Assembly: GCA_016209895.1 (NCBI GenBank)
Contig: JACQVH010000215.1
Location: 1 to 21,943 of the forward strand
Source of the DNA: Candidatus Hydrogenedentota bacterium
GTDB lineage: Bacteria; Hydrogenedentota; Hydrogenedentia; Hydrogenedentales; SLHB01
Direction: 5' to 3'
Length of the DNA stretch: 21,943 nt
In this document: positions 1 to 21,943 of the stretch, piece after piece
Numbering within the stretch: the stretch's first letter is position 1
Layout of the letters: each line of letters opens with the position of its first letter
Notes under the pieces: model-generated
Told to the model about the DNA's origin: nothing
The model's database searches: none
The model's input: the letters and a program-made list of their open reading frames with translations, nothing else
Position numbers and translations under genes: made by a program

Positions 1-67
1 CATCAACGACAGGGCCATTCCCGCCCCTCTGGAATCCGACGATCCGCAATTCGGAAACCTCCTGGGA

Positions 68-96
68 TTGACAATCGTCTCAACATAGCCTACCAT
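68..96 (+). promoter_or_regulatory. Candidate sigma70-type promoter upstream of the nfeD-flotillin operon: TTGACA (68-73), 17 nt spacer, TACCAT (91-96)
   Basis: Hexamers read directly from the sequence with canonical 17 nt spacing. About 70 nt upstream of the NfeD-like start and its G-rich RBS (150-158). Confidence 0.3.
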
Positions 97-168
97 GAAC
101 GTGGGCCAAACGGGAGCAAACCGGCCCGAGGGTTGCGGGCGGGAGGTCTCCGAAAGGGGGGCCGTGCC

Positions 169-762
169 ATGATGACACTTTACATGGTTTGTGCAATTCT
201 GGGAGGAGTAATTCTTCTCTGCCAGTTCCTTCTCACGTTGCTGGGTCTCGGCGACCATCAATTCGGCGACGTGGGTCATGACATGGGCGACACTTCGGGG
301 CACGACCATGCGGCCGCGGGACATAGTGACGCGGATGCGTCCTGGTTTTTCAGTGTGCTTTCCTTCCGATCCGTGGTGGCCGCGATCGCTTTCTTCGGAC
401 TGGGCGGTCTGGCCGCGCAATCATCGCACCTCCCGTCGTACTTGGGATTCATGACGGCCATGGGCGCGGGCGCGGTGGCGCTGTTTGTGGTGGCGTGGCT
501 GATGCATCTCCTGGGAAACCTGCGGGCTGAAGGCACGGTCCATATCGAGCACGCCATTGGCGGCGCGGGAACCGTGTACCTGACCATCCCGAGCAAGCGC
601 GCCGGGAAGGGTAAGGTCTTGTTGAACTTGCAGAGTCGAACCATGGAATACGAGGCGATCACGGCCGACCAGGAACTGCCGACCGGCACGCCGGTCGTCG
701 TGGTGGGCGTGCTGGGTCCGAACGTGGTGGAAGTGGCGGCAGCGTCGGAAGCGGGGAGGTAA
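169..762 (+). CDS. NfeD-like (YuaF-type) membrane protein, partner of flotillin
   Basis: ORF 133..762. ATG at 169 (MMTLYMV...) follows AAAGGGGGG at 150-158. Three predicted TM helices, then a C-terminal OB-fold-like soluble segment (EGTVHIEHAIGGAGTVYLTIPS...VVVVGVLGPNVVEV) typical of the NfeD family. It sits immediately upstream of a flotillin gene, the conserved nfeD-floT arrangement. The ATG at 133 is an alternative start. Confidence 0.7.
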   Translation: MMTLYMVCAILGGVILLCQFLLTLLGLGDHQFGDVGHDMGDTSGHDHAAAGHSDADASWFFSVLSFRSVVAAIAFFGLGGLAAQSSHLPSYLGFMTAMGAGAVALFVVAWLMHLLGNLRAEGTVHIEHAIGGAGTVYLTIPSKRAGKGKVLLNLQSRTMEYEAITADQELPTGTPVVVVGVLGPNVVEVAAASEAGR

Positions 763-766
763 AGTC

Positions 767-2419
767 ATGGACTTCAATGTGTACATCGGCTTAATGGTCG
801 TTCTGGCAGCGATCCTATTCTTCAGTTTTATCGTTCTACTCACCAAGCGGTATAAGCGCTGCCCCAGTAACTGCGTGTTGGTCATCTACGGTAAGGTCGG
901 CGGCGGCATCAGCGCCAAATGCATCCCCGGCGGCGCGGCTTTTGTCTGGCCGCTGATACAGGACTACTCCTTCCTCAGCCTGGAACCGATCCAAATTGAA
1001 GTCCCGTTGCGGGACGCGTTGTCCAGCGAAAACATTCGGGTAAGTGTTCCGAGCGTGTTTACGGTGGCCATCGGTACCGAGCCGGAACTGATGCAGAACG
1101 CGGCCATCCGTTTGCTCGGCCTGGATACTGCACACGTTAAGAAGCAGGCCGAAGACATCATCTTCGGCCAACTCCGGCAGGTGATTGCCTCGATGCAGAT
1201 CGAGGACATCAACCGGAACCGCGAGCAGTTCTTGCATAACATTCAAAACTCGCTGGAACCCGAACTGCGCAAGATCGGGCTGGTCCTGATCAACGTAAAT
1301 ATCACCGACATCACCGACGAGTCAGGGTACATCGAGGCCATCGGCAAGAAGGCGGCGTCGCAGGCGGTGCAACAGGCGCGCGGCGACGTGGCGGAGCAGG
1401 AAAAGCTCGGCGAAATCCGGGTGGCCGAAGCGGAACGCGACAAGCTGGTCCAGGTGGCCAATGCGACGAAGTTCCGCAATATCGGCATTCGTGAAGCCCA
1501 GCGCGAGCAAGCCGTCCGAGTCGCCGAATTAGAGAAGGAAGAGAAAGTCGGTCAGCAGAATGCCGCTTTCCAGCGCGAAGCTCAGATTAAGGAATCCGAG
1601 CGCATAATGCGTATCTCCGTGGCCGACGCCAATTCGAAGGCCGTTGCGGGCGAGAAGGATGCGGAACGCAGCATGCGCGTGGCCGTGGCCGACGCAAATG
1701 CGCAAGCCATCACCGGTGAAAACACGGCGCAAGCTCAAATCGCCGCATCGCAGGCGGGTCTGCAAGTCAAGCAGGCCGAAGCGTACCAGTTGGGTGAAAC
1801 GCGCAAGCGTGAATCCGAAGCGGCGGTGCTCGAGGCCCAGAACCGGGCCATGGCCAAGGCGGCCATGGCTGAGGCGGAGCGGGTCGAGATGGAACGGCGC
1901 GCGGCCCTCGAAGCGCCCGCCAAAGCCGAGAAGGCCAAGATCGTGGTGGACGCCGAGGCGGAGGCGGATAAGCGGCGCATCGAGGCCTTGGGCGAGGCGT
2001 CGGCGATCTTCGCGAAGCTGGAGGCCGAAGCCAAGGGCAATTACGAAATCCTGGCCAAGAAAGCCGACGGGCTTCGGCAAATCATCCAGGCCTGCGGCGG
2101 CTCTCAGCAAGCTTTTCAAATGCTCATGTTGGAGCACATGGACAACCTGGCGCAGACCGCCGCGACGGCCATCTCACAGATTAAGTTCGATAAAGTCATC
2201 GTGTGGGAAAACGGCACGTCCAACGGCTCCAGCCAGACGGCGAATTTCCTCCAGAGCCTTGCCCGCACGCTCCCTCCGATGCTCCAGGTCATGCGCGACA
2301 TTGGCGGCGTCGAAGTGCCGGAATATCTCGCCAAACTAACGCCGGATATGAAGGACGGGCGCGAGATTCCCGCGAGTGGTCCGACGGTACCGACGTCGAA
2401 AGAACCGAAATTATCCTGA
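767..2419 (+). CDS. floT: Flotillin-like SPFH/band-7 domain protein (FloT/YuaG type)
   Basis: 550 aa with an N-terminal hydrophobic anchor (IGLMVVLAAILFFSFIVLL) and an SPFH domain. A long Ala/Glu/Gln/Arg-rich coiled-coil region (EAQ.., AEAE.. repeats) is characteristic of bacterial flotillins. GGGGAGG RBS 6 nt upstream; 4 nt gap from the NfeD-like gene. Confidence 0.9.
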   Translation: MDFNVYIGLMVVLAAILFFSFIVLLTKRYKRCPSNCVLVIYGKVGGGISAKCIPGGAAFVWPLIQDYSFLSLEPIQIEVPLRDALSSENIRVSVPSVFTVAIGTEPELMQNAAIRLLGLDTAHVKKQAEDIIFGQLRQVIASMQIEDINRNREQFLHNIQNSLEPELRKIGLVLINVNITDITDESGYIEAIGKKAASQAVQQARGDVAEQEKLGEIRVAEAERDKLVQVANATKFRNIGIREAQREQAVRVAELEKEEKVGQQNAAFQREAQIKESERIMRISVADANSKAVAGEKDAERSMRVAVADANAQAITGENTAQAQIAASQAGLQVKQAEAYQLGETRKRESEAAVLEAQNRAMAKAAMAEAERVEMERRAALEAPAKAEKAKIVVDAEAEADKRRIEALGEASAIFAKLEAEAKGNYEILAKKADGLRQIIQACGGSQQAFQMLMLEHMDNLAQTAATAISQIKFDKVIVWENGTSNGSSQTANFLQSLARTLPPMLQVMRDIGGVEVPEYLAKLTPDMKDGREIPASGPTVPTSKEPKLS

Positions 2420-2468
2420 CGTCGGCGTGAGTTTGAGCGCGCGAACTCTGAGAGGGGATAATGCGCCA

Positions 2469-3341
2469 ATGGGCCTTAATGTCGCAAGCGTCGCGAAAGC
2501 GCTCCAAGAGCATCTCTACGACTATATCGGCAGCGCGCATGACTCCGACGATCTGAACCGTGCGCTCAAGTACGGCGTTCAGCGTCTGCAGGCCGCAACC
2601 ATCGGCGCAATGCATGTCACCTGCTCCGACGAATCGGAGCGGGAAATCGTGGAATCGTTCCAGCAGTGGTTTGTCCGCGACCTGCTGCCCGACTTCAAGT
2701 TTACGGGCCGTTCTCCCTTCCGCATCGCCAATCTCGGCGCCCGCCACGAACCCGGCGCGGTGCAACTCGCGGAGCAACACTTCACCACGCCGGAGTCGCG
2801 CGACTCCTTCAAAGTCCTAGTCGTGAAGATCAACTCGCACGTGTCGGCGGAAGAAACGGTCAACGGGCCGGTATACGGGCGCATGACGCGCTATGATACG
2901 AGTTCGTTTTTCTGCGGGGCGCTTCACGCCCTGCTCGACGGAACCGATGGGCACTATCTACGGGAGCTGGCCGCGCTGTTCCGAGCGGGCGGCAAGGACC
3001 GCGTCGCCTTGCTGCGCGACGCGTCCCACGTCGCTACGGAATACCGGGCATTGCTGGCGGCCGCGGTCAACGCCGGCCTCCAAGCCCGGCGCGTGCTCGA
3101 AGAAGTTCAGCGCTTCGAACCGAGCTCACCGACGGTCTTCGTAATTCTCCCCTGCGTGACGCTGAACCGCCACGCGCGAGACCACGAACTGCTTTGCGCT
3201 GTTCACGTCGCCGACTGCCGAGCGAAGAAGCCGGAGACAAAGTCCTGGGGCTTGAGCGATGATCCATCAAGCATCCGCGTGCGTCACGAGGGAGGAGTTC
3301 TCCACCTGGAGAATGCCAAGTGGGCGAAAGAAAACAGTTAA
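2469..3341 (+). CDS. Hypothetical protein (291 aa), co-directional and close downstream of flotillin
   Basis: Long ORF in frame 0 (2376..3341). First ATG with an upstream purine-rich stretch (GAGAGGGGA, 2447-2455) is at 2469. No recognisable domain motifs. Codon usage is consistent with neighbouring genes. Soluble; no TM segments. Confidence 0.55.
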   Translation: MGLNVASVAKALQEHLYDYIGSAHDSDDLNRALKYGVQRLQAATIGAMHVTCSDESEREIVESFQQWFVRDLLPDFKFTGRSPFRIANLGARHEPGAVQLAEQHFTTPESRDSFKVLVVKINSHVSAEETVNGPVYGRMTRYDTSSFFCGALHALLDGTDGHYLRELAALFRAGGKDRVALLRDASHVATEYRALLAAAVNAGLQARRVLEEVQRFEPSSPTVFVILPCVTLNRHARDHELLCAVHVADCRAKKPETKSWGLSDDPSSIRVRHEGGVLHLENAKWAKENS

Positions 3342-3366
3342 GCCTTAGAAAGAAGGGGAAATAAAC

Positions 3367-3882
3367 GTGGAACGCCCGACATCCGTAACGGTTTTTGCAG
3401 TACTTAACATGTGCTTCGGCGCCATGGGTGTCATTTTTACTCCAATCGGAGTCCTGCTCCTTGTCGGAGTCGAAAGATTGGGCTTGCCAAATCCGTTCCC
3501 GGATGCGTTTTCCACCGGTCCCATGTTCGTGTGGAATGTAATCTCCACCGCGTTCGGATTTGTCGCGTCCGCACTCCTGATTGCGGCTGGGGTCGGGTTG
3601 TTTCTATTGAAACCCTGGGCACGGACACTTTCCATCGGGTACACCATATACGCAATTGCGTCCGTCGTCGTTGGAGCGGTGATTACCTGGCTCGTGTTCA
3701 TACCAGAAATCACCAAAGAAATCGGCGCTCAGACACCCGCACCGATGGTGCCGATGATGGCGGTGAGCATGTCCTTTGGTACGTGTGCGGGTCTCGTCTA
3801 CCCGATACTACTACTGATTTTCATGCTTCTGCCCAAGGTAGCTTCGGCGTTCAAGCCACCCCCACCCGGACCCAGCGCGTAA
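3367..3882 (+). CDS. Hypothetical small integral membrane protein (4 predicted TM helices)
   Basis: GTG start preceded by AGAAGGGGAAATAAAC. Four hydrophobic helices of roughly 25 aa each. Proline-rich C-terminal tail (KPPPPGPSA). 25 nt downstream of the preceding gene. Confidence 0.6.
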   Translation: MERPTSVTVFAVLNMCFGAMGVIFTPIGVLLLVGVERLGLPNPFPDAFSTGPMFVWNVISTAFGFVASALLIAAGVGLFLLKPWARTLSIGYTIYAIASVVVGAVITWLVFIPEITKEIGAQTPAPMVPMMAVSMSFGTCAGLVYPILLLIFMLLPKVASAFKPPPPGPSA

Positions 3883-3884
3883 TC

Positions 3885-3920
3885 AGCAGGGGCTTGGGCA
3901 TCCCTGCCCAAGAACGCTGC
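3885..3920. terminator. Possible bidirectional terminator hairpin between convergent genes: CTTGGGCA (3894-3901), loop TCCC, TGCCCAAG (3906-3913), with partial outer extension CAGCAG..GCTGCTC
   Basis: Perfect 8-bp stem with 4-nt loop read directly, lying between the stop of the + strand membrane protein (3882) and the stop of the - strand pseudopilin gene (3921). No clear U-tract, so an intrinsic terminator is not proven. Confidence 0.4.
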
Positions 3921-4625
3921 TCAGGTGCCGTGCTTGAAGATGATTGGGCCGTACACGTTCTGGCCGTCGGGTAGAGGTCCGACCTTCTCGCCCTTCTGTG
4001 ACCGCGCGATATAATCGAAGTCCAACACGCCATTGTTATTCTGATCGCGCGTGGCCAGGAAGAACGCCCGCAGCATGGTCTGCTCCGTAGGTTCTCCGGC
4101 CAGGGGAACTGGAATAATCCCATGAAAATCAGTTGACCCCGGTGCGACACTGAGCAACACATAGGCGTCATACTTGGTCGGAACGGTGAGATTGAGCGGA
4201 GCCAAGGAGCCGGCGGCGTTCCAGTCGGGTGGACTCTGGTTCAGATAAAACTTTTTCACTCGATTGAATTGCTCGACATTAACCGGCGCGTACCCGTATG
4301 GCTCATTCCCAGTGGGCCCGAACTTGTCATAGAGGTTTGTTACGGCCCCAAGTTCCAGCAGCGTCATGTAATGCAGCGTATCCTGGAAGATTCCAGCGGC
4401 GGTTCTCTGGCGGCATAGGGGCGCCGGCGGATACGTGTTGAACTTCGAATAGTACTCGTCCATCGCGGTGCGCAATTGATTGAAGTCGCCGCTTACGTCC
4501 GCCATTTTGGCCCGTTTCAGAACCCCAGGCACTACGGTCGCGGTGAGCGCTGCCAGGATGGCAATGATAGCGATGACGGTGAGTAACTCGATCAAGGTGA
4601 ATCCGACGGGGCACACGGTCTTCAT
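3921..4625 (-). CDS. Prepilin-type N-terminal cleavage/methylation domain protein (type II secretion / type IV pilin-like pseudopilin)
   Basis: Within ORF 3921..4688 the internal Met gives MKTVCPVGFTLIELLTVIAIIAILAAL, the canonical G/FTLIELL prepilin peptidase motif plus a hydrophobic helix. GGAAAGG RBS upstream of that ATG (4623-4625). The 21 codons upstream are unlikely to be coding. Confidence 0.8.
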   Translation of the reverse strand: MKTVCPVGFTLIELLTVIAIIAILAALTATVVPGVLKRAKMADVSGDFNQLRTAMDEYYSKFNTYPPAPLCRQRTAAGIFQDTLHYMTLLELGAVTNLYDKFGPTGNEPYGYAPVNVEQFNRVKKFYLNQSPPDWNAAGSLAPLNLTVPTKYDAYVLLSVAPGSTDFHGIIPVPLAGEPTEQTMLRAFFLATRDQNNNGVLDFDYIARSQKGEKVGPLPDGQNVYGPIIFKHGT

Positions 4626-4703
4626 AGCGGGAACCTTTCCGGTAGCAACTATCCCTCGTATCTTCATGTTACCACGGGACTTGCACAAGCGTCAAATGAT
4701 TCC

Positions 4704-4732
4704 TTGAAATTGCCGTGGAAGTCCCATAAGAT
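4704..4732 (+). promoter_or_regulatory. Candidate sigma70-type promoter for the helicase gene: TTGAAA (4704-4709), 17 nt spacer, TAAGAT (4727-4732)
   Basis: Hexamers and spacing read from the sequence in the 118-nt divergent intergenic region between the pseudopilin (-) and helicase (+) starts. The -10 lies only about 11 nt from the ATG, so the transcript would be near-leaderless. Confidence 0.3.
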
Positions 4733-4743
4733 CGTGGGCTTCC

Positions 4744-6903
4744 ATGAGTATTCCAAGTCCCAAGTCATTTGACCACCTATCTTTAGAATATCTGAACGAA
4801 GCTCAGCGCCGTGCCGTGACCGAAAGCGACGGACCCGCCTTGGTGCTGGCCGGGGCCGGGACCGGTAAGACACGGGTCATCGTCGAAAGGCTCGCTTGGC
4901 TGGTCGGCGAGAAGGGCGTGGACCCGCGGCGCCTCTTGGCATTGACCTTCACCAACCGAGCCGCCGGCGAAATGCGACAGCGCGTTGCCGCGCGCCTCCA
5001 AATGGAGCGGCTCGCCTGTTGGGTGGGGACTTTCCATTCGTTCGCATTGTACGTCCTGCGTCGGGAAATTGAACATCTGGGCCGTTCCGCCTCATTCACG
5101 GTTTTCGACGACGCCGACCAGTTCGCGCTCATGAAGCGCATCGTACAAGACCTGCCGCCCAACCTGCCGAAGGTCTCTCCGCGCGAGGCCTTGCATTGGA
5201 TCAGCCTACAGAAACAGAATCTGAGCGATCCGGCACAAAGTGCAGCCGACGACCCAGAGCACGCGCAGACCTTACAAGCGGCGTGGACCCGATATCACAC
5301 CCTCCTCGAAGGCCACAACGCGGTGGATTTCGACGACCTCCTGGTGTTGCTGGTTCGACTGCTGGCCGAACACGCCGACGTGCGCGGGCGCTATCAATAC
5401 CGGTACCAGTACGTCCATATTGACGAGTATCAGGACACCAACCGCGCGCAGTACATGATTGCGCGATGGTTGACGGAGTCCCACGGCAACCTGTTCGTCG
5501 TCGGCGACGAGGACCAGAGCATATATTCCTGGCGGGGCGCGACAATCCAGAATATCCTCGACTTCGAAAGGGACTTCCCGAAAGCGCGTGTCTTTCGACT
5601 CGAACAAAATTACCGGAGCACGGCGCCGGTCCTGGCGGCCGCCAACGCGGTGGTCGCACACAATCAGCGTCGGCTCGGCAAGACACTTTGGACGGCCCAG
5701 GAAGGCGGCGAATCGGTACGGTTCTATCAGGCAAAAGACGGCGAGGACGAAGCGCGATTCGTGGTGGAGGACATAGGGAAGCGCGACCTGGCGCCACGGC
5801 AGGTTGCGGTGCTCTTCCGTACCAACGGGCAGGCGCGGCTGATGGAAGAGGCCCTGCGCCGGAAAGGACTGGCCTACGTCGTCATCGGCGCCGTTCAATT
5901 CTACGGTCGCAAAGAGGTCAAAGACATCCTCAGTTATTTACGGCTCTTGGTGAACCCTGCGGACGATCTCTCGGTCCGCCGCATCATTAACGTGCCCGCG
6001 CGCGGCATCGGCGCCGCTACCGCCGAGCGGTTCGAGGAGTACACCAAGCAACGCAACGTATCGCTGTTCCAAGTGCTGCGGGACGTGGAAACAGACGAGA
6101 CGCTGACTCCCCGGTCCCGAACGGCCGTTGGAGCGTTCGTGCACCTGTTGGATGACCTGAGATTGGCAGCGCGCAGTTCTCAAGTCGCGCCACTGGTCGA
6201 GACGCTACTCGCGCAGACCGGCTATCGCGCCTATGTCGAGCACACCGATGAGCGAGACTACCAGACCCGCCTCGAGATCGTGGATGAATTCGTATCCGCC
6301 TGCGCCCAATTCGACGCCCAGGGCAAAGCCGGACTGGACAACTTTCTGCAGGAACTGGCGCTGTACTCCGACGTGGACGCGTACGATCCCGACACCCCGG
6401 CGGTGACGCTTTTGACGTGTCACAGCGCGAAGGGCCTTGAGTTTGATCACGTCTACCTGATAGGTTTGGAAGAGGGCCTGCTGCCCCACGCCGGCGCCAG
6501 AGATTCGGACGAGGAGCTGGAGGAAGAGCGGCGACTCTGTTACGTGGCCATGACGCGCGCGCGGAAAACGCTCACGTTGGCGGCCGCGCAGACCCGGCTC
6601 ATTTACGGCGAACCGCGGGAGGCGGCCAGGTCCCGTTTCGTGGGCGAGATTCCCCCGGAACAACTGGTTCAGGTGGGTCAGGACGCCGCGAGGCGCACTG
6701 CGGCGCCAGTTTCGCGACCGGCCTTGGGGCCGCTAAAGATGGGAACCCGAGTGAGGCATGCCGCGTTCGGCGAGGGTATTGTAATGTTTACCGCGGGCAC
6801 GGGAGCGAAACTGCGCGCGCGCATCCGTTTTCAGACCGGACGTACCCGCGAGTTCATGGTCGGCAAAGCTCCATTGGAGATATTGGAAGGAAAGAAGCGG
6901 TGA
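4744..6903 (+). CDS. uvrD: ATP-dependent DNA helicase, UvrD/PcrA/Rep superfamily 1
   Basis: 719 aa. Begins with the UvrD-type N-terminus (LNEAQRRAV...LVLAGAGTGKTRV, Walker A). Further matches: DEYQDTN (motif II), TFTNRAAGEM, VGDEDQSIYSWRGA, QNYRST, and a C-terminal tudor-like domain (GTRVRHAAFGEGIV) as in PcrA/UvrD. Confidence 0.9.
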   Translation: MSIPSPKSFDHLSLEYLNEAQRRAVTESDGPALVLAGAGTGKTRVIVERLAWLVGEKGVDPRRLLALTFTNRAAGEMRQRVAARLQMERLACWVGTFHSFALYVLRREIEHLGRSASFTVFDDADQFALMKRIVQDLPPNLPKVSPREALHWISLQKQNLSDPAQSAADDPEHAQTLQAAWTRYHTLLEGHNAVDFDDLLVLLVRLLAEHADVRGRYQYRYQYVHIDEYQDTNRAQYMIARWLTESHGNLFVVGDEDQSIYSWRGATIQNILDFERDFPKARVFRLEQNYRSTAPVLAAANAVVAHNQRRLGKTLWTAQEGGESVRFYQAKDGEDEARFVVEDIGKRDLAPRQVAVLFRTNGQARLMEEALRRKGLAYVVIGAVQFYGRKEVKDILSYLRLLVNPADDLSVRRIINVPARGIGAATAERFEEYTKQRNVSLFQVLRDVETDETLTPRSRTAVGAFVHLLDDLRLAARSSQVAPLVETLLAQTGYRAYVEHTDERDYQTRLEIVDEFVSACAQFDAQGKAGLDNFLQELALYSDVDAYDPDTPAVTLLTCHSAKGLEFDHVYLIGLEEGLLPHAGARDSDEELEEERRLCYVAMTRARKTLTLAAAQTRLIYGEPREAARSRFVGEIPPEQLVQVGQDAARRTAAPVSRPALGPLKMGTRVRHAAFGEGIVMFTAGTGAKLRARIRFQTGRTREFMVGKAPLEILEGKKR

Positions 6904-7970
6904 CGCTGGACGAACTACGACAGCGGATAGACGATATTGATGCGCAGATACTTCGGCTTCTAAACGAACGCGCCCAGCGCGCCGTCGAGATCGGCGAGAT
7001 CAAGCGCACCACGAATGCGACCTGCTACGTGCCGGAGCGCGAGAAGATCATCTATGAGAAACTGAAGCAGGAAAACCCCGGACCGCTGCCCGATAAGGCG
7101 ATCCAAGCCATATACCGCGAAGTGATCAGCGCCACCCGCGCCCTCGAAAAGCTCATTACGGTGGCCTTTCTGGGCCCGCGCGATACCTTCAGCCACATGG
7201 CCGCGCTCCGAGTTTTCGGCGCGATGGCCGAGTATCATCCGCTGGCCACGATTGACGACATTTTTGTCGACGTCGAACGCCGGCGCGTAGACTACGGCGT
7301 GGTGCCGGTTGAAACCGCAATGGGCGGGGGAGTCAGTGACACCTTGGACCGGTTTATCACGTCCGACCTCAAGATCGTCAACGAGATTATGCTCCATATT
7401 ACTCAGAATCTGTTGTCCAACAGCCCGATCGATACTATTACGAAGGTGTATTCAAAGGCGCAGTCATTCGTTCAGTGCCGCAACTGGCTGAAAGCGAACC
7501 TGCCGCAGGCGGAATTGCTGGAAGCCGCGAGCACGGCCGAGGCCGCCCGTATTGCCGCACAGGAGCCGGGCGCGGCGGCGATAGCCAGCGATCTCGCGGC
7601 CGAGACCTTCCACGTTAAAGTCGGCGCCCCGGGCATCGAAGATGCCCCGCACAATTTCACGCGATTTTTCGTCATCAGCCATCACATCGCGAAACCGACC
7701 GGCCATGACAAGACCGCCATCCTCTGTTCCATCAAAGACCGGCCTGGCGCCTTGTATGCCCTGCTCCTGCCGTTGGCCTCAGGGGGCATCAATCTATCAC
7801 GAATCGAGTCGCGACCCTCCCGTAAGAAGCCTTGGGAGTACGTCTTTTTCATTGACTTGCTTGGCCACTGCGAGGACCGTAATATTAAGGACGCATTGGA
7901 ACAAGTCGCGAAACAGTGCGCCGAATTGAAGGTCCTCGGTTCCTTCCCTCAGGGCGAAATCGAAGAATAA
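6900..7970 (+). CDS. pheA: Bifunctional chorismate mutase / prephenate dehydratase (P-protein) with C-terminal ACT domain
   Basis: GTG start overlaps the helicase stop (GTGA at 6900-6903). N-terminal chorismate-mutase helix (LDELRQRIDDIDAQILRLLNERAQ), then a prephenate dehydratase domain (VAFLGPRDTFSH...ESRP) and ACT region (ILCSIKDRPGALYALL). TAA stop at 7968-7970. Confidence 0.9.
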   Translation: MTLDELRQRIDDIDAQILRLLNERAQRAVEIGEIKRTTNATCYVPEREKIIYEKLKQENPGPLPDKAIQAIYREVISATRALEKLITVAFLGPRDTFSHMAALRVFGAMAEYHPLATIDDIFVDVERRRVDYGVVPVETAMGGGVSDTLDRFITSDLKIVNEIMLHITQNLLSNSPIDTITKVYSKAQSFVQCRNWLKANLPQAELLEAASTAEAARIAAQEPGAAAIASDLAAETFHVKVGAPGIEDAPHNFTRFFVISHHIAKPTGHDKTAILCSIKDRPGALYALLLPLASGGINLSRIESRPSRKKPWEYVFFIDLLGHCEDRNIKDALEQVAKQCAELKVLGSFPQGEIEE

Positions 7971-7974
7971 TGAA

Positions 7975-8124
7975 GTCAGGAGTCAGGAGCATGCAGACAG
8001 AGTGGTACGAACGTACGAGATATTCCCGACAAGAGTCGCAGCGATGGTTGATGCCCGTACCTGCGGACTTTCAGTTGGTCTCACGTCCTTATTCTGACTC
8101 CTGACTCCTGTCTCCTGACTCCTC
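7975..8124. repeat. Inverted heptamer-repeat arms bracketing a 105-nt unique core. Left arm is (GTCAGGA)x2 at 7976-7989. Right arm is (TCCTGAC)x5 with one TCCTGTC variant at 8092-8126.
   Basis: Read directly. The arms are reverse complements of each other (13/14 match) and are themselves tandem 7-mers. The core contains a small palindrome GTACGAACGTAC (8005-8016). The element lies in the pheA-to-PPIase intergenic gap, ending 20 nt before the GGAGGT RBS of the next gene. Confidence 0.6.
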
Positions 8125-8146
8125 AAGCAACTTACTGGAGGTCAAA

Positions 8147-8959
8147 GTGAAAAAGAAAATTGCAGCTACCATAGTGCTGGCGGTAGGAGTTCTATGCCTG
8201 GTCTTGATGTATCAGTTCTTGCCGGAGCGGATCACGAAAGAGCGCAGCCAAGAAGCGCGGGCCGTGCTGGACCGTCTGGCCAAGGTCAACGCGCAAGCCG
8301 TGGCCAAGGACGAACAAACGCAATCTACAACCGAAACCCGGGAAACCGAAGAATCTGCCGATGCCTCCTCCGATTCCACAGCACCGCCGGCTCCGGCCTC
8401 GGGCGGCGAGGCGGCTCACGAAATCAAGATGGAAGGAGTCCCCGACATGTTCAAAGTGCGATTCGAGTGTTCCAACGGCACGTTCGAGGTCGAGTGTCAT
8501 AAAGAGTGGGCCCCTCGCGGCGTACAACGGTTTTACACACTTATCAAAGAAGGGTTCTACAACGACTGCCGCTTCTTCCGCGTCGTCCCCAACTTCGTCG
8601 TCCAGTTCGGTATCGCGGGCGACCCGGCGATCAATGCCAAATGGAGCGAGGCGACGTTTCCAGACGATCCGGTGACGCAGCAAAACGTCGAAGGCATGCT
8701 CACCTTCGCCAAATCCGGGATGCCGCATAGCCGCAGCACACAACTTTTCGTCAATACCAAAAACAATTCATCGGGGTTGGACAGTATGGGATTTGCTCCC
8801 ATCGGCAAAGTCATTAGCGGTATGGAAGTTGTCAAGGCCATAAATGCGAAGCACGGCGAGAAACCGAATCAAATGAGAATCCAGCAGCGCGGAAACGCTT
8901 ATCTGAATGAACAATTCCCGGACCTCGACTACGTAAAGACGGCGACGATAATCGAGTAG
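8147..8959 (+). CDS. Cyclophilin-type peptidyl-prolyl cis-trans isomerase with N-terminal membrane anchor and acidic low-complexity linker
   Basis: GTG start with GGAGGT 6 nt upstream. N-terminal KKKIAATIVLAVGVLCLVLMY anchor, a Thr/Glu/Ser-rich linker, then a cyclophilin-like domain (FKVRFECSNGTFEVE..., FFRVVPNFVVQFGIAGDP, MLTFAKSGMPHSRSTQLFVNT, GKVISGMEVVKAI). Confidence 0.75.
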   Translation: MKKKIAATIVLAVGVLCLVLMYQFLPERITKERSQEARAVLDRLAKVNAQAVAKDEQTQSTTETRETEESADASSDSTAPPAPASGGEAAHEIKMEGVPDMFKVRFECSNGTFEVECHKEWAPRGVQRFYTLIKEGFYNDCRFFRVVPNFVVQFGIAGDPAINAKWSEATFPDDPVTQQNVEGMLTFAKSGMPHSRSTQLFVNTKNNSSGLDSMGFAPIGKVISGMEVVKAINAKHGEKPNQMRIQQRGNAYLNEQFPDLDYVKTATIIE

Positions 8960-9197
8960 TCACGTCAGCAACGCGCCCCCGTGGTGGAAGGAGTCATCGC
9001 GGAGATCAAACACGGGATGAGTATCCGGAAGGGGAGCCTCCCGGCTGTGGCGGAACCTCCTGGATAAGGTAAGTGTGCAGATGCGTTCCGTGTCACAAAA
9101 TGCCGGTGTGGCGTGCCCCGCCTCGAGACATGAGAGTACGCAAGAGCCCGCACGCCGGCGTTGCACTCAACTTCGGAGGTCAAATGGAGACTAACGG

Positions 9198-9485
9198 ATG
9201 CGCGATAGAGACAAGGTGATCCGGCTCATTTATGCCGCCGTGGACGAAATCAACGAGACCTTGCCCCAGGAACGGCAAGTCACGAAGTCCGTCGAGACCG
9301 TCCTGTTTGGTCGTTCGAGCACGCTGGAATCGCTCGATTTGGTAGGCCTTATTGTGAGTCTCGAAGAGAAGCTCCAGGAGGAATTCGATACTTCGTTCAC
9401 GCTGGCAGATGAGCGCGCCATGTCGCAGCAGCGCAGTCCGTTCCGCAATATCGGAACGCTCGCGGACTATATTTCGGAATTCTGA
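9198..9485 (+). CDS. Acyl carrier protein (dedicated carrier of the downstream cassette)
   Basis: 95 aa, acidic, four-helix ACP-like layout. Phosphopantetheine attachment context LESLDLVGLIVSLEEKL (DSL-type serine). First gene of a tightly packed five-gene + strand cluster. Confidence 0.7.
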   Translation: MRDRDKVIRLIYAAVDEINETLPQERQVTKSVETVLFGRSSTLESLDLVGLIVSLEEKLQEEFDTSFTLADERAMSQQRSPFRNIGTLADYISEF

Positions 9486-9494
9486 GGCGGTCTT

Positions 9495-10196
9495 ATGGAC
9501 GATGCTCAGACCATGGTGATTACGGGAACCCGAAAGGGAATTGGCCGATATCTGGTCGAGTACTACGCCGCCCGGGGCTGGCAGGTCATCGGGTGCAGCC
9601 GGGAGCCGGTGGATTTTTCGCTGCCGAATTATGAACACTACTGCCTTAGCGTGTCCGATGAGAGCGCCGTTTCGACCATGTTCGCCGCAATTCGGAAGAA
9701 GCACGGTCGGCTCGATGTGCTCATCAACAACGCCGGGATTGCCTCCATGAATCACGTCCTGCTCACTCCAATTCGGACCGTCCAGGATATACTCAACACC
9801 AACGTGGTCGGCACATTCCTATTCTGCCGGGAAGCGGCGAAGCTGATGAGAAAGCACCGCTATGGGCGTATCGTGAACTTCGCCACGGTCGCAACGCCGC
9901 TGAAACTCGAGGGAGAAGCCATGTATGCGGCTTCGAAGGCGGCGGTGGAAAGTTTGACACAAGTGCTTTCCCGGGAACTCGCTGATTTTGGTATCACCGT
10001 CAATGCCGTTGGGCCGACTCCGGTGAAGACCGACCTGATCCGCTCCGTGCCGCAGGAAAAAATGACCGCGCTCATAAACCGCCAGGCGATCCGGCGATAC
10101 GGGGAATTTCAGGACATCTCGAATGCGATTGATTTCTTTATCCGGCCCGAGAGCGATTTCGTCACGGGCCAGATTCTGTACCTCGGAGGCGTCTAG
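9495..10196 (+). CDS. Short-chain dehydrogenase/reductase (FabG-like 3-oxoacyl-ACP reductase family)
   Basis: N-terminal TGTRKGIG Rossmann motif, NNAG motif (VLINNAGIA), catalytic YAASK (Y-x3-K) and PTPVKTD. GAGG RBS upstream; 9 nt after the ACP gene. Confidence 0.85.
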   Translation: MDDAQTMVITGTRKGIGRYLVEYYAARGWQVIGCSREPVDFSLPNYEHYCLSVSDESAVSTMFAAIRKKHGRLDVLINNAGIASMNHVLLTPIRTVQDILNTNVVGTFLFCREAAKLMRKHRYGRIVNFATVATPLKLEGEAMYAASKAAVESLTQVLSRELADFGITVNAVGPTPVKTDLIRSVPQEKMTALINRQAIRRYGEFQDISNAIDFFIRPESDFVTGQILYLGGV

Positions 10197-11539
10197 TGCA
10201 TATAGATTTCCTGCTGAAGGTGTTCGAGGAGGCGGGAGACCACGAGGCCCTGATTTGGAAAGACCAGCCGTATACCTACACGTGGCTGTTGGCACGCATT
10301 GCGGAATGGCGGGACGAAATCTGTCGGCAAAGCGTACCGCCCGGCGCGGTAACGGTTCTCGAAGGGGATTTTTCTCCCAACGCGGTGGCCCTGTTTCTGG
10401 CGCTGGTCGAGTCGGGGTGTATTCTGGTTCCGCTGACCCCGTCAGTGGCCGCGCAGAAACAGGAATTCATGGAGATTGCCCAAGCCGAATTCACATTCGT
10501 GGCCACGGGTGGCGACTCTCTTGAGCTTCGACGTTTGGGTCGCTCCGCCGACCATCCTATTTTCCAGACCTTACGCCAAAAGAACCATCCCGGTCTCGTT
10601 CTGTTCTCATCGGGAAGCACGGGCAAGAGCAAGGGAGCGGTACACGATCTCTCTCACTTGCTCAAGAAATTCCGGACGCGCCGTCACAATCTTCGTACCT
10701 TGACCTTTCTGCTCTTCGATCACATCGGCGGCTTGGATACGCTCTTCTACTCGCTATCCAATGGCAGTTGTGTCATTACGGTCGAGGATCGCAGTCCGGA
10801 CGCGGTCTGCCGCGCCGTCGAGCGTTTCAACGTCGAGGTATTGCCGGTCACACCGACCTTCTTAAATTTGCTGATACTTAGTGAGTCCTTTCAGCGCTTC
10901 TCACTGGCTTCGCTAAAGTACATTACTTACGGCACGGAAGTGATGCCGGAAAGTACGCTCAAAAGGTGCGCTGAACTGTTTCCGCAGGTTACATTGCTTC
11001 AGAAATACGGCACCACCGAGGTTGGTACGCTGCGCTCCAAGTCGAAGAGCTCCGATTCGCTGTGGGTCAAGGTAGGTGGCGAAGGCTATCAGACGCGCGT
11101 GGTGGACGGCATTCTCCAGATTAAGGCGGAATCGGCCATGGTGGGTTACCTCAACGCACCTAGCCCGTTCACCGAGGACGGCTGGTTCATTACCGGCGAT
11201 GCCGTCGAGGTAGACGGAGAGTACCTGCGCTTCTTAGGCCGGAAGACCGAGATCATAAACGTGGGAGGGGAGAAGGTTTATCCGGCGGAAGTGGAGAGCA
11301 TCGTCCAGTCTGTACCGAACGTTTCGGAAGTGACGGTGTACGGCGAAAAGAACCCGCTGGTCGGAAATATCGTGTGCGCGAAGGTGACGCTGCAAGAACC
11401 TGAGGACCCCAAACAATTCGCAGTTCGGCTAAAGAAATTCTGCCGGGAACGGTTGCAGAGTTACAAAGTGCCGGTGAAGGTGGCAGTAGTTGAGACCAAG
11501 CAACACACGGAAAGGTTCAAGAAGGCTCGTCGCGCATGA
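10196..11539 (+). CDS. AMP-dependent synthetase/ligase (short adenylate-forming enzyme, acyl-ACP/CoA ligase-like)
   Basis: GTG start overlaps the SDR stop (TAGTG). AMP-binding signature LFSSGSTGKSKGAV, YGTTEVG motif, hinge GDAVEVDGEYLRFLGRKTEII, C-terminal YKVPVKV. 447 aa, i.e. a compact adenylation enzyme similar in size to DltA-like carrier-protein ligases. Confidence 0.85.
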   Translation: MHIDFLLKVFEEAGDHEALIWKDQPYTYTWLLARIAEWRDEICRQSVPPGAVTVLEGDFSPNAVALFLALVESGCILVPLTPSVAAQKQEFMEIAQAEFTFVATGGDSLELRRLGRSADHPIFQTLRQKNHPGLVLFSSGSTGKSKGAVHDLSHLLKKFRTRRHNLRTLTFLLFDHIGGLDTLFYSLSNGSCVITVEDRSPDAVCRAVERFNVEVLPVTPTFLNLLILSESFQRFSLASLKYITYGTEVMPESTLKRCAELFPQVTLLQKYGTTEVGTLRSKSKSSDSLWVKVGGEGYQTRVVDGILQIKAESAMVGYLNAPSPFTEDGWFITGDAVEVDGEYLRFLGRKTEIINVGGEKVYPAEVESIVQSVPNVSEVTVYGEKNPLVGNIVCAKVTLQEPEDPKQFAVRLKKFCRERLQSYKVPVKVAVVETKQHTERFKKARRA

Positions 11540-12468
11540 GCCGGAAAATCCGCTGGCCCGACGGGAGAGCTTTTGCCTTCACCGTTTTCGATGACACGGA
11601 CCGGGCGACTGCCGAGAATATCCGGGAAGTTTATGCGTTCCTGAAGGACCTCGGGATGTTCACGACGAAGTCGGTCTGGCCCATTCGCGGGAAGGAAACG
11701 CCTCGCATCGGCGGCGCGACGTGTGATGATGGGGATTACTGCGACTTCGTGCGACGCCTGCACGCGGAAGGCTTCGAGATTGGTTTTCATAATGCGACCT
11801 TCCATAGCTCTTGTCGGGAGGACACGATTCGCGGTCTGGACACGTTCGCCCGTTATTTCGGCCACGACCCGGCAACCCATGCCAATCATGCCGATAATGC
11901 GGAGGCGATCTATTGGGGCGAAGATCGCCTGTCCGGAATGTATCGCGCCGGATACAATCTGCTCACTCAGTTTCGGAATCGAGGGCGTTTCCGCGGTCAT
12001 CGGGAAGGCGACCCGTGTTTTTGGGGCGACGTCTGCAAATCCCGGATTAAGTACGTCCGGAACTTTGTCTATTCGGAAATGAATACTCTTCGACTCTGCC
12101 CGTTTATGCCGTATCACGATCCGCAGCGCCCTTACGTCAACTATTGGTTCGCGTCTTCCGAGGGCCCGGAGGTGGGCGCTTTTAATGGCTGTGTCGCTGA
12201 GGCGGCCCAGGACCGCCTCGAAGCCGAAGGTGGCGCCTGCATTATGTACACGCATTTCGCCTACGGTTTTCAGGAAGGACGTGATCTTCAACCGCGCTTC
12301 GAGCGACTCCTGCGCCGCTTGGCCGGTAAGAACGGATGGTTTGTTCCCGTGTCACGGCTATTGGATTTCCTCCTGGAACACAATGGACGCAACGTGATCA
12401 CGGACCGGGAGCGCGCAAGTCTCGAACGGCGCTGGCTTTTCAACAAGGTTTTTAGAGGAACGTCGTAA
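11536..12468 (+). CDS. Polysaccharide deacetylase-like protein (CE4 / NodB-homology fold), putative
   Basis: ATGA overlap with the ligase gene. FAFTVFDDTD resembles NodB motif 1 (TFDD). GFEIGFHNATFHS resembles motif 2 (H-x-x-x-H metal ligands). Length (310 aa) fits the family. Assignment rests on motif resemblance only. Confidence 0.5.
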   Translation: MSRKIRWPDGRAFAFTVFDDTDRATAENIREVYAFLKDLGMFTTKSVWPIRGKETPRIGGATCDDGDYCDFVRRLHAEGFEIGFHNATFHSSCREDTIRGLDTFARYFGHDPATHANHADNAEAIYWGEDRLSGMYRAGYNLLTQFRNRGRFRGHREGDPCFWGDVCKSRIKYVRNFVYSEMNTLRLCPFMPYHDPQRPYVNYWFASSEGPEVGAFNGCVAEAAQDRLEAEGGACIMYTHFAYGFQEGRDLQPRFERLLRRLAGKNGWFVPVSRLLDFLLEHNGRNVITDRERASLERRWLFNKVFRGTS

Positions 12469-12477
12469 TCGCACACT

Positions 12478-13587
12478 ATGGCCTTCAAGATCGTCCCCTA
12501 TACGGATGAACATGTTGCGGCCGTGCGCGAGTTTAACCGGCGGCTGCGTGAAGGCGGGGTCGCTTTTGCGATGCCTGAGTTGCCCGTTCCCGACTGGTTG
12601 CCGATGTTAGCCGATCGGCGAATCTTCCAGGAGTATTACGTGCTCTTGGAGGACACGGTGGTTCGAGGCGGCTACGTGCTGAAGCACCAGGATTTCTTTT
12701 TGTCGGGAGAGGTGCTATCTATTGCAGACTATCGGATGCCCATATCAGAGGGCGTCGTTGACAAGGCATATAATCTGGTCGGCGTTCAACTGCTCACGGA
12801 TGCTTTGAAAAGACAGCCCGTGATGTACGGCCTTGGAATGGGCGGTTTCGACCAACCCATCGCCAAGATGCTGAAGGCCATGGGCTGGACGATGTTCGCC
12901 GTCCCGTTCTTCTTCTGGGTCAATCATCCGTTTCGCTTCTTGCGGAATATCGTGGCGCTGCGCAAGAGCGCGATGCGGCGTTTCCTTCTCGATCTATTGG
13001 CCGTTTCCGGACTGGGTTGGCTCGGAATCAAATTACTCCACTGGTTTCGACGTGAAAAATGGCATGAGTCGTGGGCATGGGAAACGCTCCCTCAGTTCGG
13101 GAGTTGGGCGGATGAATTATGGGAAGCCTGTAAGAACCAACACCCGCTGGCCGCGGTCCGTGACGCGGCGACGCTCAACATCCTATATCCTCCCGAAAAG
13201 AAAGAATTCATTAAGCTGAAGGTGTCCAGCGGAGACCGCGTCGTGGGCTGGGCCGTGCTGCTGAATACGCCCATGATCGGACACAAGCAGTTTGGAAACA
13301 TGCGGGTTGGGACGGTCGTAGACTGCCTTGCCTTGTCGAACCACAAACCGAAAGTAGTGTTCGCCGCGGTGGAGTGCCTGACTGCCGCCAGTGCTGATAT
13401 TGTCATTACCAACCAGTCCGATCAGAACTGGTGCGCCGCATTTCGTCGCACAGGCTTTCTCAGCGGCCCGTCAAACTTCATCTTCGCCGCGTCCAAGAAG
13501 CTCGCCGCGCACTTACAGCCGTTCGATGAGAAAAAGAACTCCATCCATATGACCCGCGGCGACGGCGACGGACCGATACATTTGTGA
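12478..13587 (+). CDS. Hypothetical protein, possibly a FemAB/BioF2-like GNAT-fold acyltransferase
   Basis: 369-aa ORF, 9 nt after the deacetylase-like gene. No SD, but it is the first in-frame ATG after an in-frame stop. Size and position (next to a CE4 deacetylase-like gene) match FemAB-related proteins of PEP-CTERM-type loci. I cannot see an unambiguous motif, so the function is tentative. Confidence 0.4.
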   Translation: MAFKIVPYTDEHVAAVREFNRRLREGGVAFAMPELPVPDWLPMLADRRIFQEYYVLLEDTVVRGGYVLKHQDFFLSGEVLSIADYRMPISEGVVDKAYNLVGVQLLTDALKRQPVMYGLGMGGFDQPIAKMLKAMGWTMFAVPFFFWVNHPFRFLRNIVALRKSAMRRFLLDLLAVSGLGWLGIKLLHWFRREKWHESWAWETLPQFGSWADELWEACKNQHPLAAVRDAATLNILYPPEKKEFIKLKVSSGDRVVGWAVLLNTPMIGHKQFGNMRVGTVVDCLALSNHKPKVVFAAVECLTAASADIVITNQSDQNWCAAFRRTGFLSGPSNFIFAASKKLAAHLQPFDEKKNSIHMTRGDGDGPIHL

Positions 13588-13590
13588 AAT

Positions 13591-13758
13591 GAGCAATGAG
13601 CAACGAGCAATGAGTCACGAGAGACAAGTATCGAGTACCGAGTGACGAGTAACAAGCAATCAGGGACCAAGAACCGGAAACCGGAAGCTCCGAACCAGGG
13701 ACCAGAAACCAGAAGCCAGGGACCATCCACTAGCCACTGACCACTGGTCACTGAACAC
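13591..13758. repeat. Array of 24 phased degenerate heptanucleotide tandem repeats (consensus nAGnnAC; units GAGCAAT, GAGTGAC, CAGGGAC, CAGAAAC, CGGAAAC, TGACCAC ...) filling the entire gap between convergent genes
   Basis: Read directly. From 13591 the sequence parses without slippage into 24 consecutive 7-mers. 21 of the 24 end in C and 19 carry A at position 6. It begins 4 nt after the TGA of the + gene and ends at the stop codon of the - strand Dabb gene (13758-13760). Confidence 0.85.
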
Positions 13759-14168
13759 TACTCTTTCGGCCAGTAGTCGATCACCCAGATTTTCTCGAGA
13801 AACGGTCGGGCCATGGCGACGAAATCCTGGTGGGCTTGGTGGGCGCGGTACGCTTCCATGGATTCGACGTCGTGGAAGGTTAGGAGAAAGCAGTGGGTGA
13901 AGCCTTCAGCGCGGGACTGGGCGTTCACGTCCGTGCCCCATTCGAAATCGCGGATTTCGGCGATCTTAGCCGGTAGTTGGCGAAACGCGTTCTCTATCGT
14001 AGCAATCTGTTCCGGCGACGTGCCCTCTTTGAACTTGAACAGGACCACGTGGCGCAACAGGGAATGATCTTGTGTCGGCGACGTAGCGACGACCGAGCCC
14101 TTGATCGAAATGCAGGCAGGTAACAACAACCCGGTCAAAGCGATTGACAACCACAAACTTCGCTTCAT
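13758..14168 (-). CDS. Dabb-family (stress-responsive dimeric alpha/beta-barrel) protein with lipoprotein-type signal peptide
   Basis: Real gene is the C-terminal 136 codons of ORF 13758..14735: MKRSLWLSIALTGLLLPAC (lipobox LLPAC), then HVVLFKFKEGTSPEQIATIENAFRQL...HQDFVAM, typical of the Dabb/stress-responsive protein fold. Its ATG overlaps the TGA of the upstream membrane-protein gene (ATGA at 14165-14168). The long N-terminal extension in the ORF track is out-of-frame overlap with that gene and was rejected. Confidence 0.7.
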   Translation of the reverse strand: MKRSLWLSIALTGLLLPACISIKGSVVATSPTQDHSLLRHVVLFKFKEGTSPEQIATIENAFRQLPAKIAEIRDFEWGTDVNAQSRAEGFTHCFLLTFHDVESMEAYRAHQAHQDFVAMARPFLEKIWVIDYWPKE

Positions 14169-15106
14169 TGCCGTTCCTCCTTGCTTAGCCGGTTGATTTC
14201 CCGAAAGGCGGGAGACACTTCTTCCAATCGAGATTCGGCAGCCGGGTCCGCGCCTTGGTCCTCGGCGGCGTCGAGTTGATTGATCGCAACCGCCGTGAGG
14301 GCAATCGGATCGAAGACAATCCATTTCACCATGAAGCTCAACACCACGGCGGTGAGAAAAAACACCAACCGCATCGTGCTCCATCCGGTACTTGCCGGCA
14401 AGAACATGGCGATACTTCCGAGGGGAACGAGGAAAAGCACCGTGAGCGGGACCAATAGCGCATAGCCGACGGCGCAAAATAACGCCGCGAGACGTAGCGA
14501 GTCCGATCCGGAATGGGCGTACTTGACCACCGAATCCTTTACGGTAGTGAAAACTTCCCGACTTTCCGTTCGAAACACCTTGGCCAGAATCACGTATGGC
14601 AGGTAAATCAGAGCGCCATTCGCGGCAAGTTTCGCCAGCTTGGGAGAACCGGCAAGCCTCGCGATTGGTACCAGTGACTCCAGGGAGAGTACCGAACGAT
14701 GGGTATCGCGCAGTGCGCGGAGAACGAGGCCACACAGTTGCCCAGCGCCGGTCGCGCTACGGAACCTGTCCGACACACGGGAACGCGCCCAGTTCGGTTC
14801 CGAGACGCCCCACGGCAACTGGCCTTCGTTGAGGATTTCCGTAATCAACGCGAGGTAGCCCAGCTTGATGGATGCGAACGGATCGAATCCGGCGTAGCGC
14901 GCCGCGAGGGGCAGTGCGCTCAAGACTGCGGAGAGAATGAAGAGGAGCAAGCTTGCGCCAAAGCCGAATGCCAGCCCGACGAAGCCGAGGATCATCAAGT
15001 ACGCGATCACACCTGCGCCGACCACGCCGTAAATCCCAGCCCGGTAGATCAAGTACTGCATCGGCTGGAACGCGATCTGCACCACCCGGCCCCAGTTGAC
15101 ATCCAT
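14165..15106 (-). CDS. Hypothetical polytopic integral membrane protein (about 313 aa)
   Basis: ORF 14165..15133. The second ATG (MDVNWGRV.., 15104-15106) is preceded by AAGGAGGACAGGACG, a strong SD at correct spacing. At least 6 hydrophobic helices and an acidic C-terminal tail. Overlaps the start of the Dabb gene by the 4-nt ATGA. Confidence 0.6.
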   Translation of the reverse strand: MDVNWGRVVQIAFQPMQYLIYRAGIYGVVGAGVIAYLMILGFVGLAFGFGASLLLFILSAVLSALPLAARYAGFDPFASIKLGYLALITEILNEGQLPWGVSEPNWARSRVSDRFRSATGAGQLCGLVLRALRDTHRSVLSLESLVPIARLAGSPKLAKLAANGALIYLPYVILAKVFRTESREVFTTVKDSVVKYAHSGSDSLRLAALFCAVGYALLVPLTVLFLVPLGSIAMFLPASTGWSTMRLVFFLTAVVLSFMVKWIVFDPIALTAVAINQLDAAEDQGADPAAESRLEEVSPAFREINRLSKEERQ

Positions 15107-15203
15107 CGTCCTGTCCTCCTTCCAGCACTGCATCCGGCGACCGCACCAACGAGACTATTCTCCGTATTTTCTTCCCCGGAGTCCAACTTTGTGCCAATTG
15201 GGG

Positions 15204-15312
15204 GTAAGGGACGAAAGGGACCCATGTAAGGGACCCAAAGGACTCTGTTCTTCCGGGCACGGAGGAGGAGAAGGACGGCAACGACGCCAAGGACAACGAC
15301 GACACCAGGGAC
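15204..15312. repeat. Cluster of direct repeats of AAGGGAC(C) / AAGGAC / CAGGGACC (at least 7 copies) in the 207-nt gap between the ferredoxin stop and the membrane-protein start
   Basis: Read directly: TAAGGGAC 15205-15212, AAGGGACCC 15215-15223, TAAGGGACCC 15227-15236, AAAGGAC 15237-15243, GAAGGAC 15273-15279, CAAGGAC 15291-15297, CCAGGGACC 15303-15311. The word AGGGACC is also a recurrent unit of the heptad arrays at 13591-13758 and 15675-15765. Confidence 0.45.
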
Positions 15313-15313
15313 C

Positions 15314-15673
15314 TTATGCCGGCGAAGGACGTTCGACAACCGGTGGCGGTGACTGAGTGGTCACGTTTGATGGCTGGCCGTCGAGGGTGGCGATAATTGA
15401 CTCGAGCAGATACTCCAATTCCGCTTCCGATACGTGGCTGAACCAACGGTTTTCTGGGAAGACCATCAGGTTGGGACCATGCTCGCACTTATCCTGGCAG
15501 CCGGACTGGCTCACGCGGATTTTGCTCTGAAGGTTCCGCGCTTTGACCATGCTTTTCAATTTATCGCGGAGTTCTTTGCCGCCTTTATTGGCACAGCATT
15601 CACGCTCGCCCGGCTCGCGCTGGTTGCAACAAACGAAGACGATCTTCTGAAATGGGAGGGCATGTTCTAGCAT
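15314..15673 (-). CDS. Thioredoxin-like [2Fe-2S] ferredoxin family protein
   Basis: 119 aa with the cysteine pattern of thioredoxin-like 2Fe-2S ferredoxins / NuoE-like proteins: IVFVCCNQR...GERECCANKGG...SGCQDKCEHGPNLMVFP. Start ATG at 15671-15673. The upstream 48 nt consist entirely of heptad repeats that supply an AGGAA SD-like sequence. Confidence 0.65.
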   Translation of the reverse strand: MLEHALPFQKIVFVCCNQREPGERECCANKGGKELRDKLKSMVKARNLQSKIRVSQSGCQDKCEHGPNLMVFPENRWFSHVSEAELEYLLESIIATLDGQPSNVTTQSPPPVVERPSPA

Positions 15674-15674
15674 A

Positions 15675-15765
15675 GGTTCCTGGTCCCTGGTTTCTGGTTC
15701 CCAGTTATCGGTTTCCGGTTTTCAGTTACTCGGCATTCGGTACTCGGAACTCGTCACTTGTAGCG
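15675..15765. repeat. Array of about 13 phased heptanucleotide repeats (plus-strand units GGTTCCT, GGTCCCT, GGTTTCT, GGTTTCC, CGGTACT ...), the reverse-complement family of the 13591-13758 array; extends into the last 13 codons of the large minus-strand gene
   Basis: Read directly. The reverse complement gives AGGAACC, AGGGACC, AGAAACC, GGAAACC, AGTAACT, AGTACCG, AGTGACG, the same words found in the array at 13591-13758 but inverted. The stop codon of the large gene (15722-15724) and its C-terminal residues LQVTSSEYRMPSN are encoded by repeat units. Confidence 0.75.
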
Positions 15766-18700
15766 GTTCGCCGTTAGGGGCGGTCACGCGGGCTTCCTGG
15801 ATGAATATTGTCGGAAGCGAGGTTTCGCCGGCCACGCGCTCCCAACGAACCGTGACGATATCGCCGGCGGCGAGGCGTCTGCGGTCCGCACCAACTTCGA
15901 TGATTAAGCCGCCCGCGGCCATGGGACGTGCCGTTACCTGTCGGCGCGCGAATTCTGCTCCTGGGCCTGGGAGCGTTTCGATCCAGTTTACGGCACGCGG
16001 CGGTTCCGTCTCCAGTCGGAGGAACACGCGGCCAATGTTCACGCTTCGTGGACAATCCAAATGGATCGAGGTGACCTGGTACTGATGCCGCGCGGTTTGT
16101 GCCGTTTTCAGACTCAAGGTCACCGCGCTCCGCGCGAGGTATTGAAAACCTGCCGGGAGCGTTCCTCTCAGTCCCGAGGACGGCGAGGTTACTGACACAT
16201 CCACCGCGTTTCGAGCGGTGGCGGCGATGGCCGGAGTTTCCGTAATGAAGTTGCCCGGATTGACCCAGCGAACCCGCGGCGCTTGGCGACTTCCGAACCA
16301 CACGGCGCTGTCCGTGGCGAAGTTGCGGCCCTGCACGAGCACCTGGGTACCGCCTTCTGCCGGCCCTTGCCCCGGTTCCAATCCGGCTACGACCGGCGCG
16401 TCGGGAGGCGGCAGCGGCTGTGCGTCCGCGCCGTCCCAGATGCCGTCCCCGTCGGAGTCCGGATTCAACGGATTTGTTTCACTTTCATCCATGCGGCCGT
16501 TGCGGTTGCGGTCTTCGGTTCCGTCGGGTATGCCGTCACCGTCGGAATCGGGATTCAGGCGGTCCGTTTCCCCGGAGTCCACGGTGTCATTGCGCTTGCG
16601 GTCCTCGATCTCATCGGGAAGTCCGTCGCCGTCAAGATCGTGGATTTCTTTGCCGGCATTGACCAGCCATTGAAACAGGTCTGACACGAAATGCTGATAT
16701 GATGCCTCGGACGGGGCTGCGTCTTCGAGCGGCGTCGGCGCCGCGATGAGGACCATACGCCCGCGCCCGTACGGCATGGCAATCAACAGGGCTTGGGTCG
16801 GATCGGACATCGAGCGCGCCAGGATGGCGGTCGGGTCATCCACTTGGATGGCGCAACCGCCTCGGAACGAGAGCACCGACCAGCTTCGGGTCAGCGCGTG
16901 ATTCAAAGTTCGGGAAAACGTGCCTTCGACACGCACGTTGGTGTGAATGCTGATCCCAAGGGGACTCAGCCAGTCGGTCAGAATATCGTTGTCGCTACCG
17001 GTCTGATACGCGCCCACGAAGAGTAACCCGCCTCCGGCCGCGACGAAATCCAGCAATGCCTGCCGTGTCAACATACCTCGTGTAGCCCCGGCGGCATCGA
17101 GCACGACAATTCGATAAGGCGCTAATGATTCCAGAAACGGTCCGGAGGCCCAACGGTGACTGAAATAGTGCGGTGGCCCCGAGAGCCTATCGGTAAGGCC
17201 GGAGAAGGAGTCGCGTCTTTCACGCTTCGCTCTCGCAACATCGTCCCCGCTTCCCTCGCCGCATAACCAGAGAATACGGCTGACCTCCGTATTATCCGGG
17301 ATTACGCGGAGTGCGATGGGTATCGGACTACCGGCCGCTTCGACTTGAGGATGCGTGCCGGTGAGATGCACGGTCAATGTACCTCCGACCACTTCGGTCG
17401 CTCGTCCATATTGAGCAGGGTCAACACCCATTAACATGACTCCGGGTAACGTTCCGCTACGGGGATGGACACGGAGCCACGGCATCGCATTATCATCGAG
17501 AGTCACGCGCCAAGCCGAGTTCTCGGCGAACGGCGACACAATCTGGACCGATCGAAGTTCCTGACCTGCAGCCCGCCCACTGAAGTTAATGGCCCGCGGA
17601 AGGACTGCGCGGGGCGAGCGCGCCGTCGGTTCCGGGTCCGCGCCGTCCGCGATTCCGTCCCCGTCCGTGTCCGGCGACGTGGAACTGGTGCGAAGTTTCG
17701 CCTCCTGGCCGTCGTCGAGCCCGTCCGTATCCGCATCGGGCCGCGGGAGGCTTGAAGTCGGGAGCAGTACGATGTCGGCCACAGCGCCCGTTTGAAGTTG
17801 AATCGTTGCGAGCGGATTCCCCGAAGCCGGGTCTATGGCGTGGACCCGGCTCGATTCCCCGACGAACAGGCCTTCTGTGGTCCAAGTCATGGCGGTGATT
17901 CGCGCCGGATAGGTTACCGGCGCGCCTCCCGGGCCGCCGCCGGCCCAGAGTTCGAGCCGGTTTTCGCTCGACACTGCGACGTCCGGTCCCGAAGGTGCCG
18001 GCGCCAACACGAGCGGGTGCGACACTCCGGAATACGGGACTTCCGCCTGCTTCTTGACGCCTTCTCCGGAAGTGTCAACACGAACCACGTAAGCAAAACC
18101 CGCGCCCGGAGTCCACGTTGTGGCCCAACAGACACCCTGGTCTCCCACGTGCAACACTTCGTTGTTGGACGATGCCGTCCCGGGAACTTCCAAAGGGGGA
18201 GCCAGCGCGCGGAACGTGTGTGAGTCCAGCACGTGCAAGCGCGAAGTGGTCTCGCCTGATGATGGAGCCCCGGCATACCCGGAGGTCAGCACGAGCAAAC
18301 GGGCGCCGTCCCGGCTGAGGGCGAGACCGGACGCCGCGCCGGATATTCCAGCCGTATCATCGCCCAGACGCAACTTCTCCAGCACCAGGGCGCCGGAGAC
18401 GACGTCACGTACGTGCAGAAGCGCTCCGGCGCCGTAATCGCCCTTGCAAAGCACGGCGATCTGCCCGACGGCGGGGAGTTGGACTGCGGCCACGGGTACC
18501 CCCGGAAGCGCCCATGACTGAGGACGGCTTTCGAGCGAAACGGGAACCCCGGCCGGCGACCGCAGCACGTCGAGCCGCCCGTGCCAGAGCGCCTCCTCGT
18601 CGCCACGAACGCCGAGAAGCGCGATCAGGGGCTCGCCCGTGTCGGGATCGCGCGCGATGCATCCGGCGAATTGACGCCAGCCCTCCAGCGAAATGATTTG

Positions 18701-19093
18701 GGCCGACGCAACGGGCCGGAGCGGGGCCGTCTGAAAGCCGGAAATGAAAGTCAGCGCGTCGGTACGGTCCGCGTCGTAGGCCGTCCACGGCCGACCCGTC
18801 GAGAGAACGACACCAGAGGCGTACGGCGTGAGAAGCATCGGGCCCAGCCGGGCCACACCGGGAAGGCGCTCCGCGCCGGGTAAGGCTTCGCCCCGCGCCA
18901 TATCCACGCTCTGGAGATAGACTGCGCTCGCCTCGCCGAACGCCGACAGCGTCGTAGTCCGCACCAACAATCGCTGGGAGTACCCGGAACTACCCACAAG
19001 AAGGATGGTGAGCACGAAGGCCGCGCGAAGAATGAACAATTGGCCTAGTGATTCGGCGGTGATCCCGTTATGGCTCGCGTAGGCTGGCTTCAT
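15722..19093 (-). CDS. Large secreted multidomain protein with thrombospondin type-3-like Ca-binding repeats, IPT/TIG domain and beta-rich modules (putative adhesin / surface protein)
   Basis: ORF 15722..19222. The likely start is the internal ATG at 19091-19093 (MKPAYASHNG...), followed by a hydrophobic signal/anchor segment (LGQLFILRAAFVLTILLVGSS). The 43 codons upstream look non-coding. Two blocks of D-x-D-x-DG repeats (DADTDGLDDG, DTDGDGIADG, DLDGDGLPDE, DPDSDGDGIPDG, NPDSDGDGIWDG), an IPT/TIG-like segment (GLEPGQGPAEGGTQVLVQGRNF) and a ThuA/GATase-like segment (RIVVLDAAG...GGGLLFVGAY). No PEP-CTERM or LPXTG sorting signal. Confidence 0.75.
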   Translation of the reverse strand: MKPAYASHNGITAESLGQLFILRAAFVLTILLVGSSGYSQRLLVRTTTLSAFGEASAVYLQSVDMARGEALPGAERLPGVARLGPMLLTPYASGVVLSTGRPWTAYDADRTDALTFISGFQTAPLRPVASAQIISLEGWRQFAGCIARDPDTGEPLIALLGVRGDEEALWHGRLDVLRSPAGVPVSLESRPQSWALPGVPVAAVQLPAVGQIAVLCKGDYGAGALLHVRDVVSGALVLEKLRLGDDTAGISGAASGLALSRDGARLLVLTSGYAGAPSSGETTSRLHVLDSHTFRALAPPLEVPGTASSNNEVLHVGDQGVCWATTWTPGAGFAYVVRVDTSGEGVKKQAEVPYSGVSHPLVLAPAPSGPDVAVSSENRLELWAGGGPGGAPVTYPARITAMTWTTEGLFVGESSRVHAIDPASGNPLATIQLQTGAVADIVLLPTSSLPRPDADTDGLDDGQEAKLRTSSTSPDTDGDGIADGADPEPTARSPRAVLPRAINFSGRAAGQELRSVQIVSPFAENSAWRVTLDDNAMPWLRVHPRSGTLPGVMLMGVDPAQYGRATEVVGGTLTVHLTGTHPQVEAAGSPIPIALRVIPDNTEVSRILWLCGEGSGDDVARAKRERRDSFSGLTDRLSGPPHYFSHRWASGPFLESLAPYRIVVLDAAGATRGMLTRQALLDFVAAGGGLLFVGAYQTGSDNDILTDWLSPLGISIHTNVRVEGTFSRTLNHALTRSWSVLSFRGGCAIQVDDPTAILARSMSDPTQALLIAMPYGRGRMVLIAAPTPLEDAAPSEASYQHFVSDLFQWLVNAGKEIHDLDGDGLPDEIEDRKRNDTVDSGETDRLNPDSDGDGIPDGTEDRNRNGRMDESETNPLNPDSDGDGIWDGADAQPLPPPDAPVVAGLEPGQGPAEGGTQVLVQGRNFATDSAVWFGSRQAPRVRWVNPGNFITETPAIAATARNAVDVSVTSPSSGLRGTLPAGFQYLARSAVTLSLKTAQTARHQYQVTSIHLDCPRSVNIGRVFLRLETEPPRAVNWIETLPGPGAEFARRQVTARPMAAGGLIIEVGADRRRLAAGDIVTVRWERVAGETSLPTIFIQEARVTAPNGEPLQVTSSEYRMPSN
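16430..16660 (-). repeat. Intragenic direct DNA repeats encoding tandem thrombospondin type-3 (DxDxDGxxD) units. A second block lies at about 17630-17740.
   Basis: Plus-strand repeats GCCGTCCCCGTCGGAGTCCGGATTCAACGG / GCCGTCACCGTCGGAATCGGGATTCAGGCGG / TCCGTCGCCGTCAAGATCGTGGAT are visible. They correspond to the NPDSDGDGI motifs of the encoded protein. Confidence 0.5.
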
Positions 19094-19127
19094 GATCACC
19101 CGCGATTGTAGCAAATCTCTCTTTGGA

Positions 19128-19147
19128 CTGCGGGAGCTTGCTCCCGC
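19128..19147. promoter_or_regulatory. Perfect palindrome GCGGGAGC-TT-GCTCCCGC in the divergent intergenic region between the large secreted-protein gene and the CD225 gene; candidate operator or RNA hairpin
   Basis: Read directly: 8-bp arms that are exact reverse complements, 2-nt centre. Lies about 35 nt upstream (minus-strand sense) of the proposed start at 19093 and about 105 nt upstream of the CD225 ATG. Confidence 0.25.
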
Positions 19148-19252
19148 ATCCCCAAGGGGAGTCTGCGGTGGCGTGACTCCCCGCCTCCTGGGATCGTGAA
19201 AACTCCCCCGAGGAAAGCACATAATGAGTGCAAACGCTAGGGAGGAGAAACC

Positions 19253-19618
19253 ATGTATTGCCCAAAATGCGGGTCCGAGAACGATGATAATGCCTTTCGC
19301 TGTACCCGGTGCGGAAACATTTTACAGCAGACACAAGGATCTCCAGGCGGACCGCCGCCCAGTATCCCCACGTACTTGGCGCCGGCGATCCTCGTCACCC
19401 TGTTCTGTTGCTTGCCTTTCGGCATCGTGGCTATCGTGTATGCCGCGCAGGTGAGCGGCAGGATGGCGGGGGGCGACTATATCGGAGCCGCCGAATTATC
19501 GCGGAAGGCAAAAATGTGGTGTTGGGTGTCATTTGGGATCGGACTGGCGTTCATTGTCCTCTACGTTGTGTTCATCGTCGCCGTGGAGGTACTGGGCGGA
19601 TTTTCGCAACAAATGTGA
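19253..19618 (+). CDS. CD225/dispanin-family small membrane protein with N-terminal zinc-ribbon
   Basis: GGGAGGAG RBS 6 nt upstream. N-terminal CPKCGSEN...CTRCGN zinc ribbon, Pro/Gly linker, then the two-helix CD225 signature (LAPAILVTLFCCLPFGIVAIVYAAQV...WCWVSFGIGLAFIVLYVVFIV). Confidence 0.75.
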   Translation: MYCPKCGSENDDNAFRCTRCGNILQQTQGSPGGPPPSIPTYLAPAILVTLFCCLPFGIVAIVYAAQVSGRMAGGDYIGAAELSRKAKMWCWVSFGIGLAFIVLYVVFIVAVEVLGGFSQQM

Positions 19619-19659
19619 TTTCACGTGTGATACCGGTTGCGGGAGATTCGGGGGTATAT

Positions 19660-20064
19660 GTGCCGTGCCGCCAATCAGTTGTGAGCTTTGGAAGCGGCGC
19701 GATCGCGGTGGCGGCGCTCTGCGCGCTGTACCTTTTCGATCCTGCTGAGTACCGCCTCTTCCCGCCCTGCCCGTTTCACGCGATTACGGGATTCCATTGT
19801 CCGGGATGCGGGAGTCTTCGCGCGCTACACGCGCTTTTGCGCGGTCACTTGGTGGAAGCGTTCGATTTTAATCCGTTGATGATCCTGTTCTTGCCCATTC
19901 TCGCTTACATGTTTCTTTCAGAACGAAGAGAGAGTTTTCCAAACCGGAATGCGCGCCGCGCGTTTTATGTTCTATGGCACGGGTGGGCGGTTTTGGCGCT
20001 GATAGTTGGATACGGGATACTGAGGAATTTACCGTTTTATCCGTTTGTCCTTTTAGCGCCGTGA
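19660..20064 (+). CDS. DUF2752-family membrane protein (CPxCGxTR zinc-binding N-terminus)
   Basis: C-terminal part of ORF 19309..20064. The first plausible start after the CD225 stop is GTG at 19660, preceded by GGGGG (19650-19654). Contains LFPPCPFHAITGFHCPGCGSLRA, the DUF2752 hallmark, then two hydrophobic helices. The DUF2752-CD225 adjacency is a known conserved pairing. The N-terminal 117 codons of the ORF-track entry overlap the CD225 gene out of frame and were rejected. Confidence 0.65.
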   Translation: MPCRQSVVSFGSGAIAVAALCALYLFDPAEYRLFPPCPFHAITGFHCPGCGSLRALHALLRGHLVEAFDFNPLMILFLPILAYMFLSERRESFPNRNARRAFYVLWHGWAVLALIVGYGILRNLPFYPFVLLAP

Positions 20065-20109
20065 GACCTTGCGTAACAGGTAGCCCGAGGCGGAAAGAAA
20101 GGTTTGCCG

Positions 20110-20688
20110 ATGACAAAAGCGTGTGCGCTCAATCCGCAAGCAATTGATTCCAACACGTATCCGGAGACGCTGCCCAACGTCTGCGTCGAAGGGCCGCGTG
20201 GACCCGTCTGCGCATGGTTTTCCGAGCGTGGCTTATCCCGACTCCACCTGTGTGGGCTGGACCTCTGTACCCTGTGGAATGCCGCCGCAATAGGCATGTA
20301 TCGGCGGCGGCATCATCAGCCAACGAGGAACGAAGCAGACCCGCGGGCCGCACGCTTGGCGGCAGCCTTGAGACGGTACCTCCAGGGAGAACCGGAAGAC
20401 TTCTCCGACGTCGAGATCGACCTAAGCGCCGGCACCGAGTTTCAGCAGGCGGTCTGGGAGGCGGCGCGCAAAGTCGCGTGGGGTAGACTATCCTCTTACG
20501 GAGACTTGGCCCGTCTGATAGGCCGTACCACGGATACGGCGCGCGCCGTAGGCCAGGCGTTGGGCGCAAACCCCATCGCTATCGTCGTTCCCTGTCACCG
20601 GTTCGTCGCGTCAGACGGCTCCCTCGGCGGCTTCTCCGGCGGACTCGAATGGAAGCGGGCGCTGCTGCGGCTGGAAGGACACTTCTGA
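20110..20688 (+). CDS. ogt: Methylated-DNA--protein-cysteine methyltransferase (O6-alkylguanine-DNA alkyltransferase)
   Basis: Active-site motif IVVPCHRFV (PCHR), helix-turn-helix region (YGDLARLIGRTTDTARAVGQALGANP) and C-terminal GGLEWKRALLRLEG. ATG at 20110 is 9 nt after a GAAAGG-type RBS. The ORF-track start at 20104 is a TTG two codons upstream. Confidence 0.8.
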   Translation: MTKACALNPQAIDSNTYPETLPNVCVEGPRGPVCAWFSERGLSRLHLCGLDLCTLWNAAAIGMYRRRHHQPTRNEADPRAARLAAALRRYLQGEPEDFSDVEIDLSAGTEFQQAVWEAARKVAWGRLSSYGDLARLIGRTTDTARAVGQALGANPIAIVVPCHRFVASDGSLGGFSGGLEWKRALLRLEGHF

Positions 20689-20775
20689 GTGCGGAATGTG
20701 GATTGTGGATTGCGGAATGAACCAATTACGGATTGTGGAATGTTGAACGCCAAGAGCCAAAGGCCAAAGGAACCG
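20689..20775. repeat. Phased heptanucleotide repeat array immediately after the ogt stop: GTGCGGA, ATGTGGA, TTGTGGA, TTGCGGA ... then TTGTGGA, ATGTTGA, ACGCCAA, GAGCCAA, AGGCCAA, AGGAACC
   Basis: Read directly. Begins 1 nt after the TGA of ogt. 7-nt register with one 2-nt slip around 20724-20732. Unit family (nTGnGGA, nnGCCAA) differs from the 13591 and 15675 arrays. Confidence 0.65.
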
Positions 20776-20842
20776 ACTTATGGTTTCTCGCGTTGCGTGA
20801 ATCGGTCAAACCGAGACTGAGCGCGACATCCCCATTTGCCCA

Positions 20843-20858
20843 GTCAAGCAAGCTTGAC
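20843..20858. terminator. Palindromic hairpin GTCAAGC-AA-GCTTGAC between convergent ogt and esterase genes
   Basis: 7-bp perfect arms read directly, located mid-way in the 220-nt convergent intergenic gap. No U-tract. Could equally be a protein-binding palindrome. Confidence 0.3.
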
Positions 20859-20873
20859 CGTGGCGCCCGATCA

Positions 20874-20908
20874 TCGTCGTTTAGAATTTAGAATCTGCAA
20901 TTTGGAAT
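20874..20908. repeat. Short heptanucleotide repeat array TCGTCGT, TTAGAAT, TTAGAAT, CTGCAAT, TTGGAAT abutting the stop codon of the minus-strand esterase gene
   Basis: Read directly; five consecutive 7-mers with consensus TTnGAAT ending at the TGA (20909-20911, minus strand) of the hydrolase gene. Confidence 0.5.
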
Positions 20909-21661
20909 TCACTTCTTCTGTTTTAGCAGCCACTGGATGGTCTTCGCATCGCCATAGGCGTCGTCCCAGGAATTGTGCTTTGCCTTGGGGATTTCCGTGT
21001 ATTTGATCTGCCCGCCCGCCTTCTTCACCGCCTCGACCATTTTGCGGGACTCCGCGGGCTTGACGACGTCGTCCTCGGCGCCGTGAAACGCCCAGATCGG
21101 CAAGGCCGCAAGTGCTGTGGCGTCCTCCTCTTTTCCGCCGCCACAGATCGGCATTAACGCGGCGTATACGTCCGTGCGCTTTGCCCCCAACATCCACGTG
21201 GCGTAGCCACCGAGGGAAATTCCGGTCAGGTAGATGCGGTTCGGGTCAATGTTGTACTCCGCGCGGGTTTGTTCGAGCGCTTTCTCGATATGCGATACGG
21301 CGCGGTCCCAGAAACCCAACCCCGGGCACTGCGGAAAGACCACCACGCACGGGAATCGCTCCGGATGCTTGCGGATGGCGTGACCGATCCCCACGTCGGT
21401 CGGTAGCAGCCCATCGTTGCCGCGTTCCCCGATCCCGTGCAGAAACACGATCAACGGCCACCCCTGCGCCCGGTCATAGTTGCGCGGCACATAGACGGCA
21501 TAGGCCCGTTCCTTGCCGTCTGCTACCATGGTCTTATTGAGGAAGCCCGTCACAATCCCTTGGCTCTCTGCCGCTTGGCCGCTGATTGACTTCGTCGTAG
21601 CACAACCGTTGCTCAACATCACGACCGCAAACACAGCCACGAAGGTCCATTTCACGTTCAT
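20909..21661 (-). CDS. Alpha/beta-hydrolase family esterase (phospholipase/carboxylesterase-like) lipoprotein
   Basis: Signal peptide with lipobox (VVMLSNGCATT). Esterase core motifs: LIVFLHGIGERG (oxyanion region), nucleophile elbow GISLGG, and C-terminal FHGAEDDVV / His region (KAKHNSWDD). Confidence 0.8.
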   Translation of the reverse strand: MNVKWTFVAVFAVVMLSNGCATTKSISGQAAESQGIVTGFLNKTMVADGKERAYAVYVPRNYDRAQGWPLIVFLHGIGERGNDGLLPTDVGIGHAIRKHPERFPCVVVFPQCPGLGFWDRAVSHIEKALEQTRAEYNIDPNRIYLTGISLGGYATWMLGAKRTDVYAALMPICGGGKEEDATALAALPIWAFHGAEDDVVKPAESRKMVEAVKKAGGQIKYTEIPKAKHNSWDDAYGDAKTIQWLLKQKK

Positions 21662-21810
21662 TCAGCGTTACTCCACGTTTGCGAGCGGCCTAACCATACC
21701 GAAGCGAATCTGTATGATTCAACGTGGTCACCGGCCACGCGCTACACAACGAAGTGGTTTCTATGGTTTAATCTTTTGTCTAACGCGTCTCGAGGAGAAG
21801 GGGAATCGCT

Positions 21811-21943
21811 ATGAAATTCGCTACGGAATACCTTTGGTTCAGCACGGCGAAGAAGCGTGAATACATCAACATCACGGACCAGGTCGAGGAGATCGTCAAG
21901 AAGAGCGGAGTGCGGGAGGGCATGGTAATGGTAAGTGCGATGC
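21811..21943 (+). CDS. YjbQ/UPF0047-family protein (secondary thiamine-phosphate synthase-like), 5' partial, continues beyond window
   Basis: ATG at 21811 preceded by GGAGAAGGGGAA. N-terminus [44 protein letters not shown] matches the conserved YjbQ family opening (..R.E.I(D/N)IT..V.....SGV.EG...V...H). No stop before the end of the window, hence absent from the ORF track. Confidence 0.6.

Follow-up and report, generated by a model that had tools for sequence, protein, structure and literature searches.

Tandem heptamer arrays inverted around a unique core between pheA and a PPIase gene in Hydrogenedentota: a probable STRR-type intercistronic stem

What is a pair of short, mutually inverted heptamer arrays in the gap between two co-oriented bacterial genes: a mobile element, a terminator, a small RNA, or a product of simple-sequence amplification that can fold once it is transcribed? 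The question is raised by a Hydrogenedentota genome of 59% GC, in which the gene string uvrD-pheA-PPIase carries such an element in the pheA/PPIase gap. An initial annotation had proposed a miniature inverted-repeat transposable element (MITE), a long-stem terminator or attenuator for pheA, or a structured small RNA. We analyzed the whole stretch of 21,943 nt around the element, hereafter called the window, and compared it with 160 pheA-centred loci (1.08 Mb), giving a set of 161 sequences.

The element and the other arrays of the window

The two genes that the initial annotation had named as neighbours are both confirmed by their Pfam domains. The parts of the locus are the following.

6900-7970, + strand: pheA (P-protein), with the Pfam domains CM_2, PDT and ACT
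7968-7973, + strand: tandem stops TAA (7968-7970) and TGA (7971-7973) closing pheA, read from the sequence
7974-7989, + strand: left (5') arm, purine-rich, (A)GTCAGGA twice plus G; TRF period 7, 2.3 copies, 100%
7990-8093, + strand: unique core or spacer of 104 nt, 52% GC, without a second copy in the window or the 160 loci, folding no better than shuffles
8092-8126, + strand: right (3') arm, pyrimidine-rich, 4-5 TCCTGAC-type units; TRF 8094-8123
8147-8959, + strand: gene of a membrane-anchored cyclophilin-type PPIase, GTG start at 8147, Pfam Pro_isomerase

The left arm begins immediately after the pheA stops. As had been reported, it contains two exact copies of GTCAGGA (7975-7981 and 7982-7988); a unit with six of seven matching positions precedes them, and degenerate units run on to about position 8001. 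Two Shine-Dalgarno-like (SD-like) AGGAG motifs lie in this arm, at 7978-7982 and 7985-7989. For the right arm TRF gives 8094-8123 with period 7, 4.3 copies and 91%, and its units read TTCTGAC (8092-8098), TCCTGAC (8099-8105), TCCTGTC (8106-8112), TCCTGAC (8113-8119) and TCCTCAA (8120-8126). The array described earlier as five TCCTGAC units is thus present, but the count needs correction, since two units are exact, two carry one mismatch and one is partial. The right arm is rich in CUCC (anti-SD-like) and supplies TGA in all three frames. One heptamer is expressed as GGAGTCA on the left and as its complement TGACTCC on the right. That the arms are mutually inverted tandem heptamers was borne out by TRF and by a repeat finder, which returned one match of 13 nt with full (100%) complementarity and one of 28 nt with 79%, 91-107 nt apart.

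Reading the core, we found no period-7 signal past about two units beside each arm. The palindrome that had been noted inside it, GTACGAACGTAC (8005-8016), does contain a GTAC pair, but it consists merely of two self-complementary GTAC with 4 nt between them. On the far side, the right arm is followed by 10 nt and then by the PPIase Shine-Dalgarno GGAGG (8137-8141, about 10-12 nt beyond the arm), in agreement with the distance of about 10 nt given before. The GTG AAA AAG start of the PPIase gene and the preceding AGGAGG are common to the relatives L161, L163 and L164.

The kinship that had been claimed between this element and other heptad arrays of the window is real, all of them being essentially intergenic period-7 arrays of the same kind. 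Shuffles yield 0.05 such arrays and the window seven, an enrichment of about 100-fold, and the seven belong to four of the intergenic regions along its 21.9 kb. The other periods from 4 to 12 gave 0-2 arrays, and period 7 alone is enriched in the window. Besides the element, the arrays are these.

13588-13760, + strand: sister array of purine-rich heptamers filling a whole 170-nt convergent intergenic region
15670-15765, + strand: pyrimidine-rich partner array 1.9 kb off, repeating part of 13588-13760 in inverse orientation
20687-20909, + strand: third similar intergenic region, with GGAWTGT and GCCAAAG arrays, a core of about 110 nt and a TTTAGAA-type array

The sister array is built from the units AATGAGC, CGAGTNA, AACCGGA, GACCAGR and CCACTGA and has no local inverted partner. 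Its homology with 15670-15765, which overlaps the last ~10 codons and the stop of a 1166-aa ORF, is inverted and includes a nearly identical stretch of about 40 nt, so that 1.9 kb with minus-strand genes lie between the two arrays. In the third region, the GGAWTGT and GCCAAAG arrays follow a stop codon directly, and the TTTAGAA-type array adjoins the stop of the convergent gene. Throughout the window the arrays lie 0-4 nt from stop codons, and the heptamer differs from one array locus to the next. The short spacers, the two divergent ones included, and the 240-nt tandem region past the PPIase gene held no arrays.

Predicted folding and occurrence in other bacteria

Folding of the element as RNA predicts one long-range structure and possibly a second, smaller helix.

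7971-8125, + strand: predicted whole stem-loop, from the MFE structure and helix list
8121-8141, + strand: possible weak secondary helix between the last right-arm CUCC and the PPIase Shine-Dalgarno, from the MFE structure of 7962-8185

The segment 7965-8135 (171 nt) has an MFE of -63.9 kcal/mol with z = -4.58, and none of 200 shuffles was as good. The outer stem is made of 31 bp in seven short helices, pairing 7971-8005 with 8089-8125, and its longest helix has 9 bp. The opposite strand reaches -64.0 kcal/mol (z = -3.46), and folding as DNA gives z = -2.5. Because the core alone folds like its shuffles (z = -0.31), the stability of the whole segment is attributable entirely to the arms. The fold energy, a check that had been proposed for this element, is indeed below that of shuffled controls, and it is so through the arms alone. 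The suggested influence on the downstream gene also finds a predicted basis, since the Shine-Dalgarno is within reach of base pairing by the final unit of the right arm. In the fold of 7962-8185 the mean unpaired probability of the PPIase Shine-Dalgarno is 0.30, and in this model the right-arm CUCC may weakly occlude it. When we compared the strands of array pairs between tandem genes, the sense strand folded better in four, the antisense strand in four, and one was a tie. The sense strand has no folding advantage, and G-U asymmetry therefore shows no sign of selection at the RNA level.

The same architecture was found in other bacterial loci. Over the 161 sequences, coding DNA has 0.16 period-7 arrays per 10 kb; the corresponding densities for intergenic DNA are 6.2 (tandem), 10.3 (convergent) and 1.65 (divergent). 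Counted per region in the array-bearing loci, arrays occur in 15 of 55 tandem, 9 of 22 convergent and 4 of 20 divergent intergenic regions (Fisher p = 0.41), so that the preference for intergenic regions at gene 3' ends is a trend only. In L010, a locus from Hydrogenedentota, four intergenic regions in a row contain an array, a 10-55-nt spacer and a complementary array, and each region uses a different heptamer. Inverted heptamer pairs are also present in L097, L116-118, L121, L135, L148 and in L063 from Armatimonadota, and L026 and L075 hold direct, not inverted, pairs of arrays. The heptamer varies by locus while the partner arm still matches.

A search of the spacer against plasmids returned Nostocales records only, apart from one from Pseudomonas, and the matching part was the right arm. 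It aligns with 90-97% identity over about 35 nt to (TGACTCC)n arrays in plasmids of Nostoc, Halotia, Aulosira and Calothrix. These Nostocales plasmids also show the layout of purine arm, core and TGACTCC arm, with cores of 57, 64, 125 and 353 nt. In Halotia, for example, a CAGAAGT-type arm and five TGACTCC units enclose the 57-nt core, and Nostoc UHCC 0302 has the matching layout around the core of 125 nt. The plasmid pNPUN01 of Nostoc punctiforme contains four inverted pairs in 50 kb, one of which, (TCAGGAG)7 and (CTGACTC)5, surrounds an annotated 366-nt gene. The other arrays of the window gave no Nostocales match among plasmids and are probably too short for this search.

The pairs share one polarity. 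The purine-rich arm is the 5' arm in all 12 pairs of the pheA-centred loci (10 clear, 2 marginal; binomial p = 5e-4) and in all four pairs of pNPUN01, a small polarity sample, as the second 50 kb of this plasmid has almost no further arrays. The polarity of a palindrome is equal on both strands, and any process running 5' to 3' therefore reaches the purine arm first. As a separate observation, SD-like motifs (AGGAG, AAGGA, AGGAGG) are frequent in purine arms, their pyrimidine counterparts being anti-SD-like.

How old is the element at its present site? The pheA product has a database match of 100% identity in a "Candidatus Hydrogenedentes bacterium" MAG. The pheA of the nearest relative is 74% identical, and the best of the other pheA loci, from Hydrogenedentota MAGs, are at 72% or less. 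The nearest relatives keep the uvrD-pheA-PPIase synteny, and their pheA-PPIase spacers measure just 37-78 nt. The hairpin of about 150 nt is therefore a lineage-specific addition and not a conserved regulatory device. We also considered whether a conserved small stem had stood at the site before, and rejected the idea: the short spacers of the relatives lack significant structure and match their shuffles in folding (z about 0), and the element has therefore replaced no such stem. A comparison at closer range is offered by L117 and L118, which are 95.4% identical over 4.4 kb and carry hairpins of different heptamer families at two orthologous intergenic sites, each genome using one family at both. 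Judging from these sequences, arm turnover can be very fast between near-identical genomes.

Alternative readings

A MITE or foldback-like non-autonomous transposon, in which a transposase would bind the arms as terminal inverted repeats and the core would travel as cargo, would explain a small intergenic element with inverted ends that is present here and absent from relatives. It would also suit the orthologous sites at which L117 and L118 differ and the use of one heptamer family at several sites per genome. Eukaryotic foldback-type elements (cf. Galileo) likewise have inverted arms of tandem subrepeats and variable middles. However, no target-site duplication of at least 4 nt was found for any boundary pair in 7966-7981 and 8116-8131 (within ±8 nt of the element ends), where the best was 3 nt. 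A search for further copies of the core with blastn-short and nhmmer gave only the core itself in the contig and the 160 related loci (1.08 Mb), and the cores of nine arm-bracketed instances, this one and eight others, are mutually unrelated. The arms are simple-sequence arrays of unequal length (16 versus about 30 nt) without fixed termini, and the heptamer changes between loci both in this contig and in L010. Pfam scanning of the contig ORFs revealed no transposase domain; phage records searched with the spacer gave no match, and the plasmid matches were to the repeat array itself only. On these grounds, which cover the contig and the 160 loci, we dropped the MITE proposed at the outset, a reading we now regard as very unlikely, and we infer that the element does not move as a unit.

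The RNA-based proposals fare similarly. Scanning 7700-8400 for intrinsic terminators gave nothing at the element, whose 3' flank reads CAAGCAACTTAC. With neither a U-tract nor a small loop, the element is not a canonical intrinsic terminator; a T-run does follow some of the heptamer hairpins in the L118 lineage. As an attenuator of pheA the element would be misplaced, since it comes after that gene. Still to be weighed is a small gene, a leader-peptide switch or a discrete sRNA, for which the core offers one candidate frame.

7991-8104, + strand: 37-codon ORF across the core, with AGGAG 8 nt upstream and its stop inside the right arm

Translation of this ORF from the left-arm AGGAG would melt the hairpin and could in this way control PPIase expression. 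Its ATG lies 8 nt past the AGGAG, the frame is open through the entire core to the right-arm TGA, and by a rough estimate such a frame has a chance probability of 0.02-0.05. The annotated 366-nt gene of pNPUN01 occupies the same place between its arms. Yet the ORF has no Pfam domain, no tblastn match in the related loci and, among 1.84 billion representatives, only two matches, both of them spurious internal-repeat proteins; it is missing from all relatives and is probably fortuitous. Against the structured sRNA that had been put forward stands the core, unstructured by its z value, together with the empty scan for a sigma-70-like promoter at the element. Rfam 15 at gathering thresholds gave 0 matches in the whole window, and a permissive search of 7850-8250 only a chance-level RT-17 (17 bits versus the 40.4 needed, E = 1). 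We give a leader peptide, small gene or sRNA hardly any credence.

A more serious rival holds that the hairpin is a neutral by-product that does nothing for either of the two genes, pheA and PPIase: slippage arrays would pile up where selection is weak, and arm pairs would arise from occasional inverted duplication or quasi-palindrome correction. The almost exclusively noncoding location of the arrays, their extreme turnover between 95%-identical genomes, the lack of strand asymmetry in folding, the non-significant enrichment by intergenic class, the absence of the element from the nearest relatives and the existence of unpaired and directly repeated arrays all fit this reading. So does the published view that many bacteria have an excess of heptamer SSRs, perhaps owing to the ~7 nt in contact with the polymerase (Mrazek 2007 via PMC4679880; PMC4692102); among long SSRs, heptamers are reported to be the most over-represented class in many bacteria, possibly through polymerase slippage (PMC4679880). 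What neutrality does not predict is that the arms are complementary at each locus despite differing heptamers and that the purine arm is strictly 5'; the closeness of the contig's arrays to stop codons also speaks against it. We think it unlikely, though by no means far-fetched, that neutral accumulation is the whole explanation. A function at the DNA level, with the arrays as protein-binding sites, as a cruciform or as a unit-number switch of the PPIase gene (phase variation), could draw on the equally good folding of both strands and on an array only 12 nt from the Shine-Dalgarno. Intergenic SSR copy-number switches are, moreover, established in other bacteria (PMC12721329). Locus-specific heptamers, however, argue against a single binding protein, the array is not flanked by promoter elements whose spacing it could alter, and a housekeeping PPIase would be an unusual target of phase variation. 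Cruciform extrusion from palindromes is strongly disfavoured by a long spacer. With a spacer of 104 nt here, and of 353 nt and 1.9 kb elsewhere, cruciforms in the DNA are not to be expected. The pairing would matter at the RNA level; a DNA-level element strikes us as highly improbable.

Likely role and relation to known repeats

We favour the reading, to which we assign a probability of about 0.6, that the element is a slippage-derived inverted pair of the STRR type whose action, if it has any, is that of an RNA stem between two cistrons. Both arms would have been enlarged when a 7-nt unit slipped during replication, and their complementarity would have been upheld either because pairing is selected for or because one arm serves as template for the other. 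On transcription, the arms would close the predicted outer stem of about 31 bp right behind the pheA stops (-64 kcal/mol overall), which could then form a barrier at the 3' end of pheA or a site of processing, be it through pausing or termination independent of a U-tract, protection against 3'-exonucleases or RNase III-type cleavage. The stem may partly uncouple the PPIase gene from pheA, and the surplus 3' CUCC unit may, by pairing with the PPIase Shine-Dalgarno, dampen translation. The most likely role would thus be that of an RNA stem with an effect on how 3' ends are formed, on processing or on stability. According to the initial annotation, a unique core, missing target-site duplications and folding no better than shuffled controls would have left just another heptad array pair. 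This description nearly applies, the exception being the fold energy, which is below that of shuffles owing to the arms only.

A bolder view sees in heptamer-armed inverted pairs a class of bacterial intergenic element in its own right, and one that is actively generated. It is based on the polarity rule, on the wholesale replacement at sites of near-identical genomes, and on the shared heptamer GGAGTCA/TGACTCC, which is common to Nostocales, the sediment lineage of L116-118 and Hydrogenedentota. We consider this view unlikely. If it were true, one would expect either a dedicated mechanism that generates or homogenises the arms, or horizontally spreading "arm-only" foldback-like elements. A conserved function at the RNA level would also follow, for example in bracketing and processing the spacer, a small ORF or the 1.9-kb gene pair. 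For annotation, the analysis removes a false lead, as nothing in the sequences covered supports a transposon, a gene for an sRNA or an attenuator of pheA. Polarity and turnover at fixed sites additionally place simple constraints on models of how such repeats originate and what they do.

How does the element compare with systems already described? Intrinsic terminators also place a stable stem a few nt past a stop codon, but they possess a U-tract and a loop of 3-8 nt, whereas the element has no U-tract and an interior of 104 nt. MITEs (Correia, Nezha) and REP/BIME sequences are, like the element, small, noncoding and intergenic with inverted termini or palindromes, and they form RNA stem-loops that act on neighbouring genes, a stem-loop potential comparable to the one predicted here. 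They differ in having a conserved sequence in many copies, a cognate transposase and, in the case of MITEs, target-site duplications; for the element, the sequences covered showed none of the three. The GGGAATC SSRs of Xanthomonas come closer, with 70-75 pairs in convergent orientation per genome that could form stem-loops (Rehm et al. 2015, PMC4692102). They share with the present class the strong intergenic over-representation and the lower frequency between divergent genes, and close relatives keep the repeat type while its length varies (PMC4692102). Xanthomonas, however, uses essentially one G-rich, quadruplex-capable unit genome-wide, while here G-runs are absent and the unit differs by locus. 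The TAACTGA repeats of marine Beggiatoaceae, some Cyanobacteria and Bacteroidetes are likewise intergenic, have 2-6 units and adjoin genes (MacGregor 2015, PMC4679880). As in our case, one heptamer occurs across unrelated phyla without an evident transfer mechanism, and TAACTGA provides stops in all three frames, as TCCTGAC does (PMC4679880). Unlike the element, these repeats are almost all direct and lie just upstream of starts, with one inverted case (PMC4679880).

The closest likeness is to the STRR repeats. In filamentous cyanobacteria these 7-bp repeats form hairpins between genes, for example between hupS and hupL, whose suggested roles concern the stability of transcripts, translational coupling and termination (PMC2670836). 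The hupS-hupL spacers of Nostoc, Anabaena and Lyngbya contain tandem 7-bp units in an intergenic position, which is true of the element as well. In both cases there are two complementary arrays folding between co-oriented genes, an arrangement that is frequent among STRR, and the STRR of Nostocales plasmids even have the identical heptamer and layout. Additionally, the CCACTGA and ATTGCG-type units of the window resemble intergenic repeats of Nostoc 7120 (PMC2408588). In contrast to STRR, the arrays here are short (2-5 units), with many different heptamers within 22 kb, and the host is a member of Hydrogenedentota rather than a heterocystous cyanobacterium. The element thus combines tandem 7-bp amplification, an intergenic site and hairpin-capable complementary arrays with a host outside the filamentous, heterocystous cyanobacteria. 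Since the host is not cyanobacterial, we take it as the same kind of feature and not as a member of the STRR family by descent. STRR-like hairpins, known for decades from heterocystous cyanobacteria and with a counterpart in the Xanthomonas pairs, hereby extend, in one case with the identical heptamer, to uncultured Hydrogenedentota and Armatimonadota.

Polarity and orientation of the arms

All inverted heptamer pairs that we counted in the window and in the loci L010, L097, L117, L118, L121, L135, L148, and L167 carry the purine-rich arm on the 5′ side and the pyrimidine-rich arm on the 3′ side (12 of 12, plus 4 of 4). Many of the purine arms contain the Shine–Dalgarno-like motifs AGGAG, AAGGA or AGGAGG. 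Two loci retrieved via pheA, L026 and L075, have direct, same-strand array pairs around a spacer, showing that the inverted orientation is common, yet not universal:

L026, 5063–5095 and 5373–5391: direct pair, unit GATAGGG
L075, 5036–5052 and 5124–5154: direct pair, unit CCTGAAT

Arrays around genes and stop codons

On the Nostoc punctiforme plasmid pNPUN01 (L167, 1559–2001), a 366-nt gene annotated as "four helix bundle protein" is placed between (TCAGGAG)7 and (CTGACTC)5. The purine arm provides the GGAG ahead of its ATG, while the TGA stop comes from the pyrimidine arm. This is the same layout as that of the unsupported 37-codon ORF across the core of the pheA–PPIase window element. In the window itself, two composite arrays enclose 1.9 kb with two genes:

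13588–13760: composite heptamer array, units CGAGTNA, AACCGGA, GACCAGR
13758–14735, minus strand: gene with a Dabb domain, between the arrays
14757–15673, minus strand: gene, between the arrays
15670–15765: composite heptamer array, same three units

The two arrays are inverted copies with 67% overall identity, and one run of about 40 nt is near-identical. They could form a long-range stem enclosing both genes on a minus-strand transcript. At 15722–15753, the TIG-domain ORF (1166 aa) runs into the heptamer array with its final ~10 codons and its stop, and its C-terminus is hence repeat-encoded.

The convergent intergenic region between the MGMT-like and the alpha-beta hydrolase genes (20687–20909) matches the pheA–PPIase element in its layout: GGAWTGT and GCCAAAG arrays directly follow one stop codon, and after a unique core of ~110 nt TTTAGAA-type units adjoin the other stop. 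Here, complementarity between the arms is weak.

Turnover and 9-mer elements

The genes of the metagenome contigs L117 and L118 are 95.4% identical across 4.4 kb. At two orthologous intergenic sites (L117 about 1900–2025 and 5200–5330; same positions in L118), the hairpins belong to entirely different heptamer families, and within each genome both sites share one family:

L117, both sites: CAAATGA/AATTTGG/AGGCAAT
L118, both sites: AGAATTC/AGGAGTC

Among the relatives with long contigs, the closest one, L161 (74% identity in pheA), has few heptamer arrays. Instead, it contains at least five dispersed copies (1224, 3471, 6538, 12548, 18115) of a ~45-nt REP- or MITE-like element made of 9-mers (GTCCGATCC/GTCGGATCC). 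L005 has a similar array of 9-mers (GTCCACNNT) after its pheA, and L026 contains units of CGGTCGGAT.

Hairpins resembling known structures

In L097, an intergenic hairpin (743–837, −65 kcal/mol) has (TTTAGGG)n/(CCCTAAA)n arms; the unit equals the plant-type telomere heptamer, which is probably a coincidence. In the AT-rich L118 lineage, T-runs such as ...CTGAATTCTGTTTTTT follow the heptamer hairpins at 1022–1100 and 1945–2028. These look like ordinary intrinsic terminators with heptamer repeats as their stems.

Follow-up and report, generated by a model that had tools for sequence, protein, structure and literature searches.

The repeat array and its setting

What kind of repeat can occupy the entire space between two convergent genes in steps of exactly seven nucleotides, how does such an array arise, and does it do anything for the genes on either side of it? 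These questions are raised by a locus in the window analysed here, which corresponds to an entire 21,943-bp contig from a metagenome-assembled genome (MAG) labelled ‘Candidatus Hydrogenedentes bacterium’ by NCBI. The nearest relatives of its PheA protein (66–74% identity) are all from Hydrogenedentes. A gene map built from open reading frames (ORFs) and Pfam leaves approximately 8% of the contig non-coding, and a phage database gave no match.

Re-reading of 13591–13758 (the target array) returned exactly 24 in-register heptamers with the consensus NAGNNAC, an exact match to the units and phasing listed in a first-pass annotation of this DNA. The array starts 4 nt past the TGA stop codon (13585–13587) of a 369-aa gene, with 3 nt in between, and ends on the first base of the complement of the Dabb stop codon (13758–13760), with 0 nt left over. 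It thus takes up the whole of the 170-nt convergent gap between the two stops, as had been claimed, and since it is the entire spacer between convergent genes it constitutes the 3′ UTR of both. The label ‘FemAB-like’ previously given to the 369-aa gene could not be upheld, as no Pfam family was found for it even at E values up to 5. The 322-aa gene beside Dabb is an ORFan, with no homologue among 5.8 billion proteins. The features discussed below are collected in Table 1.

Table 1. Repeat arrays, predicted RNA structures and flanking genes of the target array, in window coordinates.
Feature	Position	Strand	Context
AGTCAGG array	7971–8003 (TRF/lag scan 7974–7989)	+	Directly after pheA stop; left arm of inverted pair
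CTGACTC array, reverse complement of AGTCAGG	8090–8126 (TRF/lag scan 8094–8123)	+	Right arm; ends ∼20 nt before PPIase start
369-aa gene HY706_16270, hypothetical (NCBI)	12478–13587	+	Upstream gene; the A-rich array strand forms its 3′ UTR
Target array, 24 heptamers, NAGNNAC	13591–13758	.	Fills convergent gap
Sub-block 1, 10 units of GAGCAAY / GAGTNAC type	13591–13660	+	TRF 13588–13614 and 13598–13653
Sub-block 2, 9 units of CAGGGAC / CAGAAAC / CGGAAAC type	13661–13723	+	28-nt higher-order repeat
Small terminator-like 6-bp hairpin, U-rich tail TTCTTGGTCC / UUCUUGGU	13674–13693	-	Inside array, after the long hairpin
Predicted G·U-rich hairpin (∼21 pairs, including 6 G·U)	13694–13757	-	Directly after Dabb stop codon
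Sub-block 3, 5 units of YNNNCAC (CCACTGR) type	13724–13758	+	Partly complementary to sub-block 2
Dabb (stress-responsive A/B barrel) gene	13758–14168	-	The T-rich array strand forms its 3′ UTR
Out-of-phase GGGAC/CCAGGGACC motifs and period-9/18 repeat	15200–15313	.	Neighbouring gap (15134–15313)
Second NAGNNAC array	15675–15765	-	Runs from within the last 13 codons of a 1166-aa TIG-domain ORF and stops 1 nt short of the ATG of a DUF1636-like gene
CGGAATG / TGGATTG and CCAAAGG arrays	20689–20775 (TRF/lag scan 20693–20770)	+	Start 2 nt past MGMT-like gene stop
TTTAGAA array	20880–20909	+	Ends at stop of minus-strand hydrolase gene

The recovery of a repetitive region from a metagenome-assembled contig brings the concern of an assembly or synthetic artefact, and the first-pass annotation had named failure to recover the array independently as grounds for discarding it. 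The Logan assembly of run SRR12113390 (locus L029) is identical to the window over 13644–15488 with 0 mismatches. This covers the right-hand 115 nt of the array (13644–13758), so that these cannot be put down to a single assembler. At 13644, still within the array, the Logan contig breaks off, leaving the left 53 nt without independent support, and to that extent the concern stands. Similar arrays are nevertheless present in unrelated assemblies from other projects, and the array sits inside the contig, where it abuts two intact ORFs. Taken together, we regard an artefact as scarcely credible.

Periodicity and composition of the array

The autocorrelation proposed for this locus, run over lags 1–30, gave a sharp signal at lag 7. 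Identity at this lag was 0.658 within the array, compared to 0.285 ± 0.034 in shuffled sequences (maximum 0.40, n = 2000), and it was 0.59, 0.57 and 0.55 at lags 14, 21 and 28, while all lags that are not multiples of 7 fell between 0.18 and 0.31. Stacking the 24 units yielded 5.29 bits of information versus 1.48 ± 0.19 for shuffles. Four of the seven positions vary little, with A at position 2 in 18 of the 24 units, G at position 3 in 19, A at position 6 in 20 and C at position 7 in 21, and 16 of the 20 AC dinucleotides share a single register. TRF reported 0% indels for every sub-array, and placed 2.3 copies of a 28-nt higher-order repeat at 13661–13725. The plus strand of the array is 38% A and 10% T, with C and G at 26% each and no G-run longer than 3. 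Its first 100 nt form a plain direct array, and overall the target is one long direct array rather than a local palindrome. A run of head-to-tail 7-nt copies longer than expected by chance places it among the heptanucleotide long SSRs (LSSRs).

As a separate observation, 24 units with ∼34% mismatch between neighbours and zero phase-breaking indels are somewhat more orderly than neutral decay predicts. Phase decay does occur elsewhere on the contig, as the array at 20693 contains one 9-nt unit (a phase slip) and the gap at 15134–15313 holds motifs that have fallen out of phase.

CRISPR was rejected as an identity for the array, in line with the first-pass annotation, because the 7-nt units run head to tail with no spacers; the annotation's view that the array is not coding was likewise borne out. 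A three-frame stop trap behind the genes was looked for in the array and was not seen.

Period-7 arrays elsewhere on the contig

The target is not singular. A combination of TRF and a lag scan located at least five more period-7 arrays in other non-coding gaps, making it one of at least six on a 22-kb contig. When lags 4–12 were surveyed over the window, arrays amounted to 365 nt for lag 7 and to 46 nt for lag 9, and the other lags gave none. Arrays are carried by both convergent gaps and by two tandem gaps, and the divergent gaps 4689–4743 and 19223–19308 have none. Six larger gaps lie behind a gene, and four of these contain arrays, which make up ∼2% of the contig DNA. The arrays are confined to non-coding DNA, except that 13 codons of the TIG-domain ORF read into one of them; since 7 is not a multiple of 3, coding DNA would exclude such arrays. 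The contig therefore presents, in its six arrays in four gaps, the multiple and preferentially non-coding occurrence that characterises LSSRs.

The second NAGNNAC array repeats the sub-family order of the target, with GAGT units followed by CGGAAAC and then CAGGGAC. The out-of-phase motifs at 15200–15313, in the gap neighbouring that of the target, likely belong to this repeat family in a decayed form. Of nine AGGGAC sites on the contig, eight fall in the three gaps between 13.6 and 15.7 kb. For CCAGGGACC, the count allowing one mismatch equals the shuffle expectation, so that only its clustering in three neighbouring gaps is of note.

The remaining arrays have unrelated units (AGTCAGG, CGGAATG/TGGATTG, CCAAAGG and TTTAGAA), yet all of them lie in gaps and flush with stop codons. 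Because each array has its own unit, the lineage appears to set a 7-nt step and not a motif, which points to a sequence-independent process rather than to binding sites. This bears directly on the earlier suggestion of a binding array for a protein or small RNA, considered here as a series of tandem sites for one such factor. Examples would be a CsrA-type sponge acting through GGA or a Rho loading (rut) site. The retention of A, G, A and C at positions 2, 3, 6 and 7 in 18–21 of the 24 units would suit such a role, as would five GGA motifs in the plus strand, and binding of S1, Csp or CsrA has been proposed for the TAACTGA repeats (MacGregor, 2015; PMC4679880). However, six arrays on one contig that share a period but not a motif make motif-specific binding unlikely, and the array is absent from relatives. 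As candidates in their own right, a rut site was rejected on the grounds that the plus strand is unstructured but, with C equal to G, has no C-rich, G-poor signature, and a CsrA/RsmA-sponging RNA on the grounds that the five GGA motifs lie outside hairpin loops, with no Rfam match and no conservation. Searches for Rfam families, tRNA and tmRNA returned none at the gathering threshold, and permissive scans gave only a chance miRNA match inside a gene. We consider a binding array very improbable.

Distribution in relatives and other lineages

The order uvrD–pheA–PPIase is preserved in four Hydrogenedentes loci (L022, L024, L026 and L027), which allows the gap between pheA and PPIase to be compared directly. 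It measures 34–41 nt in three of these loci and 268 nt, without heptamers, in L026, while it is 176 nt on the present contig, where the extra ∼140 nt consist of the inverted array pair and its spacer. Across the Hydrogenedentes relatives, two small arrays account for 92 nt in ∼105 kb, compared to 365 nt in 21.9 kb here. As the relatives are largely without them, the arrays are recent and lineage-specific rather than conserved elements. No orthologue of the target gap was found; the best relatives of the 369-aa gene are 41–55% identical and are not syntenic. Exact look-ups of three proteins from the window gave no match.

Loci from Planctomycetota, which entered the comparison by chance, and from Acidobacteriota and Gemmatimonadota were also scanned. 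Many arrays, exclusively of period 7, were present in some Planctomycetota loci (L002, L005, L007 and L009). The Acidobacteriota loci L003 and L006 had no arrays, and of the Gemmatimonadota loci, L001 had one short array (59 nt) and L008 none. In L005, L007 and L009 the layout is that of the pheA–PPIase gap: a stop codon, an array, a loop, the inverted array, a ribosome-binding site and a start codon. In L002, array palindromes sit in frame within the ORF of a DnaE-type polymerase, where they make insertions of ∼60 aa. The AGTCAGG unit of the window is identical at 6 of 7 positions to the AGTCAGA unit of L007.

The target is thus an instance of a known but poorly understood kind of repeat, and part of a lineage-specific burst on this contig. 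The suggestion that it is the footprint of a lineage-specific repeat-generating mechanism gains support from the enrichment of period 7 only, which is dense here and in some Planctomycetota and near-absent in the Hydrogenedentes relatives.

Growth of the array

Neighbouring units of the target resemble one another more closely than distant ones. The mean Hamming distance rises from 2.39 between adjacent units to 3.0 between units three apart and ∼4.0 at 13–14 units, and when the order of the units was permuted the neighbour distance was 3.45 ± 0.21, with none of 10,000 permutations as low as observed. This decay with distance, together with the 28-nt repeat, argues for growth by local duplication followed by mutation. 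All three sub-families share one register and have A–C in common at positions 6–7, which indicates that they descend from one another and are not juxtaposed arrays.

The array is probably, in our assessment, an aged heptanucleotide SSR of the ‘long SSR’ or STRR-like kind that grew in place by 7-nt slippage, with any role being structural. Judging by the pattern of its units, replication slippage or unequal exchange in 7-nt steps, and at least once in a step of 28 nt, could have built the array in place, after which point mutation would diverge the copies and give the impression of a unit that ‘drifts’ along the array. What the lineage specifies would then be the length of the step and not a sequence motif. 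In Escherichia coli, mismatch repair corrects loops of up to ∼4 nt; this may be the reason that SSR units of 5 nt or more escape it.

The block-wise drift had led the first-pass annotation to state that this is not a simple microsatellite, but drift with distance decay and a 28-nt repeat is the look of an aged SSR, and a young form exists. A search with blastn recovered a perfect (GAGCAAC)x11 in an unannotated convergent gap of the Pseudomonas aeruginosa plasmid pPALA50. This array is a young counterpart of the target, with which it happens to share a unit.

Inverted pairs

Several of the arrays are paired with an inverted partner. The arms at 7974–8001 and 8093–8120 are 79% complementary over 28 nt, and the fold of the pheA–PPIase gap has a predicted energy of -67.6 kcal/mol (z -2.9). 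The arm hairpins of 7974/8093 and of the local arms within 13694–13757 reach z values of -4 to -6. On a larger scale, 13617–13703 is 70% complementary to 15675–15765 over 87 nt with no gaps. The sub-family collinearity of these two NAGNNAC arrays amounts to 58 matches in 84 positions, compared to 51.5 ± 2.5 in permuted arrays (p about 0.014), and both have the same orientation and order when read away from the stop of their upstream gene.

Such pairs would be expected if the arrays were arms of palindromic, insertion-prone elements resembling MITEs, REPs or Rickettsia palindromic elements (RPEs), in which case the target and the 15675 array would be two arms, or two copies of one 3′ module. 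Besides the inverted pairs 7974/8093 and 13617/15675 and the paired ends of 20686–20912, this reading draws on the same architecture in the four Planctomycetota loci, on the additional length of the pheA–PPIase gap relative to that of relatives, and on the in-frame insertions in the DnaE-type ORF of L002. The collinear NAGNNAC arrays with an ORFan between them, and the similarity of the AGTCAGG unit to that of L007, also fit. MITE and REP families, however, are defined by conserved sequence, and the elements of one genome have no sequence in common here; there is no conserved sequence in many copies, as each array or pair has a different unit. Furthermore, no target-site duplication was seen at 7971/8126, no transposase or RAYT-like gene is present on the contig, and the target is a single long direct array. 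In pair c of L002 the unit variants do not follow a mirrored order in the two arms, which indicates that the arms evolve by slippage after any insertion. On balance, an origin of the arrays as palindromic elements seems unlikely to us.

Slippage as the preferred generator leaves three features unexplained on its own: the frequent inverted pairs, the collinear partner 1.9 kb away and the 24 units free of indels. Together they leave some limited room for a more novel repeat-building process. One such process, which we consider doubtful, would be independent of sequence, adding 7-nt steps and copying arrays onto an opposite arm as self-extending hairpins, and would be active sporadically in Hydrogenedentota and Planctomycetota. 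It might combine slippage with template switching at quasi-palindromes or employ a dedicated enzyme, and would build modules of array, loop and inverted array between stop codons and the next ribosome-binding site, with in-frame insertion even into an essential polymerase gene. On this reading, the target and its 15675 partner would be two copies of one module and not independent microsatellites.

RNA structure and possible roles

Returning to the slippage-grown SSR, a role, if there is any, would likely be structural, as ∼60 nt of its minus strand are predicted to fold into a hairpin right after the Dabb stop codon. The duplex of sub-blocks 2 and 3 reaches -28.4 kcal/mol (z -4.2) in minus-strand RNA, versus -19.7 in the plus strand, and its best ungapped register contains 16 Watson-Crick pairs, 6 G·U pairs and 0 A·C mismatches in the minus-strand RNA. 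Over the whole array the signal is modest on the minus strand (-56.8 kcal/mol, z -2.1), and the plus strand is unstructured (z -1.15). No terminator hairpin with a U-tract was found on the plus strand of the array. With 22 found versus 17.1 ± 4.7 expected, the contig has no enrichment of canonical terminators, so the only hairpins at these gene ends are those that the arrays supply.

The array could instead be a selected RNA element of the 3′ UTR, i.e., a bidirectional terminator or insulator or a stabilising hairpin, whose period is kept by selection. It is flush to both stop codons, so that any 3′-end signal of either gene must lie within it, and the minus-strand hairpin follows the Dabb stop directly with a G·U to A·C ratio of 6:0. 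One-strand pairing is seen again at 20686–20912, whose ends (20686–20722 with the TTTAGAA array) pair only in plus-strand RNA (-23.5 versus -8.7 kcal/mol), where 10 G·U pairs compare with 1 A·C. For L007 and L009, it is the sense strand that pairs better. Selection would also be in keeping with 24 units lacking a phase-breaking indel and with the same orientation and order of both NAGNNAC arrays relative to the upstream gene.

Several observations speak against selection at this level. The syntenic relatives are without arrays and the target gap is without an orthologue; the plus strand, at 10% T, is too T-poor for a U-tract; and there is no match to an Rfam family. A consistent strand preference of arm pairing, considered as a sign of RNA selection, was dropped: among nine inverted pairs from five sequences the preference was inconsistent, and five of the nine had none. 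Moreover, a strand-biased C-to-T process would mimic the G·U asymmetry, which leaves RNA-level selection possible but unproven. We therefore think a selected 3′ UTR element decidedly unlikely. The terminator or insulator role put forward in the first-pass annotation is possible to the extent that the minus strand offers a hairpin and a terminator-like site, which lend it weak support.

A more modest role remains compatible with an SSR grown by slippage. On the predicted folds, the array may plausibly act as a spacer or as a 3′ hairpin between the convergent genes, and by analogy with REP elements it could serve as both, holding the convergent transcripts apart.

Implications

Heptanucleotide repeats are a long-noted and unexplained oddity of bacterial genomes, and they are dense here in a candidate phylum for which our literature search, covering Planctomycetota (Planctomycetes) and Hydrogenedentota (Hydrogenedentes), found no heptamer-repeat report. 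The target is unusually old for such an array, and its internal gradient records how arrays of this kind grow. There are also practical consequences. The arrays break short-read assemblies, as illustrated by the Logan contig that ends inside one, and they create spurious ORFs and altered C-termini, as illustrated by the TIG-domain ORF. They could additionally serve as strain markers in uncultivated lineages. Should the inverted-pair architecture prove to be under selection, the arrays would be functional counterparts of REP hairpins that arise with no conserved sequence; should the 7-nt step stem from the replisome or from unrepaired 7-nt loops, their sporadic distribution would provide a comparative handle on the mechanism.

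Comparison with known heptanucleotide repeats

The closest known class is that of the LSSRs. According to the summaries of Mrázek, Guo & Shah (2007) given in PMC4679880 and PMC4692102, heptanucleotides are the most abundant long-SSR class in most genomes, their distribution is phylogenetically scattered, and the cause proposed is slippage of the polymerase over a contact of ∼7 nt. The target shares with LSSRs its tandem 7-nt units, non-coding position, sporadic abundance, favoured period of 7 and proposed origin by slippage. LSSR arrays are mostly near-perfect, however, whereas the target is degenerate (66% lag-7 identity) while remaining in register over 24 units, and unlike them it comprises three sub-families and a 28-nt higher-order repeat.

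The resemblance to STRR-type heptamer repeats noted in the first-pass annotation also holds. The short tandemly repeated repetitive (STRR) heptamers of cyanobacteria were reportedly described by Mazel in 1990, and have the units CCCCAGT, TTGGTCA and CAACAGT. As on this contig, they are dispersed intergenic tandem heptamers with several unit families per genome. By sequence the target does not belong to them, as its units are NAGNNAC and the MAG is from Hydrogenedentes and not from a cyanobacterium. The first report of cyanobacterial heptamers, cited in PMC4692102, was from Calothrix.

The novelty implied by the phrase ‘high-GC non-cyanobacterial context’ was overstated, given the excess of heptamer SSRs in Xanthomonas, Burkholderia, Chloroflexus and Beggiatoaceae (PMC4692102; PMC4679880; PMC6749651). 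The GGGAATC repeats of Xanthomonas and GGGGAYT repeats of Nostoc form intergenic arrays of 2–26 units, some of them as inverted pairs in convergent gaps; their length and sequence vary between close relatives and they have no known function (Rehm et al., 2015; PMC4692102). The repeats of these two genera are rich in G and can form G-quadruplexes, with one dominant unit per genome, in contrast to the many unrelated units of this contig and the G-runs of at most 3 in the target. GATAGRA heptamer repeats are known in Chloroflexus (PMC6749651), and TAACTGA direct repeats in marine Beggiatoaceae, Cyanobacteria and Bacteroidetes (MacGregor, 2015; PMC4679880). The latter are likewise intergenic heptamers a few nucleotides from start codons, a position matched by the 15675 array, which ends 1 nt before an ATG. 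They consist of one conserved unit in 2–6 copies upstream of genes, however, while the arrays described here have diverse units in up to 24 copies, mainly at 3′ ends.

The palindromic repeats of other bacteria offer a last point of comparison, one of function more than of sequence, and REP elements have been reviewed (PMC3733652). The in-frame arrays in the DnaE-type ORF of L002 have their parallel in the position of RPEs. REP/BIME elements and RPEs are extragenic repeats that form hairpins and lie at the ends of genes; RPEs also occur in frame inside ORFs. Both REPs and RPEs are conserved sequence families of dedicated transposase origin, whereas the arrays described here share only their period. 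A REP-like role for these arrays as 3′ hairpins is plausible as a functional analogy.

Heptamer arrays in the gaps of the contig

The 24-unit array between the 369-aa gene and the Dabb gene is one of several in the window (see table). The second array of the NAGNNAC consensus shares the target's order of sub-families. The 1166-aa TIG-domain ORF runs 13 codons into it before reaching its stop. Because the array ends 1 nt before the ATG of the next gene, its last unit (CCAGGAA) is the only source of an SD-like AGGA for that gene. HY706_16280 lies between the two arrays, as do the Dabb gene and a weakly DUF1636-like gene. Of the contig's nine AGGGAC sites, eight fall in the three gaps of the 13.6-15.7 kb interval.

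Other gaps carry different units. The PPIase gene retains an intact SD and start just past the right arm of the inverted pair that separates it from pheA, and in three Hydrogenedentes relatives with conserved synteny the same gap spans no more than 34-41 nt. At 20686-20912, the two ends can pair over about 30 positions in the plus-strand RNA only (ten G·U against one A·C), and a single 9-nt unit, a phase slip, interrupts the left array.

Features of the window and of comparison loci
Sequence	Positions	Feature	Remarks
Window	7971-8146	Inverted AGTCAGG / CTGACTC arrays, ~90-nt spacer	Fill pheA-PPIase gap
Window	9198-13587	ACP-sized 95-aa ORF; short-chain dehydrogenase; AMP-binding ligase; 310-aa protein; 369-aa protein	Same strand
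Window	14165-15133	HY706_16280, 322-aa predicted membrane protein	Minus strand
Window	15134-15313	Out-of-phase clustered GGGAC/CCAGGGACC motifs	Gap
Window	15271-15312	Period-9/18 repeat	Directly after stop of DUF1636-like gene
Window	15675-15765	Second NAGNNAC array	
Window	20686-20912	Heptamer arrays of other units	Convergent gap; flush with both stop codons
L002	15745-19383	1212-aa ORF, DnaE-type Pol III alpha	Planctomycetaceae MAG CAWGNG010000034.1
L005	17868-17985	Stop codon, array, loop, inverted array, SD/start	
L007	7347-7700	Stop codon, array, loop, inverted array, SD/start	
L009	13120-13285	Stop codon, array, loop, inverted array, SD/start	
L030	1497-1573	Microsatellite of 11 perfect GAGCAAC heptamers	P. 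aeruginosa plasmid pPALA50, NZ_CP111035.1

Flanking genes

The five genes upstream of the target appear to form an operon. No Pfam family was found for the 310-aa protein, nor for the 369-aa protein, whose homologues nevertheless number over 2000 and come from different phyla; the first-pass annotation had called the latter FemAB-like, a label that is unsupported. A search of 5.8 billion proteins for homologues of HY706_16280 returned only HY706_16280 itself.

Assembly breakage

An independent short-read assembly of this region, Logan contig SRR12113390_7846984, corresponds to window 13644-15488 and breaks within the target array. It is therefore possible that heptamer arrays systematically break up MAGs and are under-represented there.

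Comparison with other arrays

The repeat on pPALA50 is built from the same heptamer as unit 2 of the target. It sits in a convergent gap that carries no annotation, with a hypothetical gene on one side and a gene of the Fic family on the other. Among the Planctomycetota loci, the layout in which a stop codon is followed by an array, a loop, an inverted array and then the SD and start of the next gene, as in the pheA-PPIase gap of the window, recurs in the Thermoguttaceae and Planctomycetaceae loci L005, L007 and L009, and the AGTCAGA unit of L007 matches the AGTCAGG of the window at six of seven positions. Within the DnaE-type ORF of L002, four array clusters, three of them inverted pairs, are read through in frame, and two of the clusters are insertions of about 60 aa that E. 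coli Pol III alpha lacks. These in-frame clusters resemble the palindromic elements that lie within ORFs in Rickettsia.

Follow-up and report, generated by a model that had tools for sequence, protein, structure and literature searches.

The window, by which we mean the whole stretch of DNA analyzed, is a complete 21,943-bp contig of a Candidatus Hydrogenedentes MAG. At the junction of a gene for a large protein and a gene for a ferredoxin-like protein it carries an array of heptanucleotide units, here called A2, on the minus strand, which is the mRNA-sense strand at this place. The features discussed below are as follows.

7974..7989, plus strand: (AGTCAGG)2.3 array, starting 4 nt past the pheA stop codon
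8094..8123, plus strand: (CTGACTC)4.3 array, the inverted partner of 7974-7989, 24 nt ahead of the PPIase gene start
13588..13760, plus strand: array A1, about 24 in-phase heptads, with the same two unit classes as A2 in inverted orientation
13758-14168, minus strand: Dabb-domain lipoprotein gene, 136 aa, with a AAGGAGGA Shine-Dalgarno sequence
14165-15133, minus strand: membrane protein gene
15314..15673, minus strand: ferredoxin-like gene, 119 aa, with a weak DUF1636 match and a CxxC-rich N-terminus
15674..15721, minus strand: intercistronic spacer of 48 nt, array units throughout
15675..15758, minus strand: heptanucleotide array A2, twelve in-phase 7-nt units
15678..15681, minus strand: AGGA inside the last unit AGGAACC; weakly Shine-Dalgarno-like, -8 to -5 relative to the ferredoxin-like ATG
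15722..15758, minus strand: the part of A2 within the large gene, encoding V1113-TSSEYRMPSN and the TGA at 15722-15724
15722..19093, minus strand: large gene, IPT/TIG domain-containing protein of 1123 aa (NCBI start; the ORF reaches 19222)
20693..20770, plus strand: composite heptad array, GCGGAAT/GTGGATT then GCCAAAG, starting 5 nt past the ogt stop codon
20880..20909, plus strand: (TTTAGAA)-type array abutting the stop codon of a hydrolase gene (20909-21661, minus strand)

The longest ORFs at 13758-14735 and 14757-15488 on the minus strand are misleading. The 243-aa ORF and the first ~190 codons (the N-terminal two thirds) of the 325-aa ORF are Arg-rich and look spurious, and the membrane protein and Dabb lipoprotein genes appear to be the real genes there. 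An 18-nt tandem repeat (AAGGACAACAACGACACC, 2.3 copies), which is not of the heptad class, occupies 15271-15312 directly after the ferredoxin-like stop codon, in the 180-nt gap ahead of the membrane-protein gene.

Read along the minus strand from 15758 to 15675, the first six units of A2 are AGTGACG, AGTTCCG, AGTACCG, AATGCCG, AGTAACT and GAAAACC, and the last six are GGAAACC, GATAACT, GGGAACC, AGAAACC, AGGGACC and AGGAACC. An earlier reading of this DNA made from the letters alone, here called the sequence-only reading, had listed twelve units, each of which is present exactly on this strand. The extent it gave to the array, 15675-15765, holds for 15675-15758 and fails for 15759-15765 (CGCTACA), which are not periodic. 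Tandem Repeats Finder places three period-7 rows in A2 (15675-15701, 15689-15721 and 15727-15753) and one period-21 row. When the whole 21.9-kb window was scanned for periods 2-15 at a threshold of 28/42 self-matches, 76 scan windows passed at period 7, 22 at period 14 and four, marginally, at period 15, and no other period was represented; at 26/42 or more, the period-7 regions were 8074-8140, 13573-13770, 15670-15780 and 20680-20774. Lag-7 identity within A2 is 0.65, compared to ~0.2 at other lags. The coding segment 15722-15765 taken alone gives 22/37 lag-7 matches; the 20,918 background windows average 9.3 ± 2.7 and reach 18 at most.

That chance or codon usage produced this periodicity has nothing in its favor except the shortness of A2. 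No background window comes near the observed lag-7 score, shuffles and background scans refute the explanation, and codon usage is further disfavored because 7 is not a multiple of 3; we regard its probability as negligible. A2 is a genuine heptanucleotide repeat array, its twelve units running head to tail and in phase where at least three to four copies define such an array. Mismatches between units grow with distance along the array, from 2.4 at lag 1 to ~4 at lag 5-6, and adjacent identical units are present together with 21- and 28-nt higher-order copies. Phase is held across 12-24 units with zero indels despite ~35% unit divergence, which fits unit-wise turnover or selection better than passive decay. 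At 15689-15730, A2 units 3-5 and 6-8 form a 21-nt higher-order duplication; the TGA stop codon lies at the junction of units 7/8, and the paralogous junction in the other 21-nt copy is TGG.

The relation of A2 to its two genes is as the sequence-only reading had described it. From the stop codon to the ferredoxin-like ATG at 15673-15671 the 48-nt gap is array throughout; the TGA spans a unit junction, and residues V1113-N1123 (VTSSEYRMPSN), about the last ten codons, are array-encoded. The AGGA in the final unit is also the sole Shine-Dalgarno (SD)-like motif within 25 nt upstream of the ferredoxin-like ATG; other genes in the contig carry GGAGG motifs. The motif itself is plain, and we infer that it is used for ribosome binding at the ferredoxin-like gene.

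The same reading had offered A2 as a possible coupling or termination element in the mRNA, and this proposal fared poorly. The sense RNA of 15660-15790 has no stable fold above shuffles (z=-1.2), and the two values for A1 are z=0.06 and z=-1.2. The A2 sense strand is free of terminator-like sites and hit counts equal the shuffle expectation, the sole terminator-like match in A2 being a weak 5-bp stem on the opposite strand. No Rfam 15 covariance model matched at gathering score anywhere in the window, and the stop and start codons stand 48 nt apart. An intrinsic terminator was rejected on the lack of a stable hairpin and of a sense-strand site, and an Rfam RNA on the lack of a match in the window. 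In a test for CsrA/Rsm-type sites, four GGA motifs were found in A2, one of them in the SD-like AGGA, and hairpin presentation is not predicted. The A2 RNA was shown to be unstructured, and a dedicated RNA role for A2 is not supported.

Two repeat types known from other bacteria were also rejected. A G-quadruplex repeat requires at least four G3+ tracts, and A2 has two sense GGG runs (GGGAACC and AGGGACC) and zero on the antisense strand. A TAACTGA direct repeat requires at least two tandem units, and A2 holds one TAACTGA (in AGTAACTGAAAACC) and one TAACTGG, which are not adjacent.

A2 might instead be a functional RNA spacer that sets translation of the ferredoxin-like gene. It would be kept as an A-rich, T-poor, unstructured ribosome standby or landing site with repeated GGA/AGGA or, alternatively, as a binding array for an RNA-binding protein with a footprint of ~7 nt (cold-shock-domain, S1 or CsrA-like). 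Consistent with this, a single nucleotide separates the end of A2 from the ATG, the sole SD-like motif there belongs to A2, its GGA motifs meet no competing structure, and in L205, one of the contigs carrying an orthologue of the large protein, a heptad array fills a 33-nt stop-to-start gap. TAACTGA heptads of Beggiatoaceae likewise end 1 nt upstream of starts and have been proposed as translational elements (PMC4679880), and deleting heptamer repeats in Nostoc altered reporter output (bioRxiv 10.1101/2022.06.06.494920). However, a sequence-specific binder is disfavored, as the units drift along the array and the six arrays of the window have unrelated units; most arrays in the window come after genes and not before them; other genes of the window have a proper GGAGG; and arrays are not conserved in relatives at the A2 junction or at others. 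We consider a spacer function unlikely.

To examine the C-terminal tail, orthologues of the large protein were collected. A search of 1.84 billion representatives yielded ~110 full-length orthologues of 30-44% identity, and a profile search gave closer ones of up to 49% identity. Clear homology with all orthologues ends at the V1113 column, the first codon of the array. Past V1113 the orthologue tails measure 3-34 aa (median 17) and include a terminal strand of moderate conservation, in which position +7 is [LIV] and position +9 is L. On a profile of these tails, TSSEYRMPSN scores -0.5, whereas the orthologues score 6.0 ± 3.9 (10th percentile 1.3); the score of random peptides is -9.2 ± 6.4, and 8% reach or exceed the window tail. 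In an AlphaFold2 model (19 sequences, mean pLDDT 78), residues 1112-1119, including TSSEYR, are the family's final beta-strands, with pLDDT ~77.

The tail DNA clearly belongs to the array, and the tail peptide is atypical for the family yet, according to the model, structurally compatible with it. The sequence-only reading had suggested that the repeat may have created a new C-terminus and stop codon. The orthologue alignment bears this out to the extent that homology is lost at V1113 and the tail scores as atypical; novelty of the terminus does not follow, given the 8% of random peptides and the retained beta-strand. Because the random-peptide and AlphaFold2 results are not decisive, the new C-terminus may equally be tail DNA that was homogenized with the array or seeded it, and since the array-encoded tail is still modeled as the last beta-strand, it may not be new.

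Spread in the reverse direction would make the ancestral coding tail the seed unit, from which the array grew into the gap, with no new C-terminus. The tail has a hydrophobic residue at +7 and P at +8, like orthologues P0018, P0023 and P0025, it outscores 92% of random peptides, it is predicted as a terminal beta-strand, and phmmer alignments to about ten orthologues extend to residue 1119-1122. However, a 21-nt echo, as expected of three heptads, links GTGACGAGTTCC (VTSS) and ATGCCGAGTAAC (MPSN), with 9/12 bases identical. M(+7)P(+8) is thus also an echo of V(0)T(+1), and the likeness of the tail's M-P to some orthologues may be a by-product of the repeat. Furthermore, the tail units AGTGACG, AGTACCG and AGTAAC recur in the non-coding A1 and in Chloroflexota arrays (L117 and L035), and the profile score of the tail lies below the 10th percentile of orthologues. 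We give this direction of spread a low probability. In another orthologue, P0002 (ENA ERZ1426824), the inserts SRLRGNDGGGRGNDGGGH and SRFRGNDDGDG, absent from the window protein, resemble a dispersed DNA repeat read in frame, and P0002 may therefore be a further case of a repeat within a gene of this family.

Array A1 fills the whole gap between the convergent genes 12478-13587 (plus strand) and 13758-14168 (minus strand), from stop codon to stop codon. A1 and A2 had been described in the sequence-only reading as inverted homologous copies on the strength of exact words in common. The word sharing is real: in inverted orientation they have 32 7-mers in common, compared to 2.2 ± 2.0 in dinucleotide shuffles and 0.8 ± 1.2 in random window segments, and in direct orientation none. 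Their local alignment score is 55 where 17 ± 2.8 is expected, and the inverted arms align over 87 nt without gaps at 70% complementarity, 1971 nt apart, with a longest exact match of 12 nt. Copying is another matter. With the order of A2 units fully shuffled, the best gapless match to A1 was 51.6 ± 2.6 against 58 observed (p=0.02), but with units shuffled only within the two classes it was 58.3 ± 2.0 (p=0.62), and in alignments to A2, ACC-type arrays of unrelated phyla are no worse than A1 (56 vs 55). Only for the GAGTxxC half of A2 is A1 the best partner, at 39 vs 31 for the runner-up, a Chloroflexaceae array. In view of the within-class shuffle and foreign-array controls, A1 and A2 hold two shared unit classes in the same order without evidence of a copied segment, and their likeness comes, judged from the sequences, from drawing on common unit classes.

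A duplex of A2 with the reverse complement of A1 in the operon transcript has a predicted energy of -107.6 kcal/mol (shuffles -62.5 ± 5.5). This pairing potential is automatic, because the shared unit classes stand in opposite orientation. It is nonetheless conceivable that a single long-range inverted repeat has A2 and A1 as its arms. At the RNA level, the minus-strand transcript would pair and loop out the ferredoxin-like, membrane protein and Dabb lipoprotein genes, with the 3' end protected or the SD masked; at the DNA level, an insertion would have split a single hairpin-type intergenic region, of which the arms would be what is left. The length and complementarity of the arms at this spacing speak for it, as does the fact that A1 is the best duplex partner of A2 in the window besides A2's own locus. 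Inverted heptad arrays also close other gaps in the window, and inverted pairs are common in Xanthomonas (PMC4692102) and accompany ~10% of ACC-type arrays among the matches listed. However, the shared unit classes fully explain the complementarity, foreign arrays match A2 equally, and the longest exact match is short. Local inverted pairs elsewhere are 16-180 nt apart and not 2 kb, and translation of the mRNA between the arms would oppose pairing. We regard long-range arms as very improbable. A mobile cassette with terminal inverted repeats, which would enclose the same three genes, was rejected since there is no transposase among them. A REP/MITE-like element was rejected as an internal palindrome is lacking, the copies vary from one unit to the next and the A1-A2 similarity is at the level of classes only.

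At least six heptad arrays stand in the 22-kb contig, where period 7 is specifically over-represented. All arrays in the window touch a coding boundary or stand within 24 nt of one, and for 6/7 array stretches the distance to a stop codon is 0-5 nt. Heptad arrays are absent from both divergent (promoter) gaps of the window. Within the contig, the arrays are thus intergenic, near or overlapping stop codons, and avoided between divergent genes. Two local pairs were observed besides A1 and A2. The arrays at 7974-7989 and 8094-8123 close a hairpin of ~150 nt that fills the pheA-PPIase gap (-67.6 kcal/mol, z=-3.1), and 1/200 shuffles folds as well. Those at 20693-20770 and 20880-20909 stand at both ends of the ogt/hydrolase convergent gap, each at a stop codon; the ends of these arrays pair in the MFE and centroid folds, and the region as a whole has z=-1.1 only.

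Relatives were sought by several routes. The large protein found no relative among the genome contigs of GTDB representatives, from which it follows that the species is not one of them, and exact-sequence look-ups of the window proteins for other strains returned no match on record. In a metagenome-contig scan with the orthologue alignment, 0/80 loci encoded an orthologue; these loci are uninformative, because the back-translated patterns came from Asp-rich calcium-binding repeats. None of seven orthologue contigs keeps the large gene in synteny with the ferredoxin-like gene. Five of the seven have no period-7 array, and arrays occur sporadically and at other junctions. Two of the contigs, L206 and L207, resemble the window in uvrD-pheA synteny; in place of the 176 nt of arrays present in the window, their gaps measure 20 and 13 nt and are array-free. 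In another Hydrogenedentes MAG (L204, 9804-10272), (TTGGATT)4 begins 2 nt past the upstream stop codon, and two inverted (AATCCAA)n arrays stand ahead of the orthologue, inside its annotated 5' end; for this reason the annotated orthologue start at 10001 is probably too far upstream.

To survey the repeat class more widely, the exact pattern ACCRGRRACCRGRRACCRGRRACC was scanned against one genome per species. It matched at least 120 ACC-type stretches in more than 15 phyla, our estimate of the chance expectation being ~2. Among the matches listed, sources include Acidobacteriota, Planctomycetota, Verrucomicrobiota, Gemmatimonadota, Xanthomonadales, Bacteroidota, Chloroflexota, Actinomycetota, Omnitrophota, CPR and other groups, and at least 12 genomes were matched two or three times. 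The ACC-type loci, again as listed, hold 60 more period-7 arrays >300 nt from the match, compared with 8, 14 and 2 for periods 6, 8 and 9. In 568 kb of metagenome contigs chosen regardless of repeats there were 4 period-7 arrays. Array density per 100 kb is ~27 in the window, 0.7 in the unselected metagenome contigs and 7 in genomes picked for an ACC-type array. The contrast between 60 arrays and 4 in unselected contigs indicates that heptad richness is a trait of particular genomes, largely independent of unit sequence. The units themselves are partly shared, as 20/60 foreign arrays lie within one mismatch of a window unit (permuted units 9.2 ± 2.7).

Several of these foreign loci deserve mention. 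The window unit class CTGACTC occurs in a Vicinamibacterales locus (L069 5521-5574), GAGTGAC in a Chloroflexaceae locus (L117 7005-7061), the GGCGAGT and CTGACCA classes in a Chloroflexia locus (L035 1900-2020), and the GCGGAAT class both in a Bacteroidales MAG (L033 7378-7514) and in orthologue contig L205 (9959-10010). In L004, L006, L011, L012, L094, L095 and L106, from Thermoanaerobaculia, Acidobacteriota, Omnitrophota and Terriglobia, (AGAAACC)n is followed 16-70 nt on by its exact inverse (GGTTTCT)n, and several of these pairs then carry a T-run. They look like long heptad-built hairpins resembling expanded terminator stems. Among the matches listed, ~10% of ACC-type arrays have an inverted partner within 400 nt.

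The position of arrays relative to gene ends was counted in 192 arrays from loci L001-L120 (the ACC-type loci, that is, the matches listed) and L201-L207. The test was based on stop codons, with a shifted-window control (700 nt) and a stop-free-array control; it replaced a gene context drawn from the longest ORFs of the 120 foreign loci, since arrays that lack stop codons give rise to spurious ORFs. A long ORF ends at or inside the array in 43% of the 192 arrays, compared to 8% for windows shifted 700 nt, and the stop codon mostly lies -5 to +9 nt from the detected array start. Where ORFs end on one strand only, G exceeds C on the sense strand of that ORF in 49/60 arrays (49 vs 11). After control for the stop-codon artefact the excess is 24 vs 6, and in arrays stop-free on both strands it is 19 vs 7. 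This suggests selection on orientation at stop-adjacent arrays, for example to avoid a C-rich, Rho-loading sense RNA. Across phyla, the excess of G over C and the start at stop codons hold whatever the unit sequence, and what was observed in Xanthomonas and Nostoc is thereby extended to non-G-quadruplex units; A2 itself has G=C.

In many prokaryotic genomes the most abundant long simple-sequence repeats (LSSRs) are reported to be heptamers, and polymerase slippage has been proposed to cause them (Mrazek et al. 2007, as cited in PMC4679880 and PMC4692102). The Xanthomonas GGGAATC and Nostoc GGGGAYT heptads favor gaps between aligned ORFs and seldom lie between divergent ones (Rehm et al. 2015, PMC4692102). 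[quoted passage not shown] Common to these repeats and the window arrays are the period of 7, many arrays per genome, location between aligned or convergent ORFs, proximity to or overlap with stop codons, inverted pairs, and unconserved length and position. In contrast to them, the window arrays are far more degenerate, switch unit class within an array, and reside in a Hydrogenedentes host; their units RRRRACC and GAGTxxC cannot form an intramolecular G-quadruplex, as there are at most two GGG runs. TAACTGA direct repeats are known from marine Beggiatoaceae, cyanobacteria and Bacteroidetes (MacGregor 2015, PMC4679880), where sets end 1 nt before starts, 14/169 overlap the upstream ORF end, and a translation role was suggested where a canonical SD is absent. 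A2 resembles them in its distance to the start codon and its overlap with the upstream ORF end, and differs in having no tandem TAACTGA; most arrays in the window, moreover, follow stops rather than precede starts.

Geobacter metallireducens carries GGACCGG x4 (49 copies) and MTYCTGA x5 elements of fixed copy number 4-5, annotated as regulatory sites or RNA elements, some of them inside genes (PMC2700814). By rotation, GGACCGG is ACCGGGG, of the RGRRACC class of A2 and A1, and MTYCTGA is of the class of the CTGACTC array at 8094-8123. The fixed copy number and the within-gene copies are Geobacter features, unlike the window arrays. Cyanobacterial STRR heptamers are, like the window arrays, tandem intergenic arrays with several distinct units per genome; the window arrays differ from them in phylum, base composition and units. 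Like REP/BIME palindromes and intrinsic terminators, A2 occupies the 3' flank of a gene, and inverted heptad arrays elsewhere in the window close long hairpins; unlike these elements, A2 has no internal palindrome, stable hairpin or U-tract. No report of such heptamer repeats in Hydrogenedentes was found in the literature. A2 is a member of a known, poorly understood class of heptanucleotide repeats, here in a new lineage and with non-G-quadruplex units, and since it belongs to that class it is not a new kind of element.

For the origin of A2, we favor, as the probable explanation on sequence grounds, unit-wise replication slippage that inflated a tiny intercistronic gap and rewrote the tail of the gene. 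The IPT/TIG-protein gene and the ferredoxin-like gene would originally have been separated by a very short gap. Slippage would have lengthened the array there by 7 nt (one unit) or 21 nt (three units) at a time, and point mutation would have come afterwards. Growth or homogenization would have crossed the stop codon and made repeat units of the TGA and the last ten codons, and A2 would have come to make up the entire intercistronic spacer, its last unit supplying the weak AGGA. Stepwise local duplication is expected to leave unit similarity that decays with distance, and the adjacent identical units and the 21- and 28-nt copies fit slippage. In further support, 7 is the one enriched period of the window and keeps to intergenic 3' flanks; relatives with uvrD-pheA synteny have gaps of only 20 and 13 nt, arrays being sporadic in orthologue contigs; array density is far higher in the window than in unselected contigs, and ACC-type arrays recur across phyla; the coding tail is both periodic and atypical for its family; fold, terminator and Rfam searches were negative; and published heptamer repeats overlap upstream ORF ends and stop codons (PMC4679880, PMC4692102). 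Against slippage as the whole explanation, the stop-anchored starts and the sense-strand G over C across phyla hint at selection on orientation; the unbroken phase of the units and the beta-strand model of the tail also count against it.

This leads to a broader alternative, in which period-7 arrays are not passive slippage debris and would instead be left by a process, conserved and sensitive to orientation, that acts on the 3' ends of genes in many bacterial phyla. The arrays' start at stop codons, the sense-strand G over C, the frequent inverted pairs and the partly shared unit repertoire are the basis for this idea, which we rate as quite unlikely. In one version the C-rich strand may load Rho or terminate antisense transcription; alternatively, the arrays could be bound by a factor whose footprint is 7 nt. 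Were the Rho or antisense version true, each gene would be shielded from convergent or antisense read-through, and under a 3'-end process of either kind A2 and A1 would bracket a three-gene sub-unit of the operon.

On the favored slippage origin, A2 would account both for the unusual C-terminus of the large protein and for the spacer between the two genes in this genome of an uncultured Hydrogenedentes bacterium, and its local consequences are small. For annotators it is a warning that repeat arrays here shape gene ends and long spurious ORFs. The positional and strand rules that hold across phyla are a more interesting lead than A2 itself. Because non-G-quadruplex heptamers obey the same positional rules in many phyla, the G-quadruplex explanation put forward for Xanthomonas and Nostoc is disfavored, and the rules raise the questions of why a period of 7 is favored and why G exceeds C on the sense strand just after stop codons.

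Follow-up and report, generated by a model that had tools for sequence, protein, structure and literature searches.

Tandem heptanucleotides have been known in bacteria since 1990, and those of the cyanobacterial STRR, as cited in PMC4692102, are dispersed, non-coding and represented by several families per genome (Mazel et al. 1990). Among long SSRs, heptanucleotides are reported to dominate the non-triplet repeats, to be intergenic and to be phylogenetically scattered, and polymerase slippage is their proposed origin (Mrazek, Guo and Shah 2007, as cited in PMC4679880 and PMC4692102). The GGGAATC heptamers of Xanthomonas and the GGGGA(C/T)T heptamers of Nostoc are 89-93% intergenic and lie closer to the end of the upstream ORF (28 nt on average) than to the next ORF (160 nt), with few between divergent genes; 70-75 convergent inverted pairs were reported in Xanthomonas, and a regulatory role was not found (Rehm et al. 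2015, PMC4692102). TAACTGA direct repeats of marine Beggiatoaceae also form intergenic tandem heptamer arrays and occur in scattered phyla, belong to a single family located mostly a few nucleotides upstream of starts, and have been proposed to act post-transcriptionally and to bind S1, Csp or CsrA (MacGregor 2015, PMC4679880). Finally, ribosome termination structures (RTS) are stable structures directly 3′ of stop codons (PMC7518266).

The tracts described here are a new example, in the uncultured phylum Hydrogenedentota, of the known intergenic heptanucleotide SSR (STRR or long-SSR) class, comprising at least three head-to-tail 7-nt copies, beyond chance, at dispersed non-coding loci. As in long SSRs, lag 7 is the sole enriched non-triplet period; unlike in those, the phylum is a new one, many families occur within 22 kb, and one 170-nt gap is fully single-phase. 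The STRR are matched in that the heptads are dispersed, non-coding and multi-family. STRR units are reportedly CCCCAGT, TTGGTCA and CAACAGT; the window units differ from those of STRR1-3 of heterocystous cyanobacteria, and the host belongs to Hydrogenedentota, so that STRR in the strict sense were rejected. The Xanthomonas and Nostoc heptamers are resembled in the proximity to the upstream ORF end, the G-rich strand being the coding strand, and the convergent inverted pairs. Specifically, the ogt-side array lies 1-4 nt from the stop codon, with G-C = +11. However, several unrelated families share one genome here, and the polarity is one of purine-rich versus pyrimidine-rich arrays, broader than that of the G-tracts. 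Moreover, the window units do not form G-quadruplexes (G4) from G3 tracts: the published type has at least four G3+ tracts of GGGNATC or GGGGAYT, while array 1 contains GG doublets only and the other families are without G runs. The original prediction had set the arrays apart from microsatellite growth, yet they are microsatellite-type repeats of a described class, and their positional pattern has been published for Xanthomonas and Nostoc (PMC4692102). In contrast to the TAACTGA repeats, many families are present and the ogt and esterase arrays abut stops. A literature search for the GGATTGC repeat string returned no match.

Heptad tracts of the ogt/esterase gap

The window, that is, the whole stretch of DNA analyzed (21,943 nt), is an entire contig of a Candidatus Hydrogenedentes MAG. 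Its ogt/esterase convergent gap and the flanking genes are organized as follows.

20104-20688, plus strand: ogt-like methylated-DNA-protein-cysteine methyltransferase gene (Pfam PF01035, E = 2.5e-30)
20690-20724, plus strand: array 1, four TGnGGAw units and one decayed unit, equivalent to GGAWTGY (TRF, lag-7 track, unit registers)
20728-20746, plus strand: array 1b, GGAwTGT twice, from the family of array 1, register +2 (unit registers)
20747-20775, plus strand: array 2, three to four RRGCCAA units in a third register, purine-rich, R-Y = +11 (TRF at 20756-20770, lag 7, unit registers)
20776-20875, no strand: unique core, non-periodic, with local hairpins (lag-7 identity)
20876-20908, minus strand: array 3, with the esterase-sense units ATTCCAA, ATTGCAG, ATTCTAA and ATTCTAA (TRF at 20880-20909)
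20909-21661, minus strand: alpha/beta-hydrolase (esterase/peptidase S9-like) gene (Pfam), its stop being the complement of 20909-20911

The tracts are true period-7 tandem repeats in untranslated DNA, save about 35 nt in the end of one ORF elsewhere in the window. Heptad arrays begin at both stops and enclose the one stretch of the gap that is free of repeats, as had been predicted for a unique, palindrome-bearing segment: lag-7 self-identity was 0.61 in 20689-20775 and 0.62 in 20876-20911 versus 0.26 in 20776-20875, other lags ranging from about 0.08 to 0.36. The predicted constancy of the 7-nt period across differing units was confirmed as well, lag 7 being the sole periodic lag in the window; across its whole length, 61 windows of 28 nt had at least 20 matches at lag 7 and none at the other lags from 2 to 12. 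TRF reported period-7 arrays in the gap at 20693-20716, 20756-20770 and 20880-20909.

Array 1 begins 1 nt past the ogt stop (TGA, 20686-20688), which shares its 7-nt register with the GGA of the units that follow. About 12 phased 7-mers had been claimed here; the heptads are real but not in a single phase, with TGnGGAw four times (20690, 20697, 20704, 20711), GGAwTGT twice (20730, 20737) and GCCAA three times (20749, 20756, 20763). The sense strand of ogt is G- and purine-rich in array 1 (R-Y = +10 and G-C = +11 in 20689-20722). Array 3 begins immediately past the esterase stop and matches the reverse complement of array 1 imperfectly, the two being aligned as sense-oriented arrays; five phased 7-mers had been counted at this stop, where the array indeed lies but has 4.3 copies with a 78% match. 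In the core, the palindrome GTCAAGC-AA-GCTTGAC (20843-20858) forms a local hairpin of -12.4 kcal/mol and is followed by CGUGGCGCCC, and the core is without a U-tract. Small ORFs listed in the gap lacked coding support.

The gap sequence was identical in an independent Logan assembly of SRR12113390 (L001), so the repeats are not an assembly accident. The esterase protein matched this Logan contig exactly, and an NCBI protein from a Hydrogenedentes MAG was 100% identical to the ogt product.

Sister loci, placement and strand polarity

Five gaps in 22 kb bear arrays, which stand at gene-cluster ends in the window; those outside the ogt/esterase gap are of one kind with its tracts but have other unit sequences. 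Beyond the ogt/esterase gap, the following tracts were delimited.

7974-7992, plus strand: 2.3 copies of AGTCAGG, purine-rich, 3 nt past the pheA stop
8094-8126, plus strand: 4.3 copies of CTGACTC, pyrimidine-rich, the reverse complement of the 7974 array, 23 nt upstream of the cyclophilin start
13588-13757, plus strand: a whole 170-nt convergent gap made of 24 heptads in a single phase
15674-15760, minus strand: GAGTnnC and AACCRGR families, in the sense of a 1166-aa gene

Within the tract at 13588-13757 the unit drifts from AATGAGC through nnCGAGT and AACCAGR to CACTGRn, and the sequence is purine-rich to about 13725 and pyrimidine-rich beyond. The array at 15674-15760 spans the 48-nt gap up to the next start plus about 35 nt of the 3′ end of the 1166-aa ORF; the next gene (15314-15673, minus strand) has weak DUF1636 and Suc_Fer-like matches. 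Altogether, the window unit families are TGnGGAw, RRGCCAA, TTTAGAA, AATGAGC, AACCAGR, CACTGAC and AGTCAGG, and six stops are overlapped or abutted within 0-4 nt, namely those of pheA, the 12478-13587 gene, Dabb, the 1166-aa gene, ogt and the esterase gene. The generalization that every 3′ gap longer than about 40 nt carries an array fails at 8960-9197, 3′ of the cyclophilin gene, where none was found at lag 7. As regards a possible supply of stops in every frame, a stop trinucleotide occurs on either strand in only about five of eight window unit families, by eye, which is near expectation, GGAWTGY having none. Additionally, the stop codon as an in-register first unit (TGA or TAA for RGA), true for ogt, was rejected as a rule, with 12 of 85 metagenome arrays versus about 10.6 expected in a hand count.

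The distribution of the arrays is sporadic: they occur in MAGs of Hydrogenedentota, Phycisphaerae and Armatimonadota, in others labelled Nitrospira, and on many contigs from soil and sediment, with lag-7 arrays found in L018, L030, L034, L047, L050, L071 and L083. None were detected in the closest PheA relatives (L009, L045 and L060; 72-74% identity), nor were heptads present at the ogt loci of two other Hydrogenedentes genomes. The closest Ogt reaches 53% identity and the closest PheA 74%, too distant to offer an orthologous gap, and the sole other assembly of the locus, L001, is identical; slippage, in the form of copy-number change in 7-nt steps, is therefore inferred rather than seen.

Placement was quantified for the window and 80 loci anchored on pheA (81 sequences in all), with gene calls in the related loci coming from a heuristic of the present analysis. 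An array edge lay within 6 nt of a stop in 17 cases versus 9.05 ± 2.1 expected when arrays were placed at random within those gaps (P < 0.0005), and no array adjoined a start, versus 3.0 expected; control periods of 5, 8, 10, 11 and 13 showed no stop/start bias in these sequences. Convergent gaps were about four times denser in arrays (19 in 20.6 kb) than tandem (21 in 81 kb) and divergent (7 in 35 kb) gaps; enrichment between convergent genes had been put forward as a check. In the case of the proposed rule that arrays are tied to stop codons, the excess at stops stood, as did the sense orientation of GGAWTGY arrays there, but exclusivity did not, as arrays also precede starts: pyrimidine-rich arrays lie upstream of starts in same-strand gaps at 8094-8123 in the window and in the architecture of L129, and 10 of 17 arrays scored as antisense within ORFs were 23-177 nt from the ORF 5′ end. 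Together with the one 3′ gap without an array and the three registers of the ogt tract, this leaves the positional rule partly supported. Other heptamer families are found mainly upstream of starts (PMC4679880).

GGAWTGY arrays, the family of the window, were recovered on at least 120 metagenome contigs, which held 230 period-7 arrays of many families versus 85 at the next commonest period. At stops, 16 GGAWTGY arrays were sense versus 1 antisense and, among unselected families, 13 were purine-rich in sense versus 3, although the longest-ORF caller absorbs pre-start arrays and thereby inflates the stop-versus-start contrast in both tallies. Inverted partners were downstream in 15 cases and upstream in none. 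Among 62 adjacent array pairs, 33 were inverted and none direct, and the purine-rich arm came first in inverted pairs by 32:0, or by 14:0 plus one tie when the selected family was left out. Any adjacent pair ran from purine-rich to pyrimidine-rich rather than the reverse by 19:1 and 7:0 (26:1 together). L129 had array pairs in almost all gaps of a same-strand gene run, some of these purine/pyrimidine pairs being non-complementary. In the genome-locus sample alone, the G>C sense skew (13:5, p ~0.1) was a trend only, and purine content was the better descriptor.

These counts show a strand-polar rule, in which purine-rich heptads are 5′ (in sense, directly past the stop) and pyrimidine-rich heptads are 3′ (ahead of the following start, or where the array of a converging gene is read in antisense). 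At the ogt/esterase gap, the ogt-side tract has R-Y = +25 over 87 nt and the array on the esterase side is balanced in composition (R-Y = +1), so there the rule is kept on the ogt side only. We know of no published model that accounts for the near-absolute purine-then-pyrimidine order, non-complementary pairs included.

RNA structure of the gaps

On plus-strand RNA of the ogt gap, the MFE and centroid folds both paired array 1 with array 3, through 30 pairs on the ogt-sense RNA that included eight G.U and no A.C. The arm duplex reached -23.0 kcal/mol on this strand versus -5.8 on the other (P = 0.0025 against shuffles, 0.02 against column-permuted arrays), and 13% of random contig windows matched array 3 in pairing strength with array 1. 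The fold of the whole ogt gap was not better than that of its shuffles (z = -1.27 on the plus and +0.22 on the minus strand), and the arrays at 13588 and 15700 were unstructured (z = -1.6, -0.7 and -0.68). The 7974 and 8094 arms, in turn, close a 176-nt hairpin with a fold z of -3.45 that 0 of 200 shuffles equaled. As L129 contains non-complementary pairs, hairpin formation cannot be the general purpose of the arrays.

A role in the termination of translation or transcription had been suggested for the arrays. No terminator-like site was found in 20500-21100, and a promoter-like site was likewise absent from the core. Specifically, the GC-rich stem-loop with U-tract of an intrinsic (Rho-independent) terminator was not found in the gap. 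No Rfam 15 covariance model matched the window at gathering score. REP/BIME elements, which are conserved imperfect palindromes of 20-40 nt with a conserved 5′ tetranucleotide, present in many identical copies and associated with a RAYT transposase, were also rejected, as the window has no repeated palindrome family and the arms consist of heptads whose family varies. The likeness to REP/BIME and RTS lies in a possibly structure-forming element right past the stop, namely the hairpin of the pheA gap and the possible stem of the ogt gap; unlike those, no conserved REP sequence is present here and many heptad arrays are unstructured, while REP and RTS have no periodic requirement, so the arrays are not members of either.

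Possible origins and functions of the arrays

We favor, with moderate confidence, the reading that the arrays are heptanucleotide SSRs arising by replication slippage and shaped by a transcription- or translation-linked polarity, any function being putative. They would be born and resized by slippage in 7-nt steps in slippage-prone lineages, which would account for the many unit families, the drifting but phase-coherent whole-gap tracts and the absence from the closest relatives. They would persist only where the reading frame and regulatory signals stay intact, their orientation may be set by a transcription- or translation-linked bias, and they are probably transcribed as 3′ UTR. In the ogt/esterase gap, the G/U-rich array next to ogt can pair with the one next to the esterase gene, though only on RNA of ogt sense. 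The weakest step is that this would close the intergenic RNA into one long stem-loop, which might work like a 3′ structure of the REP type or an insulating structure past the stop.

A less probable but serious competitor is that the arrays are neutral microsatellites without function, whose polarity reflects a mutational asymmetry, for example R-loops that naked nascent RNA would form past the stop, exposing the non-template strand and promoting 7-nt slippage in the purine-sense orientation only; hybrids of purine RNA with pyrimidine DNA are the more stable ones. The great diversity of units inside one genome, the sporadic lineage distribution, the coincidence of array starts with the end of translation, the purine-rich sense of stop-abutting arrays and the published failure to find a regulatory role (PMC4692102) all fit this. 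The pyrimidine-rich arrays just upstream of starts in same-strand gaps, however, are not predicted by growth through R-loops.

The frequency of inverted neighbors with the purine arm invariably first (33 of 62), the fold of the pheA gap, the pairing of the ogt-gap arms on ogt-sense RNA, the position of window arrays at gene-cluster ends and the convergent inverted pairs of Xanthomonas (PMC4692102) would suit a functional unit of inverted purine and pyrimidine arms, either a U-tract-independent bidirectional terminator or a hairpin stabilizing mRNA 3′ ends. The pyrimidine-rich 3′ arm would provide a weak, U-tract-like RNA:DNA hybrid, extracted by pairing with the purine-rich 5′ arm. We regard both this unit and its extraction step as unlikely, since inter-arm spacers are often 50-220 nt, many arrays are partnerless and unstructured, L129 has non-complementary pairs, and pairs in nearly all gaps of its same-strand run would be an odd place for termination; additionally, the terminator scan was negative and the ogt-gap pairing is unexceptional relative to random contig windows. 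Also doubtful is a broader version, in which heptads would be phylum-spanning, strand-polar 'punctuation' acting co-transcriptionally, through U-tract-independent termination or pausing or through translational insulation or coupling, with the 7-nt register owed to conserved machinery (the polymerase, the ribosome or some OB-fold protein) and not to chance slippage; here, termination or pausing would follow because the weak RNA:DNA hybrid of the pyrimidine-rich 3′ arm is captured by the purine arm.

We consider it improbable that the arrays are a binding platform for a protein whose domains would each cover about 7 nt (OB folds of the cold-shock-domain or S1 type, or CsrA on GGA) and that would cooperatively coat untranslated RNA or ssDNA. 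The period is constant across units, array 1 repeats GGA at 7-nt intervals, binding by S1, Csp and CsrA was suggested for the TAACTGA repeats (PMC4679880), and a heptamer-binding partner has been postulated in Nostoc (bioRxiv 10.1101/2022.06.06.494920). Against this, the unit diversity is too great for a sequence-specific binder, and no candidate protein was tied to heptad-rich genomes here.

That whole gaps are MITE-like mobile elements with heptads as terminal inverted repeats is very improbable. Imperfect inverted arms do surround a unique core in the ogt and pheA gaps, and the longest inverted repeat of the window (13617-13703 with 15675-15761; 87 nt, 70%) joins two heptad tracts. This match was nonetheless rejected as proof of a block-copy or mobile-element origin: offsets of 7, 14 and 21 nt scored 0.63-0.70 versus 0.72, and such near-equal similarity reflects common units, not a copied block. 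Moreover, the unique cores are single-copy within the window, no target-site duplications were seen, and the arms differ by family and by whole heptads. Least tenable of all is a G-quadruplex element, as suggested for the G-rich heptamers of Xanthomonas and Nostoc: array 1 has exactly four GG runs, in four GGA units at 7-nt spacing, and follows the ORF with its G-rich strand in sense (as in PMC4692102), but the runs are doublets separated by loops of 5 nt, G3 tracts being absent, and most window families (AATGAGC, AACCAGR, CACTGAC, TTTAGAA) cannot form G4.

In the wider comparison, stop-codon placement and the order of purine before pyrimidine recur in unrelated families and phyla and so yield testable predictions: array orientation would affect read-through, the 3′ ends of mRNAs, R-loops or downstream translation. 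For annotation, ORF starts and ends beside such arrays are easily mis-called.

Heptad arrays between ogt and the esterase gene

Both ends of the convergent gap at 20689-20908 carried period-7 arrays, as identified by sequence reading and by TRF, and as had been proposed.

20104-20688, + strand: ogt-like methyltransferase gene (PF01035), its stop bordering the gap
20690-20717, + strand: four TGnGGAw units, the first ogt-side array
Register +2 relative to the TGnGGAw units, + strand: two GGAwTGT units, the second ogt-side array
Third register, + strand: three GCCAA units, the third ogt-side array
20843-20858: palindrome
20876-20908: esterase-side array
20909-21661, - strand: converging alpha/beta-hydrolase (esterase) gene (Pfam), its stop bordering the gap from the other side

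Lag-7 identity (self-match at a 7-nt shift) was 0.61 for 20689-20775 and 0.62 for 20876-20911, versus 0.26 for the 100-nt core (20776-20875), in which no lag stood out by self-identity. Across the window, which is one entire contig (21,943 bp, 58.9% GC), 61 windows of 28 nt had at least 20 matches at lag 7, while none did at the other lags from 2 to 12. This establishes the periodicity as genuine and specific to 7 nt, and the gap sequence was the same in an independent Logan assembly. The original prediction of about 12 phased 7-mers after ogt stood as to the heptads, but not as to a single phase, given that they fall into three short arrays, each in its own register. The stop codon of ogt (TGA) shares its register with the GGA of the units that follow. 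The expected palindrome was located in the non-periodic segment, with a local fold of -12.4 kcal/mol. A 43-codon GTG ORF (20689-20820), a candidate only, directly follows the ogt TGA and ends in the next array.

In + strand RNA, the ogt-side stretch 20690-20724 was paired with the esterase-side array in the MFE and centroid structures alike, forming a stem of 30 pairs (8 G.U, 0 A.C) with both stop codons inside. This duplex reached -23.0 kcal/mol, versus -5.8 kcal/mol on the other strand (P = 0.0025 against shuffles, 0.02 against column-permuted arrays). This pairing makes it plausible that the two unit families were once an inverted pair that has since decayed, a suggestive reading tempered by the 13% of random contig windows that pair equally well and by an unremarkable whole-gap fold (z = -1.27 on the + strand, +0.22 on the - strand). 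In the pheA/cyclophilin gap, a 176-nt hairpin is closed by pairing of the AGTCAGG array with the CCTGACT array (z = -3.45; none of 200 shuffles folded as well). The remaining heptad tracts, near 13588 and 15700, were unstructured by folding.

Other array loci in the window

Six stop codons were abutted or overlapped by an array, namely those of pheA, the 12478-13587 gene, the Dabb gene, a 1166-aa gene, ogt, and the esterase gene. That every 3′ gap longer than about 40 nt carries an array is contradicted by the gap at 8960-9197, the one clear exception. The convergent gap at 13588-13757 (170 nt) consists of 24 heptads throughout, in one phase, with units that drift gradually. An 87-nt inverted similarity connects 13617-13703 and 15675-15761; the same unit families in the same order account for it, and a block copy is not provable.

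The 1166-aa ORF, which has a TIG domain, ends in ~12 codons made of GAGTnnC heptads (15722-15760, minus strand); the array crosses the stop codon into the ORF, and thus the protein C-terminus appears repeat-derived. Gene calls across 13758-15721 are ambiguous: GC3 phase shifts several times, the Dabb domain is confined to the 3′ third of ORF 13758-14735, and reading frames differ among the overlapping ORFs 14165-15133, 14757-15488, and 15314-15673. These features point to wrongly placed starts or to frameshifts in the MAG sequence. An 18-nt repeat (15271-15312) adjoins the stop of the 15314 ORF. Finally, a candidate 37-codon ORF (7993-8106) starts after the first pheA-gap array and ends in the next; an AGGAG motif supplied by the AGTCAGG array precedes its ATG by 3 nt.

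Placement and strand polarity

Placement was analyzed with our own codon-usage-trained ORF caller and TRF in 81 sequences, comprising the window and 80 pheA-anchored loci. Gaps held 47 of the 84 period-7 arrays, and convergent gaps were enriched, with 19 arrays in 20.6 kb of gap length versus 21 in 81 kb for tandem (same-strand) gaps and 7 in 35 kb for divergent gaps. Compared with random placement within the same gaps, there were 17 cases of an array edge no more than 6 nt from a stop (expected 9.05 ± 2.1, P<0.0005) and 0 cases for starts at that distance (expected 3.0). This bias was absent for periods 5, 8, 10, 11, and 13 in the same sequences.

The ogt-side unit family, GGAWTGY, recurred beside stops in a Hydrogenedentota and a Phycisphaerae locus (L018 and L047). 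In metagenomes, at least 120 contigs matched three RGAWTGY units followed by RGA, and polarity was counted over 80 of these loci (0.32-0.72 GC). Arrays of (GGATTGC)n, (GGAATGC)n, and (AGATTGC)n are very widespread in soil and sediment metagenomes. The G-rich strand was sense in 16 arrays located ≤10 nt downstream of a stop and antisense in 1, and among unselected families abutting stops, the sense strand was purine-rich by 13:3; pre-start arrays are under-counted in both ratios, since the longest-ORF caller absorbs arrays without stop codons into ORF 5′ extensions. For 10 of 17 'in-ORF antisense' arrays, the 5′ end of the ORF was 23-177 nt away. Inverted partners were downstream in 15 cases and upstream in 0.

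The same 80 loci held 230 period-7 arrays from many other families. Of 62 neighboring pairs, 33 were inverted and 0 direct; the purine-rich arm came first in inverted pairs by 32:0, and by 14:0 with one tie once the selected family was set aside. For any neighboring pair, purine-rich to pyrimidine-rich order exceeded the reverse by 19:1, and by 7:0 in the genome loci plus the window. The plainest example of this architecture was an 11-kb metagenome contig (L129, 2846-10064), where, along a run of genes on the same strand, almost every gap has a purine-rich array at the stop, then a pyrimidine-rich one before the next start. Some of its pairs are non-complementary, and some resemble recombinants of two complementary types (GACAAGC..ATTCCGC and GAATGCG..CTTGTCA). 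Composition in the window fits the rule, with 7971-7992 and 13588-13725 purine-rich, 8094-8126 and 13726-13757 pyrimidine-rich, and 15674-15721 rich in purines when read in the direction of the 1166-aa gene. On the ogt side, the arrays show a purine excess (R-Y) of +25 over 87 nt, and the esterase-side array is neutral (+1).

The closeness of arrays to stops and the near-absolute order of purine-rich before pyrimidine-rich show that placement is non-random and linked to the direction of gene expression. Heptad arrays are not limited to 3′ ends. The positional rule put forward for gene ends is partly borne out by these two features, but arrays also precede starts and one 3′ gap has no array.

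Distribution, precedents, and origin

No close relative was available (top matches at 53% identity for Ogt and 74% for PheA), and heptads were absent at two other Hydrogenedentes ogt loci. Among the 80 pheA-anchored loci, drawn from GTDB species genomes, lag-7 tracts were present in Hydrogenedentota (L018, L030, L034), Phycisphaerae (L047), a Nitrospira-labelled MAG (L050), and Armatimonadota (L071, L083), and absent from the nearest PheA relatives (L009, L045, L060). The trait is sporadic and lineage-specific, as these scattered loci have tracts that the closest relatives lack. Multiple-of-3 lags in the 80 loci represented coding repeats, and non-triplet lags other than 7 were nearly absent.

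Heptanucleotides reportedly outnumber every other class of long SSR in most genomes, and slippage related to the polymerase footprint has been proposed (Mrazek et al. 2007, as cited in PMC4679880 and PMC4692102). For the GGGAATC arrays of Xanthomonas and the GGGGAYT arrays of Nostoc, Rehm et al. (PMC4692102) reported that 89-93% are intergenic, with a mean distance of 28 nt to the end of the upstream ORF versus 160 nt to the next ORF, that 70-75 convergent inverted pairs occur, and that arrays are under-represented between divergent genes; the authors found no function. Strand polarity was already noted for these G-rich families, and the window and related loci share it. TAACTGA repeats in Beggiatoaceae are mostly just upstream of starts (PMC4679880), and heptamers close to Nostoc promoters modestly affected reporter activity (bioRxiv 10.1101/2022.06.06.494920). 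The string GGATTGCGGATTGC had no match in the searchable literature, where no mention of a GGATTGC-type repeat string was found; searches keyed to heptamer repeats generally and to the GGATTGC string, rather than to the phylum name, returned no earlier report of heptads in Hydrogenedentota. The ogt-gap arrays are intergenic heptanucleotide repeats, a known class; the phylum is new for it as far as we found, and the novelty is modest. The most interesting by-product is that the purine-then-pyrimidine rule is general across families, non-complementary pairs included, which merits a genome-wide look.

The arrays probably arose by slippage, 7 nt at a time, in lineages prone to it; in favor of this are the many unit families, a single-phase whole-gap tract with drifting units, and nearest relatives without arrays. 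Any function tied to gene ends is hypothetical, while the positional association itself is partly supported. A tentative alternative is that the arrays are neutral in origin and reflect a mutational bias linked to transcription, for instance through R-loops past the stop codon. Stable structures right after stop codons (RTS) have been proposed to insulate translation (PMC7518266). That a hairpin acts as a terminator or mRNA stabilizer is unlikely; the ogt gap region scan gave no terminator- or promoter-like sites, and Rfam had no match in the window. A platform for protein binding in a 7-nt register is more doubtful still.

The gap directly downstream of pheA held a heptad array in six of eight array-bearing sequences compared, from three phyla: the window (7971-8146), L018 (11072-11131), L034 (11055-11107), L047 (11294-11338), L071 (11112-11224), and L083 (5036-5167), the other two being L030 and L050. 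All arrays of the L083 locus and one of two intergenic arrays of L047 were in this gap, and unit sequences varied between loci. The recurrence may be coincidental or may reflect something particular to the 3′ gap of pheA. In the 43% GC Nitrospira-labelled MAG, an 843-aa ORF (L050, 290-2821) held four period-7 arrays, which is unusual in coding DNA, and the ORF may be spurious or decayed. Lastly, several loci labelled Nitrospiraceae, Nitrospirales, or Bathyarchaeia in GTDB (L011, L015, L022-L024, L038, L040) encoded PheA 60-71% identical to that of Hydrogenedentes, compared to ~45-49% for genuine members of other phyla, which suggests that they are mislabelled or mis-binned MAGs.
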